DNA of 64,000 nt from assembly GCA_965249725.1 (NCBI GenBank), contig OZ252251.1, positions 608,001 to 672,000 on the forward strand. The letters run 5' to 3'. This document shows, one piece after another, positions 1 to 64,000 of the stretch. Origin of the DNA: Longimicrobiales bacterium. Its GTDB lineage: Bacteria > Gemmatimonadota > Gemmatimonadetes > Longimicrobiales > Gaopeijiaceae. How positions within the stretch are numbered: the stretch's first letter is position 1; every line of letters begins with the position of its first letter. The translations under genes and the position numbers were made by a program. The notes beneath the pieces were generated by a model, which had not been told where the DNA came from, made no database searches, and saw only the letters and a program-made list of their open reading frames with translations.

Positions 1-1406
1 AGGTTACCGGCAGCCGGGTCCCAAAGCCGGTCGGCGCGCTCCAATCGCTTGCCGTCGGCCTGCCTCTGGAACCAGTAGAAGATGTGCATCGCGCTGTATG
101 AGCCGTTTCCGATGCCCGGCCGGTTGTGTCCTTCGTTCTGGGTGTACTGGATCGAGCCGTCGACGTCGAACCTCGGAGTCACCTGCACGCCGGCGTTCAC
201 GGCCAACTGCGTGCGCGCCAGCCCGTTGGCGGGAGGCATGCCCGTGGCGTCCAGCCGCAGCGCGGAGAACCGCACGTTGGCGCGGTCGCTTGCATGCGAG
301 ATCGCAAAGTTCGTCGTGACGTTGTGGCCGGTCTGGAAGTACTCCCGAACGTTCATGGGAGAATTGATCCACGGCTGCGGCAACCCGTTCGACCACCACT
401 GGGGGTAGAGGCGGCCGTCAAGAGGTGGACCCCAGCTCTCGTCCACGCCGTCGTTCACCCCGCCTCCCCGTCCGTCCACCCAGTCGTAGCCGTTGGGGTG
501 GTTGCCGCCGCCGTAGATGTTCTGGAAGCGGGGCACCCGGAGCGGCGTCTCGAAGATCACGTTCGTGCTTGCCGTGATGCGCGTGGTACCCAGCGCGTCC
601 TTGCCGGACTTCGTCACGATCTCCACGACTCCGTTCGAAGCGCGGGACCCGTAGAGCGCGGCCGCATTGGCGCCCCGGAGCACGGTCACCGACTCGATGT
701 TCGAGGGATCGATGTCCTGGCCCATGTTTCCGTAGTCGATACCGCTGCGGTTTCGGACTGTCGCGCCGCGGGTGCCCCCGCTGGACGCCGTCTCTCGTCG
801 GCTGTTGTTGATCGGCACGCCGTCCACGACGATGAGCGGCTCGTTGTTTCCGGAGATGGAGCTGACCCCTCGGAGGACCATCTTCGAGGTCCCACCAAGG
901 ACCGCAGGCGGGGTGACCATCAAGCCGGCCACCTTGCCGGCCAGTTGGCTGACGACGTTCGTGTCGCGTGTCTCATTCAGCTCGCTGCCGTCGACGCCCT
1001 GGACCGAGTAGCCGAGTCCCCGCTGCTCACGGGAGATCCCCAAGGCCGTCACCACCACCCCTTCCAGCTCCAGAGCCCCGATCTCGAGCTGGAAGTCGGC
1101 CGCCGCCGCCCCACCAGAGGACACCGTGACCTGCTGGTTCTGCGTGACGTATCCCAAGATCTGCGCCCGGACCGTCACCGTTCCGAACGGAACGCCGGAG
1201 ATGAGGAACCGACCGTCCTGGTTGGTCAGCCCCCCGATTCCCTGGCCCACAATGGACACTTGTACGGACTCCAAGGGCGCTTGCGTCGCCACGTCCAGGA
1301 TGCGGCCGGTCACGTTCCCGGTCTGCCCCAGAACCTGCGATGGGGCGGCCATCGTGACCAAGGCCAGGATGAAGAGTGGAATCGTCCAAACACTAAACCG
1401 TTTCAT
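1..1406 (-). CDS. SusC/RagA-family TonB-dependent outer membrane receptor (N-terminal part; runs off window start)
   Basis: Manual translation from ATG at 1406 (SD GGAGG upstream): MKRFSVWTIPLFILALVTMAAPSQVLGQTGNVTGRILD...VVVTALGISREQRGLGYSVQ...LRGVSSISGNNEPLIVVDGVPI...DIDPSNIESVTVLRGANAAALYGSRASNGVVEIVTK, typical SusC plug motifs. Not in ORF track because no stop lies in the window. Confidence 0.93.
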   Translation of the reverse strand, partial: MKRFSVWTIPLFILALVTMAAPSQVLGQTGNVTGRILDVATQAPLESVQVSIVGQGIGGLTNQDGRFLISGVPFGTVTVRAQILGYVTQNQQVTVSSGGAAAADFQLEIGALELEGVVVTALGISREQRGLGYSVQGVDGSELNETRDTNVVSQLAGKVAGLMVTPPAVLGGTSKMVLRGVSSISGNNEPLIVVDGVPINNSRRETASSGGTRGATVRNRSGIDYGNMGQDIDPSNIESVTVLRGANAAALYGSRASNGVVEIVTKSGKDALGTTRITASTNVIFETPLRVPRFQNIYGGGNHPNGYDWVDGRGGGVNDGVDESWGPPLDGRLYPQWWSNGLPQPWINSPMNVREYFQTGHNVTTNFAISHASDRANVRFSALRLDATGMPPANGLARTQLAVNAGVQVTPRFDVDGSIQYTQNEGHNRPGIGNGSYSAMHIFYWFQRQADGKRLERADRLWDPAAGN

Positions 1407-1698
1407 ACTTTGCCTCCTTGCGAAGTCATGCCGAACAGTCTTGACGGAATTCTGACGTTCATTACAGGTCATAAGCGGGCTCCTTACCTGGAGGTCGACG
1501 TGGTGCGCACGGAGAGGGAGCTGCTGCGCGTTTCACTGCACTGAGGACCCGTAGTCCTTTTCATCATGCCCTCCCACGGTGCTGCAAGGCCGGCTCTACC
1601 GACGACGAGCCGACGTACGGCCAATCATGCCCGTGACTCCCACGGGTTCAGGCGTCCAGCACCCCTCGAACTCGGGGCCGTTCAATCGCCCCGTCCTC

Positions 1699-2298
1699 CT
1701 AGTTGCCGCCCCAGCGGTAGCCGAATCCCACACTGAAGGCCGAGTCGAATTGGGCTTCGTCCAGGACGGCGTTGTTGTAGGTCCAACTGGTGGCGTCGAC
1801 GAAGACGAAGGCATTGGAGTCGAAGACGTAACGCACGCCGGCTCCCACAACACCGGTGAACTCGGTGACGTCGTAATTGTAGCTCGTCAACTCGCTCTGA
1901 CCGTTACGGTCGACGATGACGAGTCCTCCCCCGGCGTGGATGTACGGCTCGACTTGTCTGCCGGTCGCCAGCAGGATCTCCACACCTCCACCGTAGTACT
2001 GACGGTCCAGGGTCACTTCATCGCTGGAGCCTCCGGTCGCGTCGGTGCCCGACTTGGAGGTGTAGCTGGCGTCCCCCCGGATGGATATGCGCTCGTACAG
2101 CCCTAGCGTAATGCTGCCACCGAAGCGGACGCCCGATCCGTACGACACCGCGCGTTCCGCGTCGAAGTCCGCGGGGTTGTTGATGAGCCCGCCGTGAGCG
2201 GAGAGGGAGATGCTGCTCTGGGCTTCTTGCGCATTCACGGGAAAGGCCGCGATCGCGCTGACAAGTATTGCGAGAAAAAGTCTCCGTACCCCTGCCAT
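1699..2298 (-). CDS. Outer membrane beta-barrel (OmpA/porin-like) protein
   Basis: Signal peptide MAGVRRLFLAILVSAIAAFPVNAQ; amphipathic strands, EPYIHAGGG, GAGVRY, C-terminal SVGFGYRW. Confidence 0.8.
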   Translation of the reverse strand: MAGVRRLFLAILVSAIAAFPVNAQEAQSSISLSAHGGLINNPADFDAERAVSYGSGVRFGGSITLGLYERISIRGDASYTSKSGTDATGGSSDEVTLDRQYYGGGVEILLATGRQVEPYIHAGGGLVIVDRNGQSELTSYNYDVTEFTGVVGAGVRYVFDSNAFVFVDATSWTYNNAVLDEAQFDSAFSVGFGYRWGGN

Positions 2299-2487
2299 GG
2301 GGTCCTCCTGTCCCGTTTGGACGTTGGACTGTGGGTCAGCTGGAGGGTCCAGCTGCTCGGACAGACTCATGCGGAATCGACACCGCGCATCACTCATATT
2401 ACTCTGCCTTTGAGAAGTCAATACGTTCAAGCAGACGCGCAGGTTACAAAACCCGCGTGTCCCAACGACTCTGGGCCTACTATCAAT

Positions 2488-3906
2488 CTAGTAGCTACCG
2501 TCCTCCATGGTGGTACGGCGCTGGGAGCCTTCGGGCCCGTTATCCCAGTCCTGCGCGCTCGAGATATTGGGCATGTTCCAGTCGTTCCCGTTCCAGCTCG
2601 GGAAGCCGTCCATCTTGAAGGTGTATAGCCCGCTCACCATGTCGCTGACGACGATCAGACCGTCGGCGTTCCGCACGTCCACACCCCATGCGCCTAAGTT
2701 GACGTTCCCGTGCCCACGGGCCATGTGTGGGCCAGAGTAGGTATCGTAATAGGCGACGGTCCTGGGTTTGAACGGGTCGAACATGTTGAAAACCTGGAGA
2801 CCGTCCTCGTACGCGGACACGAACACGAAGGGCCAGCGCACCTCATGGTTGTGCGAGAGATTCTGATAGTCGGCCGTCCAGGCGCTGATGGCCCGGCTGA
2901 CCACGGGATTCCCGCCTTCGGCCCAGGCTTCGCGGAGGTCGAAGAGCCTCAGCGGCTGCCACTGGCTCTCGATCTCGCCCACGACGAACATACCGTCGGG
3001 GGACGGCGTGAAGGTGTGTCCGCTGCTGACCCCGCGGACACCCGTGATCGACACCAGGAGCTCGGGGTTCGAGGTGTCCGTGACGTCGAACACGAAGTAC
3101 CCGCCCGTCCCGCCGGCCCAGAGCCGATCCTGCTGTGTAGCGGGGTCGAAACCGACGTAGTAGTCGTGCCAGCTGGCACGCCCGCCGCGCAGGGCCCAGA
3201 ACGGCGTCTCGGGCACCGGTACCTGGCCTACGAGCCCGTAGTCGGGATCTCCATCCAGGAACAGACCCAAGTCGTAGATATTCGCGTGCGGCCCGTTCGT
3301 GGTGGTGAAGAGCAGTGGCCGGCCGTCGGAGTGCTTGTAGGTGAAGATGTTGTGGAACCCACCGGGAGTCAGGGGAGCTCTGATCCTGCCCACCTCACGC
3401 ACGGTGGATGCATCGGGCAACCCGGTCACGTCGAAGACCACGGCTCCCAGATCGTTGTTGGGTCCGCCGGCCCCGAACTGCGTCGACTGGACGATGTAGT
3501 AGCGGTCCTCGTGCTTGAAGTACCTTCCGTCGAGCGCCCCCGAACCCTGGTGGAGCTCGGCGTTCTCGATCCGCCAGGAGTAGATCAGCTTAGGATTGGT
3601 CGGGTCTTCGAGGCTGACGATGTCCATACCGGACGGACTGAACCGCTTGGATACGTAAGCGTACGGCCGGTCCAACTCCTGCTCGACCTCGACGTCGGCG
3701 ACGTGGAGGAAACCGCCGAGAGGGATGCTCCCCAGATAGTGCATGTTGGGAGTACCCCGGTCGCCCGGAGGGAGCGGATCTCCCAGGTTCCCGTAGTTAT
3801 ACGGGTGCGGCGAGTCCTGACTCAAAGCACCGGTCGGCAGCACCGAGACGGCGATCCATAGCGCGCCAAGAACGAGTGAAACGTCGGACAAAACGGACCG
3901 TCTCAT
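2488..3906 (-). CDS. Secreted LVIVD-repeat beta-propeller protein
   Basis: Signal peptide; repeats GMDIVSLEDPTNP, VFDVTDTSNPEL, GLQVFNMFDPFKP; SD AAGGAGG upstream of ATG 3906. Confidence 0.75.
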   Translation of the reverse strand: MRRSVLSDVSLVLGALWIAVSVLPTGALSQDSPHPYNYGNLGDPLPPGDRGTPNMHYLGSIPLGGFLHVADVEVEQELDRPYAYVSKRFSPSGMDIVSLEDPTNPKLIYSWRIENAELHQGSGALDGRYFKHEDRYYIVQSTQFGAGGPNNDLGAVVFDVTGLPDASTVREVGRIRAPLTPGGFHNIFTYKHSDGRPLLFTTTNGPHANIYDLGLFLDGDPDYGLVGQVPVPETPFWALRGGRASWHDYYVGFDPATQQDRLWAGGTGGYFVFDVTDTSNPELLVSITGVRGVSSGHTFTPSPDGMFVVGEIESQWQPLRLFDLREAWAEGGNPVVSRAISAWTADYQNLSHNHEVRWPFVFVSAYEDGLQVFNMFDPFKPRTVAYYDTYSGPHMARGHGNVNLGAWGVDVRNADGLIVVSDMVSGLYTFKMDGFPSWNGNDWNMPNISSAQDWDNGPEGSQRRTTMEDGSY

Positions 3907-4406
3907 AAGCCCCTCCTTAATTTTCGTTCGGCCCCGATCCCGTGGGTACGGCATCGCGGCCGATGAAGTCTCGGTCTCAAGCGGACAAGGGCGAATGCAC
4001 GGTTGGGCCCGTGCATGTCTGTCCCCTCTCGGCGCGACGGAGCCGTGAGGACCTCGAACATACGGTGCGGATAGGCTCACGTCCAACCCGTCCTGCCCTC
4101 CCCCCTCGAATCCCCCGTTCTTAACCATATATTTCGACTCTTTATGAGGAGATGTGGTTGCTTCATGCAGTTCGGTTCAGCTCATGCCACCGGTGCTCTC
4201 ATAGACTCAGAGGAGAGGGTGGATCTCGGTCAGGGGGAGCTGTTTCGTAAGGGGAGGGAGGCGAGCCCGCACGGAGGAAGGGAGATCTCGACGGCGTCAG
4301 CGGTGTAGCAGGGATCGAACGTCGTGCTCTGCTCGGACCAACGCTATATTCTAGCCGCGTGTCAGAATAGACCAGGCATTATGCATCAGGAGATGTGCGA
4401 ACAGAC

Positions 4407-5090
4407 ATGAAGACCTATATGACTCAAACCGGCACGCTGGCCCTGACGGCGGGCCTCGTCGCTCCGTTCCTTTGGCCGACCCTCGGTCCCACGGCAGAGG
4501 CCGACCATCCGGCAACCGGGACGGTGCAGGGTACCGTGACTTTTGAGACTGTACCGGACGACGAGTTCTTCGAGATGTCGGACGCGGTGATCTACTTGTC
4601 CGGAGAGGGCCTGGCGGGCGCTCCGGCGGCGGCACGCACCCCCGAACAGCTGTTGCTGGACCAGATCGACTACACGTTCGTGCCCAGGGTGATACCGGTC
4701 TTGGCAGGGGACGTAATGTCGTTCCACAACAGTGACGACGAGCTCCACAACATCCATACGTACGCCAAGGGTCGGCGGCGGAATCGTAATTTCAATCGCG
4801 GCCAGCGACCCGGTTCGACGTTCACCGGCGTCTTTGCCAGACCCGACAGCGTTCGGGTGCTTTGCGACATCCACTCGCAGATGATTGCGCACATCCTGGT
4901 GCTCGAGAACGGATTCTTCACCAAGGTGAGCGACGACGGCACCTACTCCATCGGCAACGTGCCTCCGGGCCAATACGAACTCACGGCGTGGAGCGAGTGG
5001 CGCGGCGAGGTGAAGACCACCGTCGAGGTCGGAGACGGCCAGACGGTTACCGCAGACGTGGTCTTGCGGGACGCTGCAGGGGACCGCTAG
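4407..5090 (+). CDS. Exported cupredoxin-like / carboxypeptidase-regulatory-like domain protein
   Basis: Signal peptide; LDQIDYTFVPRV, HNIH, CDIHSQM, and C-terminal GTYSIGNVPPGQYELTAW. Confidence 0.8.
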   Translation: MKTYMTQTGTLALTAGLVAPFLWPTLGPTAEADHPATGTVQGTVTFETVPDDEFFEMSDAVIYLSGEGLAGAPAAARTPEQLLLDQIDYTFVPRVIPVLAGDVMSFHNSDDELHNIHTYAKGRRRNRNFNRGQRPGSTFTGVFARPDSVRVLCDIHSQMIAHILVLENGFFTKVSDDGTYSIGNVPPGQYELTAWSEWRGEVKTTVEVGDGQTVTADVVLRDAAGDR

Positions 5091-5111
5091 GAAACCTGAG
5101 CGAGAGCGCCG

Positions 5112-7451
5112 GTGCTGCCCATCCTCCTGAGTCTCCTGAGCGTTGTTCCGCTCAGCCAGCAAGCGGTCCAGTCCGCCTACGTCGGGACGCGTAGCGAAAC
5201 CGACGTCACGGTGCCGCGGCTCGAGCAGAGCGCGGATATCGATGGGGCGCTCGACGAGCCGGTGTGGGCCAGCGCGGCCGTCCTCACCGGATTCTCACAG
5301 TATGAACCGGTCGATCAGAGGCCGGCTGCCGACACGACTCAGGTTCTCGTCTGGTATTCGCCTACGGGCATCTACTTCGGGATCAAGGCGTTCGACGCCT
5401 CCGGTTCCGTGAACGCCACGCTCGCGGATAGGGACAAGATCGACGGGGACGATCACGTCCAACTCCTGCTGGACACGTTCGACGATCAACGGCAAGCACT
5501 GTTCTTCGGCGTGAACCCGCTCGGGATCCAGCAGGATGGGAACCGGACCGAAGGAGAGCAGGGAAGCGCGGGCCGGGGGGGTGGAAACCGAGGAACCGAC
5601 CTGACACCCGACTACGTGTTCGATTCGCGGGGGCGGGTCACGGACTACGGGTACGAGGTGGAGATCCACATCCCCTTCGAGAGCATCAGCTATCAAGGAT
5701 CCGACGTCCAGAATTGGGGCATCAACGTTATTCGGAAGGTGCAGCACTCCGGGTTCACGGACACTTGGACATCCACGAACCGGGGGGCGGCTTCCTTCCT
5801 GGCGCAGTCGGGGCGCTTGGTCGGCCTGCGCGACCTCACGCGCGGCACGGTCGTGGACTTCACCCCCACGTTGACGGGAAAGCTGGACGGCGCTCCCGAC
5901 GTCGACGACGCGTGGGCCTATGGCTCCGACGCGGAGATGGGAGGAAGTCTGCGGGTCGGCCTGAGCGCGAACCTCACCTTGGACGCCACCGTAAACCCGG
6001 ACTTCTCGCAGGTCGAGGCCGACGTGGGCCAGCTCTCCAGCAACGAGCGCTTCGCCCTGTTCTTCGCGGAGAAGAGACCCTTCTTCCTCGAGGGCATCGA
6101 CCGCTTCGACACTCCGAATCGACTCATCTACACGCGGCAGCTCCGCGACCCCGTGGCCGGCCTGAAGCTCACCGGCAAGGTGGCGGGCATGAACGTGGGT
6201 CTGCTCTCTGGTGTGGATGCGTCCAGGACGAACTCCACCGGAGGTGAATCGAACCCGTTCTTCAACGCCCTACGATTGAGACGGGATGTAGGGGGGCAGT
6301 CCACTATCGGCGTGGTGTATACCGACCGGGTCGTGGGGGACGACTTCAACCGGGTCGCGGCGGCGGACGCCCGCATGGTTTTCGGAGGGCTCTATACCCT
6401 GGCCGTCCAGGGAGGTGCGAGCTTCACCAGGAGTGGCGGTGCCACCGTAGACGCCCCCATCTGGGAGGCGAGCTTCCAGCGGACGGGACGCCGTGTTGTG
6501 CTGTCCTACCAAATCGCCGGTGTCCATCCGGACTTCGAGACCCAGGTCGGCTTCGTCAACCGACCGGGGGTGATCTCGACCCGAACCTCCAACAGCCTGC
6601 ACTTCTACGGAAAGCCCGGAGCATTCGTCGAGCGCTGGACGCCGTCGTTCAGCGCATTCGGGTGGTGGGCCTACCACGGGCTCTGGGACGAAGCCCCGGT
6701 CGAAACGAAGACGTTCTTTGCGAACGCGTTCCAGCTCCGGGGCGGATGGTCGCTCCGAGTGAACTACGGGTGGGAGAGCTACGCATTCGACGCCGATCGG
6801 TACGCCGACTACGGGGTCGTTCGCCCGTCGGCCGCCGGCGCCGACACGGTGTCCTGGACGCCTCCGACTCGAATCCAGGGTGTCCGAGGATGGATCCCGA
6901 GCATCACTACTCCCGAGTTCTCGTCCTTTTCGGGCAGGGTCAGCGCGAGTCTGTGGCGAGACGTGGGTTTCGCCGAGGCGAGGGGAGTCTGGCTGTTCCG
7001 GCCCAGCGTGACCATGAACTGGAGACCGACCGATCAGCGACGGCTGAACTTCCGATACAGCCAACTCACGCTCGACCGCCGCTCCGACGATTCGAACATG
7101 TCCATCGAGAGGATTCCGCGGCTTTCGCTGGAGTACCAGATATCGCGGTTCCTGTTCGTGCGGCTCGTCGGTCAGTACGCGTCCGTCAGGCGAGACGCGC
7201 TGCGAGCCGGAGACACCGATGAACCGATCTTCCTGTTCGACTCGGATAGCGGGGGATGGCTCCCCTCGGAACCGTTCGAGGAGAACGAGTTCACAGGAGA
7301 CCTCCTGCTGTCCTACCGCCCGAATCCGGGGACGATTCTGTTCTTGGGGTACGGAGCCACGCTCCAAGATCCCGATGCCTTCGAGTTCCGTCACCTGGAG
7401 CGCGAAGAGGACCGCTTCTTCATGAAGCTGAGCTACCTCTTCAGGCGGTAG
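5112..7451 (+). CDS. DUF5916 / CBM9-like domain outer membrane protein
   Basis: IDGALDEPVW, LLDTFDDQR, TVNPDFSQVEAD, FALFFAEKRPFFLEG, C-terminal FFMKLSYLFRR. Confidence 0.85.
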   Translation: MLPILLSLLSVVPLSQQAVQSAYVGTRSETDVTVPRLEQSADIDGALDEPVWASAAVLTGFSQYEPVDQRPAADTTQVLVWYSPTGIYFGIKAFDASGSVNATLADRDKIDGDDHVQLLLDTFDDQRQALFFGVNPLGIQQDGNRTEGEQGSAGRGGGNRGTDLTPDYVFDSRGRVTDYGYEVEIHIPFESISYQGSDVQNWGINVIRKVQHSGFTDTWTSTNRGAASFLAQSGRLVGLRDLTRGTVVDFTPTLTGKLDGAPDVDDAWAYGSDAEMGGSLRVGLSANLTLDATVNPDFSQVEADVGQLSSNERFALFFAEKRPFFLEGIDRFDTPNRLIYTRQLRDPVAGLKLTGKVAGMNVGLLSGVDASRTNSTGGESNPFFNALRLRRDVGGQSTIGVVYTDRVVGDDFNRVAAADARMVFGGLYTLAVQGGASFTRSGGATVDAPIWEASFQRTGRRVVLSYQIAGVHPDFETQVGFVNRPGVISTRTSNSLHFYGKPGAFVERWTPSFSAFGWWAYHGLWDEAPVETKTFFANAFQLRGGWSLRVNYGWESYAFDADRYADYGVVRPSAAGADTVSWTPPTRIQGVRGWIPSITTPEFSSFSGRVSASLWRDVGFAEARGVWLFRPSVTMNWRPTDQRRLNFRYSQLTLDRRSDDSNMSIERIPRLSLEYQISRFLFVRLVGQYASVRRDALRAGDTDEPIFLFDSDSGGWLPSEPFEENEFTGDLLLSYRPNPGTILFLGYGATLQDPDAFEFRHLEREEDRFFMKLSYLFRR

Positions 7452-7513
7452 TGACCGCGCCGCCACGAGTCCGGCATCGGACCCCCGAGGTCAGGCGGTG
7501 CCGCGCCTCTACC

Positions 7514-9274
7514 TCAGTACCTCCAGCTCGTGAGATCCGCTCCCGGAGGCGCCGCCTCCTGGATCCTCTCCAGAATCCGCGGCACGTACATCTGGTTGTA
7601 GCGGAGTCGTGAGAGTGCGTTGGGCCGGTCGTGGTCCCCGTTCCAGCAGTGACCTGCCCGAGGTTCGTAGCCCACGACTCCGCCGTAGTAGGGATCGGTC
7701 GTGCTCTCCAGGAAATCCTCCATCAGGTAGACGGCGTTGTTGAGGTACGAGTTGTCCATCTCACCCACGTAGATGTGGATCTTGCCTTCCAGCTTCGGAC
7801 CCAACGTCGCCCAATCCCGCTCGAGGATATGGCGTAGGTCGAAGTTCTCCCTCATGTAGCTCGCGACCTCTGGGTCGATCTCGCCCGTCATCTTATCCCA
7901 GACATGGCGCGGGTAGCCGTCTTCTCCGGTGGGCCCGAAGAGCGTCAGCCACACGTCGCGCTGACCCCCCGAGCGGCCCTTGGTGCCCAGGACCAGCTCC
8001 TTATGGTTCACGTCTTCGAGTGTGGTCGTGACCTGCCCGAGCGTCGTACGGCTGCGCGGTCGTGCCGTCCGCTTCCAGTCGGATTCAGGGTAGTAGGCGT
8101 TCTTGTCCTCGTACAGGTTCACGAGCGTATAGGCACGGAAATCTATCGGGTCTGGGCAAGCGGCGAACGCCCCGTTGTATTCGTCCGGATAGAACACCTG
8201 CACGGCCAGGGCCTCCCACCCTCCGGTCGACCCTCCATAGAGGAAGCGGGCCCAACCCTCGCCGATTCCCCGGAACTGCTCCTCGATGTGGGGGATCAGT
8301 TCGTGAGTGATGGCGTCCCCGTACGGACCCATGTTCTCCGAGTTCACGGCGTACGAGTCGTCGAAGTACGGCGTGGGGTGCTGGATCGAGATGATGATCA
8401 TTCTCGGGAAGTCAGGTCCGGTCCACTCCCTGTAGAACTGGTGGGCGTGCTCCTGCACGATGCGGTTGTAGCCCTCGAGGTCGAAACGCGCGCTGTAGTC
8501 GGGCGGTAGGTCGGCGTCCGGTGGGTCCTCCCGGAACCCACCGAAGTCGGCAGGAAAATGACCGTGGGATATCGCGAGCGGATAGCGGGCCTCCGGGTGT
8601 TCGTCGAATCCTTCGGGCAGTAGGACGTGTGCGCCGAGGTAGGTGGGGCGCCCCCAGAACTCGGAGAGCAGCTCGCTCTGCATACGGACGTGCTTTACGT
8701 ACTTCGTGTCCTCGGGGGGCAGGATCGGGGGGACCTCCTGGTCCATCGATATACGGATGGTCTCGTTCTCCCCCGGATCGATCCGAACGCGCTCGGGCGT
8801 GCTGTAGAAGTTGCCCGGCTTGCGTTCCAGATGCTGCCCTTCGCCCTTGTCGGGAGGCAGCTTCAAGACCCGCCCGTCACTCAGGTGGAACGTCTCGTAG
8901 CGGTTGAGGAGGGCCTGAATCCAGTAGTCGCCGGGTGGAATGTGTGTGAGGCTCTCGAGCGGGTACCCAAACACATCGGCATCGATGGTGGCCTCTTCGC
9001 CGGGTGCGAGACCGTCGGCGTCTACGCCGAACACGAGCTGGGTCTCGAGGCCGTTGCCGACCTGGAAGCGTGGCTCGGCGGCGTCGTTCTTCGATATGTA
9101 GAGGAGCACCCGTCCGTCCTGGGACTCGGCGCTGCGAACTTCGGGAAACGAGATGGCAAACTCGAGCCGGGTGTCGTCACGACCCTGACAACCGACGACA
9201 AGAAAACTCAACGATAGGCCGATGAGTGCGAGGCGGGGCTCGGGTGAGCGGCCGGGGCGGAACAGCCGGTTCAT
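7514..9274 (-). CDS. Lipoprotein alpha/beta-hydrolase (putative esterase family)
   Basis: Lipobox LVVGC; SELLSEFWGRP, GGSTGGW nucleophile elbow, QHPTPYFDDSYAVNS. Confidence 0.8.
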   Translation of the reverse strand: MNRLFRPGRSPEPRLALIGLSLSFLVVGCQGRDDTRLEFAISFPEVRSAESQDGRVLLYISKNDAAEPRFQVGNGLETQLVFGVDADGLAPGEEATIDADVFGYPLESLTHIPPGDYWIQALLNRYETFHLSDGRVLKLPPDKGEGQHLERKPGNFYSTPERVRIDPGENETIRISMDQEVPPILPPEDTKYVKHVRMQSELLSEFWGRPTYLGAHVLLPEGFDEHPEARYPLAISHGHFPADFGGFREDPPDADLPPDYSARFDLEGYNRIVQEHAHQFYREWTGPDFPRMIIISIQHPTPYFDDSYAVNSENMGPYGDAITHELIPHIEEQFRGIGEGWARFLYGGSTGGWEALAVQVFYPDEYNGAFAACPDPIDFRAYTLVNLYEDKNAYYPESDWKRTARPRSRTTLGQVTTTLEDVNHKELVLGTKGRSGGQRDVWLTLFGPTGEDGYPRHVWDKMTGEIDPEVASYMRENFDLRHILERDWATLGPKLEGKIHIYVGEMDNSYLNNAVYLMEDFLESTTDPYYGGVVGYEPRAGHCWNGDHDRPNALSRLRYNQMYVPRILERIQEAAPPGADLTSWRY

Positions 9275-9480
9275 GCTCTCACCTCCGATTGGCTGAGGTC
9301 GGGTAGACGTGCTCGAAGCGGGTCGGGGGACCATGAACTGTTATCCCCTTTGCCGCCCTCCCACAAGCGTCAGTGCCTACCCTCCGCCCAGTGCTTTCGG
9401 GGTTCTTGACCAGGCGCCCGCAGGCCGCAGATTGAACCGGCGAGTAACCTATCGACCGCTGAGCCCGTGGGAGGCTCCTG

Positions 9481-10329
9481 ATGAGATTTCGAAACCAACC
9501 CCGCCGCGGCCGATCCGGCCGCTTCGCGATATGTATCGAGACTGCTGTGTCTTCGATCCTGGTCTTTGGACTGTCGGCTTGTGGTGGGGACGCCGGCGGC
9601 GGAGCCGAGCGCACCCCTGTGGCGGAACAGCCGGCGGCGGGGGCCCCAGGTGGTGGCGACTCGGGCTACGCCGTAGTCACGGTTGACGACCCAGGTTCGA
9701 TCAGCGGCACCGTCAGCTTCTCCGGAGCCGTGCCCGCTCCCCGCAACGTGGCCGTTTCCGATGATGTGGAGGCGTGCGGCACTTTGGTCGAGGTGCAGGA
9801 TCTGGAGGTCGGCCCGGGCGGCGGGCTGGCGAACGCGGTCGTATCCCTTACGGACATCACCCGGGGAGCCCCCCTGGAGGCGTCGGCAGTTCCTCCCACT
9901 CTCGACCAGCGGGGCTGTCGGTTCTCGCCCCACGTCGTACTCGCGGCGGTCGATGAGGTCGTGGAGATTCTGAACAACGACCCCGTGATGCACAACGTCC
10001 ACACCGTGGCGTTCGACAACCGTGCGTTCAACCGAAGTCAGCCTCCCGCCGTGAAGAAGATCGACGCGAGCTTTCAGGTTCCCGAGAAAGTCCGAGCGAA
10101 GTGCGATATTCACGGGTGGATGAGTGCCTGGGTCGTGGTTGTCGACCACCCGTACTACGCCGTCACGGGCAGTGACGGAAGCTTTGTCGTCGAGAACGTC
10201 CCCCCCGGAACCTATACGCTGGAGGTGTGGCATGAGGCCTTGGGAGCCACCACCCGGACGGTGATGGTTACGGGCGGTGAGACTTCAGATGCGAGTGTGG
10301 AGTTGACGCAGGACGCGCCCCGACCGTGA
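9481..10329 (+). CDS. Lipoprotein with cupredoxin-like and carboxypeptidase-regulatory-like domains
   Basis: Lipobox LSAC; LDQRGCRFSPHV, HNVH, CDIHGWM, VPPGTYTLEVWHE; stop overlaps next start (GTGA). True start may be a little downstream. Confidence 0.8.
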   Translation: MRFRNQPRRGRSGRFAICIETAVSSILVFGLSACGGDAGGGAERTPVAEQPAAGAPGGGDSGYAVVTVDDPGSISGTVSFSGAVPAPRNVAVSDDVEACGTLVEVQDLEVGPGGGLANAVVSLTDITRGAPLEASAVPPTLDQRGCRFSPHVVLAAVDEVVEILNNDPVMHNVHTVAFDNRAFNRSQPPAVKKIDASFQVPEKVRAKCDIHGWMSAWVVVVDHPYYAVTGSDGSFVVENVPPGTYTLEVWHEALGATTRTVMVTGGETSDASVELTQDAPRP

Positions 10330-12356
10330 ACTTCCGCCCATCCGGGTTCCTGGCGAAGAACACGTCGGTGCGATGCACCATGGTCGTCGCCGGTTGCGTA
10401 CTTGTCTGCCTTCTCTTCCCCGAGGTCCTGTGGGCCGTCCAGGGTGAGGCCCTGTCGTCGGGCGAGACCGTCCGAACCTTTTTCGGGCTGAGCCCCCGAG
10501 CCACAATATGGGTAGTGGCCCAGTTGCACCTCCTGTTCGCGGCATTCGTTCTCGGCGTTCCGATCTTCGCTGTTATCGTGGAATTCATCGGGTGGCGTAC
10601 GGGTGAGCAGCGCTATGATCGCCTGGCTCGGGAGTTCATCAAGCTTCTGACCGTTGCGTTCGCCACGACCGCCGCCCTCGGGGGGCTCCTGGCGTTCACG
10701 CTGTTCGGACTCTATCCGACGTTCTCGGGCTACTTCATCAGCATCTTTTCGCCGTCGCTTTACATCTACGCGGCGTTTTTCTTCGTTGAAACGGGGATCC
10801 TCTACAGCTACTACTATTCATGGGATCGCCTGATGCATCACAAGGGCGTCCACATCACCCTCGGCGTCTTGCTCAACTTGGCAGGCACCGTCCTGGTCTT
10901 CATCTCAAACGCGTGGGCTTCGTACATGATGAGCCCCGTCGGCGTGGACGAGACCGGCACCTTCGTCGGCACTACGATGGAAGCGGTCACGAATCCCCTT
11001 TGGATGCCGTTGAACATCCATCGTGTCCTGGGGAACGTGGCGTTCGGCGGGTTTGTCGTGGGTGCCTATGCCGCTGTCAAGTTCCTTGCCGCTCGCACGG
11101 AAGAGAGGCGGGCCCACTACGACTGGATGGGGTACGTCGGAAACTTCATCGGCCTGGCGGCACTGATACCGCTACCCTTCGCCGGGTACTACCTGGGTCG
11201 AGAAGTCTACAGCGCCAACGCGGTCATGGGAAACAACATGATGGGTGGGGCTTTCTCCTGGACCTTCATCTTGCAGGCCGCGCTCGTGGGCATGCTGTTC
11301 ATTATCGGCAACTACTACTTATGGTCGGGGATGAACCGCATTCCCGGAGCCGAGCGGTATCAGAGATTCGTCAAGTACTTCAACGTCATTCTGATCGTTT
11401 GTGTCGCCATCTGGCTCACCCCCAGGAACCTGCCTCTGAGCGCCGAGGAGCAGCTCGCGCTGGGGGGTCAGGTCCACCCGGTGCTGGGCTATTTTGGCCT
11501 GATGGCGGCCAAGAACGCGGTCATCAACTTCATCATCCTAACTACCTTCGCGAGCTTTCTGCTCTACCGAAGAGCAAACAAGACCGACTTGGTGCCGGTG
11601 TCGGAGCAGGGTCGTGGGGCCGCGACCCTCATCCTGCTGGCGGGCGGGTTGTGTCTGCTCATCCTCGGGTGGTATGCCAGAGTGCTCTTCACCTTGCCCC
11701 CGGACTCGCTGGGTCTAGGACCCGAGAAGGCGATATACGTCCAGATCCCCGCGTTCCTCCTCGTGGCTACGATGCTTGTTGCGGTTGTGTGCGTTGTCTT
11801 GTCGCTTCGGGACCGAGGCCACCTCGCCCAGATAGTCTATGTGGTCACCGTGGCCCTGGGGTCGGTGGGTGTGCTCGGAGTCTACGGGTTCGTCGTCATG
11901 GTGCAGGCCAATCCGCTATTGCGGCAGGTCGCGGCCACACAGTGGCTGATACTCATGTCGGCGTTGATCCTGGTCACCGCCATCGATGTTCTCCTGTTCC
12001 GGGGAGCCAGAAGCCTCGGGGCCATTCGCTGGGGCGAAGTCACGGCCCGCTCCCAGTACGCGTTGATCGCCCTCTGCGTGACCATAGTCTTGACCATGGG
12101 GCTCATGGGGTTCGTGCGCTCCGGGCTCAGGGAGAACTGGCACATTTACGGCGTCATGCGGGACACGTCTGAGTGGGGCTTCACTCCCACGACGGCGGTG
12201 ATGACACAGATGGTGGGAGCCATTACGCTCCTGTTTCTGACGGTTGTGGCTTTCTTGTTTTGGCTCTCGGGCCTGGATGCGAAGGAACAGGTGCCGGCGG
12301 AGTCCGAGGCGTCGGGTCCACGGAAACCGGTGCTCGAACCCGCAGGATCGGATTAG
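10326..12356 (+). CDS. Cytochrome bd-like oxidase subunit I (CydA-like, divergent)
   Basis: Polytopic membrane protein with CydA-like segments AQLHLLFAAFVLG, FFVET, NAWASYMMSP, NPLWMPLNIHR, MGFVRSGLRENWHIYGVMRDT. Confidence 0.85.
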   Translation: MNFRPSGFLAKNTSVRCTMVVAGCVLVCLLFPEVLWAVQGEALSSGETVRTFFGLSPRATIWVVAQLHLLFAAFVLGVPIFAVIVEFIGWRTGEQRYDRLAREFIKLLTVAFATTAALGGLLAFTLFGLYPTFSGYFISIFSPSLYIYAAFFFVETGILYSYYYSWDRLMHHKGVHITLGVLLNLAGTVLVFISNAWASYMMSPVGVDETGTFVGTTMEAVTNPLWMPLNIHRVLGNVAFGGFVVGAYAAVKFLAARTEERRAHYDWMGYVGNFIGLAALIPLPFAGYYLGREVYSANAVMGNNMMGGAFSWTFILQAALVGMLFIIGNYYLWSGMNRIPGAERYQRFVKYFNVILIVCVAIWLTPRNLPLSAEEQLALGGQVHPVLGYFGLMAAKNAVINFIILTTFASFLLYRRANKTDLVPVSEQGRGAATLILLAGGLCLLILGWYARVLFTLPPDSLGLGPEKAIYVQIPAFLLVATMLVAVVCVVLSLRDRGHLAQIVYVVTVALGSVGVLGVYGFVVMVQANPLLRQVAATQWLILMSALILVTAIDVLLFRGARSLGAIRWGEVTARSQYALIALCVTIVLTMGLMGFVRSGLRENWHIYGVMRDTSEWGFTPTTAVMTQMVGAITLLFLTVVAFLFWLSGLDAKEQVPAESEASGPRKPVLEPAGSD

Positions 12357-12361
12357 CACGC

Positions 12362-13336
12362 ATGTCGGCTCTCAAGATCTCGGTCTTCACCATGTGCCTC
12401 ATCGGCCTTTTCATCTGGGCGGGAGGCGCGATCACGCGGGTGTCGGGCGAGGGCGCCCCGGCGGCGTTGGGTGAGGGACTCAGCGTGGAGAACGGGGAGC
12501 AGATCTTCTGGGGCCCGGGAAAGTGCAGCACGTGCCATTCCATCGGGAGTCGCGGGAGTTCCGTGAGGGGCCCGAACCTCGGCCAGTCGGTGGTGGGTCC
12601 GGAGATGGCCATCCGGGCCGTGGAACGGGCACGTGAGCGGTCGGCGGCCCTTGGCAGGACAGTGACGGGTACCGCCTACCTGATCGAGTCCATCGCCGAA
12701 CCGGGCGCCTATGTGGTCGATGGCTTCAAGAACGAGATGCCGATCGTTTACGAGCCGCCTATCAGCCTCGGGCCGGATCAGATCGGCTCCGTCATCCTTT
12801 ACCTTCAGTCCCAGGGTGGCTCACCCGATCCCACGGCCGTGGTGCTGCCCCCTGAGATCCACGCTGCAGCCCGTCGGACCAGCGACGCGGAGCCGTGGGC
12901 ACCTTACATGGATGGCGATTCTCTTGCGGGCCGTGAGCTGTTCTTCGATCTGGAGGGACCGACTCCCTGCGCCAAGTGCCACAGGATCGACGGAGAGGGC
13001 GGCGATGTGGGGCCCGACCTCACGGGCGTCGCTGGAATGCGAACGGCACAGTTCATCGTGGAGTCGATTCTTCAACCCAGCAAAGTAATCGCCGGAGGGT
13101 ACGAGGCTGTCCTCGTGCAGACGACGGACGGGCGCCTCTTGGACGGCGTAATCCGGCGGGAGACCGAGGACACGGTGTGGCTGGCCACGGCCGACGGGGT
13201 GGAGTTCGCCCTCACTGCCGGGAGCATCGCTCGTCGGCGAACGCAGGAGCTATCCCTCATGCCGGGCGACTTTGCCGATCTCCTGTCGGTTGGCGGCCTG
13301 CACGACCTCTTGGCGTTCCTCCGAACACGGCAGTAA
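12362..13336 (+). CDS. Membrane-anchored diheme c-type cytochrome with putative heme-binding C-terminal domain
   Basis: CSTCH and CAKCH; YLIESIAEP, GPDLTGV, ESILQPS, SLMP. Confidence 0.85.
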   Translation: MSALKISVFTMCLIGLFIWAGGAITRVSGEGAPAALGEGLSVENGEQIFWGPGKCSTCHSIGSRGSSVRGPNLGQSVVGPEMAIRAVERARERSAALGRTVTGTAYLIESIAEPGAYVVDGFKNEMPIVYEPPISLGPDQIGSVILYLQSQGGSPDPTAVVLPPEIHAAARRTSDAEPWAPYMDGDSLAGRELFFDLEGPTPCAKCHRIDGEGGDVGPDLTGVAGMRTAQFIVESILQPSKVIAGGYEAVLVQTTDGRLLDGVIRRETEDTVWLATADGVEFALTAGSIARRRTQELSLMPGDFADLLSVGGLHDLLAFLRTRQ

Positions 13337-13348
13337 AGGAGCACTGAC

Positions 13349-14140
13349 TTGGTAAAGGAAGGCGAACCTCGCGTGGGGGGAAGCGGCTTTGCGGCGGCGG
13401 CGGTCACCTTCATCGCGGTCTACGTGGGTCTTCGCTTCGGGGTCCCGTGGCTCGCCGTCCTCGTTGGGCTGAGTCAGACTCCTGCGCCCGTTCCGGGGTT
13501 CGCGCTCGGGGGCTACATGGCGTGCGTCGTTGTGGGCACGTTGGTCTACATGAGTGCTGAAGAGGGACGCTGGCACCTGTTCCTCGTTCCGGTGGTCGGG
13601 GTCTTCACCATCCCCGCCGAGGGCCCGCGGCGTGCCCAGTTGGTGATTCTGGCGCTTATCCCGTTGCTTGCGGGATGGGCGGCGTGGCGGCGGTTGGTGC
13701 CCCCCCCCCGCACCCCGGCCGTAATCCGCGTTCAACACCCGGCCCTCCCCGACCAGTTCGCGGCACTCGAGAACCCGTACGGTGAGGCGTCGCAGGAGGA
13801 ACGAGCGCTACTCGAGCGCGAGGGCGTCGTTCTCTACCAGAAGAACTGCAGGCCCTGCCACGGGACGAAGGCTGACGGGTCAGGGCCTTTGGCTAGGGGT
13901 CAGCGTCTTCGGCCCGTCGATTTTGGCGATCCTGGAACGATCGCCACCGTGGTGGAGCCCTACCCCTTCTGGAGGATCAGTGAAGGGACGAAGGGGCTGC
14001 CCGGCATCGCCACGCCCTGGAACTCTGCCATGCCCTCCTGGGGAGAAGAGCTCGACGACGAAGAGATCTGGCGTATCATCATGGCCGAGTACCGTCTAGC
14101 GGGGACCGAGCCCCGCCGGCCGGAGGGCTCGGAGCGATGA
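13349..14140 (+). CDS. Membrane-bound monoheme c-type cytochrome
   Basis: Three N-terminal hydrophobic segments; CRPCH; distal SAMPSW; SD AAAGGAG before TTG. Confidence 0.85.
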   Translation: MVKEGEPRVGGSGFAAAAVTFIAVYVGLRFGVPWLAVLVGLSQTPAPVPGFALGGYMACVVVGTLVYMSAEEGRWHLFLVPVVGVFTIPAEGPRRAQLVILALIPLLAGWAAWRRLVPPPRTPAVIRVQHPALPDQFAALENPYGEASQEERALLEREGVVLYQKNCRPCHGTKADGSGPLARGQRLRPVDFGDPGTIATVVEPYPFWRISEGTKGLPGIATPWNSAMPSWGEELDDEEIWRIIMAEYRLAGTEPRRPEGSER

Positions 14141-15840
14141 GTGCGTGGGTCGGAAGAGGCTCGGTCGTCGCCCTATTGGCGGTTGGGCTTTCTGGGATAG
14201 CGCCGACCGACGGCGCGGCCCAGTGGTACGAGCTCCGTGTTCCCGAGAGGCCGGCTCTGGATGACACCGACGTCGAGAAGGGTAGGGAGGTATACCAGGA
14301 GCGCTGCTGGTTCTGTCACGGTGATGACGGCGACGGCGAGGGTCCGGTAGCGCCATACCTCTTTCCGCGGCCCCGGGACTTCACCATGGGCAGCTTCAAG
14401 CTCCGCACGACCCAGAGTGGCGAGCTTCCCCTCGATGAGGACCTCTTTCGGACGATTACGCTGGGCATCGACGGCACCGCCATGCCGGGCTGGGAATCCC
14501 ACCTCACCGAGGAGGAGCGGTGGCAGGTGATCGCGTACGTCAAGAGCTTCGCCGCCGATCTCTTCGAGGACGAGTTTTTCGATCCGTACCAGGCCATCGT
14601 AGAGATTGGAGACCCGCCGGGTGGGGCCCAGGAGGATCTGGTCGCGGCGGGCCAGATCGTCTTCGACGAGAACAAGTGCTGGGAGTGCCACGGAGCCCTC
14701 GGGCGAGGGGACGGCGACAGGGCCCCCGAGCTGACGGACGATTGGGATTTCCCCATCGCGCCCACCGACCTCCATGTTGGATGGAAGATCAAAGGAGGCC
14801 GGTCGGTGCGCGAGCTCTACCTGCGCTTTTCGACGGGCCTCGACGGCACGCCCATGCCCTCCTATGAGGCGACCGTCGGCGAAGAGCAGCGGTGGCAGTT
14901 GGCCTATTACGTGGCTTCTCTCACCGGCGACGTGGAGGACGACGATTCGGGCGGCGGCGTCATCATTCCCGGGCGCCGAATCGATGGTCCGCTACCCGCG
15001 GGACCCCTCGACCCCGCGTGGGAATGGGCCGCAGAGGTTTCGGTGCCGTTGACGGGTCAGGCCACGTTCGCGCCCCGGTGGCAGATCCCGGCCGTGACGG
15101 ACCTGGCTGTCAGGGTGCTTTTCAACGAAGACGAGATCGCTTTTCGCCTGGCTTGGGACGATCGATTCGCCGATACGACCGCGGTCGACTCGTTGCTCTC
15201 CCTTTCGGAAGGATGGAGTGCGGACGACACCTATCCGCGACTGTTCCCCGACGGTGGGCGAGTGCGCGGGTACTTCAGTGATGCGGCGGAGGTCATGATT
15301 CCCGTGCGTTACGAGGAGAGTCCGGTCCTGCCTCACTTCGTATACGGGAATGCCGGCAAACCCGTGGACCTCTGGCGATGGCAGGCGGACCGGCAGTACG
15401 CTCACGCAAACACAGCGGCCGTGGTGGAGCTTCGTGCGGCCGGCGCTGAACGGCCACCGGAGCCCCATGCCTTGGAGAGTCAGACCGCGACGGGAGGCGG
15501 CGTTTGGGCCGACGGTCGCTGGTCGGTCGTGATCCGCAGACGCCTCCGGACGGAGGAGGGCGCGGCGGAGGTGCAACTCCGCCCCGGGGATCTGATTCCC
15601 CTGGCCTTCCACGTGTGGGAGGGAAACAACGGAGAGACGGGACTCAGGATGAGCCTATCGTCGTGGGCGTTCCTCGATCTGCATGAGCCCGCCCCGGTTA
15701 TGACCTACTTCGCCGTGCTCTTGGTCGTCATCCTCGCTGGGCTGCTCGAATTGGGCGTCGTCCGATGGAGCGCACGACGACGGGCCACACCTTCTCCGTT
15801 CGAGAGAGGCGTGGATCCGCCCACCTATAGCGAGAGTTGA
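14137..15840 (+). CDS. Diheme c-type cytochrome fused to ethylbenzene-dehydrogenase-gamma-like (EB_dh/DOMON) heme-binding domain, C-terminal TM anchor
   Basis: CWFCH, PRPRDFT, CWECH, GTPMPSY; then IAFRLAWDD, FSDAAEVMIP, VDLWRWQA, GRWSVVIRRRL, AFHVWEGNNGE; hydrophobic C-terminal helix. Confidence 0.85.
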   Translation: MSAWVGRGSVVALLAVGLSGIAPTDGAAQWYELRVPERPALDDTDVEKGREVYQERCWFCHGDDGDGEGPVAPYLFPRPRDFTMGSFKLRTTQSGELPLDEDLFRTITLGIDGTAMPGWESHLTEEERWQVIAYVKSFAADLFEDEFFDPYQAIVEIGDPPGGAQEDLVAAGQIVFDENKCWECHGALGRGDGDRAPELTDDWDFPIAPTDLHVGWKIKGGRSVRELYLRFSTGLDGTPMPSYEATVGEEQRWQLAYYVASLTGDVEDDDSGGGVIIPGRRIDGPLPAGPLDPAWEWAAEVSVPLTGQATFAPRWQIPAVTDLAVRVLFNEDEIAFRLAWDDRFADTTAVDSLLSLSEGWSADDTYPRLFPDGGRVRGYFSDAAEVMIPVRYEESPVLPHFVYGNAGKPVDLWRWQADRQYAHANTAAVVELRAAGAERPPEPHALESQTATGGGVWADGRWSVVIRRRLRTEEGAAEVQLRPGDLIPLAFHVWEGNNGETGLRMSLSSWAFLDLHEPAPVMTYFAVLLVVILAGLLELGVVRWSARRRATPSPFERGVDPPTYSES

Positions 15841-15862
15841 ACCGGCCAGCCGGGAGTAGAAC

Positions 15863-17773
15863 ATGACCGCCAGAAGGGACCGCGAACTGGGCCTGGATCG
15901 GCCCATCACCCGTAGGGATTTCGTGTATGGATCGGCGGTGCTCGCTGCGGGTGCCGTGGCCGGGTGCCGACCGGGCGATTCGGCGGATCCGGGCGGGGCC
16001 GCGTCGGGCTCACAGGCCGCCTACCAATTCGAAGTTGGGGACGACTGGTTCGGTCCGGGCGGGGTCGGTGACTACCGCGACTCTCACGGCAACACACCAG
16101 GGTTGGTACGCGACGCCCATCGCATTCGGGCGGGAGAGTTCGACGAGGCACCGGCCAACGCTATCGACAGTGGAGAGGACTACGACCTGGTGGTCGTCGG
16201 TGGTGGGTTCTCGGGACTCTCGGCCGCGCACCACTTCCGCCGGCTCAACCCGGGTGGACGCTGCCTCATTCTGGACAACCACCCGATCTTCGGCGGGGAA
16301 GCCAAGCGCAACGAGTTCCTGGTCGATGGCCATCGCCTCACGGGTCCCCAGGGGTCCAACGATTTTGGTGTTCAGGCGGCCACGGGGGGGCCGAACGACT
16401 ACTTCACGTCCCTCGGCATCCCTCGAGAATTCGAGTACCGCGAGCCCGGAGGTGCCGCTGCCGGAATGAAGATCCCGTTCGACAACTATGGCTTCCTTCA
16501 CTGGCAGCACGACCTGTTTTCCGTGGGCCACTTCTTCGACGATGGTGGCGGGCGCTGGGTCAACGACCTGTGGCGCAGCGGTCTGGACCAGGCTCCGTGG
16601 AGCTCCGGCGTGCGTGACTCCTTCCGCGGAGCGCGGGAAGAGGACGTGGAGCGGCATGCCCAGGGGGAAATCGGTCCCTGGCTCGACTCCATGACCATGA
16701 AGGAGTACTACGAGGGCGTACTAGGCCTTCCGCCGGAGGTGACCGCCTATGTCGATCCGATCCTCGCGAGCATCATCGGGTTGGGGTGTGACGCGATCTC
16801 GGCCTGGTGGGGACTCCATTTCGAGCTTCCCGGGTTCCGGAAGCCCGATCGGTACGCCGACTTCACGTTCCATTGCTTCCCCGGGGGAAATGCAGGACTC
16901 GCCCGGTACTTCGTGAAGAACCTGATCCCCGATGGAATCGCAGGGTCGGCGGAGTTGCTTGACGTCCTGAATGGAGCGGTGGACTTCGATCGCCTGGATC
17001 GGTCCGACAACCCCGTCCGAATGCGACTCGGATCCACAGTCGTTCGGGTCGAGCATCGGGGGGTTGTGAGCAGTTCCGAGCGCGTCGTGATCACCTATGT
17101 AAAGGACGAAGAGGTCCACCAGCTCAGCGCCCGGAACGTGGTCATGGCCTCCGGTGGCTGGGTCAACCGCCGTGTCCTGCGCGATCTTCCCGAAGGTCAT
17201 CGACAGGCGTACGAGGGATTCAGCCACTCGCCGGTGCTCGTCGCCAACGTGGCGCTCACCAACTGGCGTTTTCTGGAGCGCCTGGGCGTCGCGGCAGGTA
17301 TCTGGTCGGGCGGATTCGGATTCTACTGCAACATCCGGCGGCCGATGCTGGTGGGCGGGGAAGCTCCGCCGCTCCATCCCGACCAGCCCGTCGTGATGAC
17401 CTTCTACGCGCCGAGCTACTCTCCGGGAATGGCGGCTGCCGACCAGGGCGTTGCGGGCCGTACGCAGGTGTTGGGTACGTCCTTTCCCGCGTACGAGAGG
17501 CAGATTCGGGAGCAGATGGTCCGGCTCTTCGGCGACGCCGGGTTCGATCCGGCCAATGACATCGCCGGGATCATCTTGAATCGTTGGGGGCACGCTTACG
17601 TGAATCCCGGCCCCGGATTCATGTTCGGCCGTGGTGGAGCGCCGGCCCCTCCCGACGTCATCCGGGAGCCGTTCGGGCGTGTCGCCATCGGCCACTCGGA
17701 GCTCCGAGGGCATCAGAACTGGACGGGTGCGGCGGGAGAGGGGCGCCGGGCTGTCGAGGCACTGCTGAGCTGA
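15863..17773 (+). CDS. Tat-exported FAD-dependent oxidoreductase, spermidine dehydrogenase (SpdH)-like
   Basis: ITRRDF Tat motif; YDLVVVGGGFSGLSAA; ILDNHPIFGGEAKRNEF; FPGGNAG; NRWGHAY. Confidence 0.8.
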   Translation: MTARRDRELGLDRPITRRDFVYGSAVLAAGAVAGCRPGDSADPGGAASGSQAAYQFEVGDDWFGPGGVGDYRDSHGNTPGLVRDAHRIRAGEFDEAPANAIDSGEDYDLVVVGGGFSGLSAAHHFRRLNPGGRCLILDNHPIFGGEAKRNEFLVDGHRLTGPQGSNDFGVQAATGGPNDYFTSLGIPREFEYREPGGAAAGMKIPFDNYGFLHWQHDLFSVGHFFDDGGGRWVNDLWRSGLDQAPWSSGVRDSFRGAREEDVERHAQGEIGPWLDSMTMKEYYEGVLGLPPEVTAYVDPILASIIGLGCDAISAWWGLHFELPGFRKPDRYADFTFHCFPGGNAGLARYFVKNLIPDGIAGSAELLDVLNGAVDFDRLDRSDNPVRMRLGSTVVRVEHRGVVSSSERVVITYVKDEEVHQLSARNVVMASGGWVNRRVLRDLPEGHRQAYEGFSHSPVLVANVALTNWRFLERLGVAAGIWSGGFGFYCNIRRPMLVGGEAPPLHPDQPVVMTFYAPSYSPGMAAADQGVAGRTQVLGTSFPAYERQIREQMVRLFGDAGFDPANDIAGIILNRWGHAYVNPGPGFMFGRGGAPAPPDVIREPFGRVAIGHSELRGHQNWTGAAGEGRRAVEALLS

Positions 17774-17797
17774 GGAGCGAGTCGGCGGAGGCCGACA

Positions 17798-19525
17798 CTA
17801 TCTCCTGTAGACGATCCGGCCGTCGACGATGGTGGCCACGATCTCTCCATCGAGGATGCCACCGGGGTCCTGTGATTCCAGGGCGAACGGGTCGATGTCC
17901 ATGACGGTGAGATCCGCCCAACGCCCGGCCTCGATTACGCCTGATTCGTCCTCGCTGAAGGCCACGTACGCCGCCCAGTTGGTGTAGGCCCGCACCGTTT
18001 CCTCGGCGGTGAGCGACTGAGCGGCATACCATCCTCCCGAGGGCTCCCTGGACTTGTTGCGCCTCGTCATCGCCGCGTGCATTCCGTAGAAGACGCTCCA
18101 GTCCGATCCGGGCAGGTCGGAGTTGAACGTCAACTCGGTGCCAGCGGATCGCAGCGTCCTCCATGCGTACGCGCCCTTGATGCGATCAGGCCCCACGCGC
18201 TCCTCAGCCCACGGCATGTCCTCGACCGCGTGAGCCGGCTCCATGGAGGCTACCAGGTCGAGCTCCGCGAATCGCGGAATGTCGTCGGGGTGGACGACCT
18301 GAGCGTGTTCGATCCGATTGCGGTTCTCGCGAGCATCGGGAACGTCGCCGTAGACGGACTCGATATAGTCCAAGGTCTCCCGGTTGCCGGCGTCACCGAT
18401 GGCGTGGATCGCTACCTGGAATCCAGCAGCCATCATGCGACGCAGCCAAGTCGCGTCGAAACCATAGCCTTCTCCGGCCAGGCCTCGATGCCCTGATGTG
18501 TCCGAGTAGTCCTCGATGAGTCGTGCCCCGCGCGAACCCAGGGCGCCGTCGTAGAAGGCCTTCACCGACCGGGTCCGCAGCATCGATTCTACGTCTCGGT
18601 CGGGGCCGCGAGCCTCCCAAACGGCCAGCACTGCTGTGTCCCGCGCCGAGAGCATCGAGTAGACCCGCACGGGCAGCCGCTCGTCCGCTTCGAGAGCCTC
18701 GAATGCGGCCATGGTCTCGGTGGGTGCGCCGGCCTCGTGCACGGCTACGAAACCGGATCGTGCCATCTCCGCGAGCCCGTCCAGGATCTGCTCCTGGAGC
18801 TGCTCGTGGGGCGGGGCGGGAATGGCATCGTCCAGGAGCGGGACGGCCCGGTTGAGCAGCAGACCCGTGGGACGCCCCTGAGCGTCCTTGCGGATCTCGC
18901 CCCCCACCGGGGTCTCGGTGTCTGCCGTGATCCCCGCCGCCTCGAAGGCCAGTCGATTTCCCCAGCCGGCGAAGCCGTGAAGGCTTCTCATGTACACGGG
19001 GTGGTTCGGCACCGCCTCCGAGATCATTTCCATGTCGGGGTATCGATTGGCCCACGCTCCCTCGTCCCATCCGGCGCCTACGATCCAGGTCCCTTCCGGG
19101 ATCAGGGCGGCTCGCTCGGCGACCAGCGCGACCGCGTCCTCTTCCGTAGCCACATCCACCAGGTTGACCCGGGCCAACAAGGCGCCGAGCTCGACCACGT
19201 GCGTGTGGGAGTCGACCATACCCGGCAGGACCGTGGCACCCCCGAGGTCCAGTACTTCCGTGCTGGCTCCCCGATAGGCCTCTGCATCGGCGGCAGGGCC
19301 CACGAAGAGGATTCTCCCATCACGGATCGCCACGGCCGTAGCGTCGGGCTGCCAGCCGTCTGCGGCCGAATAAGGCGCGTCGAGCGCGGGCGCGCCGTCG
19401 ATGCCGGGCTCGCCCCACGTGAGGGTATAGACGCGCGCGTTGGTCAGAAGAAGGTCGGCGGATCTGGGCCCGCACGCGAAAAGCGTGGTCGGGAGAATCA
19501 ACGAGAGGAGGATACGTCGGTTCAC
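17798..19525 (-). CDS. YtcJ-like amidohydrolase (Amidohydro_3), lipoprotein
   Basis: PGMVDSHTH, KAFYDGALGSRGA, IHAIGD, RIEHAQ, NSD, GRWADLTV; lipobox LFAC. Confidence 0.9.
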   Translation of the reverse strand: MNRRILLSLILPTTLFACGPRSADLLLTNARVYTLTWGEPGIDGAPALDAPYSAADGWQPDATAVAIRDGRILFVGPAADAEAYRGASTEVLDLGGATVLPGMVDSHTHVVELGALLARVNLVDVATEEDAVALVAERAALIPEGTWIVGAGWDEGAWANRYPDMEMISEAVPNHPVYMRSLHGFAGWGNRLAFEAAGITADTETPVGGEIRKDAQGRPTGLLLNRAVPLLDDAIPAPPHEQLQEQILDGLAEMARSGFVAVHEAGAPTETMAAFEALEADERLPVRVYSMLSARDTAVLAVWEARGPDRDVESMLRTRSVKAFYDGALGSRGARLIEDYSDTSGHRGLAGEGYGFDATWLRRMMAAGFQVAIHAIGDAGNRETLDYIESVYGDVPDARENRNRIEHAQVVHPDDIPRFAELDLVASMEPAHAVEDMPWAEERVGPDRIKGAYAWRTLRSAGTELTFNSDLPGSDWSVFYGMHAAMTRRNKSREPSGGWYAAQSLTAEETVRAYTNWAAYVAFSEDESGVIEAGRWADLTVMDIDPFALESQDPGGILDGEIVATIVDGRIVYRR

Positions 19526-19675
19526 GGATGGCTCCCTGGATGGGCACTGCTGAGACTGAATCGCCGACGATACGGTGAGACGGCTGGCAGGACCAGGAGT
19601 GGACGGACCCGCGGGTTCTAGCGGCTCCCTGCACGCCGCGACTAAGTTCACCGCCCACTCAAAGAAGGAGCGCGG

Positions 19676-20251
19676 ATGGATCGGCGCCATCTCCTACGAA
19701 TCCTCGGTACTACGGCGACTGCGGCCGGCCTCTCTCCCGGCCAGCTGGCCGCTTTGTTGCCTCAGGGATCTCGACGGCGACCGGAGAGCGCCTTCTTCAC
19801 CGCCGAACAGCGTGAGGCAGTGGCTGCTTTGTCCGAGGCCATCATCCCGGAGACGGACACGCCTGGTGCCGTGGAGGCGGGCGTGGTCGAGTTCATCGAG
19901 ATGATCGTCTCCGAGTGGATGAGGCCGGACGAACGTGAGCGTTTCATGCGCGGACTGGCTCACGTGGACGACCACACGGAGGCTCAGGCCGGAGTCCGAT
20001 TCGCCTATTCGGGAGAGGCCACACAGACGGCGATCCTGTCGGGGCTCGAGGCCGAGGGGCGCGTCCTCATGGACGAGGATGAAGAGGCGCCTGCCCCGTT
20101 CTTCCACCACCTCCGTAGTCTCGTGCTGAGCGGGTACTACACCTCCGAGATCGGGATGAAACAGGAGCTTCTGTGGCAGGAGATCCCGGGCCGCTTCGAC
20201 GGGTGCGTAGATCTGACCGAGGTCACCCGGCAGACGGTGGAGGGCGGCTGA
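19676..20251 (+). CDS. Gluconate 2-dehydrogenase subunit 3 family protein
   Basis: MDRRHLL Tat-like start; IIPETDTPGA; LSGYYTSEIG. Confidence 0.9.
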   Translation: MDRRHLLRILGTTATAAGLSPGQLAALLPQGSRRRPESAFFTAEQREAVAALSEAIIPETDTPGAVEAGVVEFIEMIVSEWMRPDERERFMRGLAHVDDHTEAQAGVRFAYSGEATQTAILSGLEAEGRVLMDEDEEAPAPFFHHLRSLVLSGYYTSEIGMKQELLWQEIPGRFDGCVDLTEVTRQTVEGG

Positions 20252-21939
20252 TGGCCCGTCAGGAGGCCTTCGATGCCATCGTGGTCGGGTCCGGCATGAG
20301 CGGAGGCTGGGCCGCGAAGGAACTGACGGAGCGCGGGCTCAACACGCTCGTTCTCGAGGCGGGGCGGTCCATCGATCCTGCTACCGACTACGAGATGAAC
20401 ACACAGCCGTGGCAGATGCGGCACCGGGGCCGCCGGGATCGCTACAAGCAGGAGAGGGAGCGGCCGATCCAGCGTGAGTGCTACGCGTGTGACGCCTATA
20501 GCGAGAAGTTCTTCGTCCGCGACGACCTGAACCCGTACACGACGGGAGAAGGCAAACCGTTCTCCTGGATCCGTTCGCGGCAGGTCGGAGGACGCTCACT
20601 CGTCTGGGCGCGCCACGTCTATCGCTGGAGCGACTTGGACTTCGAAGCGAATGCGAGGGACGGCCACGGAGTCGACTGGCCGATCCGGTACGCGGACATC
20701 GAGCCTTGGTACGACTATGTGGAGCGGTTCGTCGGAGTAAGTGGCCAGGCCGAGGGACTCCCGCAGGTGCCCGACGCCCAGTTCCTTCCGCCGGTGGAAC
20801 TCAACTGTGCCGAACAGTTCGTGCGGGATGGGATGAGCCGGCGGTTCGGGCGGGACCGGGTGCTCACCGTCGGACGGTGTGCGATCCTGACCGAGAACCA
20901 CCGGGGCCGCGCCGCCTGCCACTTCTGTGGGGTCTGTGAGCGTGGCTGCACGACCCACTCGTACTTCAGCTCCCTGGCGGCCACTCTGCCGGCTGCCGCT
21001 GCGACGGGTCGAATGACGCTTCGCCCACACAGCGTGGTCCACAGCGTGATCTACGACGTGGGCACCGGACGAGCCGGAGGTGTACGTGTCATTGACGGAG
21101 AGACACACGAGACCTTCGAGTTCAAGGCGCGATTGGTGTTCCTGTGTGCCTCCGCGCTGGAGTCCACGAGGATTCTCCTCAACTCGAAGACGGAGCGCTG
21201 GCCGGACGGCTTGGCCAACTCGTCGGGGCAGCTCGGCCGCAACCTCATGGATCACACGATGGGGGGAGGAGCCGAGGGGATCATCCCCGGGCTCGCCGAC
21301 AAGTGGATGTACGGCCGCAGGCCGCACGGTATCTACCTGCCTCGGTTCGCCAACGTGACCGATCAGCACCCGGACTTCCTTCGGGGCTATGCATATCAGG
21401 GCGGAGCCTCGCGAGAGGGGTGGCAGCGGGGCAACGCCATGCAGGGCTTCGGCGCCGACTTCAAGCACGCCCTCCGGACTCCCGGGCCGTGGAAGATGAA
21501 TCTGTACGGTTTCGGGGAGTGCTTGCCTCGGGAGTCCAACTACGTCGACCTGGACCCTGATCAGGCGGACGCCTGGGGGATCCCGTCGCTCCGCATCCAC
21601 TGCCAGTGGAGCGAGAATGAACGCCGGGTGCTCCGGGAGATGTCGACGCAGGCCGCCGAGATGCTCGAAGCCGTCGGCGCGACCGAGGTCGAGGACTTCC
21701 TAGAGGACAATCCGCCCGGACTCACCATTCACGAGATGGGAACGGCCCGAATGGGCAGAGATCCCGCGACGTCCGTCTTGAATGGGTGGAATCAGAGTTG
21801 GGACGTGCCCAATCTGTTCATGACCGACGGGGCTTGCATGACTTCGAGCGCCAACCAGAATCCGAGCATCACGTATATGGCGCTCACGGCCAGGGCCGTC
21901 GATCATGCGGTCGACATGATAACGCGAGGGGAGTTGTGA
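20251..21939 (+). CDS. GMC family oxidoreductase (glycoside 3-dehydrogenase-like)
   Basis: DAIVVGSGMSGGWAAKELTE; GGRSLVW; CHFCGVCERGC Fe-S motif; IHEMGTARMG; NQNPSITYMALTARA. Confidence 0.93.
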   Translation: MARQEAFDAIVVGSGMSGGWAAKELTERGLNTLVLEAGRSIDPATDYEMNTQPWQMRHRGRRDRYKQERERPIQRECYACDAYSEKFFVRDDLNPYTTGEGKPFSWIRSRQVGGRSLVWARHVYRWSDLDFEANARDGHGVDWPIRYADIEPWYDYVERFVGVSGQAEGLPQVPDAQFLPPVELNCAEQFVRDGMSRRFGRDRVLTVGRCAILTENHRGRAACHFCGVCERGCTTHSYFSSLAATLPAAAATGRMTLRPHSVVHSVIYDVGTGRAGGVRVIDGETHETFEFKARLVFLCASALESTRILLNSKTERWPDGLANSSGQLGRNLMDHTMGGGAEGIIPGLADKWMYGRRPHGIYLPRFANVTDQHPDFLRGYAYQGGASREGWQRGNAMQGFGADFKHALRTPGPWKMNLYGFGECLPRESNYVDLDPDQADAWGIPSLRIHCQWSENERRVLREMSTQAAEMLEAVGATEVEDFLEDNPPGLTIHEMGTARMGRDPATSVLNGWNQSWDVPNLFMTDGACMTSSANQNPSITYMALTARAVDHAVDMITRGEL

Positions 21940-22787
21940 TGATGAATCGTCGAGAGGCTTTGCGGCGAATGGGCATCGTGGCCGCGGGTGCCGCCGGGGT
22001 CGGCGAGTTGGGGTGCCGGGGCTACGACCGAGTGATTGGACCCCTCGGGCCGCTGGGCCTGCAGCTCTACACGGTCCGAAGAGAGATGGCCCAGGTAGGT
22101 GTAGATGCTACCCTGGCTCGCGTGGCGGAAATCGGGTACAGCGAGGTGGAGTTCACCGGGTACTTCGATCGAAGCCCCGCGGAGATCCGGCGCGGGCTCA
22201 GCGTGGCCGGCCTGACCGCACCCGGGACGCATGTCGACATGAGTGCAGTGATCACCGATTGGCCGAATACGCTCGATACCGCGAACACGATCGGACATCG
22301 GTATGTGGTGGTACCGTCGGTGCCCCGTGAGATGAGTCTCACCCTGGACCATTGGCGCGCCGTGGCCGACATCTTCAACCGGGCGGCCGCCGAGGCCCGC
22401 GATGCGGGCCTACAGTTCGCGTACCACAATCACGCTTCCGAATTCCTGCCCATCGACGGCCAGGTTCCCTTTGACCTGCTGTGTGAGCTGACCGATCCCG
22501 ACCTGGTACAGATCGAGCTCGACCTCTTCTGGATCGTGCAGGGCGGAGGCGACCCCATAGCCGTCTTCGAGCGCTGGCCGGGGCGGGTGCCCATGGTTCA
22601 CGTGAAGGACCGCACCGATCGGGGCATCATGACCGAGGTGGGTGCCGGCGCCATCGACTGGGAGGAGATCTTCGAGGCACGGGCCCTGGCAGGCATGCGC
22701 CATTATTTCGTCGAGCACGACGAGCCTGTCGAGGGCTTCGCGTCGATATCGGCCAGCTTCCAGTACCTGAGCGGCTTGGGTACTTGA
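21939..22787 (+). CDS. Sugar phosphate isomerase/epimerase (xylose-isomerase-like TIM barrel), Tat-exported
   Basis: NRREAL; GLQLYTVR; YHNH; ELDLFW; HVKD; FVEHD. Confidence 0.9.
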   Translation: MMNRREALRRMGIVAAGAAGVGELGCRGYDRVIGPLGPLGLQLYTVRREMAQVGVDATLARVAEIGYSEVEFTGYFDRSPAEIRRGLSVAGLTAPGTHVDMSAVITDWPNTLDTANTIGHRYVVVPSVPREMSLTLDHWRAVADIFNRAAAEARDAGLQFAYHNHASEFLPIDGQVPFDLLCELTDPDLVQIELDLFWIVQGGGDPIAVFERWPGRVPMVHVKDRTDRGIMTEVGAGAIDWEEIFEARALAGMRHYFVEHDEPVEGFASISASFQYLSGLGT

Positions 22788-23647
22788 TGAAGCGACGCTC
22801 TTTCGTGGCAGGAGCGGCGGGTGCGGTGGCCGGCTTCGGTGCGGTCCGTCCGGCTGATCCGTCCGAGTGGGAAGCCCAAGGCCCGGGCCGGCTGCACCAG
22901 TCCGTGTGTAGGTGGCCGTTCGAGGACATCCCGCTCGAGGATTTTTGTCGCGAAGCCCGTGCCATGGGCCTCGAGGCCATCGACCTGCTGTTCCCCGACG
23001 AGTGGGCCGTCGCCCATTCCCACGGTCTCGCGGTGTCCATGGGGTATGCGTCCCGACGCCCTCGACTGATTGCCGACGGGTTCAACGATCGCGCGATGCA
23101 CTCGTCGGTGATCGAGGAGCTGGAGATCGCGATCCCTGAAGCGGCCGAGGCGGGAGTACGCAACTTGATCGTCATGAGCGGGAGTCGCCGGGGTCGGACT
23201 GAAATCGAGGGCATCACCGCCTGTGCCGAAGGATTGCGCCAAATCACCCCCGCGGCCGAGCGGTATGGCGTGACGTTGTGCCTCGAGATGCTCAACAGTA
23301 CGGTGGACCACGCCGACTACGACGCCGACTCTACCCGGTACGGACTTGAGGTTGTCCAGAGGGTCGGCTCACCGAACTTTCGCCTGCTCTACGACATCTA
23401 CCACATGCAGGTCATGGAAGGGAACGTCATCGCTACCTTGCGGGCTCACGGGGACGCCATCGTCCACATACACACGGCCGGCGTGCCTGGTCGCCACGAG
23501 TTGGACGAGTCCCAAGAATTGAACTACCGGGGCATCGCTCTCGCCTTGGCCGACCTAGCGTTTCCCGGCTACATAGCGCACGAATTCAATCCGACCAGGG
23601 AGCCCATCGGGGCGATACGAGACGCGGTGGAAGTGTGCCGGGTATGA
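22787..23647 (+). CDS. Hydroxypyruvate isomerase-family TIM barrel protein, Tat-exported
   Basis: KRRSFV; QSVCRW; EMLNSTVDHADY; LLYDIYHMQVMEG; HTAGVPGRHE. Confidence 0.9.
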   Translation: MKRRSFVAGAAGAVAGFGAVRPADPSEWEAQGPGRLHQSVCRWPFEDIPLEDFCREARAMGLEAIDLLFPDEWAVAHSHGLAVSMGYASRRPRLIADGFNDRAMHSSVIEELEIAIPEAAEAGVRNLIVMSGSRRGRTEIEGITACAEGLRQITPAAERYGVTLCLEMLNSTVDHADYDADSTRYGLEVVQRVGSPNFRLLYDIYHMQVMEGNVIATLRAHGDAIVHIHTAGVPGRHELDESQELNYRGIALALADLAFPGYIAHEFNPTREPIGAIRDAVEVCRV

Positions 23648-23723
23648 GCGGTGGAAGTGTGCCGGGTATGAGCGGTGGAAGTGTGCCGGGTATGAGCGGT
23701 GGACGTGTGCCGGGTATGAGCGG
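23624..23723 (+). repeat. 24-bp tandem repeat, 4 copies plus partial (GCGGTGGAAGTGTGCCGGGTATGA)
   Basis: Units 23624-23647, 23648-23671, 23672-23695, 23696-23719 (one A>C change); no spacers. Confidence 0.95.
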
Positions 23724-25230
23724 GGACGTGACCGGGGATGGCGCCACGTCGCCCCAGGGGACCGGCCTAGCACGGGAGCTGGGCCTGCTAGGGCTCGCCG
23801 CGACGGGCATCTGCTCCATGCTGGGGGCCGCCATCAACGTGGTCCCCATCATGATTCAGCGGAACGTACCGGGCATCGGCCCTTATGTGCTCCATGCCTA
23901 TATCTACGGGGCGATTCCTGCGATCCTGGCCGCCTTGGCCTACGCGGTCCTGTCCTCTGCCATGCCCCGAGCCGGCGGCAGCTACGTCTACGGAAGCCGC
24001 GGTCTGAGCCCCTACCTCGGCTTCGTCGCCAGCTTCTCGCAGTGGTTCGGTCTCAGCATCGCGATCGGTGTCGTGTCATACGTAATGATCCCCTTCCTGA
24101 GGGACATCGCGTCGGCTGTCGGCTGGCATCCCCTCGCCGAGAGTCTCGACGTGGGTGTGGTTCGTGTGACCTTGGCGCTCGCCTTCCTCTGGACGTTCGT
24201 GGGGGTCAACCTGCGGGGCGTGCGGCTGTATGAGAGGACCTTGGTTCCGTTGATGTTCGTGATGTTCGTGTTGGGAGCCGTCGTCATCGTCGCGGGCTTC
24301 TCGTTCGATCACCAGGACTTCGCCGCGGCGATCCAGTTGAGAGAAGGGCGGACCATTCCCGATGCGGTCGCTCCTCCTTTCAAGATCAGCACGTATCTGA
24401 CCGCGTCGGCTCTCCTCTTCTCGAGCTTCATCGGGTTCGACTCGATCGCACAGGCAGGCGGCGAGGCGAAGAACCCGGCTCGCGCCCTTCCTCTGGCCAT
24501 CGGGATCGCCGTTGTCACGGTAGGCAGCTTCTACATGCTGTTCACTGCGGCGGTCTACCACGCGGTACCCTGGAGCTACGTGGCCGAGCAGGCCCAGGTC
24601 CAGGATCTCACCGCGCCCGGCTTGCTGGGGTACCTTCTGCCGCCCGCCTGGACGGTGGCGATCGTGGCCGGAGCGGCCGTTGCGTTGATGAACGACCTGC
24701 CGGCGATGCTACTCGCGGTGTCGAGGTTGATGTTCGCGTGGGCCGAGGACGGGATCTTCCCTCGCAGTGTGGCGAAGGTGCATCCGGAGTGGCACACGCC
24801 GCATGTGGCCATCCTCCTCAGTGGTCTCATGGCGTCGGTTGGCATCCTCGGAAGTCACATGGCCGGTGATTTCTTCTTGGGCATCGACATCCTCGTCACG
24901 TCGATGTTGGTCAACTTCCTCGTCATGTGCCTGGCCGTACTCGCGCTGCCGCGACGTAACCCCGATATCGCACGCGACGTGAGCGTCCTGCCTTCTCGCC
25001 CGCTACAGGTTGGCGTCGCGACACTGGGAATCGTGATGCTCTCGATCTTTCTCGTGGTCCATGTCTGGAAGGACTTGAGCACGACCGTGGATGCCTGGTA
25101 TTTCCACTCGACCCCGGTGTGGTTGGGCGTAATGGCGGTCGCCACGGTCATCTATCTGAAGGAGCTTCGCAACCTCCGGTCACAAGGCGTCGACGTCGAT
25201 GAGCTCTTCTCGACGCTCCCGCCGGAATAG
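23644..25230 (+). CDS. APC-family amino acid/polyamine permease
   Basis: LARELGLLGL; SAMPRAGGSYVY; SSFIGFD; GEAKNPAR; SRLMFAWAEDGIFP; HTPHVA. Start could be any ATG in the repeat. Confidence 0.9.
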   Translation: MSGGSVPGMSGGSVPGMSGGRVPGMSGDVTGDGATSPQGTGLARELGLLGLAATGICSMLGAAINVVPIMIQRNVPGIGPYVLHAYIYGAIPAILAALAYAVLSSAMPRAGGSYVYGSRGLSPYLGFVASFSQWFGLSIAIGVVSYVMIPFLRDIASAVGWHPLAESLDVGVVRVTLALAFLWTFVGVNLRGVRLYERTLVPLMFVMFVLGAVVIVAGFSFDHQDFAAAIQLREGRTIPDAVAPPFKISTYLTASALLFSSFIGFDSIAQAGGEAKNPARALPLAIGIAVVTVGSFYMLFTAAVYHAVPWSYVAEQAQVQDLTAPGLLGYLLPPAWTVAIVAGAAVALMNDLPAMLLAVSRLMFAWAEDGIFPRSVAKVHPEWHTPHVAILLSGLMASVGILGSHMAGDFFLGIDILVTSMLVNFLVMCLAVLALPRRNPDIARDVSVLPSRPLQVGVATLGIVMLSIFLVVHVWKDLSTTVDAWYFHSTPVWLGVMAVATVIYLKELRNLRSQGVDVDELFSTLPPE

Positions 25231-25239
25231 GTCCGGCCC

Positions 25240-26733
25240 ATGACCGATCCAATGGAGCGCGAAACGCAGCCGAGGCGAGATGGGCGCGTCGAGCGAGTCG
25301 AACTCGCCCCCGGCTTCAGTATTTCGCGGGTGCTTACCGGCCTATGGCAGGTCGCCGACATGGAGCGGGAGGGAAGCGAGCTGGACCCCGACTCCGCGTC
25401 CGAGGCCATGAGACCGTACGTCGAGGCGGGATTCACCACGTACGACATGGCCGACCACTACGGCTCGTCCGAGGTGATCGCCGGTCGATTCCGGAAGCAT
25501 CAGGGAGGCGACCCGCCGGTCGAGCTACTGACGAAGTGGGTGCCCAAGCCGGGGCGCTTATCGCGCGACGACGTGAGGGATGCGGTTCAGCTATCGCTCG
25601 ACCGAATGGAGGCCGAGCGCATCGACCTCCTCCAGTTCCATGCCTGGAGCTATGCGGACGCCGGATGGTTGGACTGCCTCTTCTGGCTGCAGGAGCTGAA
25701 GGACGAGGGGCTGATCGGCCATTTGGGGCTGACCAATGTGGACTCGGCGCACCTGAGCATTGCGGTGCACAGTGGCATCGAGGTGGTCTCGAATCAGGTG
25801 TGCTACTCCCTCATCGACCAGAGGGCGCGAGGGAGTATGACCGATCTTTGCGTGGAACACGGGGTCAAGCTCTTGGCGTTCGGCACGGTGGCAGGTGGCC
25901 TGCTCACCGAGCGATGGTTGGGGGCTCCCAAGCCCGACGTGGATGCGCTGGAGACCTGGTCGCAGATGAAGTACTGGCGGTTCGTCGATGCAGCCGGGGG
26001 TTGGGACGCCTTTCAGGGGCTCCTGGCCGCAGTGCGTGGTGTGGCCGACAAACACGGAGTCTCGATGGCGAACGTGGCCTGTCGTCACATTCTGGAGCAG
26101 CCGGCGGTGGGCGGTGTGATCATCGGCGCTCGGCTCGGCGAGAGTGACCATATCGAGGACAATCTCAGGCTGTTCGACTTCTCGCTCGACGAAGAGGACT
26201 CGTCGGAGATCCGGGCGGCGATGTCCGATCTCGGGCTCGTCCCTGGCGACTGCGGCGACGAGTACCGGAAGCCTCCCTTCCTGACGGCTTCTGGTGACCT
26301 GAGCCATCACTTCGACTCGTTCCCTCCTCCCTACGTCGCCGAAGAGCGACCGGATGGCCGTAGTCTGGTGCTCACGGGCACGATGTGGGAGGACCTGGCA
26401 GGGTTCAGTCGGGCGGTTCGCAAGGGGTCGCACATATGGGTGTCCGGCACCACCGCCACTCACGGGGCCCGAGCCATCGGCGGATCGGATCCCGCTGCTC
26501 AGACGCACTTCGTCATCGACAAGATCGAGGGGGCGATCCAATCGTTGGGAGGGCGTCTCGAGGACGTGGTCCGGACCCGTATCTACGTACCCGACGTCGG
26601 CGATTGGGACCCGATCTCGCGTGCTCACGGAGAGCGGTTTCGCTCGATCCTCCCCGCCAACACATTGATTCATGCAGGGTTGGTGGGGGAGCGGTATCTC
26701 GTTGAGATCGAAGCTGAGGCAGTGGTGTCATGA
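25240..26733 (+). CDS. Aldo/keto reductase fused to C-terminal RidA/YjgF-family domain
   Basis: GLWQ, DMADHYG, TKW, DLLQFHAW (AKR); then GFSRAVRKG, VSGTTA, DVVRTRIYV, LVEIEAEA (Rid). Confidence 0.88.
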   Translation: MTDPMERETQPRRDGRVERVELAPGFSISRVLTGLWQVADMEREGSELDPDSASEAMRPYVEAGFTTYDMADHYGSSEVIAGRFRKHQGGDPPVELLTKWVPKPGRLSRDDVRDAVQLSLDRMEAERIDLLQFHAWSYADAGWLDCLFWLQELKDEGLIGHLGLTNVDSAHLSIAVHSGIEVVSNQVCYSLIDQRARGSMTDLCVEHGVKLLAFGTVAGGLLTERWLGAPKPDVDALETWSQMKYWRFVDAAGGWDAFQGLLAAVRGVADKHGVSMANVACRHILEQPAVGGVIIGARLGESDHIEDNLRLFDFSLDEEDSSEIRAAMSDLGLVPGDCGDEYRKPPFLTASGDLSHHFDSFPPPYVAEERPDGRSLVLTGTMWEDLAGFSRAVRKGSHIWVSGTTATHGARAIGGSDPAAQTHFVIDKIEGAIQSLGGRLEDVVRTRIYVPDVGDWDPISRAHGERFRSILPANTLIHAGLVGERYLVEIEAEAVVS

Positions 26734-27263
26734 TTACGATAGCAGACGACAACCCGGCGTGGGCGACGTGGTTCGAAGAGGTCGAGGCGTGCCTCTTGGC
26801 GGAGTTGCCCGCCGAGAGTGGGATCGTGAGGGTCGAGCATATAGGCAGCACAGCCGTGCCCGGACTCGCGGCTAAGCCGATCATCGACATTCATGTCGTG
26901 ATCGGTGACCACTCCCAGTTGGGCAGCATTATTCGCTCGCTCGCTCACCTGGGGTACATCTACGAAGGAGACCGGGGAGCCATGGGCCAAGAGGCCTTCC
27001 GGCGGAGGGGGCCCGACGTCCCGCTTCGGGATCCCAAAAGGGACTGGGCGCCCCATCACCTGTATGTCTCGGTCGAGGGGAGCCGGGAGCTGGATCGACA
27101 CCTCGCTCTACGCGACCACATGCGCGAGGAGGAGGCCGATCGAGAGGCCTATGCCACGCTCAAGCGTGATCTCGCGGGCCGTGAGGACATGGACCTGGAG
27201 GCGTACACGGCGGGCAAGTCGGAATTCATCGAGGGGATCTTGGGAAAGGAAGGGCGGTGGTAG
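26730..27263 (+). CDS. GrpB family (UPF0157) nucleotidyltransferase-fold protein
   Basis: VEHIGSTAVPGLAAKPIIDI; HHLYV; RDHMR; YATLK; YTAGKSEFI. Confidence 0.9.
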   Translation: MITIADDNPAWATWFEEVEACLLAELPAESGIVRVEHIGSTAVPGLAAKPIIDIHVVIGDHSQLGSIIRSLAHLGYIYEGDRGAMGQEAFRRRGPDVPLRDPKRDWAPHHLYVSVEGSRELDRHLALRDHMREEEADREAYATLKRDLAGREDMDLEAYTAGKSEFIEGILGKEGRW

Positions 27264-28492
27264 GGGCGGGCGTCGCCTCTGTAGATGAGATCCGCGCTCA
27301 CTTCCCGGCGCTGGAGAGGATCGAAGGGGGGCATGCCGTGGCGTACTTCGACGGCCCGGGTGGGACACAGGTTCCCAGAGCGGTGGCCGAGGCGTCGACG
27401 GACTACCTCTATCGGCACAATGCGAACACGCACTGGAACTACCCGAGCAGCTTGGAGACGGACGAATCCCTCGCTGCCGCCAGGGGCGCGCTAGCAGACC
27501 TGATCGGGGCCGGGTCGAACGAGATGGTGTTCGGCGCGAACATGACGACGCTGACCTTCCACGTGAGCCGGGCCCTGGGGACGGCGTGGGCCCCGGGGGA
27601 CGAGATCGTGGTCACGGAGCTCGACCATCAAGCCAATCAGGCACCCTGGCGGGCCCTGGCGTCGGAGCGAGGGCTGACCGTGCGGACCGTGCCGATGGAC
27701 CTCGACGACGGCACGCTGGATTGGGGGACGTTCGAAGAGATCGTCGGTCCTCAGACACGCCTGCTGGCCGTGGGCGCCGCATCGAACGCCCTAGGCACGA
27801 TCAATGACCTCACGAGGGCCGCCGAGCTGGCGCGCTCGGTGGGTGCGTATCTGTTCGTGGACGCGGTGCACTTCGCCCCACACGAGGTGATGGACGCTCG
27901 GGCGCTCGGCTGTGACTTCCTGGGCTGTTCGGCCTACAAGTTCTACGGGCCTCACGTGGGTGTGATGTACATCCGTGAGGAGCTGGGTGACTCTCTGGTG
28001 CCACCCCGGCTGCCGTGTTCGGGCAGTGAGATGCCCGAACGGTATGAGACCGGCACGTTGAATCACGAGGGTCTGGTCGGGGCGGGGGCGGCAGTGGAGT
28101 TCTTGGCGGATCTGGCCACTGCGGGGGGAAGTCGCCGTGAACGTCTGGAGACGGTCCTGGGAGCGCTCCACCTCAGGGGGCAGGAACTCTTGGAACGGCT
28201 GTGGTCTGGACTCGACGAGCTGCCCGGAGTGCGCCTCTACGGCCCCGCACCAGGGCGTCCTCGTACCCCCACGGTCGCCTTCACGGTGGACGGCGTGTCC
28301 TCTGGTGACGTCGCCGCACGGCTGTCCGACCGGTTCGGTGTCTTCGTCTCACACGGTGACTTCTACGCGTCCGGGGTCACGGAGGCGTTCGGTCTGACGG
28401 ATCAGGGGTTGATACGGGCGGGGTGTGCGTGCTACACGACCGAGGACGAAGTCGATCGACTACTGGAGGGCGTAACGGCCCTGGCGGGATAG
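27257..28492 (+). CDS. Cysteine desulfurase-like PLP enzyme (class V aminotransferase)
   Basis: YFDGPGGTQVP; FGANMTTL; DHQAN; VDAVHFAPH; CSAYKFYGPH; ETGT. Confidence 0.9.
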   Translation: MVGAGVASVDEIRAHFPALERIEGGHAVAYFDGPGGTQVPRAVAEASTDYLYRHNANTHWNYPSSLETDESLAAARGALADLIGAGSNEMVFGANMTTLTFHVSRALGTAWAPGDEIVVTELDHQANQAPWRALASERGLTVRTVPMDLDDGTLDWGTFEEIVGPQTRLLAVGAASNALGTINDLTRAAELARSVGAYLFVDAVHFAPHEVMDARALGCDFLGCSAYKFYGPHVGVMYIREELGDSLVPPRLPCSGSEMPERYETGTLNHEGLVGAGAAVEFLADLATAGGSRRERLETVLGALHLRGQELLERLWSGLDELPGVRLYGPAPGRPRTPTVAFTVDGVSSGDVAARLSDRFGVFVSHGDFYASGVTEAFGLTDQGLIRAGCACYTTEDEVDRLLEGVTALAG

Positions 28493-28550
28493 TCTCCCAC
28501 CAGGGCCGTCACCGGTAGCGGTCTTCCCCCCGACCTACTACGGCAGTTCC

Positions 28551-29246
28551 CTACAGAATTTCGTGGAGTTCAACCTCGAAGATCAGCGTCGAGTTGGGCC
28601 CGATGATGCTTCCGGCGGCTTGCATTCCGTACGCGATACTGGCGGGGATGAAAAAGCGGTAGTGGCTTCCCACCGGCATGAGCTGAAGCCCCTCGCCGAA
28701 GCCCGGGATGACCCCGTTCACACCGAATTCCGTGGGCTCGCCACGCTCGTACGAGCTGTCGAACTCGGTACCGTCGAGCAGCGTGCCACGGTAGTCGACT
28801 TTTAGGCGCGACTCTGCGGTGGGCGTGGGTCCGTCGCCCTGGGTCAGGATCTCATACTGGAGACCGCTGTCGGTCACCATGATCCCATCCTTCGTGGCGT
28901 TCTCGGCGAGGAAAGCATCCCCTTCGGCCGCGTTCTTGTCCATGGCTTCCTGCTGAGCCGCCATAGCGGCCTCCTGGACCTGTTGGCCCACCCGCTGCCT
29001 AACGGCTGCGAGCGTATCCACGTTGATGGCCATCTCATTCCCGGCCATCGCATCCTCGATGCCACGCATGACCGCTGGGAGGTCGAAGAACTTCTTGTTC
29101 GGCTCGAACTGCGTGCCGATCTCCGTTCCGATCGAGTAGCTCGCCTTCTGAATGTCGGTGTCCAGAGAGGCCGTGCCACCGCCGGCCTGACACGCGGCAG
29201 TGAAAATCGAGGCGAAAGCCGCCACCTGCTGTAACCGAAAACGCAT
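28551..29246 (-). CDS. FKBP-type peptidyl-prolyl cis-trans isomerase (FkpA/Mip-like lipoprotein)
   Basis: ASYSIG; SGLQY; YRGTLLDGTEFDSSY; VIPGFGEGLQLM; FIPASIAYG; NSTLIFEVEL. Confidence 0.93.
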   Translation of the reverse strand: MRFRLQQVAAFASIFTAACQAGGGTASLDTDIQKASYSIGTEIGTQFEPNKKFFDLPAVMRGIEDAMAGNEMAINVDTLAAVRQRVGQQVQEAAMAAQQEAMDKNAAEGDAFLAENATKDGIMVTDSGLQYEILTQGDGPTPTAESRLKVDYRGTLLDGTEFDSSYERGEPTEFGVNGVIPGFGEGLQLMPVGSHYRFFIPASIAYGMQAAGSIIGPNSTLIFEVELHEIL

Positions 29247-29403
29247 GTGCCATCCTTTTTGAGGGAGTACGAATCTATCGCAGATGCCGCAGAGGGCCAA
29301 CGGTTCAGGGCTGAATAGAGACTGACGGGCTCGACCCGTAGCCGAGGGTGCTCGCCCGTCGCTGCGGTGAGAGCGAAGTAGGAGGGTCCTTCGCCCTTGC
29401 GAG

Positions 29404-29703
29404 CTAGCCCTCGGGGCCCGAGCTCGCTCCTGCTTTTCGGAGGTAACGATCGGCCAACTGCACTCGACGATCGTCACCCTGTTCGAGGGCTTCTGCATGG
29501 ATCGCTCGGATGTGGGAAACGAGGGCAGGCTCTCCCCACCGGTATCCCGTTGCGAGTTCGGCGCTCTTCGAGTTGCCTTGATTGGCCCCTTCGATCAAGG
29601 CCCGAGCCGCCGCCTCGTTGAAGTGAGGCGAGTCGGGATCGGGTAGTTCATAGCGGGGCTCCGGCTCCGGATTCGCATCTTCTTTGACAAACGCTCTCGA
29701 CAT
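29404..29703 (-). CDS. Hypothetical protein with MSRAFVKED N-terminus
   Basis: 99-aa ORF directly downstream of the thioesterase on the same strand. Confidence 0.65.
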   Translation of the reverse strand: MSRAFVKEDANPEPEPRYELPDPDSPHFNEAAARALIEGANQGNSKSAELATGYRWGEPALVSHIRAIHAEALEQGDDRRVQLADRYLRKAGASSGPEG

Positions 29704-29708
29704 GGTCT

Positions 29709-30125
29709 CTACCGGTGGAACGGTTCCTGGAGCGCGGCGTCCAGCCGCCGGGGCCGCATCGAGCGGGCGTTGAGCGGGCAGTAGACGCTCCTGGCGCGCG
29801 CGAGGACCTGGCCGTCTGCTTTTCGGACGATCTCAGTGTGTCGACCCCAAGTCGTGGGCGTGGCTTCGCCGACCCAGGTACGTGCGATGATCTCGTCACC
29901 GAGATGGGCCGGTCGCTCGTAGTCGATCTCGTGGCGGACGACCACCCAGACCGTGTCGGCGATCTGCTCGGGGCTCGCGACCCGCATCCAGTGGTCCGTG
30001 GCTACGTCCTGGATCCAGGAGAGGTAGACCACGTTGTTCACGTGCCCGAGCCCGTCGATGTCCTCCTCGCGAACGTGGAGGGCCAACTCGTGCGTGCGCG
30101 ACGGCGGTGCGGATCCGTCAGACAT
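29709..30125 (-). CDS. Acyl-CoA thioesterase (4HBT/YbgC hotdog family)
   Basis: DIDGLGHVNNVVYLSW; VVVRHEIDY. Confidence 0.9.
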   Translation of the reverse strand: MSDGSAPPSRTHELALHVREEDIDGLGHVNNVVYLSWIQDVATDHWMRVASPEQIADTVWVVVRHEIDYERPAHLGDEIIARTWVGEATPTTWGRHTEIVRKADGQVLARARSVYCPLNARSMRPRRLDAALQEPFHR

Positions 30126-30138
30126 TGCCGCCCAGGAC

Positions 30139-31671
30139 CTAGTCCACATGCCCCATGATCTTCTTCACGCCCGGACTCACCAACAGTGCCACGATGCCGG
30201 CGCCGCCGATGATCATTGCCACGGTTCTGAAGAGGGCGAAGGGCGGCAAGGTCTCGAGATTTCCTGCCACCAGCCCTGCGATGAGGTTTCCGAGCGCGGT
30301 CGCTACGAACCAGACGCCCATCATCTGACCGACCCGTCCCTTCGGGGCCAGCTTGGTGATGGATGAGAGTCCGACCGGGGAGAGACACAGCTCACCCATC
30401 GTATGCAGGAAGTACATCACGACCAGCCAGGACGGCGAAGCGAGGTTGTCCACCGTTGCATTCGCGGCTCCCCACGAGATGACGAAGAACCCCGCGGCCA
30501 ATCCCAGTAGGCCCAGGGAGAACTTCACCGGGATCGACGGGCTCGCATTCCGCTTCGCGAGCCAGAGCCACACGTACGCGAAGACGGGTGAAAAAACGAT
30601 GATCATCCCCGCGTTCACCGACTGCAGGAAGCCGGCGGGCATCAGCCATCCGAAGAAGTCGCGGTCGGTCAGGTCCTGAGCGAACAGATTGAGAGACGAG
30701 CCTGCCTGTTCGAAGCCCGACCAGAAAAAGGCAGCCAGCACGAAGAGCCAGAGGATGACGGACAGACGTCGCTTTTCCTCTCCGCTATGACCGCCGAAGC
30801 CCAGCAGATACACGAAGTAGAGTCCGATCAGGATCAGGATGCTGCTTCCCAGCCCGGTCGCGATCTGGGTGAGGTTCAGGGGGATCGTCCCCTGGGCGAC
30901 CAGCCATCCGAACAGAACGATGGCACTCAGGCTACCGAAGAAGACGGTGTAGAACTTCCGGGCCAGGGCGGCCACTTCGGCGGGCGTGTCTTCTGTTTGC
31001 AAGATCCCGGCGTCGCCGAGGTACTTGATGCCCATCCTGAATTGAATGAGGCCCAACGTCATGCCGAACCCCGCCAGCGAGAAGCCCCAGTGCCAGTTGT
31101 AGCCCTCGCCCAGGAAGGCGCATCCGAGAGGACCGAGTAGCGCTCCCAGGTTGATCCCCATGTAGAAGACGGAGAATCCGGCGTCCCGCTCGGCGCCTCC
31201 CTGAGGGTACAGGTCGCCCACCACCGTGCTGACGTTCGGCTTCAGTAGCCCGGTCCCCATCACGATCAGGACAAGCCCGAGGTAGAATGTGAACTCCGTG
31301 GGGACGGCCATGCTGAAGTGGCCGGCAGCGATGATCCAGCCGCCGACGTAGACTGCCTTGCGCTGGCCCCAGAGGTTGTCGGCGACCCACCCACCCGGCA
31401 GCGCAAGCAGGTACACGAGGGCGGTGTAGAGCCCGTAGATGGCGGCCGCAGTTCCCACGTCCAGGCCCATGCCCGGGTTGTTACCGGTCGTGGCCGCCGT
31501 CATGAACAGGATGAGCAGAGCCCGCATCCCGTAGTAGGAGAAACGCTCCCACATCTCCGTGAAGAAGAGCGTGGCCAGTCCCCTCGGTTGTCCCAAGAAC
31601 TGGCGACCCTCGCTCGACCTTGGTGCTCCCGGTCCTGTTCCTGCTCCTACGTATGCGGAAGTCGTGCTCAA
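30139..31671 (-). CDS. POT-family proton/oligopeptide symporter (DtpT-like)
   Basis: LFFTEMWERFSYYGMRA; GTGLLKPN; FYMGINLG; FEQAGSSL; GELCLSPVGLS. Start codon uncertain. Confidence 0.93.
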   Translation of the reverse strand: MSTTSAYVGAGTGPGAPRSSEGRQFLGQPRGLATLFFTEMWERFSYYGMRALLILFMTAATTGNNPGMGLDVGTAAAIYGLYTALVYLLALPGGWVADNLWGQRKAVYVGGWIIAAGHFSMAVPTEFTFYLGLVLIVMGTGLLKPNVSTVVGDLYPQGGAERDAGFSVFYMGINLGALLGPLGCAFLGEGYNWHWGFSLAGFGMTLGLIQFRMGIKYLGDAGILQTEDTPAEVAALARKFYTVFFGSLSAIVLFGWLVAQGTIPLNLTQIATGLGSSILILIGLYFVYLLGFGGHSGEEKRRLSVILWLFVLAAFFWSGFEQAGSSLNLFAQDLTDRDFFGWLMPAGFLQSVNAGMIIVFSPVFAYVWLWLAKRNASPSIPVKFSLGLLGLAAGFFVISWGAANATVDNLASPSWLVVMYFLHTMGELCLSPVGLSSITKLAPKGRVGQMMGVWFVATALGNLIAGLVAGNLETLPPFALFRTVAMIIGGAGIVALLVSPGVKKIMGHVD

Positions 31672-31829
31672 AACGGCTCCGATCCTGGGAGTGAGGCGTT
31701 CTCGTCTCGCTACTATGCCGGTCTCCAACCTCTATCTCGGGTTTCTTCTCCCGTACGGCAAGGGCGGGTAGGTTGGTCACCGGCGCTTCATCTGTCCCCA
31801 ACTTGCGAGGAAGGCCCGCCACGTCCCAG

Positions 31830-33020
31830 ATGCGTTCGCTCCCCAGAAACGTTTGGGTCCTCTCCCTCACGAGCTTCTTCCGTGACATCGCGAGCGAGAT
31901 GCTCGTGCATCTGCTTCCGCTCTTTCTTGCGAACGTCCTGAGCGTACGGATCGCCGTCATCGGTCTCATCGAAGGTGTGGCCGAGACTACGGCCAGCCTC
32001 ATGAAGATCTACTCGGGCTGGCTGTCCGATAAGCTGGGACGTCGGAAGGGACTCACGGTGGGCGGATACGGCCTGGCTGCGTTGGCCATGCCGTTGCTGC
32101 TGATCGCCCGTACCTGGCCGTTGGTGTTTCTCTACCGGTTCCTGGACCGGATGGGGAAGGGGATTCGAACGGCCCCTCGTGACGCTCTGATCGCCGACTC
32201 GGTGGGGGCAAAGCAACGGGGGGCGAGCTTCGGTCTCCACCGTGCAGCCGACAGTGCGGGCGCATTCTTGGGGCTGCTCGTGGCGATGGCTCTGGTCTGG
32301 GGCATCCAAGGGGGGAACGTGGCTCTGGATCGCGACACGTTCCGGGCAGTCGTGGGATGGTCCTTGGTGCCTGCCGTCCTAGCCGTGCTGGTCGTGGCCG
32401 GGGGTGTCAAGGAGGTCGTCACGGCCCGGCCGGCGGTGCTCCCCCGGGTCAGCTTCCGTGGAGTCGACCCCCGCTTCAAGCGGTTCCTCGTCGTGATGAC
32501 CCTATTCACTCTGGGGAACAGCACGGACGCTTTCCTCATTCTGCGGGCGCAAGACGGAGGCGCGTCGGTGTTGGCGATTCTGGGACTCCTCGCCGGCTTC
32601 AACCTGGTCTACACGGTTCTCGCGGGCCCGGCAGGGGCGCTCTCCGATCGGATGGACCGACGCAAGGTCATCGTTGGCGGATGGCTCCTCTATGCCCTGG
32701 TGTACCTGGGCTTCGCGGTCGCGGACCGGACCTGGCATTTCGGTGTGCTGTACGCCCTGTACGGCGCGTACTACGCGTTCACAGAAGGGGTGGCCAAAGC
32801 CTACGTGGCCGATCTCGTCCCGGAGAGTGAGCGCAGAGGCTCCGCATATGGTGCCTACAACGGCGTCATCGGCCTCATCGCGCTGCCGGCCAGCGTTGTT
32901 GCCGGGGTCCTGTGGCAGGGGCTGGGTCAGTGGTCCGGCTTCGGCCCGGCCGCTCCCTTCCTGTTCGGGAGCGGCCTGTCGTTGGTTGCCGCCGTGCTAC
33001 TGTGGCGTTGGGTGGAGTGA
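31830..33020 (+). CDS. MFS transporter
   Basis: DIASEM; GWLSDKLGRRK; DRMGKGIRTAPRDALIADS; second-half GALSDRMDRRK. Confidence 0.9.
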   Translation: MRSLPRNVWVLSLTSFFRDIASEMLVHLLPLFLANVLSVRIAVIGLIEGVAETTASLMKIYSGWLSDKLGRRKGLTVGGYGLAALAMPLLLIARTWPLVFLYRFLDRMGKGIRTAPRDALIADSVGAKQRGASFGLHRAADSAGAFLGLLVAMALVWGIQGGNVALDRDTFRAVVGWSLVPAVLAVLVVAGGVKEVVTARPAVLPRVSFRGVDPRFKRFLVVMTLFTLGNSTDAFLILRAQDGGASVLAILGLLAGFNLVYTVLAGPAGALSDRMDRRKVIVGGWLLYALVYLGFAVADRTWHFGVLYALYGAYYAFTEGVAKAYVADLVPESERRGSAYGAYNGVIGLIALPASVVAGVLWQGLGQWSGFGPAAPFLFGSGLSLVAAVLLWRWVE

Positions 33021-33026
33021 GATCCG

Positions 33027-36000
33027 CTACTCCAGGTCGTTGATCACGGGCGACAGATTCCGGTCTCCGAGCATCTGGTTGAACTCCGCCACGTCCGCAT
33101 CGAGGAGCCGTTCCATCTCGGCGCGGTAACGAGCCAGCTCCTCTTTCAGTAGCCCCTGCACCTCACGGGCCTGATCGGTCGGCTCGAAGTCGCCACTGGT
33201 AATGGCTCCGGCCAAGTAACGGATTTCCTCCGCGAGCTTGGGTCCCCAACGCACACCATCCTGCCCCGTACCGGTCGTTTGAAGGCGAATCAGGTTGTCC
33301 TCGGCCGTGATGAGTTTGGCGTCCAGCTCGGCGGCCGCCTCTACCATGCCGGGTTCATCGCCCCGATCCTCGAGCAGGCTGCTCAGGTCATACAGTTGGC
33401 GACGCACCCACTCGACCCGGTTCACCAAGCCCGCAACGACTTCGTAGTCGTCCCGAAGCTCGGCGAACATGGCGAGCTGCTCTGCGATACTCGCCTCGGT
33501 GCCCTCGGAGCCGGGGGCCTTCAGAACATCGAATTCCTGCGACTGAGACTGACCGTTCGCCCTGAGGGTCACGGTGTACGTGCCCGGAGCTACCAACATC
33601 GAGAGCCGTTGTCCGCCAGACCGCCAACCCGCATCAGGGATGTCCACCCAGTCGGCATAGGTGGGAGTCGTGCGGAGCTTGATCTGGGTCGACGCATCGT
33701 CCCTGAGATCCCACCAGATGCGGTTGATACCGGGCTGGGCGGGCCCCTCCAGGGTGCGAACGACTCGCCCCGAAGCGTCCGCGATCGTCAGCGTGGCGCC
33801 ATCCGCCGGCGCCGCATCAAGCCAATAGTTGAGGGATGCCCCGTACGACGGGTTGTCACCGGCCGTCAGGTCGTTCGGCATTCCTCGCGCCCGAGTCTGG
33901 CCCCGGAGCCGATAGGCGTCGCGGGGCTCGAAGAGGTGCGAGGAGGACGCCACCACGTCGGCGGTCAGTTGTTGCAGCGGGGTGATGTCGTCCAGAATCC
34001 AGAATCCCCGTCCATAAGTGCCGACCACCAGATCGTTAAAGTGCTCCTGCACCACGAGCCCGTACATGGGGCTCGCCGGCATGTTGGCCTGTAGCGTTTG
34101 CCACACCTCACCGTCGTTGAAGGAGACGTAGACAGCGTTCTCCGTGCCGAGGTAAAGGAGTCCGGGGCGCACCGGGTCTTCGTGGATGCTCCGGGCATAG
34201 CTCAGCGGGCTGTCCGCGATTCCGTCTACGATCTTCGTCCAGCTTTGTCCGAAGTTGTCCGTCTTGTAGACGTGCGGTTCGAAGTTGCCCTGCTGATGGT
34301 GCTCGATGGCGATGTACGCCTTGCCCGCCTCATACCTCGACGCATCGATGCTTCGCACGACCCCGTCCGTCGGCAGGTCGGGGAGGTTGCCCGTGACGTT
34401 CGTCCAGTTCTCACCGCCGTCCCTGCTCACGTAGACGAGGCCGTCGTTCGATCCGCTCCAGTACACGCCGGGCTGAACGGGCGATTCGTCGAAGGCATAG
34501 ATCACGCAGCAGAACTCCACCCCTATGTTGTCCGGAGTGAGCCCACCCGAGATTCCCTGCTTCGACATGTCGTTTGTCGTGAGGTCGGGGCTGATCACAT
34601 CCCAGCTTTGCCCGCCGTTGGTTGTGCGGTGCACGTGCTGGCTGGTGACCAAGACGGTGTTTCTGTCGTGGGGCGAGATGAGCAGCGGGAAAGTCCACTG
34701 GAACCGGTACCGAACCCCACTCGCCGAGTGTCCACTGGCCAGCTCCGGCCAGACCTCGACGTCGCGGAACTGTTTGGTCCTGGCGTTCCAGCGGACGACG
34801 ATGCCGCCCCGTGCCCCCGCGCCCGAGGCGCTCGACCACACGATGTCGGGATCCTGAGGATCGGGAGTGGCGAATCCGCTCTCTCCGCCGCCCACCGTGG
34901 TCCACTCCGACCGTTGGATGCTGCCGGCCCCTGGGCTGTTGCTCGGGCCACGGAACGAAGGGCCGTCCTGTCGGTTGCCCATCACGTTGTACGGAACAGC
35001 ATTGTCGACGGTCACGTGGTACATCTGAGCGATCGGAAGCTGTACCCGATGCCAGGTGTCTCCACGCGTCATCGAGACCGCCATCCCTCCATCGTTGCCG
35101 ATGATCATGCGATCCCCGTTTTCGGGATCGATCCACATGTCGTGGTAGTCGCCTCCGGGGCGCCTTCGGCCCTGCTCGTTGACGTAGGTGTGGCCCCCGT
35201 CCAGGGTCCGGGCCAAGCCCGAGGTGAGGAAGTAGGCCTCGTCCGGATCCTCCGTGTTTACGAAGCAGTTGTTGTAGTAGGCGGTGCGCCCTCCGAGATC
35301 GCGGCTCTGGTTCACCAGTTGCCATGTGGAGCCGCCGTCGTCCGACCGCCAGAGCTCCCCGCTCTCCGTCTCGGCTCCGTGCCAGGGCACGCCGTCACCG
35401 GTTTCGATCAGCGCGTAGACGCGATCCGGATCGGCCGGTGTGAGGCAGACGTCGGTCTTCCCCACGGGCATGGTGGGCAAGCCGTTGCCCTCCAGCTTGT
35501 TCCATGTGTCTCCGCCGTCCTTCGACAGGTAGATGCCGCTGCCCTCTCCACCGCTCTCCCGTCCCCACGTATTGGCTGCTACCGTCCACATTCCAGCGAA
35601 GAGCTTGCGAGGGTTGGTGGGGTCCATCTCGACGCTGGACGCGCCGGTGTTTTCGTTCGCGAAGAGTACATGCTCCCAGCTCTCCCCACCGTCCTCGGTC
35701 CGGAAGACACCCCGCGCCTGCTGGGGGCCGTGGGCATGCCCGAGTGCACCCACATAGACGATATCGGGATTGGTAGGATGGATGACGATCCGGGAGGTAC
35801 GTGTTGGCCCGTCATCACCGAGTCCCATGTGTCGCCAGGTATCGCCTCCGTCGGTGGACTTGTAGGCGCCCGTGCCGAGTGAGACGTTCGATCGGATGTG
35901 CGGTTCGCCGGTCCCTGCCCAGACGATCTCGGGGTCTGAAGGTGCCACTGCGAGCGCTCCGACGGCGTGGTCGGGCTGGCCCTCGAAGACGGGAGCCCAG

Positions 36001-36254
36001 TACTCGCCGCCATCCTCAGACTTCCAGATGCCACCGGATGCGGCACCCACGTAGTAGGTCAGAGGGTCGCCGGACACGCCCGCGACCGCGGCGATCCGAT
36101 TTCCCACGGGTCCGATGTGCCGATACGTGAGGCCATCGTAGAGACCGGGGGAGATATTCTGTGTCAGGCTCTCTCGGGGCGTGGTCGTCAGGACGGCGAG
36201 GACTCCGAGGAGCAGGATGGGAAGGCGGGGAGTTCCGGGTACACGCGTCGACAT
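33027..36254 (-). CDS. Secreted VPS10/sortilin-like BNR-repeat glycosyl hydrolase
   Basis: YRHIGPVGNR; multiple Asp-box S/T-x-DGG-x-T/SW repeats; GTYGRGFWILDDITPL; C-terminal helical region. Confidence 0.9.
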   Translation of the reverse strand: MSTRVPGTPRLPILLLGVLAVLTTTPRESLTQNISPGLYDGLTYRHIGPVGNRIAAVAGVSGDPLTYYVGAASGGIWKSEDGGEYWAPVFEGQPDHAVGALAVAPSDPEIVWAGTGEPHIRSNVSLGTGAYKSTDGGDTWRHMGLGDDGPTRTSRIVIHPTNPDIVYVGALGHAHGPQQARGVFRTEDGGESWEHVLFANENTGASSVEMDPTNPRKLFAGMWTVAANTWGRESGGEGSGIYLSKDGGDTWNKLEGNGLPTMPVGKTDVCLTPADPDRVYALIETGDGVPWHGAETESGELWRSDDGGSTWQLVNQSRDLGGRTAYYNNCFVNTEDPDEAYFLTSGLARTLDGGHTYVNEQGRRRPGGDYHDMWIDPENGDRMIIGNDGGMAVSMTRGDTWHRVQLPIAQMYHVTVDNAVPYNVMGNRQDGPSFRGPSNSPGAGSIQRSEWTTVGGGESGFATPDPQDPDIVWSSASGAGARGGIVVRWNARTKQFRDVEVWPELASGHSASGVRYRFQWTFPLLISPHDRNTVLVTSQHVHRTTNGGQSWDVISPDLTTNDMSKQGISGGLTPDNIGVEFCCVIYAFDESPVQPGVYWSGSNDGLVYVSRDGGENWTNVTGNLPDLPTDGVVRSIDASRYEAGKAYIAIEHHQQGNFEPHVYKTDNFGQSWTKIVDGIADSPLSYARSIHEDPVRPGLLYLGTENAVYVSFNDGEVWQTLQANMPASPMYGLVVQEHFNDLVVGTYGRGFWILDDITPLQQLTADVVASSSHLFEPRDAYRLRGQTRARGMPNDLTAGDNPSYGASLNYWLDAAPADGATLTIADASGRVVRTLEGPAQPGINRIWWDLRDDASTQIKLRTTPTYADWVDIPDAGWRSGGQRLSMLVAPGTYTVTLRANGQSQSQEFDVLKAPGSEGTEASIAEQLAMFAELRDDYEVVAGLVNRVEWVRRQLYDLSSLLEDRGDEPGMVEAAAELDAKLITAEDNLIRLQTTGTGQDGVRWGPKLAEEIRYLAGAITSGDFEPTDQAREVQGLLKEELARYRAEMERLLDADVAEFNQMLGDRNLSPVINDLE

Positions 36255-36346
36255 GGGTGTCTCCTGATCGTAGAGGGGACGCCTTCAAGAAATACTGTGG
36301 CGGGGAGCCGAACGGCAAGCTCGGGAAGGGTGGTGAAGAGGAGGCC

Positions 36347-36793
36347 TTATGAGCCATTCAAGCGGTTACGCTCCTGCAAGAGTGTACGAATCACTAGAGC
36401 GTCCCGCACCGCGCGCTCGAGGAAGTCCACGTCGAGTGGTTTGACCAGGTACGTACGGGCCCCCATGTCGATGCACTTCATCGCCAACTCGGGCTCGGAA
36501 TGCCCCGTCAGCATGATGACGGCCAGGTCAGGCTGTCGGCCCAAGGCCCATGCGAGAAACTCGACCCCATTCATTCTGGGCAGATCGATATCGAGCAGAA
36601 CCAAGTCGAACTCGGAGGAACTCATCCACGAGTCGGCCTCTTCGGCCGAGGCCGCGGTCTTCACGGAATAGCCGAGCTCTTCGACCACCGAGCGGGTCAG
36701 CCGTCGGACATCGGGATCGTCTTCGACGATCAGGATTTCGGCGGACTTGTCGGCAGCCGCGAGTAGGTCGGCCCACCCCATACCGAAAGTCAT
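36347..36793 (-). CDS. Single-domain response regulator
   Basis: ILIVEDD; LLDIDLPRMNG; IMLTG; YLVKP. Confidence 0.9.
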   Translation of the reverse strand: MTFGMGWADLLAAADKSAEILIVEDDPDVRRLTRSVVEELGYSVKTAASAEEADSWMSSSEFDLVLLDIDLPRMNGVEFLAWALGRQPDLAVIMLTGHSEPELAMKCIDMGARTYLVKPLDVDFLERAVRDALVIRTLLQERNRLNGS

Positions 36794-36805
36794 TCTCGCT
36801 TCCCC

Positions 36806-37156
36806 TCACCGATTGTTGGCACGCTCGAGGCCCTCCATTTTCCAGAGCTCATTGAGAATGCGATCCGTTTGCTGATCCAGGTCCCCTTCCTGCCTGTTCG
36901 AGTTCTCTTCCTGGGCAAGCTCTTCTGCGCTTTGCTTGCTCTGAATGCCGTAGTAGGCTCCGGCGCTCGCGGCAGCCAGGAGCGAGATCACCAGGCCGAT
37001 CATCAGGCGCTTCTGACGACGTTCCTTCCGGAAGCTCGCGCCCTGCTCGACCCTGCGGTCTTCGACGGACTCGCCGTGCGCCAGCTCGGGGCCGGCTCCC
37101 TCCTGTTCGGCATGACGCGGCGGCCCGCCCGGATAACCCCCTGTGATTTCCGACAT
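36806..37156 (-). CDS. Small single-pass membrane hypothetical protein
   Basis: Basic RKERRQKR then hydrophobic LMIGLVISLLAAASAGAYYG; same strand as flanking signalling genes. Confidence 0.6.
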   Translation of the reverse strand: MSEITGGYPGGPPRHAEQEGAGPELAHGESVEDRRVEQGASFRKERRQKRLMIGLVISLLAAASAGAYYGIQSKQSAEELAQEENSNRQEGDLDQQTDRILNELWKMEGLERANNR

Positions 37157-37164
37157 CTTCACCC

Positions 37165-37196
37165 CTTCTCATCGTGCTTCTCATCGTGCTTCTCAT
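37165..37196. repeat. 12-bp tandem repeat (CTTCTCATCGTG x2.7)
   Basis: 37165-37176, 37177-37188, partial 37189-37196. Confidence 0.85.
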
Positions 37197-37249
37197 TCAG
37201 TACTCACCCAAACAGAGGAAACAGGCAACCCCACGGCGGTGGGGACCCG

Positions 37250-39745
37250 CTAAGCTCCGTCGTCCAGCACTGTTCGCACTGCAACGGCAAGAGACTCTGC
37301 CGTAAACGGCTTCTGGAGAAACGCGATGTCACCGGTCGAGAGCCTCTCTCTGAGTACCTCGTCATCCGTGTACCCCGACATGAACAGCACCTTGGTGTCG
37401 GGCCGCATCTCCTTGACCCGCTCAGCCACCTCTCGTCCCCCCATGTTGGGCATCACGACGTCGGTGAGGAGAAGGTGGACCGCCCCGTCGTACGCCTTCA
37501 GTTGCTCCAGGGCATGCGGCCCGTCTTCGGCGGACAGGACTGTATATCCATGCTCCTCGAGGAGCTGGACCGCAATCCGGCGCAGTCGGACATCATCCTC
37601 AGCCAGCAGCACGGTTTCAGTCCCAAGCGGAAGAGCGGACTCCACCGAAGCGGCCTGGGCTACCTCTTCGTCCACCACCGGGAGGAAGATCCTCATCGTC
37701 GTCCCGACCTCGAGCTCGGTATCCACCTCGATGTGCCCGTCCATCTTCTGAACGAGCCCGTAGGCAGTAGCCAATCCGAGCCCCGTGCCCTTGTGGCGAC
37801 CCTTGGTGGTGAAGAAGGGATCGAACATCCGCTCTCTGACCTCGTCGGTGATGCCCGTCCCCGTGTCCTCGACCTCGAGCACGGCGTAGGGCTGAGGGGT
37901 CAGCGCCGGATGGGTCGTCAGGAAGGCTTCGTCCGGCGACACCGCGACGGTCCGAATCGCGAGCTCGCCGCCCTTGGGCATCGCATCACGCGCGTTCACG
38001 ACGAGGTTGGTCAGGACCTGCTCCATCTGCCCTTTGTCGACTAACACGCTTCCTAGTCGAGACTGGGTGGCGATGGTCAGGCGAATGTCCTCGGCGATCA
38101 GACGGCTCAGCATGCTGCTGATGTCGGTCACCAGCGCATTGAGGTCCAAGACCACGGGCTTGACCACCTGATCCCTCGAGAACGCCAACAATTGTCTGGT
38201 CAAGCCCGCCGCGCGCTCACCCGCCGCCTTGATCACGGTGAGGCGATCACGCATCGGATCATCATCCTCGAGACGCTTCATCCCGAGCTGCGCCTCGCCG
38301 ATGATCACACTCAGGATGTTATTGAAGTCGTGAGCCACCCCACCCGCGAGCTGCCCCAAGGCCTCCAACCTCTGCGCCTGTCGGAGTTGCTCCTCGAGCG
38401 CGACCTGTTGCGTGATGTCCTGCACGAAGCCCTGGAAAACCGTGCCCCCATCGGGGCCCACTCCGACGGGAGATCCACTCACCCGCAGGGTGAGCTTTCG
38501 CCCGTCCTTCGACACCGCCTCGAACTCCGCGTCCTCGCCTCGTCCGATCTTCCCGAGTTGCTGGGTTCTTTCCTCGGGGTACGCGTATAACTCCGCGGCG
38601 GATCCGATGGACATGAGATCTTTCTCGGAGTCGTAACCCAACATCTCCACGAGTGCCGGGTTCACCATGAGGAACTCGCCTGCGACGTTCGACTTGTAGA
38701 TACCGTACATGGCCTTCTCGACCAGCTCCCGATACTCGCTTTCGGAGCGCCTCAGGCCGTCCTCGGCCGACTTGCGGTCGCTGATGTCGTGGTGGACGAC
38801 GACGACCCGCGCCGGCTCGGCCTCCTGGAAGCGGGTCACGTGGAGGGTGAACCACCGTTCCTGGCCAGCGGGACCACAAGCGTACTCCAAGTGGAACTGG
38901 CTCTGTTCCCCGACGGCCACCCTTCGGCACGCCTCCGCCGCCTGGACGGCCGTGTCGCGGTCTGCCCCCGTCGCCTCCTCGCATACATCGAGGTAGGCCG
39001 AGCCGACTCCCGCGGTCGGATCTTCATATCCGTTCGCGCGCGCGAACGTGCGCCATGCCTTGTTGACGCTCAGCAGGACACCGTTCTCGTCGAGAACTGC
39101 GATGAGCCCCGAGAGCGCGTCCATCGCCGACTGCAGGAAGCGTCGGGACTCCTGGGCGGCCTGTTCGGCCAGGATGGTCTTCTGCAGCAGCTCCCGGGAG
39201 TAGAGAATGTCCTCGAAGGTCGCGACCAGGTAGTCGAGAACGTGCTCGGGCGAGGCGGTCAGGGTGTAGGTCGTTCCCCTGAACGACGTTTCCACCTGTC
39301 TCGGGCGACGGCGCTCTTGTCGTGGCTCCCGGTCCCCGTGCGAGTCTCGCCCCGACAGCGCGCTCTCGATCCGGGAGAGGAGCTGCTCTTCCTCGAAGGG
39401 CTTTACCAAGAGGTGCTTGGCCCCGGCTTCGAGTCCGCGGATGATGTTGCTCGGATCGTCGAGCGATGTGAGGAGGATCACCGGTACTTCGACCCCACGG
39501 GCCTCTCGAATCTTCCCACATACCTGGTAGCCCGTCATGTCGGGCAGGACCACGTCGAGGAGTGCCAGGTCGCAGGGCTCAGCCGTCCATCTCTGCAGCG
39601 CCTCTTCCCCCGTGCCACAGGTCTCCACGTGGTATCCGTGCCGTTCCAAGATGGACTTCAATCGTGTGGCCTGCGTGGGACTGTCCTGCACCGCCAGAAT
39701 TCGGCCCTTGCCTCCCGCCGGGTCGTTCGGCACGGGTTCACTCAT
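37250..39745 (-). CDS. Hybrid sensor histidine kinase (REC-PAS-PAS-HisKA-HATPase-REC)
   Basis: N-terminal REC; GGVAHDFNNIL; NLVVNARDAM; DTGTG; FDPFFTTK; GTGLGLA; C-terminal REC LLLTDVVMP/FLQKPF. Confidence 0.93.
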   Translation of the reverse strand: MSEPVPNDPAGGKGRILAVQDSPTQATRLKSILERHGYHVETCGTGEEALQRWTAEPCDLALLDVVLPDMTGYQVCGKIREARGVEVPVILLTSLDDPSNIIRGLEAGAKHLLVKPFEEEQLLSRIESALSGRDSHGDREPRQERRRPRQVETSFRGTTYTLTASPEHVLDYLVATFEDILYSRELLQKTILAEQAAQESRRFLQSAMDALSGLIAVLDENGVLLSVNKAWRTFARANGYEDPTAGVGSAYLDVCEEATGADRDTAVQAAEACRRVAVGEQSQFHLEYACGPAGQERWFTLHVTRFQEAEPARVVVVHHDISDRKSAEDGLRRSESEYRELVEKAMYGIYKSNVAGEFLMVNPALVEMLGYDSEKDLMSIGSAAELYAYPEERTQQLGKIGRGEDAEFEAVSKDGRKLTLRVSGSPVGVGPDGGTVFQGFVQDITQQVALEEQLRQAQRLEALGQLAGGVAHDFNNILSVIIGEAQLGMKRLEDDDPMRDRLTVIKAAGERAAGLTRQLLAFSRDQVVKPVVLDLNALVTDISSMLSRLIAEDIRLTIATQSRLGSVLVDKGQMEQVLTNLVVNARDAMPKGGELAIRTVAVSPDEAFLTTHPALTPQPYAVLEVEDTGTGITDEVRERMFDPFFTTKGRHKGTGLGLATAYGLVQKMDGHIEVDTELEVGTTMRIFLPVVDEEVAQAASVESALPLGTETVLLAEDDVRLRRIAVQLLEEHGYTVLSAEDGPHALEQLKAYDGAVHLLLTDVVMPNMGGREVAERVKEMRPDTKVLFMSGYTDDEVLRERLSTGDIAFLQKPFTAESLAVAVRTVLDDGA

Positions 39746-39796
39746 GGCCCGTCGGGGCACGGCCGGTGTCGCTCGCATGAGGCGGGCACCCCACGG

Positions 39797-40759
39797 CTAT
39801 GCGATGCTCCTTAGTCCGTTAGGGGCGTAGCGTCTGAATTCCTCGAAGACGTCCCCATCCCACCATCCTCGCTTTACCTCCTCATCCAACTCCTTCAAGG
39901 CCACGTCGACGGGCAGGGCCGGCTTGTACGGACGCTGCGTCGTGAGAGCGTCGAAGACATCGACGACCTGCAGGATCCGGGCGGTCAAAGGAATCTGCTC
40001 TCCTTTGAGTCCGTCGGGGTAGCCCGATCCGTCCATTCTCTCATGGTGATGACGGATGATGGGCCTGATCAGGCTGAACGACTTGAGTGACTTGCAGATC
40101 TGCTCCCCGGCTGCCGGGTGCCGTTGAACCACCTTGCGCTCTTCGGCAGTGAGGCGGCCCGCCTTCAGGAGAATGGTGTCCGGGACAGCGATCTTTCCGA
40201 GGTCGTGCACGATTCCGGCCTGTCGGAGGGCGTTCACTTCCTCTTCCGGAAGACCAAGCCTCTGCCCCAGAGCACTTGCATACTCAGATAGCCTCTCGCA
40301 GTGACCTTCCGTGTAGTGATCCCTTTGCTCAATGGTGCGAGCCATGGTGAACAGCACGGCCTCGGCGCGCTCGAGTTCGTCGGTGTACTCCTTGACTCTG
40401 ATCAACGATCTCACGCGGGCGAGCAGTTCCACCTCGTCGATGGGCTTCGATAGGAAGTCGTCTGCACCTGCCTCGATTCCACTGACCTTGTCGCCACCGA
40501 CGCTCCCCGTAATGAGCACGACGGGAGTCAGGCGTGTCTCGGGATCCGCCTTGAGCTGGCGGCACAGCTCGAGTCCATCGAGCCGCGGCATCTTCACATC
40601 GGAAAGGACCAGGTCGGGCGACACGTCCCTAAAGGTCGCCAGGCCGTCCACGCCGTCCACGGCCGTGATGGTCTCGATGCCGTTCTCTCGTAGGAGTGAC
40701 GCCAAGATCCGACGAATGTCCGGATCGTCATCGACAACGAGTACGAGTTTTGAGTTCAC
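39797..40759 (-). CDS. Response regulator with HD-GYP cyclic dinucleotide phosphodiesterase domain (RpfG-like)
   Basis: REC VVDDD/DVKMP; YTEGHCER; HDLGK; HHERMDGSGYPDGL; DVFDALTTQRPYK. Confidence 0.93.
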   Translation of the reverse strand: MNSKLVLVVDDDPDIRRILASLLRENGIETITAVDGVDGLATFRDVSPDLVLSDVKMPRLDGLELCRQLKADPETRLTPVVLITGSVGGDKVSGIEAGADDFLSKPIDEVELLARVRSLIRVKEYTDELERAEAVLFTMARTIEQRDHYTEGHCERLSEYASALGQRLGLPEEEVNALRQAGIVHDLGKIAVPDTILLKAGRLTAEERKVVQRHPAAGEQICKSLKSFSLIRPIIRHHHERMDGSGYPDGLKGEQIPLTARILQVVDVFDALTTQRPYKPALPVDVALKELDEEVKRGWWDGDVFEEFRRYAPNGLRSIA

Positions 40760-40984
40760 GCCACGCCTTGCTCACACCGCCGACCGTTACGCGCAGGCGT
40801 CGCTCTTAGCGGGTGTCATTGAGGCACATTGGCACTATAGATGTAACGCAAGGGGGGATCAAAAAGTTACAGCCACCTTTATGCGAATGCCAAACATAAA
40901 TATTCGCAATCTGACAGACTCCGTGGACATGCCGTGATCAGCGGAGAATGGAGATGGGACGTGGAGGGAGATGCGGAGCCGATC

Positions 40985-41536
40985 TCAAGAGATCAGCTTG
41001 ACCTCCGTCAGCGCATAGGACAGCGCCTCGACCGAGTGCTGCGTGACCAGTCTTGCCACCCCCCAGCAGTACTCCTCCGCCTCGGTCTTGAGGGGACTAT
41101 CGTCGGCTTCCAGGGCCCTCCTGAGCATACGCCCGGTCGTGGCCGTCACCTCCGCGACCGAGTCCGAGTCCTTGGCGGATCCACTCGCCGTACGCGTGAG
41201 GACGTCCCTCACACCATTTTCCCACTGTACGGCTATCGCTTCGGCCTCCCCATTTGACCGGGCGGACTCCTGGAGCACGTGCCAAAGGACGGTTTGGTAG
41301 CGCTCGTGGAGTTCCGAGGCGTCGACCGGAACGCCGTCCCTCGCGCGCGCCGCCAATGCGAAGTAGTGGGCGATCAGTGAGCGGACTCGCAGAAGGTCGG
41401 CCACCCTGACGCGTTGCTCGGCCGTAAGCAGATGGGCAGGGTCTACCTGCGCGATCGGAAAACCGCCGGCGAAGGTGGCCGCGATAGCGTTGTGAAGAAA
41501 ACGGTCGAGCTCGATCTTCCTCTTGAACAGTGCCAT
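40985..41536 (-). CDS. Hypothetical protein
   Basis: 183-aa ORF MALFKRK..., with GAGG upstream; fills the gap between neighbours. Confidence 0.6.
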   Translation of the reverse strand: MALFKRKIELDRFLHNAIAATFAGGFPIAQVDPAHLLTAEQRVRVADLLRVRSLIAHYFALAARARDGVPVDASELHERYQTVLWHVLQESARSNGEAEAIAVQWENGVRDVLTRTASGSAKDSDSVAEVTATTGRMLRRALEADDSPLKTEAEEYCWGVARLVTQHSVEALSYALTEVKLIS

Positions 41537-41665
41537 CCGCGCCTCACGAGGGGATGCACTGGGAAGAGGCACCCCACTGTTTCAATATTTGACATGTTGA
41601 GCTTCCAGCGCAAACGGACGAATGTCCTACCGGTTGAAGGTCGGCCCACCACATCGGGAAGCGCA

Positions 41666-43198
41666 GTGTCGCAATCCAACACCGTTTGGGATCTCTTGTC
41701 CGCCGGACGCGACGGGGACGTCGCACTGGCTTGTCCGGGCCGGCCTCCACTGCCGTACGCCGGTCTTCGGTCGCAGGTCGAAACCACGGTTGCCGCGCTC
41801 AACGAACGGGGGATCGGGAGAGGCGACCGGGTCGCTCTGGTCCTGCGCAACGGGCCGGAAATGGCCTCGGCCTTTCTTGCCGTGGCGGCGGGCGCCACCA
41901 ACGCGCCACTCAACCCGGCCTACCGACGGGAAGAGTGCGAGTTCTATCTCGCCGATCTCGGTGCCAAGGCGTTGATCGTCGATGAGGGCAGTGACTCACC
42001 CGCCGTCGAAGTGGCCGCCGATCTGGGCATTCAAGTTCTGGAGTTGCGGGTGAGTGAAGGATCCATGGCCGGCACCTTCGAACTCGCCGGCAGCGGCACG
42101 GGCCGGGCGGTCTCCAGCGGTGGCCTTGCCGAGGAGGATGACACCGCACTCGTGTTGCATACATCCGGCACCACTGCGAGGCCCAAGATCGTCCCTTTGG
42201 CTCAACGCAATATCTGCGCGTCGGCAGGCAATATCCGAAGGACCCTACGGCTCACGGAGACGGATCGCTGCATGAACGTGATGCCGCTCTTCCACATCCA
42301 CGGCCTGATGGCGGCGACCATGGCGCCCTTGAGCGCCGGGGCATCCGTCTTCTGCACACCCGGGTTCAACGCCCTCAAGTTCTTCGGATGGTTGGACGAG
42401 GCGCGACCGACGTACTACACCGCAGTTCCCACCATGCACCAAGCGATTCTGGCGCGGTCCCGGGGAAATCGGGAGGTACTCGATCGGGTCTCCCTCCGGT
42501 TCGTGCGATCCTCTTCCTCCTCGCTGCCTCCGCAGGTGATGGCCGAGCTGGAGGACGTGTTCGAGGCCCCGGTGGTGGAGGCGTATGCCATGACCGAGGC
42601 GTCGCACCAGATGACGTGCAATCCGCTTCCTCCGGCTCTGCGGAAGGCCGGTACGGTGGGTGTCGCGGCCGGACCTTATGTGTCGATAATGGATGCCACG
42701 GGTGCCCTCCAAGCGCCTGGTGTCGTGGGGGAGGTGGTGATCAAGGGATCCAACGTCATGGACGGCTACGAGAACAACGCCGAAGCGAATGCTGCCGCCT
42801 TCGCGGACGGTTGGTTCCGCACCGGAGACCAGGGTGTGATGGACGCCGAAGGGTACCTCACGATCACCGGACGCCTGAAGGAGATCATCAACCGTGGAGG
42901 TGAGAAGATCTCTCCGCGCGAAGTCGACGACGTGATCATGGATCACGCAGCGGTTCGGCAGGTAGTCACCTTCGCCGTGCCGCACGCCAAGCTCGGGGAA
43001 GAGGTGGCCGCGGCTGTGGTGCTCCGGGAGGGAATGGAGGCCACGGTGCAGGAGATCCGGGACTTTGCCGCCACCCGGTTGGCCGACTTCAAGTGCCCCC
43101 GGAAGGTCATCATCCTGGATGAGATTCCCCTGGGGCCGACCGGGAAGCTGCAACGCATCGGAATGGCGCAGAAGCTGGGTCTTGAGGCACCCACATGA
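41666..43198 (+). CDS. Acyl-CoA synthetase, oxalate--CoA ligase-like
   Basis: LHTSGTTARPK; MPLFHIHGL; YTAVPTMHQ; EAYAMTEASHQM; NRGGEKISPREVD; PTGKLQR. Confidence 0.88.
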   Translation: MSQSNTVWDLLSAGRDGDVALACPGRPPLPYAGLRSQVETTVAALNERGIGRGDRVALVLRNGPEMASAFLAVAAGATNAPLNPAYRREECEFYLADLGAKALIVDEGSDSPAVEVAADLGIQVLELRVSEGSMAGTFELAGSGTGRAVSSGGLAEEDDTALVLHTSGTTARPKIVPLAQRNICASAGNIRRTLRLTETDRCMNVMPLFHIHGLMAATMAPLSAGASVFCTPGFNALKFFGWLDEARPTYYTAVPTMHQAILARSRGNREVLDRVSLRFVRSSSSSLPPQVMAELEDVFEAPVVEAYAMTEASHQMTCNPLPPALRKAGTVGVAAGPYVSIMDATGALQAPGVVGEVVIKGSNVMDGYENNAEANAAAFADGWFRTGDQGVMDAEGYLTITGRLKEIINRGGEKISPREVDDVIMDHAAVRQVVTFAVPHAKLGEEVAAAVVLREGMEATVQEIRDFAATRLADFKCPRKVIILDEIPLGPTGKLQRIGMAQKLGLEAPT

Positions 43199-43208
43199 TG
43201 GTGAAGAA

Positions 43209-44183
43209 ATGAGGATCTGCGTCTACGGCGCCGGTGCGATCGGGGGGTACTTGGGGGGCCAGTTGGCTCTGTCCGGCGCCGACGTGACGCTCGTGGCGCG
43301 CGGGCCGCACCTCGAGGCGATGCAGACGAACGGACTCAAGCTGCTAGTGGATGGCGAGGAGCGCATCGCCCAGCCCCGCTGCACAGACGATCCGTCCGAG
43401 GCCGGTCCACAGGACTATGTCATCGTCACCTTGAAAGCCCACGCGGTGCCTGCGGTCGTCGATGCCATGCAGCCGCTCTTGGAGCCTCATACGGCCGTGG
43501 TGACCGCTACGAACGGCGTCCCGTGGTGGTACTTCTATGGGCTGGAGGGGCCGTGGAGAGACCGCCGGCTCGAGAGCGTGGATCCCGATGGTACCCAGTG
43601 GGAAAAGATTGGACCCAAGCGGGCGATCGGGTGCGTCGTGTATCCGGCCACAGAGGTGATCGAGCCGGGCGTGATCCGGCATCTGGACGGCGATCGCTTC
43701 ACCCTGGGAGAGCCCACTGGAGCGAAGACCGAGAGGGTTCGCGCGCTCAGCCATGCCCTCATCGCCGCCGGATTCCGGGCTCCCGTCCGAGACATTCGTG
43801 ACGAGCTTTGGGTGAAGCTCTGGGGCAACCTCACCTTCAATCCCCTCAGTGCGCTCACGCAGGAGACCCTGGACATCGTGGCAACGGACCCGGGAACGCG
43901 GGCTGTGGCCAAGGCTATGATGCTCGAGGCCCAGGCTATCGGCGAGAAGCTGGGCGTGCACTTCAAGGTCGATGCCGATCGCCGCATCGACGGGGCCGCC
44001 GCCGTCGGAAAGCACCGCACTTCGATGCTGCAGGATCTCGAGAAGGGGCGGCCCATGGAGATCGACGCCCTCGTCGGCGCGGTCCAAGAGATGGGACGTC
44101 TCGTGGACGTTCCGACGCCGACGATCGACGTGGTCTTGGCCCTCGTTCAGCAGAGGGCCAGGGCGGCGGGGTGCTACAGCTGA
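43209..44183 (+). CDS. Ketopantoate reductase-family protein (PanE2 / oxalyl-CoA reductase-like)
   Basis: GAGAIGG; NGVPWWYFY; GCVVYPA; WVKLWGN; TSMLQDLEKGRPME. Confidence 0.85.
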   Translation: MRICVYGAGAIGGYLGGQLALSGADVTLVARGPHLEAMQTNGLKLLVDGEERIAQPRCTDDPSEAGPQDYVIVTLKAHAVPAVVDAMQPLLEPHTAVVTATNGVPWWYFYGLEGPWRDRRLESVDPDGTQWEKIGPKRAIGCVVYPATEVIEPGVIRHLDGDRFTLGEPTGAKTERVRALSHALIAAGFRAPVRDIRDELWVKLWGNLTFNPLSALTQETLDIVATDPGTRAVAKAMMLEAQAIGEKLGVHFKVDADRRIDGAAAVGKHRTSMLQDLEKGRPMEIDALVGAVQEMGRLVDVPTPTIDVVLALVQQRARAAGCYS

Positions 44184-44199
44184 GTTGGAGCCCTCGCGG

Positions 44200-45486
44200 C
44201 TACTGCATCTGCACTACGAAGAGGCCCTCATTACGGCTCGTGAAGGCAATGATTCCGCTCTGGAAGAACGGGTAGTTGCTCCAGGAGCCGTCGAAACCCG
44301 GCTCGTCGATTCCAGGCACCGTGTCGAAGTATGCGACCTCGACCGGATTCACCGGATCGGACACATCGAGGATCCGGAGTCCGCTCACGTAGTTGGACTG
44401 GTACATGAGGTGATCGCGGATATAGAGGTTGTGGTCCGTGGAGGTCGTGACGCCGAGGTGCTCATTGGCCAGGACGGGGTCGTCCAGGTCCTCGATGTCC
44501 CAGATGATGGTGCGGGTTCGGGGCACCGTCCACCTGAGCTCGTCGATCTCGTCGTTGATGTAGAAGAAGCGGTGGTCGTCGGAGATCCAGCCCTGATGTA
44601 CGTATCCGTAGTTGGGATACTCGGCCTTCGAAATGGCCCTGGGGTCGTTCTTGTCGGTCACATCCGCAATGCTGAGCGCGTCTTCGTTGGCGCCGAGGCA
44701 GATCTCCCGGCCCAGGTGTTCCTCGTCCGGACCCGCATACACGATGCACTGGGCGTCATGCGTGTATCCGGATCCTTCTCTGCCCGTGGAGTGATCGGCG
44801 AAGCATCCCGCAAAGCTCGGGCTCGCCGGTGTGCGGATGTCGATCATGTGGAGTCCGCGACCACAGGTGTCGCCTCCCGAAGAGGCCGCCACGACGTACG
44901 CGAAGCCCGTCGCCTCGTTGATCACGATGTTGTGTGCGCTGGCGATCCTGCCGTATACCGTCGCTTCTTGGAAGGTCACGGGTGCATCCTGGACATCTCT
45001 GAGGTGGCGCAGGTCGAAGACCTGGACGCCGTGATCGTTCGCGCGATCGGCCACTATGAAAGCGTGATCTGCGTAGACCTTCACGTCTCGCCACGGGCTG
45101 ATCGGAGACCCGAACGTCCGGAAGAGTTGGCCCAGATATACCGGGTTCTCCGGATCCTCGAGGCTGACGAAGGCCATGCCGTCGGTCCGGCCCACCAGGG
45201 CGTACTCGATGCCGGTCAGGGGGTCCGTCCAACCCCACAGGTCGTTTACGGTGATCTCGGGAACGGAGTCGGCGGGTGCCGCGCCAGGTGCGGGGCCACC
45301 ACCCATCGCCTCTATGGGGAGGAACGACACAAGATCCAGGTTGGAGCACGCGTATCCGGCAGCGAACCCGCCCTGGCATTCGACCATGGATCCGAGGACG
45401 GCGCCGGTGAACCCGGGATCCTCATCCAGTGCTGTCGTGCTATCTGAGCAAGCGGACAGGAGGAGCATCGCTCCCACCACCGACAT
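44200..45486 (-). CDS. Choice-of-anchor B / LVIVD-repeat lipoprotein
   Basis: Lipobox LSAC; NDLWGWTDP; WRDVKVY; SAHNIVIN; YTHDAQC; YVHQGW; DHNLY; GSWSNYPFF. Start uncertain. Confidence 0.85.
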   Translation of the reverse strand: MSVVGAMLLLSACSDSTTALDEDPGFTGAVLGSMVECQGGFAAGYACSNLDLVSFLPIEAMGGGPAPGAAPADSVPEITVNDLWGWTDPLTGIEYALVGRTDGMAFVSLEDPENPVYLGQLFRTFGSPISPWRDVKVYADHAFIVADRANDHGVQVFDLRHLRDVQDAPVTFQEATVYGRIASAHNIVINEATGFAYVVAASSGGDTCGRGLHMIDIRTPASPSFAGCFADHSTGREGSGYTHDAQCIVYAGPDEEHLGREICLGANEDALSIADVTDKNDPRAISKAEYPNYGYVHQGWISDDHRFFYINDEIDELRWTVPRTRTIIWDIEDLDDPVLANEHLGVTTSTDHNLYIRDHLMYQSNYVSGLRILDVSDPVNPVEVAYFDTVPGIDEPGFDGSWSNYPFFQSGIIAFTSRNEGLFVVQMQ

Positions 45487-45651
45487 CTGCAGTAGGGTTC
45501 GAACGGCATGTGGCGATTTGAATCGACTCAAAGTTTCCTCCGACGCGCTGGTAATCCCCCGTAGTCCTCGAACCATCCCGCGGCCGGATCGGCTCCTCTT
45601 TCTATGACCCCCAATGTACGACGGTGCGGCCCGGACGTGACAGCCGATGCG

Positions 45652-46386
45652 CTAAACGGCATCTCCGAACACCACCGACAGGAATCGTCGCAGGATGGCC
45701 TCGGTTTCCGGCGTCTCGGGAGTCGCGGCCGCGAACTCGTCAAGCGTCGTGTGCCCCGTGAGCGGAAGGTACTCGGGGTAATAGGCGATCCGCTTGATGA
45801 GGCCGGTGCGGTCGAGTTCCGGGTGAAACTGCGTGCAGTAGATCGGCTTGCCCTCGAACCGGAAGGCCTCGTTGGGAACCGTACGGCTGGAAGCGAGCAG
45901 GACGGCCCCGGGAGGGAGCTTCGTGACGATGTCCTCGTGTCCGATCTGAACCGAAAAGGTCTGGCCCAGGGGCCCGAAGACGGGATCACGGCGCCCCGCA
46001 GGCGTCAGTTCCAGCGTTGCGGTGCCTACTTCGGCCAAGTCGTGATCGGTGACGACCTCACCGCCCATGGCGCGCGCCATGGCCTGGAAGCCCCAGCAAG
46101 ACGCGAAGGTCGGCTTGGAGTATTCGTACAGTTCCCTCATCGTCTCGAGCGCCGCAGGGAGCCAGGGGCCACCCCGGGCGACCGAATAGTCCCCACTTCC
46201 TCCGAGGAGGACGACGTCCGTCGAGTCCAGCGTCTCGTCCGAGGGGACTCCGCTGAGAAGGTCGAAGATTTGAATTTGGTCCGGCGAGCAGCGGAACGAG
46301 CGGGCGAAACACTCGATTTCGTGCTCCCGCATCGGATCGTCGTCGTTCCGTACCTGAAGGAGCAGGAAGCGGCGGTTCTGTGGCAT
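45652..46386 (-). CDS. Type 1 glutamine amidotransferase (GMP-synthase-like, stand-alone)
   Basis: GGSG; ASCWGFQ nucleophile; GHED; TQFHPE. Confidence 0.88.
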   Translation of the reverse strand: MPQNRRFLLLQVRNDDDPMREHEIECFARSFRCSPDQIQIFDLLSGVPSDETLDSTDVVLLGGSGDYSVARGGPWLPAALETMRELYEYSKPTFASCWGFQAMARAMGGEVVTDHDLAEVGTATLELTPAGRRDPVFGPLGQTFSVQIGHEDIVTKLPPGAVLLASSRTVPNEAFRFEGKPIYCTQFHPELDRTGLIKRIAYYPEYLPLTGHTTLDEFAAATPETPETEAILRRFLSVVFGDAV

Positions 46387-46601
46387 GCGGTTTCGGGTCG
46401 GCGTGTGGCTCTCGCCCCGAAGCAGGGCGCACGGACTCGAAAAAAGATGAGCTTGGTGGGCAAAGCGGGCAACGCATAGGGGGGCGCGGGCCTCCAGCGG
46501 GACCCGGCGCCTTTCAAGAGCCTTCTCTGTCCGGCATGCCGGTCGCGACCACATATTCGCAGTCCATCGATCCGTACTCTCGGGCTCCGAGGTGACCCTA
46601 C

Positions 46602-47951
46602 ATGATCACGCGACGACGCTGGCCCTTGGTCGGCCCTGGAGCGTTCCTTCCGCTATTGGCCTTCGCGCTCGTCAGCCCGCAGGGCGTCGCGGGGCAGGGC
46701 CTCCTCATCGAGGACGTCACCCTGATCGATGGCACAGGCCGGCCACCGATGGCCGGTGCGTATGTCCTCGTCCAGGGCGACCGCATCGCGACCGTATCCC
46801 GCGATCCGTTGGATGCCCCGGCCGGGACCACTCGCATCGATGGCCGCGGCCGGTATCTGATACCCGGACTCATGGACATGCACATCCACCTGTCCGGAGG
46901 TCGGGGCAGGGCAGGTCCGAACGAACAAGCCGGCATCCAGGCGCTCCACGGCTTCCTGTATAGCGGCTTCACCTCCGTCTTCGACGCTGGAAACAACCCG
47001 GACTACATCTTCGGACTGCGAGAACGGGAGCGGGCGAACGAGTTGGCGGCTCCGAGGATCTTCGCCACGGGTGGTGTGGTCACGGCCCCTGGAGGGCATG
47101 GTGGCGGGTCGGGTGCGGCACTCATCGAGAGCTGGCCCAGAGATCGCAGCAACCTGGAGGAGCACTTGTCCCGCTCTCCCGACCTGGTGAAGCTGACCTT
47201 CGACGAGCACGGCTGGGGCACGCGGCCGCTCATTCCTCTTCTCGACCCCGAGCTCATGGCCGAGGCCGGCCGCTTCTACAACGAGCATGGGGTGCGAACG
47301 ACCGTTCACATCTCCCACGAGTATCGCGCACGACAGGCGATCGAAGCCGGGATCAACACCCTGGCCCACCCCATCATTCAGGGGCCTGTCAGCGAAGGCT
47401 TCGTGAAGCTCATGGCCTCGACGAAAACGCCCATGGTGTCCACCCTCACCATCGGTGAGGGATACAGCCGGTTGGTGGAACATCCCGAGTTCCTGGATTC
47501 GCCGATCTACCAAGCGGTGTACGAGCCCGACGCCATCGAGCGCCTGAAGACGACTGTACGAGACGGGTACGCGGCGAGAGCCTGGACCACGTGGATGAAG
47601 GTCATGACGCCCGTGGCCCAGGAGAATCTCCGGCAGATCGTGGAGGGGGGCGGTGTGATCGTCCTCGGGTCCGATCAGTCGAGCGGCCCGGCGTCGCATC
47701 GAGAACTGGAGCTGATGGTCGAGGGTGGGATTCCCGCGCTCGAAGCCATCCGTATCGGTACGCTGAACGCGGCTATCTTCATGGGGAAGGAGCGGGAGAT
47801 GGGCTCGGTGGAGGAGGGGAAGTTGGCCGATCTGGTCCTGCTCTCGGCGGATCCCGTTGCCGACATCAGCAACGCCCAGAAGATCGACATGGTGATCAAG
47901 GGCGGGAGGATTATCGATCGGGGGGCGCTGGATTTGCCGGCGAACCGGTAG
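46602..47951 (+). CDS. Secreted metal-dependent amidohydrolase
   Basis: Signal peptide; PGLMDMHIH; VKL; TVH; LAH; GSD; GKLADLVLL. Confidence 0.9.
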   Translation: MITRRRWPLVGPGAFLPLLAFALVSPQGVAGQGLLIEDVTLIDGTGRPPMAGAYVLVQGDRIATVSRDPLDAPAGTTRIDGRGRYLIPGLMDMHIHLSGGRGRAGPNEQAGIQALHGFLYSGFTSVFDAGNNPDYIFGLRERERANELAAPRIFATGGVVTAPGGHGGGSGAALIESWPRDRSNLEEHLSRSPDLVKLTFDEHGWGTRPLIPLLDPELMAEAGRFYNEHGVRTTVHISHEYRARQAIEAGINTLAHPIIQGPVSEGFVKLMASTKTPMVSTLTIGEGYSRLVEHPEFLDSPIYQAVYEPDAIERLKTTVRDGYAARAWTTWMKVMTPVAQENLRQIVEGGGVIVLGSDQSSGPASHRELELMVEGGIPALEAIRIGTLNAAIFMGKEREMGSVEEGKLADLVLLSADPVADISNAQKIDMVIKGGRIIDRGALDLPANR

Positions 47952-48004
47952 ATCGATCCCCCGTGACCCCGGGGGGTCCGTGCTGCCGAACCCCGGCGCC
48001 GTCC

Positions 48005-49771
48005 TTAGGGCCGGTTCGCCTCGATGCGCCTAGCCATTTCCCTGAACATCTCGCCCCGCGGCTTGGGCTGCCATCCGTGGCTCATCATCGGGCGCCCGTA
48101 GAGGATCTCCCCGCCATAGTGTGGCTCGGCGGTCTCGAAGAACTCCTCGAGTTCGTAGACGGCCAGGTTCAAGTAGAACTGATCCATCTCCCCGACGTAG
48201 ACACGGAGTTTCCCCACGAGGTCGGGGCCGATCTCGTCCCAGTTCTGCCGGATGTAGTGAACCAGGTCGTACCCGTTGTCTCGCATGTACTCGGCCACCT
48301 CCCGGTCGATCACTCCTGTGTCCGGGTCCCAAAGTGGGCGTGGGTAACCGTCGTCGCCTACCGGTCCGTATACGGCCTCCCAGATCCCCAACTGTTGAGC
48401 GCCACGGCCCTTGTTTCCTAGGACCTGCTCGAAGCGCGTCATGTCACGCATCGTGATCGTCGGTTGTCCGATGAAGTCGCCGTGATTCCAGTGGTCTCGC
48501 ATCCAATAGCGCTCTGGCTCGATCCACTCGTGATGGAGGTCGGGCGTGTAGGCGTTCGCCTCCTCGTAGATGTTGATGAGACCGTAGCGCGTGAAGTCGA
48601 TGGGATCCGGATAGAGTACCCACGCGCCACCGAAGAACTCGGGGTTCTGGACCTGCAGCACCAGCGACTCCCACCCGCCGGTGGACCCACCGGTCAGCAC
48701 TCGCGCATACCCCTCGCGGATGATCCGGAACTCCTCCTCGACACGTGGAATCAGCTCCGTCATGATGGCGTCACCGTACGGTCCGTTGTTGGCCGAGTTC
48801 ACGGCGTAGGAGTCGTCGTAATAGGGGGTCGGGTGCTGGAACGTGACTCCGATCATCCTCGGGAAGTCGTCTGACATCCACTGATGAGAGAACTCCCAAC
48901 CGGTCTCGCCGTTGTGGCGCAGGCGCACCTCGCGGCGGTCCGGGTCCTCCTGTCCGGGCGCCTCGGCGGTGGTGAAGCCGAAGGGAGCGCCGAGACTGAA
49001 ATGGCCTTGCCCATAGACCACCGGGTAGCGCCGGTCGGGCTCCTCTTGGTATCCCTTGGGCAGCAGGACCGTCGCACCCAGGTAGATGGGCCGGCCCCAG
49101 AACTCCGTGAGCAGTTCGCTCTGGAACTTGATGCGTTTCACCCATTCGGTGTCGGGCGGGACCTCGACCGGAGGGAGTACGTCGGTCAACTCCAGCTGGA
49201 CCGTGTATCCGGCGCTCGGATCGAGGTGCACGCGCTGCACCTCACTCACGATATTCCCGGGCGAACGGTTGAACCTCTGGCCCTCCCATTGGTCGTCGTG
49301 GATCCAGACCGTGTGGCCGTCCGCTCGCTGAAACTCCGTGTACACGTTTGCGATGGCCTGGACGTAGTATTCGCCGGCCGGGATATCGCCCAAGCGCTCG
49401 GGAGGGTATCCGACCGTGGCACCGTCCAGGACGGCGGCTTCACCCGGCTGCCAATCCTGCACGTCTACGCCGAAGAAAGGGACGCTCGTCTCCCACGCGC
49501 CAGCCTGTAGGCGGGGCTCCCGAGAGTCGTCGCGGGTGATCATGACCAACACGCGGCCCGTGATGGGCTCGGACCGAGCCGACTCGGCGTACGTTACCTC
49601 GAAGCGTGTGTCGGCCGGGCCGGTGCATCCGCCGACCAGCACCGCTACGGCGATCAGGCTCGACGCGAAGGTGCGGGGGCCGCGGCGGTGCGTACCAGGG
49701 TGTGTACCAGGGTGTGTACCAGGGTGTGTACCAGCGTGTGTACCAGCGTGTGTACCGAGTGGTCGTGACAT
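48005..49771 (-). CDS. Lipoprotein alpha/beta-hydrolase (putative esterase), paralog of 7514-9274
   Basis: Lipobox LVGGC; SELLTEFWGRP; GGSTGGW; QHPTPYYDDSYAVNS. Confidence 0.82.
   Translation of the reverse strand: MSRPLGTHAGTHAGTHPGTHPGTHPGTHRRGPRTFASSLIAVAVLVGGCTGPADTRFEVTYAESARSEPITGRVLVMITRDDSREPRLQAGAWETSVPFFGVDVQDWQPGEAAVLDGATVGYPPERLGDIPAGEYYVQAIANVYTEFQRADGHTVWIHDDQWEGQRFNRSPGNIVSEVQRVHLDPSAGYTVQLELTDVLPPVEVPPDTEWVKRIKFQSELLTEFWGRPIYLGATVLLPKGYQEEPDRRYPVVYGQGHFSLGAPFGFTTAEAPGQEDPDRREVRLRHNGETGWEFSHQWMSDDFPRMIGVTFQHPTPYYDDSYAVNSANNGPYGDAIMTELIPRVEEEFRIIREGYARVLTGGSTGGWESLVLQVQNPEFFGGAWVLYPDPIDFTRYGLINIYEEANAYTPDLHHEWIEPERYWMRDHWNHGDFIGQPTITMRDMTRFEQVLGNKGRGAQQLGIWEAVYGPVGDDGYPRPLWDPDTGVIDREVAEYMRDNGYDLVHYIRQNWDEIGPDLVGKLRVYVGEMDQFYLNLAVYELEEFFETAEPHYGGEILYGRPMMSHGWQPKPRGEMFREMARRIEANRP
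49692..49756. repeat. 12-bp tandem repeat GTACCAG(G/C)GTGT x5.4, encoding GTH(A/P) on the minus strand
   Basis: Units start at 49692, 49704, 49716 (G variant), 49728, 49740 (C variant), partial 49752. Confidence 0.95.
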
Positions 49772-49987
49772 CGTGGTTCTCCGTTGTTCTTCTGCGACAA
49801 CTCCTAGGTGACCGCGGAGCAACGCGCGCGCCGGGGAGGAGGTGACGATACGGCTGCTTGGCCGTGATGTCATCGTCGGGAGGGCCCGCACGAGGGCCGA
49901 GCCGCGGCCCGAGGTTGCCGCGCGTACGTTCCGACTGCCTTTTGAGGGACCCTGTTGCCCGGATCTCCGACCCTACGAGGGAACCTG

Positions 49988-51400
49988 ATGTCCTCCGAAT
50001 GCACAAGGCACCCGCAATCCCATCGGAAGCCGCTCACCGGCCTTTCCACGATCCTGACCTGGATCCTCGCACTCGTCGGTGTCTTCCTGATGACCGCGTG
50101 TGCTCCGTGGGACACGCCCGGTACGACCGACTCCTCCTTCGAGTTCGACCTCCCCAACTGGTCCGAGCAGGTAACACTGCGCGAGGGGTGGCTCGAACGT
50201 CGACACGAGATGCTGCTCCCCATGATGCGCCAGTACGATATCGACATGTGGATCATTGTGAACGAGGAGTTCCACGACGATCCGCTGACCGAGTACATCG
50301 CACCTCCCAGGCCCTATACCGGCAACCGCGACATGTTCGTGTTCGTCGACACGGGAGCGGGATTGCGGAGCGTCGCGATCACCGGGTTTTCGGAAGTCAA
50401 TCTCAAGCGTTTCTTCGAGTCGCCCGACGAGCCGCGCCCGGCCAGCGAAGTGCTACCGGAGCTCTATCGCGAGCATGCTCCGCAGCGCATCGCGCTCGCA
50501 ATGGACGGGCGGAAAGGCATGACCCGCAGCCTGACCCATGCGTCGTATGGGTACCTGAGTGAGATCATGGGCCCGGAGGCCACCTCCAGGTTCGTGGGCG
50601 CGGCCGACTTGATCGAAGAGTTTCTCGACACCCGGATTCCCGAGGAACTGGAGTCCTACCGCCAGCTCGTCCAGCTGACGGAGATCATTGCCAAGCGGTC
50701 ACTGTCCGACGAGGTCATCGAGCCCGGCGTCACGACGATCGGTGACGTGCGACGCTGGATCTACAACGCGATGTGGGAATACCGCGTGGGGACGTGGTTC
50801 CAGCCCGACCTGCGGCATCAGCGCGGCGGAAGGCCGAACGACACGTCCAGGGGCTTTCTCGCGGTTGCGCCGGAGGATTGGGTGATCGAGCCGGGCGACG
50901 TGCTGCACCTCGATGTGGGCATTTCCTATCTCGGGTTCGACACCGACTGGCAAAAGATGGCCTATGTGCTTCGCGACGGTGAGGCGGAGCCGCCGGCCGG
51001 CCTCCAAGCCGCCATGGCGAACACGAACGCTCTTCAGGACGCCCTCACGTCGACCGCCCGCCCGGGCCTCACGGCCGGCGAGGTGTACGACGCGACCATG
51101 GCTGTGATGGACGCCCAGTTGATCAACGCCCAGATCTACTCCCATCCGCTCGGCAACCACGGCCACGGCATGGGGCCGAGCATCGACTTCCGGTCGGCCC
51201 GACGGGGCGACACGGCCCGACAGTCGAAGCGCCTCCGGGACGGCTCGTACATCTCGATCGAGCTCAACACCCGCACGGCCGTGCCCGAGTGGGACGGGCA
51301 GGAGGTCTACATCATGATGGAGGATCCTGCACACCTGGACGACGAAGGGTACCACTTCTTCGTGCCACGACAGGAGAGTTTCTACCTCATCGGGGGATGA
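49988..51400 (+). CDS. M24-family (Xaa-Pro aminopeptidase-like) metallopeptidase, probable lipoprotein
   Basis: Hydrophobic N-terminus ending [36 protein letters not shown]. Confidence 0.88.
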
Positions 51401-51447
51401 GGCGGTGCCTGATCGGAGGCGGTTGAGCCGATCGGGGCCGGTTGCGC

Positions 51448-52134
51448 TCAACGGACCTCGGGTCCCCCCGTCCGATCGTCCGGGACGAATCGATCTCGTG
51501 CCGGCATCACCACCGCCGGCAGGGTCTCGGCGTTCATGACCGCGTCCTCAGGGATGATCTCGTTGAGGTAAAGGACGTAGGCCACGGCACCGTAGACCTC
51601 GTTCGGTGTGAGCGAGCCCGGCGACTCCAACGGCATCGTGCGCGTGACGTAGTCGAAGATCGTGGTGGCGTAGGGCCAGTAGTTTCCGACCGTCTTCGTG
51701 TATTGCCCCCGGGCCGCGCCGAACGGGAAGCCCTCGCGTGGCTCGCGACCGACCAGGCGGTCATTCGGACCCTCGGTGCCGGTGGCCCCGTGACAGACCG
51801 CGCACTTGGCCGAGAACACCTGTGCACCTTCGGCGACGGTTGCACCTCCGGGCGGCAAGCCGGCTCCGTCGGGCCGGACGTCCTTGTCCAAGGCGGCGAT
51901 CTCGGTCGCAGTGGCATCCCGGCCGATCTCGAAGGTGGCAGGCCAGTGCGCCGGAGCCGCTGATGCAACCGGAGGGGGCCCGAACCCGGGAGGGGTCTGC
52001 CGCCCGGCCGAACCCTGTCCACTCGGTGCGGCCGCATCAGGCTGGCACGCCGTAAGGGCGACAGCCAGCCCGATCAGAGTCGCGGCCACTCGATGAGAGT
52101 CACGCAATCCGGAGTCGCTACGTGCGCGGCTCAT
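51448..52134 (-). CDS. soxD: SoxD-like c-type cytochrome
   Basis: DVRPDGAGLPPG; CAVCHG; TVGNYWPYATTIFDYVTRTMP; overlaps soxC stop. Confidence 0.82.
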   Translation of the reverse strand: MSRARSDSGLRDSHRVAATLIGLAVALTACQPDAAAPSGQGSAGRQTPPGFGPPPVASAAPAHWPATFEIGRDATATEIAALDKDVRPDGAGLPPGGATVAEGAQVFSAKCAVCHGATGTEGPNDRLVGREPREGFPFGAARGQYTKTVGNYWPYATTIFDYVTRTMPLESPGSLTPNEVYGAVAYVLYLNEIIPEDAVMNAETLPAVVMPARDRFVPDDRTGGPEVR

Positions 52135-53384
52135 GCTGTATCTCCGCTACCGAAGAAGACACGTCCGTCAGCCTGCACGCTCCATGGTCTGATGCTGTTG
52201 TAGTGGTAGGCGCTTCCTTCGCCTCGGGCCGCCATGAGCGTTTCGAGGCTGGGTTGCGTGTATCCGGTCTCATCGATCGCGCGACTGAGCAGAGTGGTCG
52301 CCCGCCCGTCCCAATTCCAGAGGTGACGGAATCGAGTCGTGCACTTGGAGAGCACGGGCTCCTGAAGCTCGGCCGGCTGCCATGTGCGCCCCCCGTCCGT
52401 ACTCACTTCCACTCGAGTGATGCCGCCCCGCCCGCTCCAGGCCAGTCCAGTGATCTCCCACCAGCCACGCTCCGGGAGCACATACGGGAAGGTGGGGAAG
52501 GTGATCGTGGACTTCGCGTCCATCACGAGGCTGAACTGGCGCGAGGTGCCGTCGGCTAGCGGGTCCGTGTACTTGGACGTCTCGTCTCGTGTCATGAAGG
52601 GCCCGTCCGACACCTCGATGCGTCGGATCCACTTCACCTGAGCATTCCCCTCCCATCCCGGGAGGAGGAGTCGGGCCGGGTATCCCTGTTCCGGCCGGAT
52701 CGCCTCACCATTTTGCCCGAAGGCGATCATGGCGTCGTCCCATGCCTTCTCCAGAGGGACGCTCCGGCCCATGACGGCTGCATCGCCGCCCTCGGCCAGC
52801 AGCCAGGTCGCACCGGGCCGCACCCCCACCTCGCGCAGGAGGGTGGCAAGTGCCACGCCCGTCCACTCACTCGTGCTGAGGAGTCCGTCGATCTGCTGCG
52901 GTGAGACTTCGGGGCGGGGCTCGCGGTTGTAGGCCGCCCCACCATTCCCTGAACACTCGACGAAGCAGAGGCGAGATACCGCCGGGAGGCGCTTCAGGTC
53001 GCGCAACGTGAACGTCATGGGTCGCTCTACCATGCCGTGGACCACGAGCGAATACTGTTCCGGCTCGATGTCGGGAATCCCCCCGTGGTGCCGTTCGAAG
53101 TGGAGATCGGCCGGAGTGATGATTCCGCGAAGCTCATGGATGGGAGTCCGTGAGGAAGACGAAGGACCGGGCCGCATTCCCGCGCGTCTCGGCTGTTCCC
53201 CCGGCGCCCTCTGACCCAGTTCGCTGGTCCCCCTTCCAAGCACCTTCGTGGGGTCCGGCGGGGCTTGCTGGGGTGTGGGTTGAGCGTCACCCAAGGAAAG
53301 GGCGTCGGCCTGCGTCTTGAGGAGGCCGCCGGCGATCAGGCCTCCGGTTGCTCCGAGCATCGCGCGGCGTGACAGGCGGGCCAT
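52131..53384 (-). CDS. soxC: SoxC-like sulfite/sulfane dehydrogenase molybdopterin subunit
   Basis: Tat SRRAML; GIITPADLHFERHHGG; FVECSGN (Mo-ligating Cys); RPEQGYPARL; ETSKYTD; GLAWSG. Confidence 0.88.
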   Translation of the reverse strand: MARLSRRAMLGATGGLIAGGLLKTQADALSLGDAQPTPQQAPPDPTKVLGRGTSELGQRAPGEQPRRAGMRPGPSSSSRTPIHELRGIITPADLHFERHHGGIPDIEPEQYSLVVHGMVERPMTFTLRDLKRLPAVSRLCFVECSGNGGAAYNREPRPEVSPQQIDGLLSTSEWTGVALATLLREVGVRPGATWLLAEGGDAAVMGRSVPLEKAWDDAMIAFGQNGEAIRPEQGYPARLLLPGWEGNAQVKWIRRIEVSDGPFMTRDETSKYTDPLADGTSRQFSLVMDAKSTITFPTFPYVLPERGWWEITGLAWSGRGGITRVEVSTDGGRTWQPAELQEPVLSKCTTRFRHLWNWDGRATTLLSRAIDETGYTQPSLETLMAARGEGSAYHYNSIRPWSVQADGRVFFGSGDTA

Positions 53385-53532
53385 GACACCTCCAGAATCC
53401 GACGTTTCGCGACGGGCCCCTCGCGGAGCATCCCCGGAGAGTCCCGAGATCGCCCCTCCCGTAGCGTCTGAGGAGAGCAACCTCCGTCCCGTTCGAGGTC
53501 TCCCGCAAGTCCCCCGGCCGGGCCCTCCCGCG

Positions 53533-53562
53533 TTGACAGGGTCGGCAGGCCCCCTTTAGCGT
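53533..53562 (+). promoter_or_regulatory. Putative sigma70 promoter (TTGACA-N18-TAGCGT)
   Basis: Perfect -35 TTGACA at 53533-53538; TAnnnT at 53557-53562; ATG begins 7 nt after the last -10 base. Confidence 0.6.
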
Positions 53563-53568
53563 CATGGC

Positions 53569-53901
53569 ATGATCTGGTTGCGCGAATGCTTGACCAAGCG
53601 ATTGGGGGCAGGGCTGGCGGTTTGGACGCTGGCCGTGGGGGTTACGATCCCTTTCCTCGATCGAGACCTGCTGGGCTTCGACATCGCCATCGAGGCGGAG
53701 CACCAGGAGGCGTGTAGCGTTCCGGCCCACGATCACACGATCTGCTCCCAATACGGCAAGCATCCGTGGGCGACCCCTCCAAGCGAAGTCGACCCGGCTC
53801 TCCCGCCGTCCATAGTGGAGGCCGTGGTGCATCGGCAGGACTTGATTCCACCGAGGCGCCTTTCCCGCCCAGCGCACCCCCGAGCTCCACCCACCCTCTG
53901 A
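53569..53901 (+). CDS. DUF2946-like leader peptide with Cys/His cluster and C-terminal RAPP motif
   Basis: Hydrophobic segment LGAGLAVWTLAVGVTIPFL; HQEACSVPAHDHTIC; Pro-rich linker; ends HPRAPPTL. Confidence 0.75.
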   Translation: MIWLRECLTKRLGAGLAVWTLAVGVTIPFLDRDLLGFDIAIEAEHQEACSVPAHDHTICSQYGKHPWATPPSEVDPALPPSIVEAVVHRQDLIPPRRLSRPAHPRAPPTL

Positions 53902-53903
53902 GA

Positions 53904-54014
53904 TCCTTCCTGCATCTAGCAGGAAGACCGTGAGCGCGGTGCCCTGACGGCACACGCGCCCCATCGGTCGTCGCCCCTCCCGAGAGACTGGGAGACGGGC
54001 TTTCAGGGGAAGGA
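53904..54014 (+). promoter_or_regulatory. Structured intergenic RNA with anti-SD
   Basis: Hairpins 53906-53926, 53934-53959, 53973-54000; TCCTTCC (53904-53910) is the reverse complement of GGAAGGA (54008-54014). Confidence 0.55.
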
Positions 54015-54016
54015 AA

Positions 54017-55351
54017 GTGAAGCAACAAACCATCCGAGGCCTGAGCCTCTTCATTCTATGTGCCGCCTTCGTGGCGGCTCCGGGTACCGCCCGGGGGCAA
54101 GACGTGTCGCGCTCCCAGGCCGACTCGTTGCGCGCCGAGATCGCCGAGCTTCGGAGCCAGCTCGACAGCATCCGCGTGCTCGTCGCGCAGGGGGGCGCGG
54201 AGCCGGACGAGGAAGATGACGCCCTTGCCCGTCTCCGAGCGGCGGCCCGAGCGGCGGCGGGGGGACCCGAGGCCGACACACCCGCGCTAGACGAGGGCGA
54301 CCAGGAGTTCGTGGGCCGTTCCCGCTCTCTGCAGGCGCTGAACCCCGAAATCAGTGTGACGGGTGACCTCTTATTCTCGATTCAGAGCGAGGACGCCGAC
54401 GCCGACAACTTCGTCCCTCGGGAATTCGAGTTCTCATTCGTCTCGGCGCTGGATCCCTTTTCGAGAGCCAAGATCTTCCTCTCGGCGGAAGAGGAGGGCG
54501 CCCGGATCGAGGTCTTCCCGGGGGCGGAGGAAGAGGCCGATGAGCATGGTCCGGGGCTCGCGGTCGAGGAGGGCTACCTGGAGTGGGTGGGGATCGCCGG
54601 GGGCGTAGGGATCAAGGTAGGGCGCTTCTTCCAACAATTCGGGCAGGTGAATCGTTGGCACAGCCATGCCCTTCAGTTCCAGAGCCGTTCGCTGCCACAC
54701 CTGGCGTTCATCGGGGAAGAGGCGCTCGCACAGGATGGCGCGTCGCTGCGGTGGCTTCTCCCGAACAACGGAGGTGGAGCCTACGAAGCGACCGTCGAGG
54801 TGACGCGAAGCACGAACCATGGCCTGTTCGGGGAATCTCGGGGACCGAGTTACCTGGGGCACTTCAACGCCTTCTGGCAACTCTCCTCAGCGGTCGATCT
54901 GGACCTGGGGTTGAGCGCGATCTTCGGAGACCACCTGGCAGACGGCGTCACCTATTCCAACCGACTGTTCGGAGCCGAGGCGGCGTTGAGTTGGGTGCCT
55001 CCGGATCGGTCCCGGTACCGGGGCGTCACGCTCAGAGGGGGCGTCATGGTGTCCGATCCGGGGGCCGCATCAGGCTCCCCGGCGCCCGAGTCGGCCTTGG
55101 GAATCTGGTCCCTCGCGGAGATCAAGTTGTCGAGGCAGTGGATCGCCGGTGGCCGCTATGAGTGGGTGGAGAACCCCGATGACCCCACGGAGACGGCGTG
55201 GCTGGCATCCCCGGCGCTGACGTACTGGCAAAGCGAGTTCGTTCGACTGAGAGCGGAGTACGATGTGTTGGGCAACCCGGGGGCAACCACGGGCCAGTTC
55301 ACGCTCCGAATCACGTTCGCCATGGGACCTCACAAGCACGAGACGTACTGA
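54017..55351 (+). CDS. Outer membrane beta-barrel protein of metal-uptake loci
   Basis: Signal peptide, coiled-coil N-region, LNPEISV, SALDPF, VEEGYL, FGQVNRWHSH, SEFVRLRAEY, C-terminal GPHKHETY. Confidence 0.75.
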   Translation: MKQQTIRGLSLFILCAAFVAAPGTARGQDVSRSQADSLRAEIAELRSQLDSIRVLVAQGGAEPDEEDDALARLRAAARAAAGGPEADTPALDEGDQEFVGRSRSLQALNPEISVTGDLLFSIQSEDADADNFVPREFEFSFVSALDPFSRAKIFLSAEEEGARIEVFPGAEEEADEHGPGLAVEEGYLEWVGIAGGVGIKVGRFFQQFGQVNRWHSHALQFQSRSLPHLAFIGEEALAQDGASLRWLLPNNGGGAYEATVEVTRSTNHGLFGESRGPSYLGHFNAFWQLSSAVDLDLGLSAIFGDHLADGVTYSNRLFGAEAALSWVPPDRSRYRGVTLRGGVMVSDPGAASGSPAPESALGIWSLAEIKLSRQWIAGGRYEWVENPDDPTETAWLASPALTYWQSEFVRLRAEYDVLGNPGATTGQFTLRITFAMGPHKHETY

Positions 55352-55361
55352 GGGTATAGCG

Positions 55362-56435
55362 ATGATGAAAGCACTAGCGATAGTCGTGATGACGGGTTGG
55401 ATGTCCGGGCTTCACGGGGATGCGGCGCCTGGCGCCGGTCCGGACCGGCAGGAGCCTGTTCGCGTCGTCACGACGCTCCCCGTGTACGCGGATCTCGTGC
55501 GGAAGATCGGCGGAGCCGAAGTCGAGGTGTCCTCCATCGCCGCACCGAATGAGGACTCACACTTCGTCCGCCCAAAGCCCAGCTTCGCAGTACAGATCCG
55601 GCGGGCAGAGATGTTCGTCACGACCGGGCTCGACCTCGAGCTGTGGGTCCCGACCCTTCTCGATCGCGCCGGGAACCGCGATGTGTCCGAGGGTGGCCGA
55701 GGCTATGTGACGGCCTACACGGGGGTCGAGCTGTTGGACATTCCGACCTCGATCGATCGAAGTGGAGGCGACGTCCACGTCTTCGGGAATCCCCACCTGG
55801 TTACCGATCCCCTCCGGACCCTCCGAGTGGCCCGGAACATCACGGTCGGCCTGAAGAGGGTGGCGCCCGAACGGTCTCGAATCTGGGACGTCGGCCTCGC
55901 GCGCCTGACTGAGGAGATCTACGTCAGGCTCTTCGGGGAGACGTTGGTCGAGCTCCTCGGGGGAGATGTTCTGGCCGACCTGGCCTTGAAGGGCACGCTC
56001 TATCCGTTCCTCGAAGTCGAGGAGTGGCAGGGCAGGCCCCTGATTCACGAATTGGGTGGATGGCTCGGAATAGCGGAGCCGTTCCGCGGCCGCGACATCA
56101 TCTGCTACCACAAGAACTGGGCGTATCTCGAGGATCGCTTCGGTGTTCAGTGCGCCGACTACGTCGAGGCCAAACCCGGCATCCCGCCCACTCCCGGCCA
56201 TGTGGCCGATCTCCTCGAGAAGATGTCGAATGAGGGCCTGGACGTGATCCTGGCCGCCTCGTACTTCGACCAGAAGAAGGTCGATTCCGTGGCCCGGCGC
56301 AGCGGCGCCCACGTCGTCGTCGTCCCCATGAACCCCGGAGGCAAGGATGGTGTCGACGACTACTTCGCCCTCGTGGACGACTGGGTCGAGGGATTGGCCG
56401 AGGCGCTCGGTCCGTCCACCGGTCCGTCCAGATGA
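55362..56435 (+). CDS. Metal ABC transporter substrate-binding protein (ZnuA/TroA cluster A-I)
   Basis: VVTTLP; EDSHFVRPKPS; GLDLELW; GDVHVFGNPHL; YHKNW; EAKPGIPPTPGH. Confidence 0.9.
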   Translation: MMKALAIVVMTGWMSGLHGDAAPGAGPDRQEPVRVVTTLPVYADLVRKIGGAEVEVSSIAAPNEDSHFVRPKPSFAVQIRRAEMFVTTGLDLELWVPTLLDRAGNRDVSEGGRGYVTAYTGVELLDIPTSIDRSGGDVHVFGNPHLVTDPLRTLRVARNITVGLKRVAPERSRIWDVGLARLTEEIYVRLFGETLVELLGGDVLADLALKGTLYPFLEVEEWQGRPLIHELGGWLGIAEPFRGRDIICYHKNWAYLEDRFGVQCADYVEAKPGIPPTPGHVADLLEKMSNEGLDVILAASYFDQKKVDSVARRSGAHVVVVPMNPGGKDGVDDYFALVDDWVEGLAEALGPSTGPSR

Positions 56436-56467
56436 TCAGCCGACACACTCTGGCAATGAGGCTCTAG

Positions 56468-57289
56468 ATGCTCGACCTGATGCTCGCGCCCATCGCGGCC
56501 GGCCTCGTCATTCTCGCGATTCATGCCTATCTGGGGCTGCACGTCATCGCGAGGGGGGTGATCTTCGTCGATCTGGCCTTCGCCCAGATCGCCGCGTTGG
56601 GCACTACCGTGGGACTGATGATGGGTGTAGAGCATGGGACACCCATGTCGGTGGCCTTCTCACTCGGGTTCACGCTGATCGGCGCTCTCATTTTCTCGTT
56701 CAGCCGCCTCGAGGAGACTGTCGTGCCTCAGGAGGCCATTATCGGCATCACATATGTCGTGGCCTCGGCGGCGGTCATCCTCATCGCCGGTTTTACGGCC
56801 GAGGGTGCGCAACACGTGGCCGAGACCATGACGGGTACGCTCATCTGGGTGACCTGGCCTCAGATTCTCCGCATGGCTGTGGTCTATGTGGTCTTGGGTG
56901 TCTTCTACTACGCGTTCCGGCATCGCTTCGTCGCTCTGTCGATGCGTGACGACACGCTCGAGCAGGGCCGGCTCTGGGACTTCCTGTTCTACGTCGCCTT
57001 CGGAGTCGTGATCACGTTTTCGGTAGCCATTGCCGGTGTCCTCATGGTCTTCAGCGCTCTGGTGATTCCAGCCGTCGTGGCCTTTCTGTTCACGAGCCGA
57101 TTCCTCGTAGCTCTGGTGTTGGCGTGGGTCGTGGGGACCGCTGCGCTGGTGACCGGAGTGGTGGCGTCCTTCGTACTGGACGTCGCGACAGGACCGTTGC
57201 TGGTATGTACGTTCGGACTGGCGCTGGTCGTGGCACTGCTCGTTCGGTGGGGAACCGGGGTCCAACCCGGAGGCGATCTCCAGGTTTGA
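56468..57289 (+). CDS. Metal ABC transporter permease (ZnuB/ABC-3)
   Basis: YLGLHVIARGVIFVDLAFAQIAALG; EAIIG; GVLMVFSALVIPA; TGPLLV. Confidence 0.9.
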   Translation: MLDLMLAPIAAGLVILAIHAYLGLHVIARGVIFVDLAFAQIAALGTTVGLMMGVEHGTPMSVAFSLGFTLIGALIFSFSRLEETVVPQEAIIGITYVVASAAVILIAGFTAEGAQHVAETMTGTLIWVTWPQILRMAVVYVVLGVFYYAFRHRFVALSMRDDTLEQGRLWDFLFYVAFGVVITFSVAIAGVLMVFSALVIPAVVAFLFTSRFLVALVLAWVVGTAALVTGVVASFVLDVATGPLLVCTFGLALVVALLVRWGTGVQPGGDLQV

Positions 57290-57404
57290 GGGCGGCGGGC
57301 TCAGCGACCCCGGACGGTCGAATGGAGCACCTGATGTGTAACGTTGAGGCGCGTTCGCTGTATCCTTAGCAGCGCATCATGGAAAATCGAACTCGGAGGG
57401 CGAA

Positions 57405-57971
57405 TTGAAGCGTCTAGTCTGCGCGCTTTTGGTGGCCACGTTTCCGATCGTGTCGGGTTGTGGTGGCGACGATCCAGTCGGACCCATTGCATCCGGCCCG
57501 ATGCAGTTGAGCATCACGGGCATCGCCCCGTCTGACATCGAAGCCGGAGTCATCGACCGGAACGTCAGCATTACGACTGCAGCGGCCAATCTGTGGCCCA
57601 GCTACGTACGCCTCGTGTCGGACCTGTGTGGTCGAGATCCGGTGGGGTTCTCGATCAACTCGCTCGCGATGTCACTCGACTTCGAAGAGAGCCTGAACGT
57701 CTCGCAACTCGAGGAGGTCTTTGACGGCACCGTGACCATCTACCTGACCGCCGGAGGCGCGACGGTGGAAATCGGTACCGGATTGGTTTCCGGTGCGGGC
57801 CCTGTCACGCTACAGGGCGTCAGCACGGAGGAGGCGCTGGCCGTGCTCTATACCCAGATGCTGGCGGGGACGTTTCAGGTGGGCCTGAGGGCCGAAACCT
57901 CTCGCACCGCCGAGGACGATTTCTCGCTCGACGTGGAGGTGTCCTTCCTCACGCGCGCCTCTTGCCAGTAG
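57405..57971 (+). CDS. Hypothetical lipoprotein
   Basis: SD GGAGG; MKRLVCALLVATFPIVSGC lipobox. Confidence 0.7.
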   Translation: MKRLVCALLVATFPIVSGCGGDDPVGPIASGPMQLSITGIAPSDIEAGVIDRNVSITTAAANLWPSYVRLVSDLCGRDPVGFSINSLAMSLDFEESLNVSQLEEVFDGTVTIYLTAGGATVEIGTGLVSGAGPVTLQGVSTEEALAVLYTQMLAGTFQVGLRAETSRTAEDDFSLDVEVSFLTRASCQ

Positions 57972-58023
57972 GCATTCGGGCGGAGCGGACCCTCGGCCAG
58001 TAACAGTTCGCCGGACAGTCCCC

Positions 58024-58584
58024 TCAGAACGACCAGTTCACGATGGGCAGGAACTGAAGGCTCTCCTTGCCACTGATGATGTTGATCAGCCCGATCTGGA
58101 TGCCATGCATGTTCTCGGCCCAGTTCACGATGCCCAGCTGGAACCCCGAGATATCGCGCGCCCGGTTGAAGAAGCCGAACTGAAACGCCTCGCCCCAATC
58201 GATCTGGTTGTAGACGCTGAACCCTTGGACGCCCACGAATTCCTGTTGATTGATGTTGGCCAGGATATTGTTCTGCCACCCCAGGAAGGCGCCCTCGACG
58301 ACGCCCACCGCGCCCCACTGTAGTCCCTTGGACACGCCACCGGTGCTGTGGTTCACCACGCCGATATCGAGCCCCCGAACGGCCACGTTCTTGCTGTAGA
58401 GGCCCAGCCGAAGGATGCGGATCGCGGACTCTTCGCTACGAATCTGAATTGGCGGGAAGAGGGAGAGCTCGAAGTTCTGGACGGAGTCGTCGACTCCGGA
58501 GGGCTGCTGTGCCTCCATCTGCGCGGGGGCAGCGGCGATGGCGATCAAGAATCCGACGACTAGAATGAGCGGAGACGCTCTCAC
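58024..58584 (-). CDS. Secreted LA_2272-like G-x-Q-x-G-x-x-N repeat protein
   Basis: Repeats GLQWGAVG, AFQFGFFN, GFQLGIVN, GIQIGLIN; ends FLPIVNWSF. Confidence 0.8.
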   Translation of the reverse strand: MRASPLILVVGFLIAIAAAPAQMEAQQPSGVDDSVQNFELSLFPPIQIRSEESAIRILRLGLYSKNVAVRGLDIGVVNHSTGGVSKGLQWGAVGVVEGAFLGWQNNILANINQQEFVGVQGFSVYNQIDWGEAFQFGFFNRARDISGFQLGIVNWAENMHGIQIGLINIISGKESLQFLPIVNWSF

Positions 58585-58651
58585 TACTACCTCCCGAGTC
58601 CAGGTCTGTTGGTGGTTTCCCCGTTACCGGCCAACCTACGCCACGGTATGC

Positions 58652-61063
58652 TCACTCTACCCGTAGCGCCACGATTGGGTCGATACGTGCGGCACGCACG
58701 GCCGGGAAGGTTGCGGCCAGGGCCCCCAGCACGATGATCCCGGCCGCGACGCCGACGTAGGTCAACGAATCCGTCGGTGGCACTCCGTAGAGGAGGCTCT
58801 CCATGAGACGCGAGAGCACGGATGCGCCGGCCAAGCCCGAGAGTACTCCGACGACGACCACCCGCACGGCGCCGGCCACGACCAGCCGGGCCGTCTCTCG
58901 AGAACCGGCGCCCAAGGCCATGCGCAGTCCGATCTCGCCTGTCCGCTGTACCACCGCGTACGATACGACGCCGTAGATGCCGACGCAGGACAGGATCAGG
59001 GCCGACAGGGCCAGCCCGATCAGGAGCGCCATGTTGAACCGGGGCTCCGCTACAGACCGCGTCAGGCGGTCGGCCACGGTGCCCACCTCGGTCGGCGGTA
59101 GCTCCGGATCGAGGGCGAGCACCTCCCGCTGGATGACGGCACTCATCACGGACTCGTCGAGCGTCGTGTGCACGACCACGTGCATCTCGGTCAGAGCGAA
59201 CTGGCTGATCGGGACGAACAACTCCGGCTTCGTATCGGACGAAAGGCCCTCATGGTGCACGTCGCCGACCACTCCGATGATCGTGAGCGACCCGGCCATC
59301 GGTACGTCGAGGAGCTGTCCGATCGGATCGCGGTCGCGGAAGTACCGGTCGGCGAGCTTCGCGTTGATCAGCGCCACCCCACGACCGTCCGCACCGTCCA
59401 GTTCGCTGAAGAGCCTGCCCCGCACAAGCGGAATATCCATGGCGGGGAAGTAGCCCCTTACCACACCCCTGTAGTCCGCGCGAGGGCGTTCGGTGGGTGA
59501 GGTCGCGTCGAGGCCCAGGATGGTGAAGGGCATCTCGAAATCGACCCCCACGGAACTCATCGGGAGTGCCGATACAGCGCCGACTTCCTCCACACCGGCG
59601 AGGCCTCGGACTCGCTCCACGATTTGAGAGAAGAAGAGCCGCTGTGCCTCCGAGTCCGGGTACCTGGATCGGGGTAGGGCGACGGCCACCGTTACCACGC
59701 CCTCCGTGCGGAAGCCCGGGTCCACGTCGGTCAGGCGGTCGAAGCTCCGGACCATGAGTCCCGCCCCGATCAGGAGAATGATCGCCAAGGCGACCTCACT
59801 CGCCACCAGCCCGTTGATGATCAGGCGTGCCCGGCGACCAAATCCGGCGCCGCGCCCGGACTCCTGGATCACGACCCCCAGGTTTGGGCGCATGGCCCGA
59901 ATCGCCGGAAGAAGTCCGACGGCCAAGCCGGCAACCAGGGCCACTACCAGCGCGAAGCCGAGGGCCGTGACATCGAGGCCGATATCGCCGGAGCGTGGTA
60001 TGCTGTCGGGAATGACGTTGCGCAGGATGCCGACTGCCCCATAGGCCACTGCGACCCCGGCTAACCCACCCAACCCCGCCAAGACCATGCTCTCGGTCAG
60101 GGACCGCTTGAGAAGCGCTTTCCCTCCGGCGCCCAACGTGGCACGAATCGCGTAGCCCCGGGCAGCCTCGGTGGAGCGGACCAGGAGGAGGTTCGAGACG
60201 TTGACGCAGCCTGTAAGGAGAACGAGGGTCACGGCCCCGAACAGCACCCATAGTGTGGATCGCACGTCACCGACGAGTTGTTCCTGGGTTGGCACCAGCG
60301 AGACGCCCCAGCCTTCACTGTTCTCCGGATCCTCCGTCTCGATCTGTCTCGCCAAGGCCGACATGTCCCCCTGCGCCTGTTCGAGGGTCACGTCTGGACG
60401 AAGTCGACCAATCGCGTTGAACATGCGGTGGGGCCGGCTGATCAGGGCTTCCAGATCGAGGGTCAGAGGGGACCAGGCCTCGACCGAAGGGTCGCCCGCC
60501 GGGAACTCGAAACCGGCCGGCATGACACCGACCACGGTGTACCCCTCTCCATCGAACTCCAACGTCCGCCCGACGATGCTCGGATCCTGTCCGAAATGCC
60601 TGGACCAGGCTCCGTAGCTGAGGATCACCAACCGTTCGTTCCCCTGGACCTCGTCCTCCTGAAGGAGGGTGCGGCCCAGTAGCGGATCGACCCCGAGCAC
60701 CCTGAAGACGGCCGGGGAGACCCGGACACTCGGCACGCGTACCGGATCACCGTCACCTGTGAGCGTAAACCCGACGTATTGATAGACCGCGACGGACTCG
60801 AGCGTCTGTGAGCGCGTCCGCCAGTCCACATAGGTGGTCGTAGACGTCTGTACCTCGTCCTGCCCCTGTTCGAGGTTGTTCTCCCAGATCGTGACCAGGC
60901 GCTCCGGGGAGTCGTAGTCGAGCGGGCGCAACAGCACGCCATAGACGACACTGAAAATCGCCGTGTTCACACCGATCGCGATTGCCAGTGTGAGCACGAT
61001 AATCCCCGCCAAGGCCGGGCGGCTTCCAATCGAGCGGAGGGCGTGCTTCAAGTCGCGTCCCAT
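58652..61063 (-). CDS. Duplicated MacB/FtsX-type ABC permease (ADOP family)
   Basis: LAIAIGVNTAIFSVVYGVLLRPL; GCVNVSNLLL; second half GIYGVVSYAVVQRTGEIGLRMALGA; PAVRAARIDPIVALRVE. Confidence 0.92.
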   Translation of the reverse strand: MGRDLKHALRSIGSRPALAGIIVLTLAIAIGVNTAIFSVVYGVLLRPLDYDSPERLVTIWENNLEQGQDEVQTSTTTYVDWRTRSQTLESVAVYQYVGFTLTGDGDPVRVPSVRVSPAVFRVLGVDPLLGRTLLQEDEVQGNERLVILSYGAWSRHFGQDPSIVGRTLEFDGEGYTVVGVMPAGFEFPAGDPSVEAWSPLTLDLEALISRPHRMFNAIGRLRPDVTLEQAQGDMSALARQIETEDPENSEGWGVSLVPTQEQLVGDVRSTLWVLFGAVTLVLLTGCVNVSNLLLVRSTEAARGYAIRATLGAGGKALLKRSLTESMVLAGLGGLAGVAVAYGAVGILRNVIPDSIPRSGDIGLDVTALGFALVVALVAGLAVGLLPAIRAMRPNLGVVIQESGRGAGFGRRARLIINGLVASEVALAIILLIGAGLMVRSFDRLTDVDPGFRTEGVVTVAVALPRSRYPDSEAQRLFFSQIVERVRGLAGVEEVGAVSALPMSSVGVDFEMPFTILGLDATSPTERPRADYRGVVRGYFPAMDIPLVRGRLFSELDGADGRGVALINAKLADRYFRDRDPIGQLLDVPMAGSLTIIGVVGDVHHEGLSSDTKPELFVPISQFALTEMHVVVHTTLDESVMSAVIQREVLALDPELPPTEVGTVADRLTRSVAEPRFNMALLIGLALSALILSCVGIYGVVSYAVVQRTGEIGLRMALGAGSRETARLVVAGAVRVVVVGVLSGLAGASVLSRLMESLLYGVPPTDSLTYVGVAAGIIVLGALAATFPAVRAARIDPIVALRVE

Positions 61064-61090
61064 ATCGTTGCCCCGTCGTGTCGTTAACGT

Positions 61091-61128
61091 GTCGTCATCG
61101 GGTCGTCATCGGTCGTCATCGGGTCGTC
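61091..61128. repeat. Imperfect 10-11 bp tandem repeat GTCGTCATCG(G) x3.5
   Basis: Units 61091-61101, 61102-61111, 61112-61122, partial 61123-61128, intergenic. Confidence 0.8.
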
Positions 61129-61144
61129 GACTTCGGCAAGAGCA

Positions 61145-63385
61145 TCAGCTCTTGAGAATCCGTGTGGCTTGTTCGAGGGCCTCGGAGACTCGATTCAGCA
61201 TGTCTGCGACAAGCCCGATGTGCTCGGTCGCCTCATCCCAGTTCCTCAGTTCGATGGCCTCACGGATGCCCGGCAGGGTCTTCACCCCATACCCGGTGTG
61301 GAAGCCGGGAGCATAGACTTGATGCCGATACCACGGGCGTCGCGGGAGCCCCTGGTCGTTCGTCATGAGGCGCTCCGTGGTCTTCAGCGCCTGATTCAAG
61401 GCCCGGGCCTCGGCCGCGGTCGCCCCCGTGCGTATGACACGCTCCATCTCGACGTCCAACGCTGCCGAACTCGCATCGAGTCGCCGAATGGCGTTCTGCA
61501 CGGGTGCGAAGTTGAGGAATGGCACCTCGTCTTCGGCCTCGGGCGGCACGTACGTCTTCGTGGGGTCGGCGGCCAGCCCATAGGCGTTCAGCGCCACCAG
61601 CTGGTTCCTCCGATCCGTGGACGACCGTGTCTCTTCGAGCAGCTCCATGACCTCGCCGGCGTACAGTCCCACATTGTCCGAGAAGTTCTCGAATCGCATG
61701 GGCAAGACGTCGGCGTTCGCGAGGCGCAGGGTCAGGCGGCCGGTCGTCTTCACGAGGGCCTCTCCGTAGTAGAAGCCCGGATCGCCGAACCGCGTGTAGT
61801 GCTCGAAGGAGTCGAACTGCGAGTGGTATGACCCTCCGCCGTTCTCACCTCCGTAGCTCACATTGAGCGTTGCGATGCCCAGGTGCTGAAGGAACGGCGT
61901 ATAGTCGGAGCCCGATCCCAGAGGACTGATGCGCAGGTCCGGGCGGGTCACGGCCTCGGCGTCGCCCGCCACGGCCCGCTGGGCTTGGGCTCGCTCCCAG
62001 GCGGTTACGCCGGTCTGGGGGTCCTTGATCTCACGAGCCACTTCGTTGACCAGGCGCTCGAGCGTGTGTGAGCCCCCCATGCGGAGGAAGCCCCTCCCGT
62101 TCCCGTCGGTGTTGATGTAAGCGACGGCCTTTTCGCGCAACTCGTCGGCGTGGTCCTCGGCCCATTCGGTGGAGCCGAGCAAGCCTGGCTCCTCGGCGTC
62201 CCACGACCCGTATACGATGGTCCGCTTGGGACGTTGGCCGCTCGCGGCCAGAACCCCGATCGCCCTCGCTTCTTCCATGAGCGCTACGTGCCCGCTGATC
62301 GGGTCGCCCGCTCCCATCGCCCAGCCGTCCCGATGGTTGCCCCGCATGACCCACTCATCCGGGTACTCGGAGCCTTCCATGCGCGCGATGACGTTGTACG
62401 CCGGCTCGAGGTTCCAGTCGAACTCGAGGTGGACACGCACCGTGGCCGGGCCCGGTCCGATGTGGTAGGTGAAGGGCAGGGCACCCCGCCAGGCGGCAGG
62501 CGCTACAGGGCCTCCCAGGGCCCTTAGCAGGGGCTGTGCATCGCCCCACGAGAGCGGAAGTACCGGGATCTTCATGATCGCCGGTGACTCCTCTACGGTG
62601 TACCTCTCCGCGTCTGCGGTGGCTGCCACGAACGGGGTCAACGGATCACCCGGGTAGAGCGGCATGTCCGTTACGGATCCCCGCTGCACGCCCCACTCCA
62701 TCCGGTAGGGCCCGTCCGGGTAGGTGTCCCCCTGGAAGTAGCCATCGTCCCTGGGATCCGAGTACAGGATCGTGGCCACGGCTCCCTTCTCGTAGGCGAG
62801 CTTTGGCTTGATGCCCCGCCAGGACCCGCCGTATCGCGCGATGACGATCTTGCCGGTGACATCGATGCCCATGCGCTCGAGCTCTTCGTAATCCCCCGGA
62901 ATTCCTTGGTTGACATAAACCAACTCGGCCGTGACGTCGCCGTCGGCGCTGTAGGCGTTGTACGAGGGCAGCCGTCCGTCCACCCCGGAGCTGGCATCCT
63001 CTGGAATCACCGGCTCCTCGAGTCCGGCCGTGTACCGTTCCGGAGAGATCATCTCCACCTCGCGGATGCGGGGCTTCGGGAACAGGACCCGGTACTCCAC
63101 GATCTCGGCCTCGTAACCCCACTCCTCGAACAGATCGCGTACGAACTCCGCGTTTTCCTTGTTGTGAGGCGCTCCTACGAAGAACGGCTCTGATGTGATC
63201 CGCTCCATCCAGTTTCGCAGGTTGTCGCGATTCACCTGCTCGTCCAGTCGGGCCTCGAGGGCTCGCTGAGCGGCGGCCGACTCTGCTGAAAACCCTAGCA
63301 TGGAGGACTCTTGTGCCTGGCCGGGCTGGGAAATGAAGAAGAGCGGGCTGAGAAGGGCTATAAGGGCTATGACTCGCTGCGACAT
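61145..63385 (-). CDS. M28 glutamate carboxypeptidase II-like peptidase (PA and transferrin-receptor dimerisation domains)
   Basis: YNAYSADGDV; IARYG; GNHRDGW; DPISG; SWDAEEPGLLGSTEW; GSGSDY; YHSQFD; RPWYRH. Confidence 0.93.
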   Translation of the reverse strand: MSQRVIALIALLSPLFFISQPGQAQESSMLGFSAESAAAQRALEARLDEQVNRDNLRNWMERITSEPFFVGAPHNKENAEFVRDLFEEWGYEAEIVEYRVLFPKPRIREVEMISPERYTAGLEEPVIPEDASSGVDGRLPSYNAYSADGDVTAELVYVNQGIPGDYEELERMGIDVTGKIVIARYGGSWRGIKPKLAYEKGAVATILYSDPRDDGYFQGDTYPDGPYRMEWGVQRGSVTDMPLYPGDPLTPFVAATADAERYTVEESPAIMKIPVLPLSWGDAQPLLRALGGPVAPAAWRGALPFTYHIGPGPATVRVHLEFDWNLEPAYNVIARMEGSEYPDEWVMRGNHRDGWAMGAGDPISGHVALMEEARAIGVLAASGQRPKRTIVYGSWDAEEPGLLGSTEWAEDHADELREKAVAYINTDGNGRGFLRMGGSHTLERLVNEVAREIKDPQTGVTAWERAQAQRAVAGDAEAVTRPDLRISPLGSGSDYTPFLQHLGIATLNVSYGGENGGGSYHSQFDSFEHYTRFGDPGFYYGEALVKTTGRLTLRLANADVLPMRFENFSDNVGLYAGEVMELLEETRSSTDRRNQLVALNAYGLAADPTKTYVPPEAEDEVPFLNFAPVQNAIRRLDASSAALDVEMERVIRTGATAAEARALNQALKTTERLMTNDQGLPRRPWYRHQVYAPGFHTGYGVKTLPGIREAIELRNWDEATEHIGLVADMLNRVSEALEQATRILKS

Positions 63386-63517
63386 CGTCTGTCTCCGAAT
63401 GGTCGGGTGCTGAGATGTTGGATTTGCTTCGCGTTCCTCTGAGGGGGGTCGAGGAGCGACGTCTAGAGTACGGCGGCGAAGGAGGTGTGGAAATGGGCGA
63501 AACGGAGCGAGTGCCCT

Positions 63518-64000
63518 TCAGTTTCCGGGCCTTCGCGTCGATCCGCGCACCAATTCCAGTAGGATCCCGCCAACCTCATCGTTGTCCTTGAGTCCCCCGA
63601 AGCGCTCGGCTCCCGGGCCCGCGGCAAAGAGGGGAACCAGGGCGGCGGTATGAGCGCCTGTCTCGTACCGCAGGGCGAGAGATGGCCTCCGGGGTTCGCC
63701 GGGATCAAACCGCTGGGTCGAGTCTGCCGGAAAGGACATCCCGCCGGTTTCGTGATCGGCGGTCACGACGATCAGGGTGCCAGGATGCCTCTCTTGATAC
63801 TCCATAGCCGTGGCGATGGCGGCATCCAGCCCGAGCATCTCGGCCGTGACCACCTCCCGTGCCATGTTGCGATGGGCGTAGGTGTCGGACCCTTCGTTCT
63901 CGACCATGAGGAAGAAGCCGTCTGGGTCGCGCCCGAGCACATCGAGTGCAGCGGTCGTCATCTCCACCAGGCTGGGCGATCGCAGGGTCGCAGGCGGCAT
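63518..64000 (-). CDS. Alkaline phosphatase family protein (C-terminal part; start beyond window)
   Basis: GFFLMVENEGSDTYAH; TLIVVTADHETGG; HTAALVPLFAAGPGAERF. Confidence 0.88.
   Translation of the reverse strand: MPPATLRSPSLVEMTTAALDVLGRDPDGFFLMVENEGSDTYAHRNMAREVVTAEMLGLDAAIATAMEYQERHPGTLIVVTADHETGGMSFPADSTQRFDPGEPRRPSLALRYETGAHTAALVPLFAAGPGAERFGGLKDNDEVGGILLELVRGSTRRPGN

Follow-up and report, generated by a model that had tools for sequence, protein, structure and literature searches.

The five genes at positions 9481 to 15840 of the window (the whole stretch of 64,000 nucleotides analysed here, from the genome of a Longimicrobiales bacterium) add a further example of a module that is known but unsolved; among named references the anammox cluster kustd1713-1709 comes closest to it. 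Judging from its sequence, the second gene encodes a CydB-less CydA homologue of the OR-N family (N2-like), remote from quinol-oxidising CydA. We tentatively regard the module, which to our knowledge has never been purified, as likely to be a complex-III-like oxidoreductase that links the pool of quinones with cytochrome c or blue-copper carriers of the periplasm, and not an O2 reductase. The family, the gene set and the idea of a likeness to alternative complex III (ACIII) have already been published, so that the window locus alone is no discovery. The module is the standing candidate for the link of Nxr with quinone and O2 in anammox bacteria and nitrite oxidisers, and the window locus is a five-gene, self-contained version of it, amenable to expression and assay.

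Organisation, conservation and relatives of the locus

In the window all five open reading frames were verified on the + strand, and the tight coupling reported in the preliminary description was borne out: genes 1 and 2 overlap at GTGA, gaps of 5 nt and 12 nt separate gene 3 from its two neighbours, and genes 4 and 5 overlap at ATGA. The features of the locus are:

4395..5090, + strand: second cupredoxin of the same family as gene 1, with the same HN-H...CDIH-xx-M motif
9403..9433, + strand: promoter-like element of putative function (TTGACC at 9406-9411, 16 nt, CAGATT at 9428-9433)
9470-9474, + strand: ribosome-binding site GGAGG, downstream of the promoter-like element
9481..10329, + strand: gene 1, cupredoxin lipoprotein of 282 aa, kustd1713-like
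10326..12356, + strand: gene 2, OR-N (N2-like) CydA homologue of 676 aa, long anammox-type form, kustd1712 orthologue
12362..13336, + strand: gene 3, membrane-anchored diheme cytochrome c of 324 aa, kustd1711-like, with a TIGR02603 match
13349..14140, + strand: gene 4, three-helix membrane monoheme cytochrome c of 263 aa, kustd1710-like
14137..15840, + strand: gene 5, diheme cytochrome c with an EB_dh-like domain and a C-terminal helix, 567 aa, kustd1709 / alt-NxrC type

Genes 1 to 5 hold 0, 0, 2, 1 and 2 CxxCH motifs respectively, which gives the total of five counted before, and Pfam recognises cytochrome c domains in genes 3-5 and EB_dh in gene 5. The hexamer pair TTGACC ... CA[A/G]ATT was found upstream of the orthologue in 6/7 relatives compared; a sigma-70 consensus scan did not flag the element at 9403..9433. 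A 13-nt direct repeat is present at both ends of the module (9432 and 15837). It was rejected as an insertion scar, since 12/12 relative loci checked lack the 10-mer and the upstream copy belongs to the conserved promoter-like element.

In four relatives (G295, G334, G294 and G333) the closest family-matched gene on the 5' side of gene 1 is the orthologue of the second cupredoxin, and in G294 two short ORFs sit between it and the module. The cupredoxin at 4395..5090 is therefore likely to be an ancestral member of the module, since parted from it by two inserted genes.

The CydA-like family is present in 88/151 genomes of the host class and in many phyla, so that it is not specific to Nitrospirota, and the preliminary view of a module known mainly from that phylum has to be abandoned in favour of the anammox cluster as closest named reference. 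The long form, as found in the window, is rarer (9/151 genomes of the host family). Judged by dN/dS (0.08-0.23 in 15/15 gene pairs) the module is under purifying selection, and its synteny and promoter-like element are conserved across three genera. In a genome of the same genus (G325) the locus has no EB_dh gene, its CydA-like gene is split and insertion-sequence-like genes cut its monoheme gene short. This disruption and the patchy presence of the long form might suggest that the module is a dispensable duplicate in decay and without present function; nevertheless we consider this very improbable, given the five intact ORFs with all their motifs, the low dN/dS and the conservation across genera. 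Recent horizontal transfer was also considered and is unsupported, as the GC content resembles that of the surroundings except in the hydrophobic gene, eight Gemmatimonadota-related sequences form a separate clade and synteny extends across genera. An older transfer of the module is possible. We found no description of Gemmatimonadota with bd-like or OR-N genes in the literature consulted, which was mostly non-subscription.

Kuenenia stuttgartiensis kustd1713-kustd1709, the half of the anammox nxr cluster that is described as accessory (PMC6423088, PMC8387239), agrees with the window module in all five genes and in their order (hypothetical/cupredoxin, cydA-like, diheme, monoheme, diheme). Unlike in Kuenenia, the window module is not followed by the tetraheme kustd1708, UspA or nxrABC. 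A bd-like subunit is likewise combined with a diheme/EB_dh protein, a pair of membrane c-type cytochromes and cupredoxins in the Nitrospira set of bd-like_3, alt_NxrC_2 and two cytochromes c and in the Nitrospina gracilis bd-like cluster, for which an ACIII-like or reverse-electron-flow role has already been proposed (PMC6606698, PMC3578206). These hosts oxidise nitrite, whereas no NxrA- or NarG-like gene was found in the genome of the window host. The presence of an intact, selected copy of the anammox type in an Nxr-free bacterium indicates that the module is no accessory of Nxr alone.

The CydA-like subunit

In gene 2, Pfam recognises Cyt_bd_oxida_I over residues 58-296 only (E 2.8e-27), and 15 membrane helices are predicted together with an N-terminal signal-like helix, two helices more than in a shorter copy of the host. 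Against E. coli CydA, H68 corresponds to H19, E155 to E107, H176 to H126 and H232/M393 to H186/M393, the b558 ligand pair. All of these are invariant in the aligned relatives, H68 in 79/79 aligned N2-like sequences, as are the additional periplasmic-side residues M306, H384 and H606. A MAFFT match of E. coli M393 to L541 was rejected and M393 of gene 2, an assignment taken from alignment, was preferred because the minimal paralogues have no residues corresponding to about 420-560.

Two glutamates of the canonical enzyme are replaced. Glu99, the proton-channel residue of bd oxidases, is Tyr in 79/79 aligned N2-like sequences (Y148 in gene 2), and E445, which from the bd structures we take to be a heme ligand, is Ser in 72 and Ala in 7 of them (S599 in gene 2), whereas both are kept in the two OR-N5a-like controls, located behind an ActC-containing ACIII. 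The replacements may already be on record in Supplementary Table 6 of Murali et al., which gives conserved residues per subfamily. The Q-loop with the quinol-binding K252/E257 is absent from gene 2, and membrane helices stand in its place. Canonical CydAB (E. coli bd-I, Geobacillus bd) shares with gene 2 the fold and the equivalents of H19, E107, H126, H186 and M393, but differs in having CydB and in the Q-loop, E99 and E445, while gene 2 has six extra helices and a long branch.

The lack of cydB beside the module, noted before, extends to the 95.8%-complete host genome, where PF02322 gave 0 matches (the control matched in 9/14), and an 11-sequence CydB profile had no match in the predicted proteome nor in 78 related loci. 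In the trees gene 2 groups with its Kuenenia and Brocadia orthologues (52-57% identity) in one clade with support of 100/100, and stands apart from 6 qOR sequences (100/100) and from 12 qOR sequences (SH-like 100). Eight Gemmatimonadota-related sequences form a clade of their own, and a Nitrospirota pair matching the bd-like_3 gene set is the sister of the gene 2 clade, with weak support (81/94). The divergent OR-N type proposed in the preliminary description is thus upheld, as gene 2 neither groups with qOR nor has a cydB elsewhere in the genome.

Murali, Gennis and Hemp (bioRxiv 10.1101/2021.01.16.426971) describe OR-N2 as having the His19 helices, no quinol site and about 14 helices, in operons often without a second CydA and with cytochrome c partners. 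Gene 2 keeps the His19 helices, has no Q-loop and 0 CxxCH, the last of which excludes OR-C, and has alternative carriers in its operon; its 15 predicted helices and the single CydA of the operon fit OR-N2. This label rests on tree position and context, not on the subfamily HMMs of these authors, and the N1/N2/N5 labels on the Nitrospirota sequences were drawn from length and context.

The predicted fold of gene 2 matches CydA (Z 35.1, 355 residues, rmsd 3.9, the canonical CydA range being Z 32-35) and, after it, ActF (Z 22.7) and ActC (Z 19.4) of ACIII. With ActC there is no sequence homology, and the structural alignment gives 8-11% identity. A duplicated four-helix-bundle fold is common to gene 2 and ActC/ActF of alternative complex III (ActABCDEF; Z 19-23), but the window module has no ActA, ActB or NrfD-type ActC, and ActC has no heme ligands of the gene 2 kind. 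The match to ActF and ActC is consistent with a complex-III-like role; however, the likeness of the CydA and NrfD folds is general to CydAB (PMC6303296) and not specific to this family.

The cupredoxin and the c-type cytochromes

Gene 1 was rightly described before as a cupredoxin lipoprotein. It has no cupredoxin match in Pfam; a profile of its family has matches (E about 1e-5) to type-1 copper proteins, amicyanin among them, and it has a lipobox LSAC34 (C34) and a C-terminal beta-sandwich. H171, H174, C208, H211 and M214 are invariant in 41/41 aligned sequences. With both the His...Cys-x2-His-x2-Met set and cupredoxin homology present, gene 1 is predicted to be a type-1 copper cupredoxin with an amicyanin-like site made of H171 or H174, C208, H211 and M214.

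A natural protein of 1019 aa (P0105) joins the CydA-like subunit and the diheme cytochrome of the gene 3 type in one chain, and apparent monoheme-EB_dh fusions were seen in three loci (L008, L012, L017). Besides its CxxCH, gene 4 has an extra invariant His130; in a fold search with the cytochrome domain only, likeness to ActE appeared among other class I cytochromes (Z 11-11.6).

The EB_dh-like domain reported earlier in gene 5 is confirmed by the Pfam match, but the Met/Lys pair of EbdC, which we presume to be the axial ligands of heme b, is missing, Y403 and M505 standing at the aligned positions. H400/M505 would be a possible alternative ligand pair. Among 62 sequences the Met/Lys pair is kept in 12, namely ten anammox copies and two beside NxrB-like genes. 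The diheme part of gene 5 is homologous to Kustc0457 (PDB 6H5L chain B).

Possible function of the module

In the complex-III-like role that we tentatively prefer, suggested earlier in PMC3578206 and PMC6606698, the CydA-like subunit would carry b hemes, about two of them, and a putative site for electron exchange with quinone. Electrons would then pass to the diheme cytochrome, from it to the monoheme and diheme/EB_dh cytochromes and finally to the cupredoxin, and the retained Glu155/His176 half-channel could make the transfer electrogenic. In the Nxr-free host the module would work in the forward direction, with quinol as donor and with the aa3 or caa3 oxidase or NirK among its acceptors, and in anammox bacteria in reverse, from Nxr. 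The fusions of the subunits with one another and the purifying selection fit such a complex. Nevertheless the canonical Q-loop residues are absent, as likewise stated in PMC3578206, and the quinone site is putative only.

The preliminary description had named a terminal oxidase first, with another redox complex as fallback, and the fallback fits better. OR-N is placed among O2 reductases with alternative donors by Murali et al. (bioRxiv 10.1101/2021.01.16.426971), who assume O2 reduction for OR-N2, the window copy being a long form, and OR-N enzymes are regarded as putative O2 reductases in PMC10839748 and PMC12342949 too. On this account the module would be a high-affinity O2 reductase fed by cytochrome c or cupredoxin, with electrons passing from a b558-like heme to a modified high-spin site at His68 and with Tyr148 and other invariant His/Met standing in for the lost glutamates. 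It is supported by the CydA fold across the whole core and by the invariant equivalents of His19, Glu107, His126 and the b558 ligands, which speak against a complex-III-like role. M306, H384 and H606 could moreover hold a further heme or Cu, and a Cu site has been mentioned for a Nitrospira paralogue (PMC6606698). However, E99 and E445 are replaced in 79/79 sequences and kept in the OR-N5a-like controls, and the operon has neither CydB nor CydA', CydB being the subunit to which Murali et al. (bioRxiv 10.1101/2021.01.16.426971) attribute the O2 and proton channels. Anaerobic anammox bacteria retain the orthologue in the same gene order, co-regulated with Nxr, and the oxidase candidate of N. moscoviensis is bd-like_2 (NIDE0901-like), a paralogue distinct from the bd-like_3 that has this gene set (PMC6606698). 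The host, besides, already has two A-type heme-copper oxidases, caa3 and aa3. We therefore consider an O2 reductase somewhat unlikely.

A shorter paralogue adds to the argument. In the host it heads the operon of the aa3 oxidase, in which subunit II lacks heme c. ActE lies directly 5' of the CydA-like gene in 29/49 short-form loci, with ActB abutting ActE in 28, and ActC was found in 0 of these operons; the FeS motifs are intact in 19/19 full-length ActB proteins of short-form loci, and HCO genes are nearby in 12/49. We found no description of actA/actB/actE with a bd-like gene and without actC in the literature consulted, again mostly non-subscription. This arrangement argues for a complex-III-like role, but it concerns the short paralogue, and Act or HCO genes occur within about 8 kb of 0/29 long-form loci. 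Moreover, NrfD-family genes are present elsewhere in 25/25 genomes tested with ActC-less operons, so that ActC could be provided in trans, with the bd-like protein as a possible oxidase behind ActE, in a place resembling that of an oxidase downstream of ACIII. Together with the residue contrast between N2-like and N5a-like proteins, the ActC-less operons make the choice between oxidase and complex III directly testable. We would put forward as a possibility, with reserve, that the OR-N2 'bd-like oxidases' represent, instead of oxidases, a respiratory complex III of a third kind, with the CydA fold as its basis. It would have lost the O2-reducing glutamates and replaced ActC/ActF in ActA-B-E operons; in heterotrophs its own cytochromes and cupredoxin would pass electrons on to aa3 oxidases or NirK, and in anammox bacteria and nitrite oxidisers it would run in reverse, from nitrite to quinone.

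Neither RuBisCO, the check made for carbon fixation, nor Nxr or Nar was found in the host genome, so that the host looks heterotrophic, as had been supposed. It encodes a canonical ACIII away from the window module, and its sole cytochrome b match has no adjacent Rieske gene. The module was therefore rejected as a substitute for an absent complex III, and the presence of ACIII, which leaves no need for another complex III, weighs against the role that we prefer.

The module could also be a quinone-independent membrane anchor and electron wire, as the anchor role proposed in PMC6606698 would have it, on which soluble oxidoreductases of the periplasm would dock (in nitrifiers Nxr, in this host sulfite dehydrogenase or another dehydrogenase) and which would link the cytochrome c and cupredoxin pools, possibly with proton translocation. 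The missing Q-loop is in keeping with this, a SoxC-type sulfite dehydrogenase is encoded within the window, and the confinement of the EB_dh Met/Lys pair to anammox and NxrB-adjacent copies suggests a docking arm that varies with the partner. We hold it nonetheless to be rather improbable, as neither in the window nor in the 7 relatives of the family that were examined does a donor enzyme adjoin the module, and the joining of ActA/B/E, with FeS motifs intact, to a paralogue without ActC is left unexplained.

Improbable to a further degree is the reduction or detoxification of NO, another nitrogen oxide or peroxide in low-oxygen nitrogen metabolism. Canonical bd enzymes detoxify NO (PMC10839748), and both NirK and a NOR-like protein are encoded by the host. 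A match to type II DMSO reductases (Nxr/Nar-like) with E<1e-50 is present in 19/29 long-form genomes, and NarG in 3/4 class relatives carrying the long form. However, within the host family NarG-sized enzymes occur in only 2/8 other long-form carriers and NirK in 4/9 carriers, against 39/151 family genomes overall, and an obligate tie of the module to Nar or NirK was rejected on its occurrence in carriers. The Kuenenia cluster, moreover, is down-regulated in growth on NO (kustd1712 5.2-fold).

The five-gene module and its CydA-like subunit

Five genes encode, in order, a cupredoxin (gene 1), a CydA-like protein (gene 2), a diheme cytochrome c (gene 3), a monoheme cytochrome c (gene 4) and a diheme cytochrome c with an EB_dh domain (gene 5). 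The positions of the five ORFs, their junctions (a GTGA overlap, gaps of 5 and 12 nt, an ATGA overlap) and the total of five CxxCH motifs agree with the preliminary description. Its claim that cydB is missing also holds, as none was found in the host genome (4.16 Mb, 3 contigs, 95.8% complete). Pfam placed Cyt_bd_oxida_I on residues 58-296 of gene 2, cytochrome c domains in genes 3-5 and EB_dh in gene 5. Gene 1 encodes a lipoprotein; the profile of its family matches amicyanin, and a His...Cys-x2-His-x2-Met set is invariant in 41/41 sequences. A second cupredoxin of this family precedes the module, with two genes in between (DUF5916 and esterase-like); in four relatives its orthologue comes just before the module.

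Window 4395-5090, forward strand: second cupredoxin
Window 9481-15840, forward strand: five-gene module

Earlier publications already cover the family, its set of five genes and both hypotheses on function, and published opinion is divided between an oxidase and a complex like alternative complex III (ACIII, ActA-F). Passages of Murali et al., PMC10839748, PMC12342949 and PMC9040806 treat these proteins as putative O2 reductases, without experimental proof, while for this very gene set passages of PMC3578206 and PMC6606698 suggest a role as an ACIII-like complex, in reverse electron flow or as an anchor. We lean, tentatively, towards a complex-III-like quinone/cytochrome c oxidoreductase rather than an oxidase.

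The AlphaFold2 model of gene 2 (pLDDT 88, pTM 0.87) was made from a 79-sequence alignment; out of 80, three sequences that were partial or doubtful had been omitted. It shows 15 membrane helices and one signal-like helix. Its best fold matches are CydA (Z 32-35 over about 350 residues), followed by ActF (Z 22.7) and ActC (Z 19.4); the fold common to CydAB and NrfD-like subunits has already been pointed out (in part of PMC6303296). Window H68, E155, H176 and H232 correspond to E. coli H19, E107, H126 and H186, whose roles, like those of E99 and M393, are given in the relevant part of Murali et al. Since residues ~420-560 are absent from minimal paralogues, window helix 9 would correspond to E. 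coli helix 7 and M393 to the b558 ligand. H264, M306, H384 and H606, also invariant, are candidate ligands.

Helices stand in place of the Q-loop. The E99 position is occupied by Tyr148 in 79/79 aligned sequences, and that of E445, a heme ligand in bd oxidases, by Ser or Ala in all 79. Both of these active-site glutamates are kept in two shorter Nitrospirota paralogues, by our reading OR-N5a, which sit behind an ACIII that includes ActC. This family-wide loss, spared in the control subfamily, favours the complex-III-like reading; against it stand the five oxidase residues that are retained and the lack of a known quinone site in the CydA-like subunit (that of ActC lies in the first helix bundle, according to part of PMC8076601). 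We regard O2 reduction as rather unlikely, and a quinone-independent anchor or wire as distinctly less probable.

Partner cytochromes

A natural fusion of a CydA-like subunit with a diheme cytochrome c was found in a Nitrospinota MAG (P0105, 1019 aa), its diheme part being 44% identical to gene 3 over 337 columns. In three loci a single three-heme ORF of 765-804 aa, by our own gene calls, takes the position of the separate monoheme and EB_dh genes. Gene 5 is homologous in its diheme part to chain B of PDB 6H5L (the Kustc0457/0458 complex; E 1.6e-58). The Met/Lys pair of EB_dh is retained in only 12/62 sequences, of which ten are from anammox bacteria and the other two lie next to NxrB-like genes. 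In the window, Tyr/Met stands at these positions, so any heme b in the gene 5 domain is putative. Gene 4 carries an extra histidine, His130, a possible ligand for the heme of another subunit.

Window 13736-13738: His130 codon, in an R-x-x-H-P motif outside the heme-binding motif, invariant in 69/69

Distribution and genomic company

A genome scan gave at least 587 CydA-like relatives, from which 78 loci of many phyla were taken, 29 with the long form (that of the window and of anammox kustd1713-1709) and 49 with the short form. FastTree (122 rows) placed the window in a 34-row clade with all anammox copies (SH-like 100). IQ-TREE, on 37 of these rows, gave a 15-row clade (100/100) that includes it and is distant from six rows of canonical CydA; the deeper OR-N branching is without resolution there, and long branches meet. 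In both trees the window groups with Gemmatimonadota rows, a placement that points to this phylum for the host.

In 151 genomes of the host class a homologue occurs in 88 and the long form in only 5; in 151 of the host family the figures are 58 and 9. Eight of these nine carriers also have the short form, and the ninth genome is 60% complete. The long-module locus is syntenic over three genera, with a conserved promoter-like element, and dN/dS is 0.08-0.23 in 15/15 gene pairs, with dS near saturation; that the window holds a decaying copy is very improbable. In a genome of the same genus (G325, L164, C9:503000-522999) the module and several neighbours are broken, split or interrupted by insertion-sequence-like genes, which may reflect decay or assembly error. 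Another genome (G318, L162-L163, C35:178000-210000) has an unbroken cluster of the long module, a USP gene, a radical SAM gene, the short module and an aa3 oxidase; long and short pairs, arranged in tandem or divergently, also occur in L007, L015, L020, L033, L034 and L054. In the CydA-like P0069 (788 aa) a stretch of ~130 residues is duplicated almost exactly within the protein, probably through an assembly error.

Anammox loci have the order cupredoxin, CydA-like, diheme, monoheme, diheme/EB_dh, tetraheme, monoheme, UspA, which is that published for Kuenenia kustd1713-1706 (part of PMC6423088); PMC8387239, in the part on this cluster, describes the cluster but leaves its CydA-like subunit undescribed. 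The complex-III-like reading is favoured by the retention of the module in these anaerobic bacteria, co-regulated with the nitrite-oxidising enzyme Nxr (PMC6423088, same part), and by the short paralogue, which fills the ActC slot in 29/49 short-form loci (ActB abuts ActE in 28, ActC in none) and has heme-copper oxidase genes nearby in 12/49. However, neither context occurs in any of the 29 long-form loci, and all 25 genomes tested with ActC-less operons carry NrfD-family genes elsewhere; both points weigh against it. The operons without actC, actD and actF are mostly from Acidobacteriota, and their ActB retains FeS motifs, often with a 4-nt overlap with actE.

actA-actB-actE-cydA-like operons: L036, L042-L047, L049, L056-L058, L060-L063
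The same: L069, L072, L075-L077, L079, L081 and others

Nxr/Nar-like genes are present in 19/29 long-form genomes, NarG in 3/4 class relatives, NarG-sized frames in 2/8 family relatives and NirK in 4/9 carriers versus 39/151 overall, counts that are not independent because the genomes are related. The link of the module to nitrogen oxides is thus common but not obligate, and we consider reduction of N-oxides or peroxide improbable, more so than an anchor or wire. The Myxococcota MAG with L034 (G054) has at least 14 near-full-length genes for type II DMSO-reductase alpha subunits.

The host genome

The nearest named relative among the matches listed is Gemmatimonadales bacterium UBA2989 (83% identity). 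The host has one caa3 and one aa3 oxidase with intact motifs, NirK, a NOR-like protein, a SoxC-type sulfite dehydrogenase and a canonical ACIII, the last of which also argues against the complex-III-like reading. No RuBisCO, NosZ, NarG or NxrA-like gene was found in its genome. The window locus contributes an anammox-type long copy that is intact, under selection and on its own; its host lacks both Nxr and Nar and has a short copy too. We found no published description of this, in a search without most subscription journals or the Murali et al. supplement.

Counterparts of all four partner genes accompany the second CydA-like gene, and genes for aa3 subunits II, I, III and IV come immediately after. 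A UspA-like gene and an AhbD/NirJ2-like radical SAM gene precede this operon; the same USP occurs in 42/78 loci of relatives and the same radical SAM in 18/78, company that hints at a dedicated maturation step.

G000:C1:256850-258700: second CydA-like gene, ~48% identical to the window copy
G000:C1:249042-262217: short-form module and aa3 II, I, III, IV operon (L085/L086)
G000:C1:781845-784108: divergent, NOR-like heme-copper superfamily protein, 501 aa (L087; PF00115, E 2.6e-19)
Window 51448-53384, reverse strand: SoxC-type sulfite dehydrogenase (TIGR04555 above cut-off)
G000:C3:1713729-1715758: NirK fused to a cytochrome c domain (L171)
G000:C2:161107-163827: molybdopterin formate-dehydrogenase-like frame with one in-frame TGA (L091/L167)

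The heme-copper protein had no NCBIfam match at 1e-8 and is accompanied by a diheme cytochrome c, and the sulfite dehydrogenase is partnered by a monoheme one. The regulator beside the NirK fusion is presumably Rrf2-like, and the long module of L008, L014, L016 and L110 has similar regulators close by. The in-frame TGA of the formate-dehydrogenase-like frame, likely a selenocysteine codon, recurs in 5/8 relatives searched.

Follow-up and report, generated by a model that had tools for sequence, protein, structure and literature searches.

A RAPP-ending upstream open reading frame as a candidate co-translational zinc sensor of a metal-type uptake operon in Gemmatimonadota

Which signal governs the metal-type operon encoded in the window, i.e. 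the 64,000-nucleotide stretch of a Longimicrobiales genome (contig OZ252251.1) analyzed here? The first gene of this operon is an upstream open reading frame (uORF) that is followed by a long intergenic gap, and the promoter is placed directly upstream of its ATG. The original prediction had read this 110-aa ORF as a metal-sensing arrest peptide, and the features on which it was built (hydrophobic segment, Cys/His cluster, Pro-rich linker, RAPP end and 115-nt gap) were all recovered in the sequence (Table 1). The cluster reads H45-x3-C49-x4-H54-D55-H56-x2-C59, and residues 63–104 contain 10 Pro. The N-terminal segment has a hydropathy of 2.0 and was modeled by AlphaFold as a helix (residues 2–32, pLDDT 90–97), and thus has the character of the export signal or N-in transmembrane segment of DUF2946/CruR. 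The same model contained no folded metal site, with a pLDDT of ~50 across the metal-site region.

Table 1 Features of the uORF locus in the window
Feature	Position	Strand	Basis
-35 hexamer TTGACA, predicted operon promoter	53533..53538	+	TTGAC in place in at least 16 loci
-10 hexamer TAGCGT, 6 nt upstream of ATG	53557..53562	+	TAnnnT geometry
uORF, 110 aa, divergent CruR/CutF (DUF2946-like) putative arrest peptide	53569..53901	+	ORF call, homologues, dN/dS
Hydrophobic signal or anchor segment, ~residues 12–30, preceded by basic N-terminus	53602..53658	+	sequence; helix model
Putative metal site E42, H45, C49, H54, D55, H56, C59	53692..53745	+	aligned uORFs
RAPP arrest motif, then Thr-Leu-stop (two codons to stop)	53881..53892	+	sequence; homologues
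Intergenic region, 115 nt, uORF stop to porin GTG	53902..54016	+	folding, terminator scan
Outer-membrane porin-like protein, 444 aa, GTG start	54017..55351	+	homologue of Vibrio 'omr'
Cluster A-I solute-binding protein, ZnuA family	55362..56435	+	PF01297, E 7e-38, 131 bits
ABC-3 (ZnuB-like) permease, degenerate ATPase-coupling loop	56468..57289	+	PF00950, E 6e-19, 69 bits

Comparative evidence makes it virtually certain that the uORF is a real gene under purifying selection, and this was decided by its conservation rather than by its motif pattern. The absence of a conserved uORF upstream of orthologous operons had been named in advance as grounds for rejecting the idea; uORFs ending in RAPP, RGPP or RSPP were found upstream of the porin gene at 69 of 75 Gemmatimonadota loci, the window included, and not at the other six. 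As an R[AGS]PP end was the search criterion, all 69 uORFs have such an end (RAPP in 58, RGPP in 8 and RSPP in 3). The dN/dS values against the two closest relatives were 0.225/0.988 and 0.182/0.660, and dN was below dS in 10 of 11 uORF pairs, the eleventh pair being out of register. The window's genome has 20 ORFs with R[AG]PP near their end, and the uORF alone among them passed a filter for a hydrophobic segment, Cys/His residues and a -10 element. Because one of seven control motifs also yielded one pass under this filter, the motif pattern by itself is modestly beyond chance. No second member of the uORF family was found in a genome-wide search. Informative names were almost absent from the homologue searches. 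A chance ORF was ruled out by conservation, dN/dS and promoter geometry.

The geometry in question is a TAnnnT element located 4–10 nt upstream of the start codon, which was present at 49/69 uORFs versus 2.1 expected. Shine-Dalgarno (SD)-like pairing was found before 3 of the 69 uORFs, as opposed to 59 of 68 porin starts. The uORF transcript is predicted to be leaderless and to start at its own ATG. The proposed promoter was missed by a consensus sigma-70 scanner, and its -10 matches at 3/6 positions only. Neither the leaderless promoter nor the missing ATPase described below had been part of the original prediction.

Conservation within the 69 aligned uORFs is centered on C59 (68 sequences) and H54 (63), followed by E42 (54), H45 (44) and H56 (23). 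The ligand sets vary between homologues. The linker is conserved in length and not in sequence, the last Cys being separated from the Arg by 44–47 residues in 61/69 uORFs and by 46 in the window (C59 to R105). CruR has the identical spacing of 46 from C93 to R139 (PMC9426467). CxxC is absent from the window uORF, which contains HxxC and C-x-x-Y instead; it is kept by 27 of the 69 homologues, with the second Cys having been lost in the window's clade. Because CxxC occurs in these 27 homologues and H56-x-x-C59 lies at the distances of C90-x-x-C93 of CruR from the Arg (49 and 46), the site derives from the DUF2946 CxxC and is not an unrelated replacement. The proposed substitution of CxxC by a mixed Cys/His site is accurate for the HxxC of the window, but it is better described as a modification of a motif that some relatives retain. 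The presumed DUF2946 kinship was not borne out by the profile, as PF11162 scored 12.5 bits on the window uORF (gathering cut-off 23.7 bits) and matched 12/69 homologues at E ≤ 0.3, one of them above the cut-off. It is favored by the CruR spacing and by the nearest ESM Atlas cluster, which is auto-named putative DUF2946 (score 0.98).

CruR arrests at RAPP, RAPP and RGPP readily cause EF-P-resistant arrest, and proteomes avoid RAPP-like motifs that have no role in arrest. By analogy, the uORF very probably stalls the ribosome, and a metal-responsive control of the operon by the uORF is highly likely. That the peptide is a small secreted or membrane-bound metal-binding accessory of the transporter, whose RAPP has no regulatory role, is very improbable. 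Its absence from six loci would be compatible with dispensability, but a linker kept in length and not in sequence, a uORF that is always first and predicted leaderless, and the avoidance of RAPP-like motifs argue against this, as does the fact that neither CruR nor CutF was detected as a stable protein, with CutF acting in cis only. It is also improbable that the peptide stalls while monitoring Sec capacity or periplasmic thiol redox via a C49–C59 disulfide. Other RAPP peptides do precede sec and thiol-redox genes, and a disulfide between the two conserved Cys could form in the periplasm; however, His and Glu are conserved besides Cys, and all downstream genes that were classified across the family encode metal transporters or TonB receptors.

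If a metal is sensed, the downstream genes should help to identify it. The original prediction had assigned them to a cluster A-I ABC system for Zn/Mn-type uptake. The ligands of the binding protein are a His67/His145/His250 triad, invariant in 65/65 rows (window counted twice) and 9/9, and the fourth Asp is absent. A 3His/Glu or 3His/water site is the zinc pattern, and manganese is disfavored by the ligands of the binding protein. The best solved relative is 5kzj (E 4e-11), which we take to be AztC. The permease is the sole ABC-3 permease found in the window's genome. No ATPase gene was found in the operon and no metal-type ATPase in the genome (95.8% complete), where the best match was of the heme/B12 type and situated in its own operon. 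The coupling motif SFD of the permease was present at 2/34 ATPase-less loci versus 8/8 ATPase-bearing loci and is lost in the window, where the permease has extra conserved His/Asp/Glu residues. Judged by its gene content and the coupling loop, the operon falls short of a full cluster A-I ABC importer, and this part of the earlier proposal had to be given up. The Vibrio homologue of the porin-like protein, 'omr', is annotated as a zinc-regulated TonB-dependent receptor. With 444 aa, the window's protein is too short for a plug-and-barrel and has no Plug or TonB Pfam match. Its structural model is of low confidence (pLDDT 43.5), with porins as the best structural matches; its profile found no relative by sequence among solved structures (best E 0.028, on a coiled coil), and a plasmid search gave no porin match.

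All three cassette genes have homologues in V. campbellii (E 3.7e-47 for the porin, 2.1e-59 and 4.7e-37 for the others; ~25% identity), in a region that yielded neither an ATPase nor a uORF match. This cassette carries two palindromic Zur-type boxes that are nearly identical to Caulobacter Zur sites. The corresponding V. parahaemolyticus cluster, known from publications while the sequence comparison was made with V. campbellii, belongs to the Zur regulon and is induced 283–1034-fold on zinc limitation; the omr-znuAII-znuBII-type cassette supports growth in TPEN, and a single znuAII mutant of V. parahaemolyticus grew like the wild type (PMC9817125, PMC3794297). At none of the 75 Gemmatimonadota loci was a Zur-type box found within one mismatch (window's best, five mismatches) using a proteobacterial box model, and a divergent Zur with another box may exist. 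Among 40 Fur-family matches, the 26 classified were all Fur- or PerR-like, with 14 left unclassified. The window's genome encodes one Fur-like and one PerR-like protein; no Zur-like protein was found, and searches of this genome for a ZIP transporter, a ZnuD-like orthologue and CzcA gave nothing above cut-off. We name zinc as the ligand because of this regulator swap on one conserved cassette, with Zur boxes in Vibrio and the uORF in Gemmatimonadota, and consider it reasonably likely to be the main metal of the switch.

Family members at other loci bear on the same question. The TonB receptors that they head had ZnuD as best match in 11 of 16 scanned cases and OprC in none at 1e-30, although the ZnuD matches all scored far under the cut-off and some of them exceeded those to heme receptors by little. 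Ten members head RND efflux pumps, in which the divalent-metal signature DFG-DGA-VEN, common to Co/Ni pumps too, is full in 8/10 and partial in one. These pumps lack what we assume to be the CusA-type signature. The scan of downstream ORFs contained one HMA P-type ATPase (locus L072). A CruR-like copper sensor heading a copper-importing cassette would fit the kinship and identical spacing with CruR and the 27 homologues with CxxC. Such a sensor is decidedly improbable, given the lack of an OprC-type receptor among the 16 scanned and of PCuAC, SCO and CopC families among the 50 and 56 downstream ORFs scanned, the signature of the RND pumps, and the missing second Cys in the window's clade. The earlier preference for a non-copper sensor is therefore retained; from the Vibrio Zur boxes and the ZnuD-like and OprC-free receptors, zinc is more likely than copper. 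The same switch responding to nickel, cobalt, manganese or any divalent ion is unlikely. His-rich CutF-like clusters upstream of HupE/UreJ Ni/Co genes, the RND signature shared with Co/Ni pumps, and a site combining His, Cys, Glu and Asp are in line with it, but they are countered by the Zur-type boxes and zinc-limitation induction of the homologous Vibrio cassette, a binding protein that has three His but not the Mn/Fe-type Asp, and the ZnuD-like receptors headed by the family.

In which direction would such a switch operate? Because the same family also heads efflux operons, this cannot be read from the family itself. The intergenic region (median 88.5 nt over 68 loci) contains in the window a hairpin right after the uORF stop (~53906–53926, by folding) and the porin SD at ~54006–54014. 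A terminator-like site with a U-tract was not found in the window's region, and a U-tract is present in 1/68 regions. A riboswitch or known RNA family was also considered and rejected, with two Rfam matches only, both far under cut-off. For a family-wide SD-hiding hairpin the picture is mixed. In folding of the 68 loci, the SD opened by >0.15 at 20 and closed by that much at none. Compared with shuffled controls, the SD was more closed at 37/63 loci, and at 19/63 loci the rank was first or second among 13 (~10 expected), counts in which related loci are not independent. The 3' linker of the uORF is C-rich at 62/68 loci, third-position C bias being absent in the window (0.48 versus 0.51), and Rho is encoded in the window's genome.

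We infer that a stall probably switches the operon on. The leaderless transcript would begin at the uORF ATG, and the ribosome would halt at RAPP while Pro107 occupies the P site, an arrest of the kind shown for CruR. With the N-terminal segment entering the Sec translocon, the Cys/His site, ~46–64 residues from the Arg, would lie just beyond the tunnel and probably be positioned at the periplasmic mouth. At low zinc the stall would hold and the downstream genes would be on, whereas zinc binding would fold the site, exert a pull that frees the stall, and turn expression off; zinc-dependent folding of a Cys2His2 domain is known to free the SecM stall. Shut-off may proceed by Rho-dependent termination on the C-rich 3' half of the uORF or by mRNA refolding over the porin SD. 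Porin, binding protein and ATPase-free permease would thereby form a zinc cassette on which the peptide fills the role that Zur has in Vibrio. The reverse logic, in which zinc prolongs the stall and turns on a cassette for buffering or for export via the ATPase-free permease, is quite unlikely. CutF operates in this way, ten family members head efflux pumps, and the window's SD opens with a ribosome over RAPP (openness 0.21 to 0.40; 0/12 shuffles), but a stall-opened SD is equally compatible with a stall that keeps the operon on when zinc is scarce. Moreover, zinc starvation induces the homologous Vibrio cassette, which aids growth in TPEN, and a high-affinity binding protein with a porin points to import. 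For the combined proposal, in which a CruR/CutF-type peptide senses zinc co-translationally and thereby gates an uptake operon, we see the case from sequence as evenly balanced. Tentatively, Gemmatimonadota may maintain zinc homeostasis without Zur, through one family of leaderless RAPP peptides that sense periplasmic zinc while they are being exported and govern import and CzcA-type efflux; equally tentative is an import side made up of ZnuD-like receptors and a porin/binding-protein/permease cassette working without ATP.

In the literature we found, metal sensing via ribosome stalling has been shown for copper only. If correct, our reading would describe an arrest peptide that, as far as our searches go, is the first natural one for zinc and is tied to an ABC-derived permease that shed its ATPase; the full list of Fujiwara 2025 may nevertheless contain Gemmatimonadota entries or a zinc class. 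How such an ABC-3 permease moves metal is a separate question. Homologues with CxxC or HxxC, heading uptake or efflux genes at a fixed spacing of 44–47, form a natural comparison series that bears on how a nascent chain specifies which metal is sensed and whether expression goes on or off.

Among known systems, the window uORF resembles CruR (Bp2923) of Bordetella pertussis in that it opens an operon for outer-membrane uptake and is followed by a long intergenic region, and in its export segment, metal motif and C-terminal RAPP (PMC9426467). In CruR, the spacing between motif and RAPP affects regulation (PMC9426467). The window differs by H-x-x-C plus an upstream E/H/C/H in place of CxxC, a score under the Pfam cut-off, a predicted leaderless start as opposed to the 45-nt leader of CruR (PMC9426467), and a zinc-type porin, binding protein and permease downstream instead of a TonB receptor and a PepSY protein. 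It shares with CutF of Rhodobacter capsulatus the exported nascent chain, Cys/His site, Pro-rich arrest end and, presumably, cis action on the next gene (10.1101/2022.11.11.516240, 10.1101/2025.02.05.636593). However, CutF switches a copper oxidase on upon metal binding while the target in the window is an importer, and no SD-hiding hairpin was found family-wide. The uORF shows the CutF-like features of Ozturk 2023 (<150 aa, PP in the last 15 residues, export signal, Cys and/or His site, same-strand neighbor within 1000 nt), with the export segment judged without SignalP.

ApdA/ApdP and the uORFs of the RAPP survey (PMC12992588) likewise are small exported proteins that carry this arrest motif close to the C-terminus; ApdA/P lie upstream of protein-localization genes, unlike the uORF. 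The survey text discusses TonB- and Cu-related classes and not zinc sensing, and its source data (Fujiwara 2025) list at least nine RAPP uORFs before genes annotated as the receptor type of 'omr'; most of these uORFs, unlike the window, keep CxxC (PMC12992588). As Ozturk 2023 also predicted Ni/Co-binding CutF-like proteins, the idea was not as unanticipated as first assumed. With ZnuABC/AztABCD the cassette shares a PF01297 binding protein with three His and a PF00950 permease, and it differs by the lacking ATPase gene, the degenerate coupling loop and the extra permease His/Asp/Glu. A counterpart of the cassette is Vibrio omr-znuAII-znuBII (PMC9817125, PMC3794297), with homologous porin, binding protein and permease and, in the V. 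campbellii region, likewise no ATPase match; there, control is exerted by Zur at the promoter, and the V. campbellii copy has no uORF.

An upstream open reading frame (uORF) with a Cys/His cluster, a Pro-rich linker and a RAPP end, followed by three transport genes, had been proposed for the window, and all of these elements were located as predicted. In the window's genome alone, the motif R[AG]PP gave one filter pass and seven control motifs together also gave one, and the RAPP/Cys-His pattern was only modestly beyond chance. Once relatives were compared, the uORF was clearly beyond chance. The nearest named relatives were MAGs of Longimicrobiales and other Gemmatimonadota, and among 301 genomes from the phylum, 119 contained a match to the porin. 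The 75 loci analyzed comprised five from the closest-relative search, the 30 best porin matches (window included) and 40 hand-picked from the middle and end of the list. An ORF with an R[AGS]PP end was located directly upstream of the porin gene at 69 of the 75 loci (RAPP in 58, RGPP in 8, RSPP in 3) and was lacking at six, consistent with the conservation anticipated by the original prediction. Positions of the putative metal site were likewise retained in the alignment of these 69 uORFs (C59 in 68, H54 in 63, E42 in 54, H45 in 44). The linker was constant in length and variable in sequence, the last Cys preceding the Arg by 44-47 residues in 61/69 uORFs. Of 11 close uORF pairs, 10 had a dN smaller than dS. 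A profile built from 48 uORFs matched 220/301 genomes (a tally including the unpublished genome G157, on which no other result depends) and, at E ≤ 0.001, also 1889 protein clusters.

Coordinates of features in the window and at other loci
Feature	Position	Strand	Description
Divergent gene pair	51448-53384	-	Molybdopterin oxidoreductase (PF00174, PF03404) and cytochrome c
Common promoter region	53385-53568		Between divergent pair and uORF
uORF	53569-53901	+	110 aa; hydrophobic segment; H45-x3-C49-x4-H54-D-H56-x2-C59; Pro-rich linker
RAPP motif	53881-53892		Near uORF C-terminus
Outer-membrane protein	54017-55351		444 aa; 115 nt after uORF end
Binding protein	55362-56435		ZnuA family
Permease	56468-57289		ABC-3
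Lipoprotein-like ORF	57405-57971	+	115 nt past permease; no Pfam/NCBIfam match
LA_2272-repeat protein	58024-58584	-	
L053 uORF	L053:1506-1850	-	Divergent from porin operon; TonB receptor downstream instead
L208 ORF (Sulfurovum mangrovi, NZ_CP087125.1)	L208:1256-1612		118 aa, ahead of the same cassette in Campylobacterota; His cluster, CxxC and HAPP end, 65-70 residues apart
Second Rho-like gene	G000:C3:1190421-1191554		Window's genome, beside main rho; 479.5 bits, just below cut-off

Because of the promoter geometry and the scarcity of Shine-Dalgarno (SD) pairing at uORF starts, the operon probably begins at the first codon of the uORF and would be leaderless. TTGACA and TAGCGT are 18 nt apart, the latter ending 6 nt before the ATG. 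Among the relatives, TAnnnT occurred 4-10 nt ahead of 49/69 uORF starts, versus 2.1 expected when the choice among candidate starts was allowed for, and ahead of none of 68 porin starts; SD-like pairing preceded 3/69 uORFs versus 59/68 porin genes. The proposed promoter was missing from the output of a consensus promoter scanner. Copies without a uORF (L008, L023, L050, L065 and L073) are scattered over different parts of the porin tree, and in the first three a -10-like hexamer, recognized by eye, sits just before the porin start, as after leader deletion. The divergent pair, which we take to be SoxCD/SorAB-like, showed no sign of membership in the system.

A Pfam scan of the outer-membrane protein found no plug or TonB match, and the best structural matches of its low-confidence model were porins. 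H67, H145 and H250 of the binding protein were invariant in all aligned rows and the fourth Asp was absent, which is described as a zinc rather than a Mn/Fe pattern (PMC7731109). Contrary to the predicted cluster A-I ABC system, the operon in the window lacks an ATPase gene. At eight distant loci this gene sits between those for the binding protein and the permease. The SFD coupling motif was present in 8/8 ATPase-bearing versus 2/34 ATPase-less loci, and the ATPase-less permeases conserve H25, D35, E89, D171 and D238. A profile built from seven ATPases of ATPase-bearing loci scored 489-502 bits in 4/4 control genomes. When applied to 20 genomes with an ATPase-less cassette, it gave no match at E ≤ 1e-45 in 11, including the window's genome (95.8% complete); five had only a heme/B12-type ATPase and four an ATPase beside a different ABC-3 permease. 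A non-exhaustive literature search returned no ABC-3 permease described as working without an ATPase. Some relatives (L037-L042, L055) carry tandem ABC-3 permease genes without ATPase, in part with a HEAT-repeat extension, and the permease is followed by a ZIP transporter in L059 and an HMA P-type ATPase in L072.

The binding protein and permease of the window matched adjoining genes in V. campbellii (NZ_CP050465.1), in a region containing homologues of all three cassette genes with two palindromic boxes just upstream, and no match to the ATPase or the uORF. Our Zur-box pattern was derived from the first box, so that its match there holds by construction; independent support comes from the second box and from near identity to reported Caulobacter Zur sites (PMC4176598). 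This species carries the omr-znuAII-znuBII cluster, whose V. parahaemolyticus copy is reported to belong to the Zur regulon and to be induced 283-, 543- and 1034-fold under zinc limitation, with only a minor role of znuAII in growth (PMC9817125); a growth defect in TPEN is reported for a vpa1307 mutant (PMC3794297). A Zur-type box within one mismatch was found at none of the 75 Gemmatimonadota loci. A set of 24 genomes yielded 40 matches to the Fur family, and the 26 that were classified were all Fur- or PerR-like. In a further 40 loci picked by the uORF profile, the uORF was followed by a gene of TonB-receptor size at 26, by an RND operon at 10 and by the porin cassette at one; at three the next gene was cut off. 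The best match of the 16 receptors scanned (14 of the 26 and two from tandem loci) was ZnuD in 11 and heme receptors in three, with nothing at 1e-30 in two; all were below cut-off. All six pumps scanned exceeded the CusA/CzcA cut-off, and DFG-x3-D[GS]A-x3-VEN, described as a divalent-metal pump signature (PMC3637150), was complete in 8/10 pumps and partial in one. The Vibrio cassette with its Zur data, the ZnuD-like receptors and the pump signatures together favour zinc, disfavour copper and leave cobalt or nickel as less likely candidates, in agreement with the predicted preference for Zn/Ni/Co over copper. We consider zinc rather likely to be the main metal. Tandem uORFs occur in L068, L069, L070 and L074, one before the porin cassette and a second before a TonB receptor right past the permease. 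A gene for a His-rich lipoprotein of ~155-170 aa with no Pfam match (L117, L122, L124, L126, L127, L133, L137) lies downstream of many ZnuD-like receptors.

CruR is reported to arrest at RAPP while the P site holds the third residue of the motif. Copper releases the CruR stall and Rho termination follows (PMC9426467). For CutF, copper is reported to prolong the stall, opening an SD hairpin (10.1101/2022.11.11.516240, 10.1101/2025.02.05.636593), and zinc-dependent folding of a Cys2His2 finger to release a SecM stall (PMC4571824). By analogy, ribosomes would stall on the uORF when zinc is scarce and the importer would stay on, whereas zinc bound at the exported Cys/His site would release the stall. 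We give this full explanation, a zinc-released arrest peptide gating an uptake cassette, an even chance. Its coupling step could be Rho termination or, alternatively, SD occlusion. Regarding the former, the genome encodes rho and the linker is C-rich at 62/68 loci; third codon positions lean to C at 50/68, the window not among them, and a U-tract was found in only 1 of 68 intergenic regions. For SD occlusion, modelling a stall raised the openness of the window's SD from 0.21 to 0.40, more than in 12/12 shuffles, and from 0.20 to 0.28 in a longer folding model; the signal across the family was weak. Since some family members head efflux pumps, the data suggest that both regulatory directions exist.

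The suggested kinship with DUF2946 was partly confirmed. The uORF scored 12.5 bits against PF11162 (cut-off 23.7); 12/69 homologues matched at E ≤ 0.3, one of them above cut-off. In the ESM Atlas, its closest cluster carries the automatic name putative DUF2946, and one Gemmatimonadota cluster with 13% PF11162 has a score of 0.95. CxxC was present at 10/10 loci of the other class-level lineage, 6/7 of the ATPase-bearing clade and 11/52 of the rest. In the porin tree, with the root assumed on the ATPase clade, CxxC marks the basal branches, and none of the 15 uORFs in the window's clade (support 0.99) has it. The predicted mixed Cys/His site, found in the window as HxxC, appears to derive from CxxC: by sequence, C59 corresponds to the first Cys, the second having been lost. 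By distance to the Arg, H56 (49 residues) and C59 (46 residues) correspond to C90 and C93 as reported for CruR (PMC9426467). Pfam scores, CxxC distribution and these distances place the uORF in the CruR/CutF stock, with a presumably corresponding mode of action, and outside strict DUF2946 membership, since it passes neither the Pfam nor the CxxC test. The L208 ORF is possibly a further arrest variant.

The literature search, non-exhaustive and with incomplete supplements, yielded no demonstrated zinc-sensing arrest peptide and nothing on this uORF-cassette system in Gemmatimonadota. The arrest-peptide class is already known, and non-copper members were predicted earlier: Ozturk 2023 describes clusters of CutF-like proteins whose sites consist of Cys, His or both and proposes Ni/Co binding for His-only ones (10.1101/2022.11.11.516240). 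A DUF2946 ORF is reported at the head of the Zur-activated czrCBA operon of Caulobacter (PMC4176598). The uORF is a real, conserved, CruR/CutF-like predicted arrest peptide, probably leaderless, ahead of an ATPase-free zinc-type uptake cassette. With a uORF here in the place of Zur control in Vibrio, a ligand can be named, and the proposed zinc-sensing arrest peptide becomes open to direct testing.

Follow-up and report, generated by a model that had tools for sequence, protein, structure and literature searches.

A leader peptide whose last codons are predicted to mask the ribosome-binding site of a ZnuA-type metal operon in Gemmatimonadota

We analysed a 64,000-nt stretch of DNA from a Longimicrobiales genome (hereafter the window) and propose that one of its operons is governed by a translational attenuator of the CutF/SecM type, in which the nascent chain of a DUF2946-like leader would stall the ribosome, a helix designated P0 would mask the next gene, and metal would release the stall; we assign this reading a probability of roughly two in three, and the metal sensed is probably not copper. 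Its central element, that the next gene's Shine-Dalgarno (SD) sequence is masked by RNA that a stalled ribosome would cover, is supported by folding models and sequence comparison. Computation and comparison establish the conservation of the leader, the spacing of its motifs, the gene order, P0 and a locus-specific complementarity.

The leader is a 110-codon open reading frame (53569..53901, plus strand), followed after an intergenic gap of 115 nt (53902-54016) by a set of three plus-strand genes for a porin-like protein, a ZnuA-family protein and an ABC-3 permease; it is thus the first gene of a metal-homeostasis operon, as in the DUF2946/CruR/CutF class. The 110-aa product has a hydrophobic N-terminus, His45 and Cys49, the sequence H54-D-H56-x-x-C59, a further 45 residues and the ending RAPP-T-L-stop. 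A hydrophobic 17-mer (KD of at least 1.5) occurs in 79 of the 83 leaders of the comparative set described below, with a KD of 1.88 in the window, and hydropathy is the only basis on which we speak of a putative export signal or transmembrane segment. The candidate metal-binding motif HDHxxC (53728..53745, plus strand) differs from CxxC in that its first Cys is exchanged for His, so that this leader lacks the CxxC motif of the DUF2946/CruR/CutF class; HxxC is found in 74/83 loci, CxxC in 6 more distant loci and neither in 3. The spacing from this motif to RAPP, searched over a range of 40-50 residues, is 45 residues in the window and in 69/74 HxxC loci, and 44-46 residues in 74/74. The RAPP codons (53881..53892, plus strand) put the predicted stall at 53887-53889 for the P site and 53890-53892 for the A site, and variants over the 83 loci are RAPP in 78, RGPP in 4 and RSPP in 1, the RAPP-type end being itself the criterion by which leaders were searched. 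The two-residue tail of the window (RAPP-TL-stop) recurs in 62/83. We also observed that the first Pro of RAPP is encoded by CCT or CCA in 57/83 loci (33 + 24), codons that make up approximately 8% and 7% of porin Pro codons, respectively; this enrichment was not accounted for by SD pairing.

Upstream of the leader, a promoter-like pair (53533..53562, plus strand) consists of TTGACA at 53533-53538 and TAGCGT at 53557-53562, separated by 18 nt and ending 6 nt before the leader ATG, and it scores below the threshold of a consensus scanner. Among relatives, TAnnnT lies 5-9 nt upstream of the leader start in 60/82 and TTGAC is present in 62/82, the corresponding count for porin starts being 0/83; because of this proximity of TAnnnT to the leader starts, the leader mRNA is probably leaderless or nearly so.

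The match of the leader to Pfam DUF2946 (PF11162) reaches 12.5 bits (E 0.25), under the gathering cut-off of 23.7, and a match even this weak was obtained for only 1/20 aligned leader members. Given this sub-threshold score and the replacement of CxxC, we do not count the leader as a PF11162 member. The nearest Atlas cluster bears the automatic name 'putative DUF2946' (score 0.98), and PF11162 is carried by 13% of the members of one neighbouring Atlas cluster, a connection that we regard as a lead only. A six-frame PF11162 search of this genome gave no match, and no paralogous leader was found in it with the family profile or PF11162. When the leader profile was compared with the protein collection, 41 matches were obtained among 8000 candidates scored, and none of them had a Pfam domain or an informative name.

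The first gene proposed to be regulated (54017..55351, plus strand) encodes a porin-like exported protein of 444 aa, which has a weak Pfam BBP2 match (E 0.016) and falls in one Atlas cluster, 22% of whose members carry Porin_O_P. The second (55365..56435, plus strand) encodes a ZnuA/AztC-type metal-binding protein with three conserved His (PF01297, E 7e-38), and the third (56468..57289, plus strand) an ABC-3 metal permease (PF00950, E 6e-19). For the ZnuA-type protein, the best NCBIfam match is AztC, below cut-off, and the best PDB match is 5kzj, which we take to be AztC; Mn/Fe binding proteins match it as well. Its His residues are invariant at three sites (75, 73 and 71 aligned loci), and the fourth position varies. 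A ZnuA homologue lies 3' of the porin in 69/69 loci with room and a permease in 51/51. No ATPase gene adjoins the ZnuA/permease set, and a Walker A motif was found in 0/51 loci with enough DNA. The genes downstream suggest a Zn/Mn type of uptake, not copper; because AztC, a zinc protein, gives the best family and structure matches (below cut-off) and His is invariant at three sites, the metal is most likely Zn, with Mn, Ni or Co possible. Two Fur-family genes are present in this genome. After the permease we observed a lipoprotein-like ORF of 188 aa (57405-57971), without a Pfam match and present in 2/51 loci including the window.

The RNA between leader and porin is far more stable than expected by chance: 53880-54040 folds with -73.8 kcal/mol (z -4.7; 0/200 shuffles as good). 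In its minimum-energy fold, P0 pairs 53895-53903 with 54001-54009 and closes a junction of three hairpins. The 5' strand of this helix (53895..53903, plus strand) comprises the leader's last codons, the stop codon and 2 nt more, and its masking role is indicated by the fold and by the blocking and swap tests below; the 3' strand (54001..54009, plus strand) holds the likely SD, AGGGG at 54005-54009, which lies 7 nt before the GTG start. A weaker extension pairs 53884-53892 with 54012-54019. This choice of SD accords with the duplex with the 16S tail of this genome, which has -6.5 kcal/mol for 54003-54010 vs -5.5 kcal/mol for GGAAGGA (54008-54014), a heptamer that ends only 2 nt before GTG. Within the junction, hairpin P1 (53904..53926, plus strand; 53907-53913 with 53919-53925) is constitutive in the models; arm P2 (53926..53969, plus strand) has a probability of at least 0.996 for the pair 53928:53967 and is a variable arm that recurs in near relatives; and hairpin P3 (53973..54000, plus strand) stands directly 5' of the masked RBS strand in the minimum-energy fold. 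P3 is not an intrinsic terminator because it has no U tract, and no GC hairpin with a U tract was found in 53902-54016; an 8-nt window with at least 6 T occurs in 1/83 intergenic regions. A terminator-like hairpin with a T-rich tail was observed within the porin's first codons (54036-54049). When known Rfam families and riboswitches were considered, only three matches were obtained, with E 0.24-9.1 and all far under gathering scores, and we rejected them.

An earlier note on this DNA had placed the masking strand at TCCTTCC (53904-53910), the exact complement of GGAAGGA, and had overlooked the predicted helix of 53895-53903 with 54001-54009. The structural elements that it listed were borne out: the exact complementarity exists, CTTCCTGC (53906-53913) can pair with GCAGGAAG (53919-53926), with a local hairpin probability of 0.98 in ensembles that leave this hairpin free to form, and the hairpins 53934-53959 and 53973-54000 as well as the GACCG/CGGTC helix (53926-53930 with 53965-53969) that encloses the former all belong to the minimum-energy fold. 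The idea that TCCTTCC alternates between its own hairpin and the SD is contradicted in silico, and we give it very little credence. Its pairing with the SD does not exceed a probability of 0.0005 in every ensemble tested, and enforcing it costs 12.4 kcal/mol, the corresponding cost being 0.2 kcal/mol for P0; blocking TCCTTCC alone changes the opening energy of the SD only from 10.7 to 10.6 kcal/mol. Covariation with the SD among relatives was likewise not found, with 63% paired and 283/500 shuffles as good in 16 loci and z 0.3 in 83 loci. Hairpin P1, which contains most of TCCTTCC, has 92.9% of cells paired in the 16 near loci and two-sided changes in 4/7 pairs, and among the closest relatives two loci (L027 and L030) carry joint changes in TCCTTCC and in the strand that it pairs with in the hairpin, the SD being unchanged. 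What speaks for the switch is the exact complementarity over 7 bp; an exact complement of GGAAGGA arises in 29/3000 shuffles, and one of some RBS heptamer in 412/3000. The reason for this complementarity is that the 3' arm of the hairpin, GCAGGAAG, has GGAAG in common with the RBS.

We placed the stall register according to the ApdA/ApdP structures (PMC10951233) and the CruR toeprints (PMC12992588), with the 3' edge of the footprint assumed at +12 to +18 from the P site, a range over which the result was unaffected, and with all energies taken from equilibrium models. A ribosome with 53887-53889 in the P site, assumed to reach approximately 53902-53905, would thus cover the P0 5' strand and leave hairpin P1 intact. 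From the 10.7 kcal/mol of the free RNA, the opening energy of 54005-54009 falls to 5.7 when 53895-53903 is blocked and to 4.6 kcal/mol under the stall footprint. For the wider RBS the value is model-dependent, changing from 15.1 to 6.6 kcal/mol when all upstream RNA is blocked and from 15.6 to 10.2 kcal/mol with a 28-nt footprint only. The earlier note had also suggested folding with 53880-53910 held single-stranded, and this does open the SD (12.3 to 3.8 kcal/mol for 54006-54014), but TCCTTCC is not the cause; the constraint acts because it includes the P0 5' strand. Its broader proposal that a ribosome paused on RAPP would free the RBS is supported by computation and comparison, but the specific mechanism through TCCTTCC is not.

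Comparative tests were carried out on related loci, the named relatives being Gemmatimonadota and the closest ones Longimicrobiales. The porin matched 23/61 relatives and 101/301 family genomes, and no porin match was obtained in the two same-genus genomes searched (90% complete). We gathered 124 loci, including 80 regions taken from the 101-genome match list and thus representing part of that list; 10 of the 124 had no upstream DNA or were partial matches, and in the 114 usable loci a RAPP-type ORF end was found upstream of the porin in 105 and was absent in 9. Before statistics 22 loci were dropped, of which 1 fell outside the family, 7 had doubtful starts and 14 were more than 90% like another, giving the 83 loci, in which kin are not fully independent and porin starts were chosen by a heuristic that uses the SD score. 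Concerning loci that lack the leader gene, we observed one close relative (L045; G081:C1:353700-358800) whose porin, 76-78% identical, directly follows a gene matching window positions 49955-51400, so that leader, junction and the oxidoreductase pair described below appear to be absent. In three further loci (L118, L120 and L121) the porin is a second copy that has no leader and stands immediately behind Cys-containing genes belonging to another operon; a ZnuA match is present there and a permease match was not found in the stretch examined.

The intergenic sequence, with a median length of 97 nt in the 83 loci, is not conserved across the leader family and cannot be aligned across it, and therefore we used a swap test, in which each leader tail was paired with its own RBS and with those of other loci. 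The pairing energy was -17.1 kcal/mol for tails with the RBS of their own locus and -13.9 kcal/mol for tails with the RBS of other loci (0/5000 permutations; z -10), and the signal is strongest in the leader's last ~18 nt and at -25 to -2 of the porin start. The controls were null, giving z 0.3 for the coding region and z -1.6 for upstream sequence besides the z of the TCCTTCC slot mentioned above. In 41 sister pairs on the porin tree the cognate combination was better in 29 and the swapped one in 11 (sign p 0.006), the controls giving 21:16 and 20:19. Native tail codons were better than the median synonymous recoding in 64/83 loci with usage weighting and in 73/83 with uniform weighting. The stall footprint lowered RBS opening by a median of 3.5 kcal/mol, with at least 2 kcal/mol in 52/83 loci; a control ribosome placed 12 codons earlier produced such a drop in 7/83, and 263 crudely called control gene pairs of this genome had a median of 0.0, with at least 2 kcal/mol in 35/263 and none at the window's 8.5.

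In roughly one locus in three little effect is seen: the footprint drop is under 2 kcal/mol in 31/83 loci, 5 of them opposite in direction. In the swap test only 13/83 loci individually rank within the top 5%, the window having a rank of 0.12. Over the 16 near loci the P0 core hardly varies, and thus few compensatory changes are seen; its register in these loci was anchored by hand on TCAG, and on the automatic alignment, which is out of register on the P0 3' strand, P0 reaches only 59% pairing. Applied to the same 16 loci, RNAalifold found P1 and a portion of P3 and did not recover P0. An exact complement of a stop-region 5-mer occurs in the RBS in 16/83 loci vs 11.6 expected, CCTCC codons show no association with GGAGG in the RBS (p 0.61), and covariation of stop codon and RBS was not seen (TCAG in the RBS of 28/74 TGA loci and 3/7 TAG loci; CTAG in 0/7 TAG loci).

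On these grounds the attenuator would operate as follows. The leader would be translated from a probably leaderless transcript, and as long as its 3' end is free of ribosomes, 53895-53903 would pair with 54001-54009 and hide the porin SD, the three hairpins folding away the ~100 nt between the P0 strands. When metal is scarce, the ribosome would arrest with RAP in the P site and cover 53875 to ~53902, so that P0 could not form and porin, ZnuA-type protein and permease would be translated; such an arrest at RAPP is suggested by the RAPP precedents ApdA/ApdP and CruR. Metal may bind the His/Cys site 45 residues upstream, which would lie just outside the exit tunnel, and would release the arrest; the ribosome would then terminate and P0 refold. 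That metal would turn uptake off in this way is our reading from the downstream genes, which are importers.

Known systems supply close parallels. CutF of Rhodobacter capsulatus (cutF-cutO; DUF2946-like) has likewise an exported leader with a metal motif and a Pro-rich C-terminus (PMC9973294, 10.1101/2025.02.05.636593), and its stalled ribosome melts RNA masking the SD of the next gene, as is predicted here (PMC9973294). It differs in having CxxxC rather than HDHxxC, in sensing Cu and stalling on metal binding, and in controlling, over a gap of 40 nt and by way of an intergenic anti-SD, an oxidase (PMC9973294, 10.1101/2025.02.05.636593), whereas in the window ZnuA/ABC-3 genes follow a 115-nt gap and the predicted anti-SD is formed by the leader's last codons and stop. 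CruR (Bp2923) of Bordetella pertussis (DUF2946/PF11162) shares the export signal, a distance of 45 residues from metal motif to RAPP and of 2-3 residues from there to the stop, a long intergenic region, an outer-membrane uptake gene next to it and the expected release of the stall by metal (PMC9426467), and its arrest has been demonstrated (PMC12992588). Unlike the window leader, with its HxxC and probably leaderless start, it has CxxC, senses Cu and carries a 45-nt 5' leader, and its output is Rho-dependent termination before a TonB receptor (PMC9426467), in contrast to the conserved SD-masking helix before a non-TonB porin-like gene found here. SecM-secA and ApdA/ApdP also undergo arrest close to the C-terminus, at RAP/P (RAG/P in SecM), and in secM-secA the stalled ribosome disrupts a stem-loop hiding the downstream SD, but these leaders monitor Sec/YidC activity and precede sec genes, and a metal motif is not described for them in the parts available (PMC10987492, PMC10951233). 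The window leader would work like CutF and SecM in its RNA output and like CruR in its layout and expected direction.

The literature describes such leaders as widespread, some of them being of a His-only kind with a link to Ni/Co, and reports RAPP uORFs ahead of numerous metal genes (PMC9426467, 10.1101/2025.02.05.636593, PMC9973294, PMC10951233, PMC12992588, PMC10987492, PMC8456105). In the literature searched we found no paper on such a leader in Gemmatimonadota or before znuA, and supplementary tables (the 5,334-protein list of PMC9973294 and the source tables of PMC12992588) may catalogue it; three supplement files of PMC9973294 (8,054 characters, without the 5,334-protein list) contain no 'Gemmatimonad', 'ZnuA' or 'PF01297'.

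Among other explanations, transcriptional control as in CruR, in which the stalled ribosome would shield a C-rich Rho site and its release would permit Rho termination within the intergenic region, is unlikely as the principal mechanism. It would make the helix secondary or co-acting, a blocked RBS adding polarity. The mechanism has been demonstrated for CruR (available parts of PMC9426467), Rho is present in this genome, the intergenic region is long, and the leader 3' end is C-rich (over the 20 nt that directly precede RAPP, C 0.47 and G 0.23 in the 83 loci), but the C excess comes partly from Pro codons, the intergenic RNA is heavily structured and the locus-specific complementarity to the RBS would be left unexplained. 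Rho-dependent control could nevertheless act in parallel with the P0 switch. Slightly less probable still is an opening that depends on the stall and involves no sensing of free metal, either as a SecM-like monitor of secretion or the envelope or as plain translational coupling of leader and porin. P0 would be melted by a terminating ribosome as well, because the opening stays the same when blocking is carried to 53908-53914; the N-terminus is hydrophobic in nearly all leaders and RAPP leaders precede sec genes (available parts of PMC10987492); a His/Cys motif fixed at its distance from RAPP and downstream genes for metal importers, not Sec parts, argue against it.

The direction of CutF, in which metal binding would induce the stall and turn the operon on, for example for periplasmic metal handling by an operon without its own ATPase, we consider improbable. 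CutF combines an SD-masking stem-loop with copper-induced stalling, according to the available text of PMC9973294, and no ATPase gene was found in 51/51 loci, so that import is not proven; however, the ZnuA and ABC-3 families are uptake components, and induction of uptake by metal excess seems unlikely. Release of the arrest by metal, with P0 as the mask, thus remains our preferred reading. Its most specific form is a zinc-responsive arrest-peptide sensor of Gemmatimonadota that would combine CruR logic with a CutF/SecM-type RNA output on a leaderless mRNA, with arrest codons and stop serving as anti-SD for an RBS 100 nt away across a junction of several hairpins, in which the sequence changes but the pairing is preserved; this form we advance tentatively, at somewhat below even odds.

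The two studied leaders of this kind, CruR and CutF, sense copper, and a His-substituted version before ZnuA-type genes would extend nascent-chain sensing to another metal and, if true, place metal uptake under post-transcriptional control in a common, uncultured lineage. Because the masking strand lies within the leader's last codons, the predictions are exact and testable, with the caution that any change of codons at RAPP affects peptide and RNA switch simultaneously. Concerning neighbouring genes, a divergent pair on the minus strand (51448-53480) encodes a molybdopterin oxidoreductase with PF00174 and PF03404 together with a cytochrome c that matches PF13442 and PF00034, and resembles sulfite oxidase genes of the SorAB/SoxCD type. 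A minus-strand ORF of 628 aa (48005-49891) carries near its N-terminus approximately five copies of a short tandem peptide repeat, GTHP/GTHA, which possibly lies upstream of the true start.
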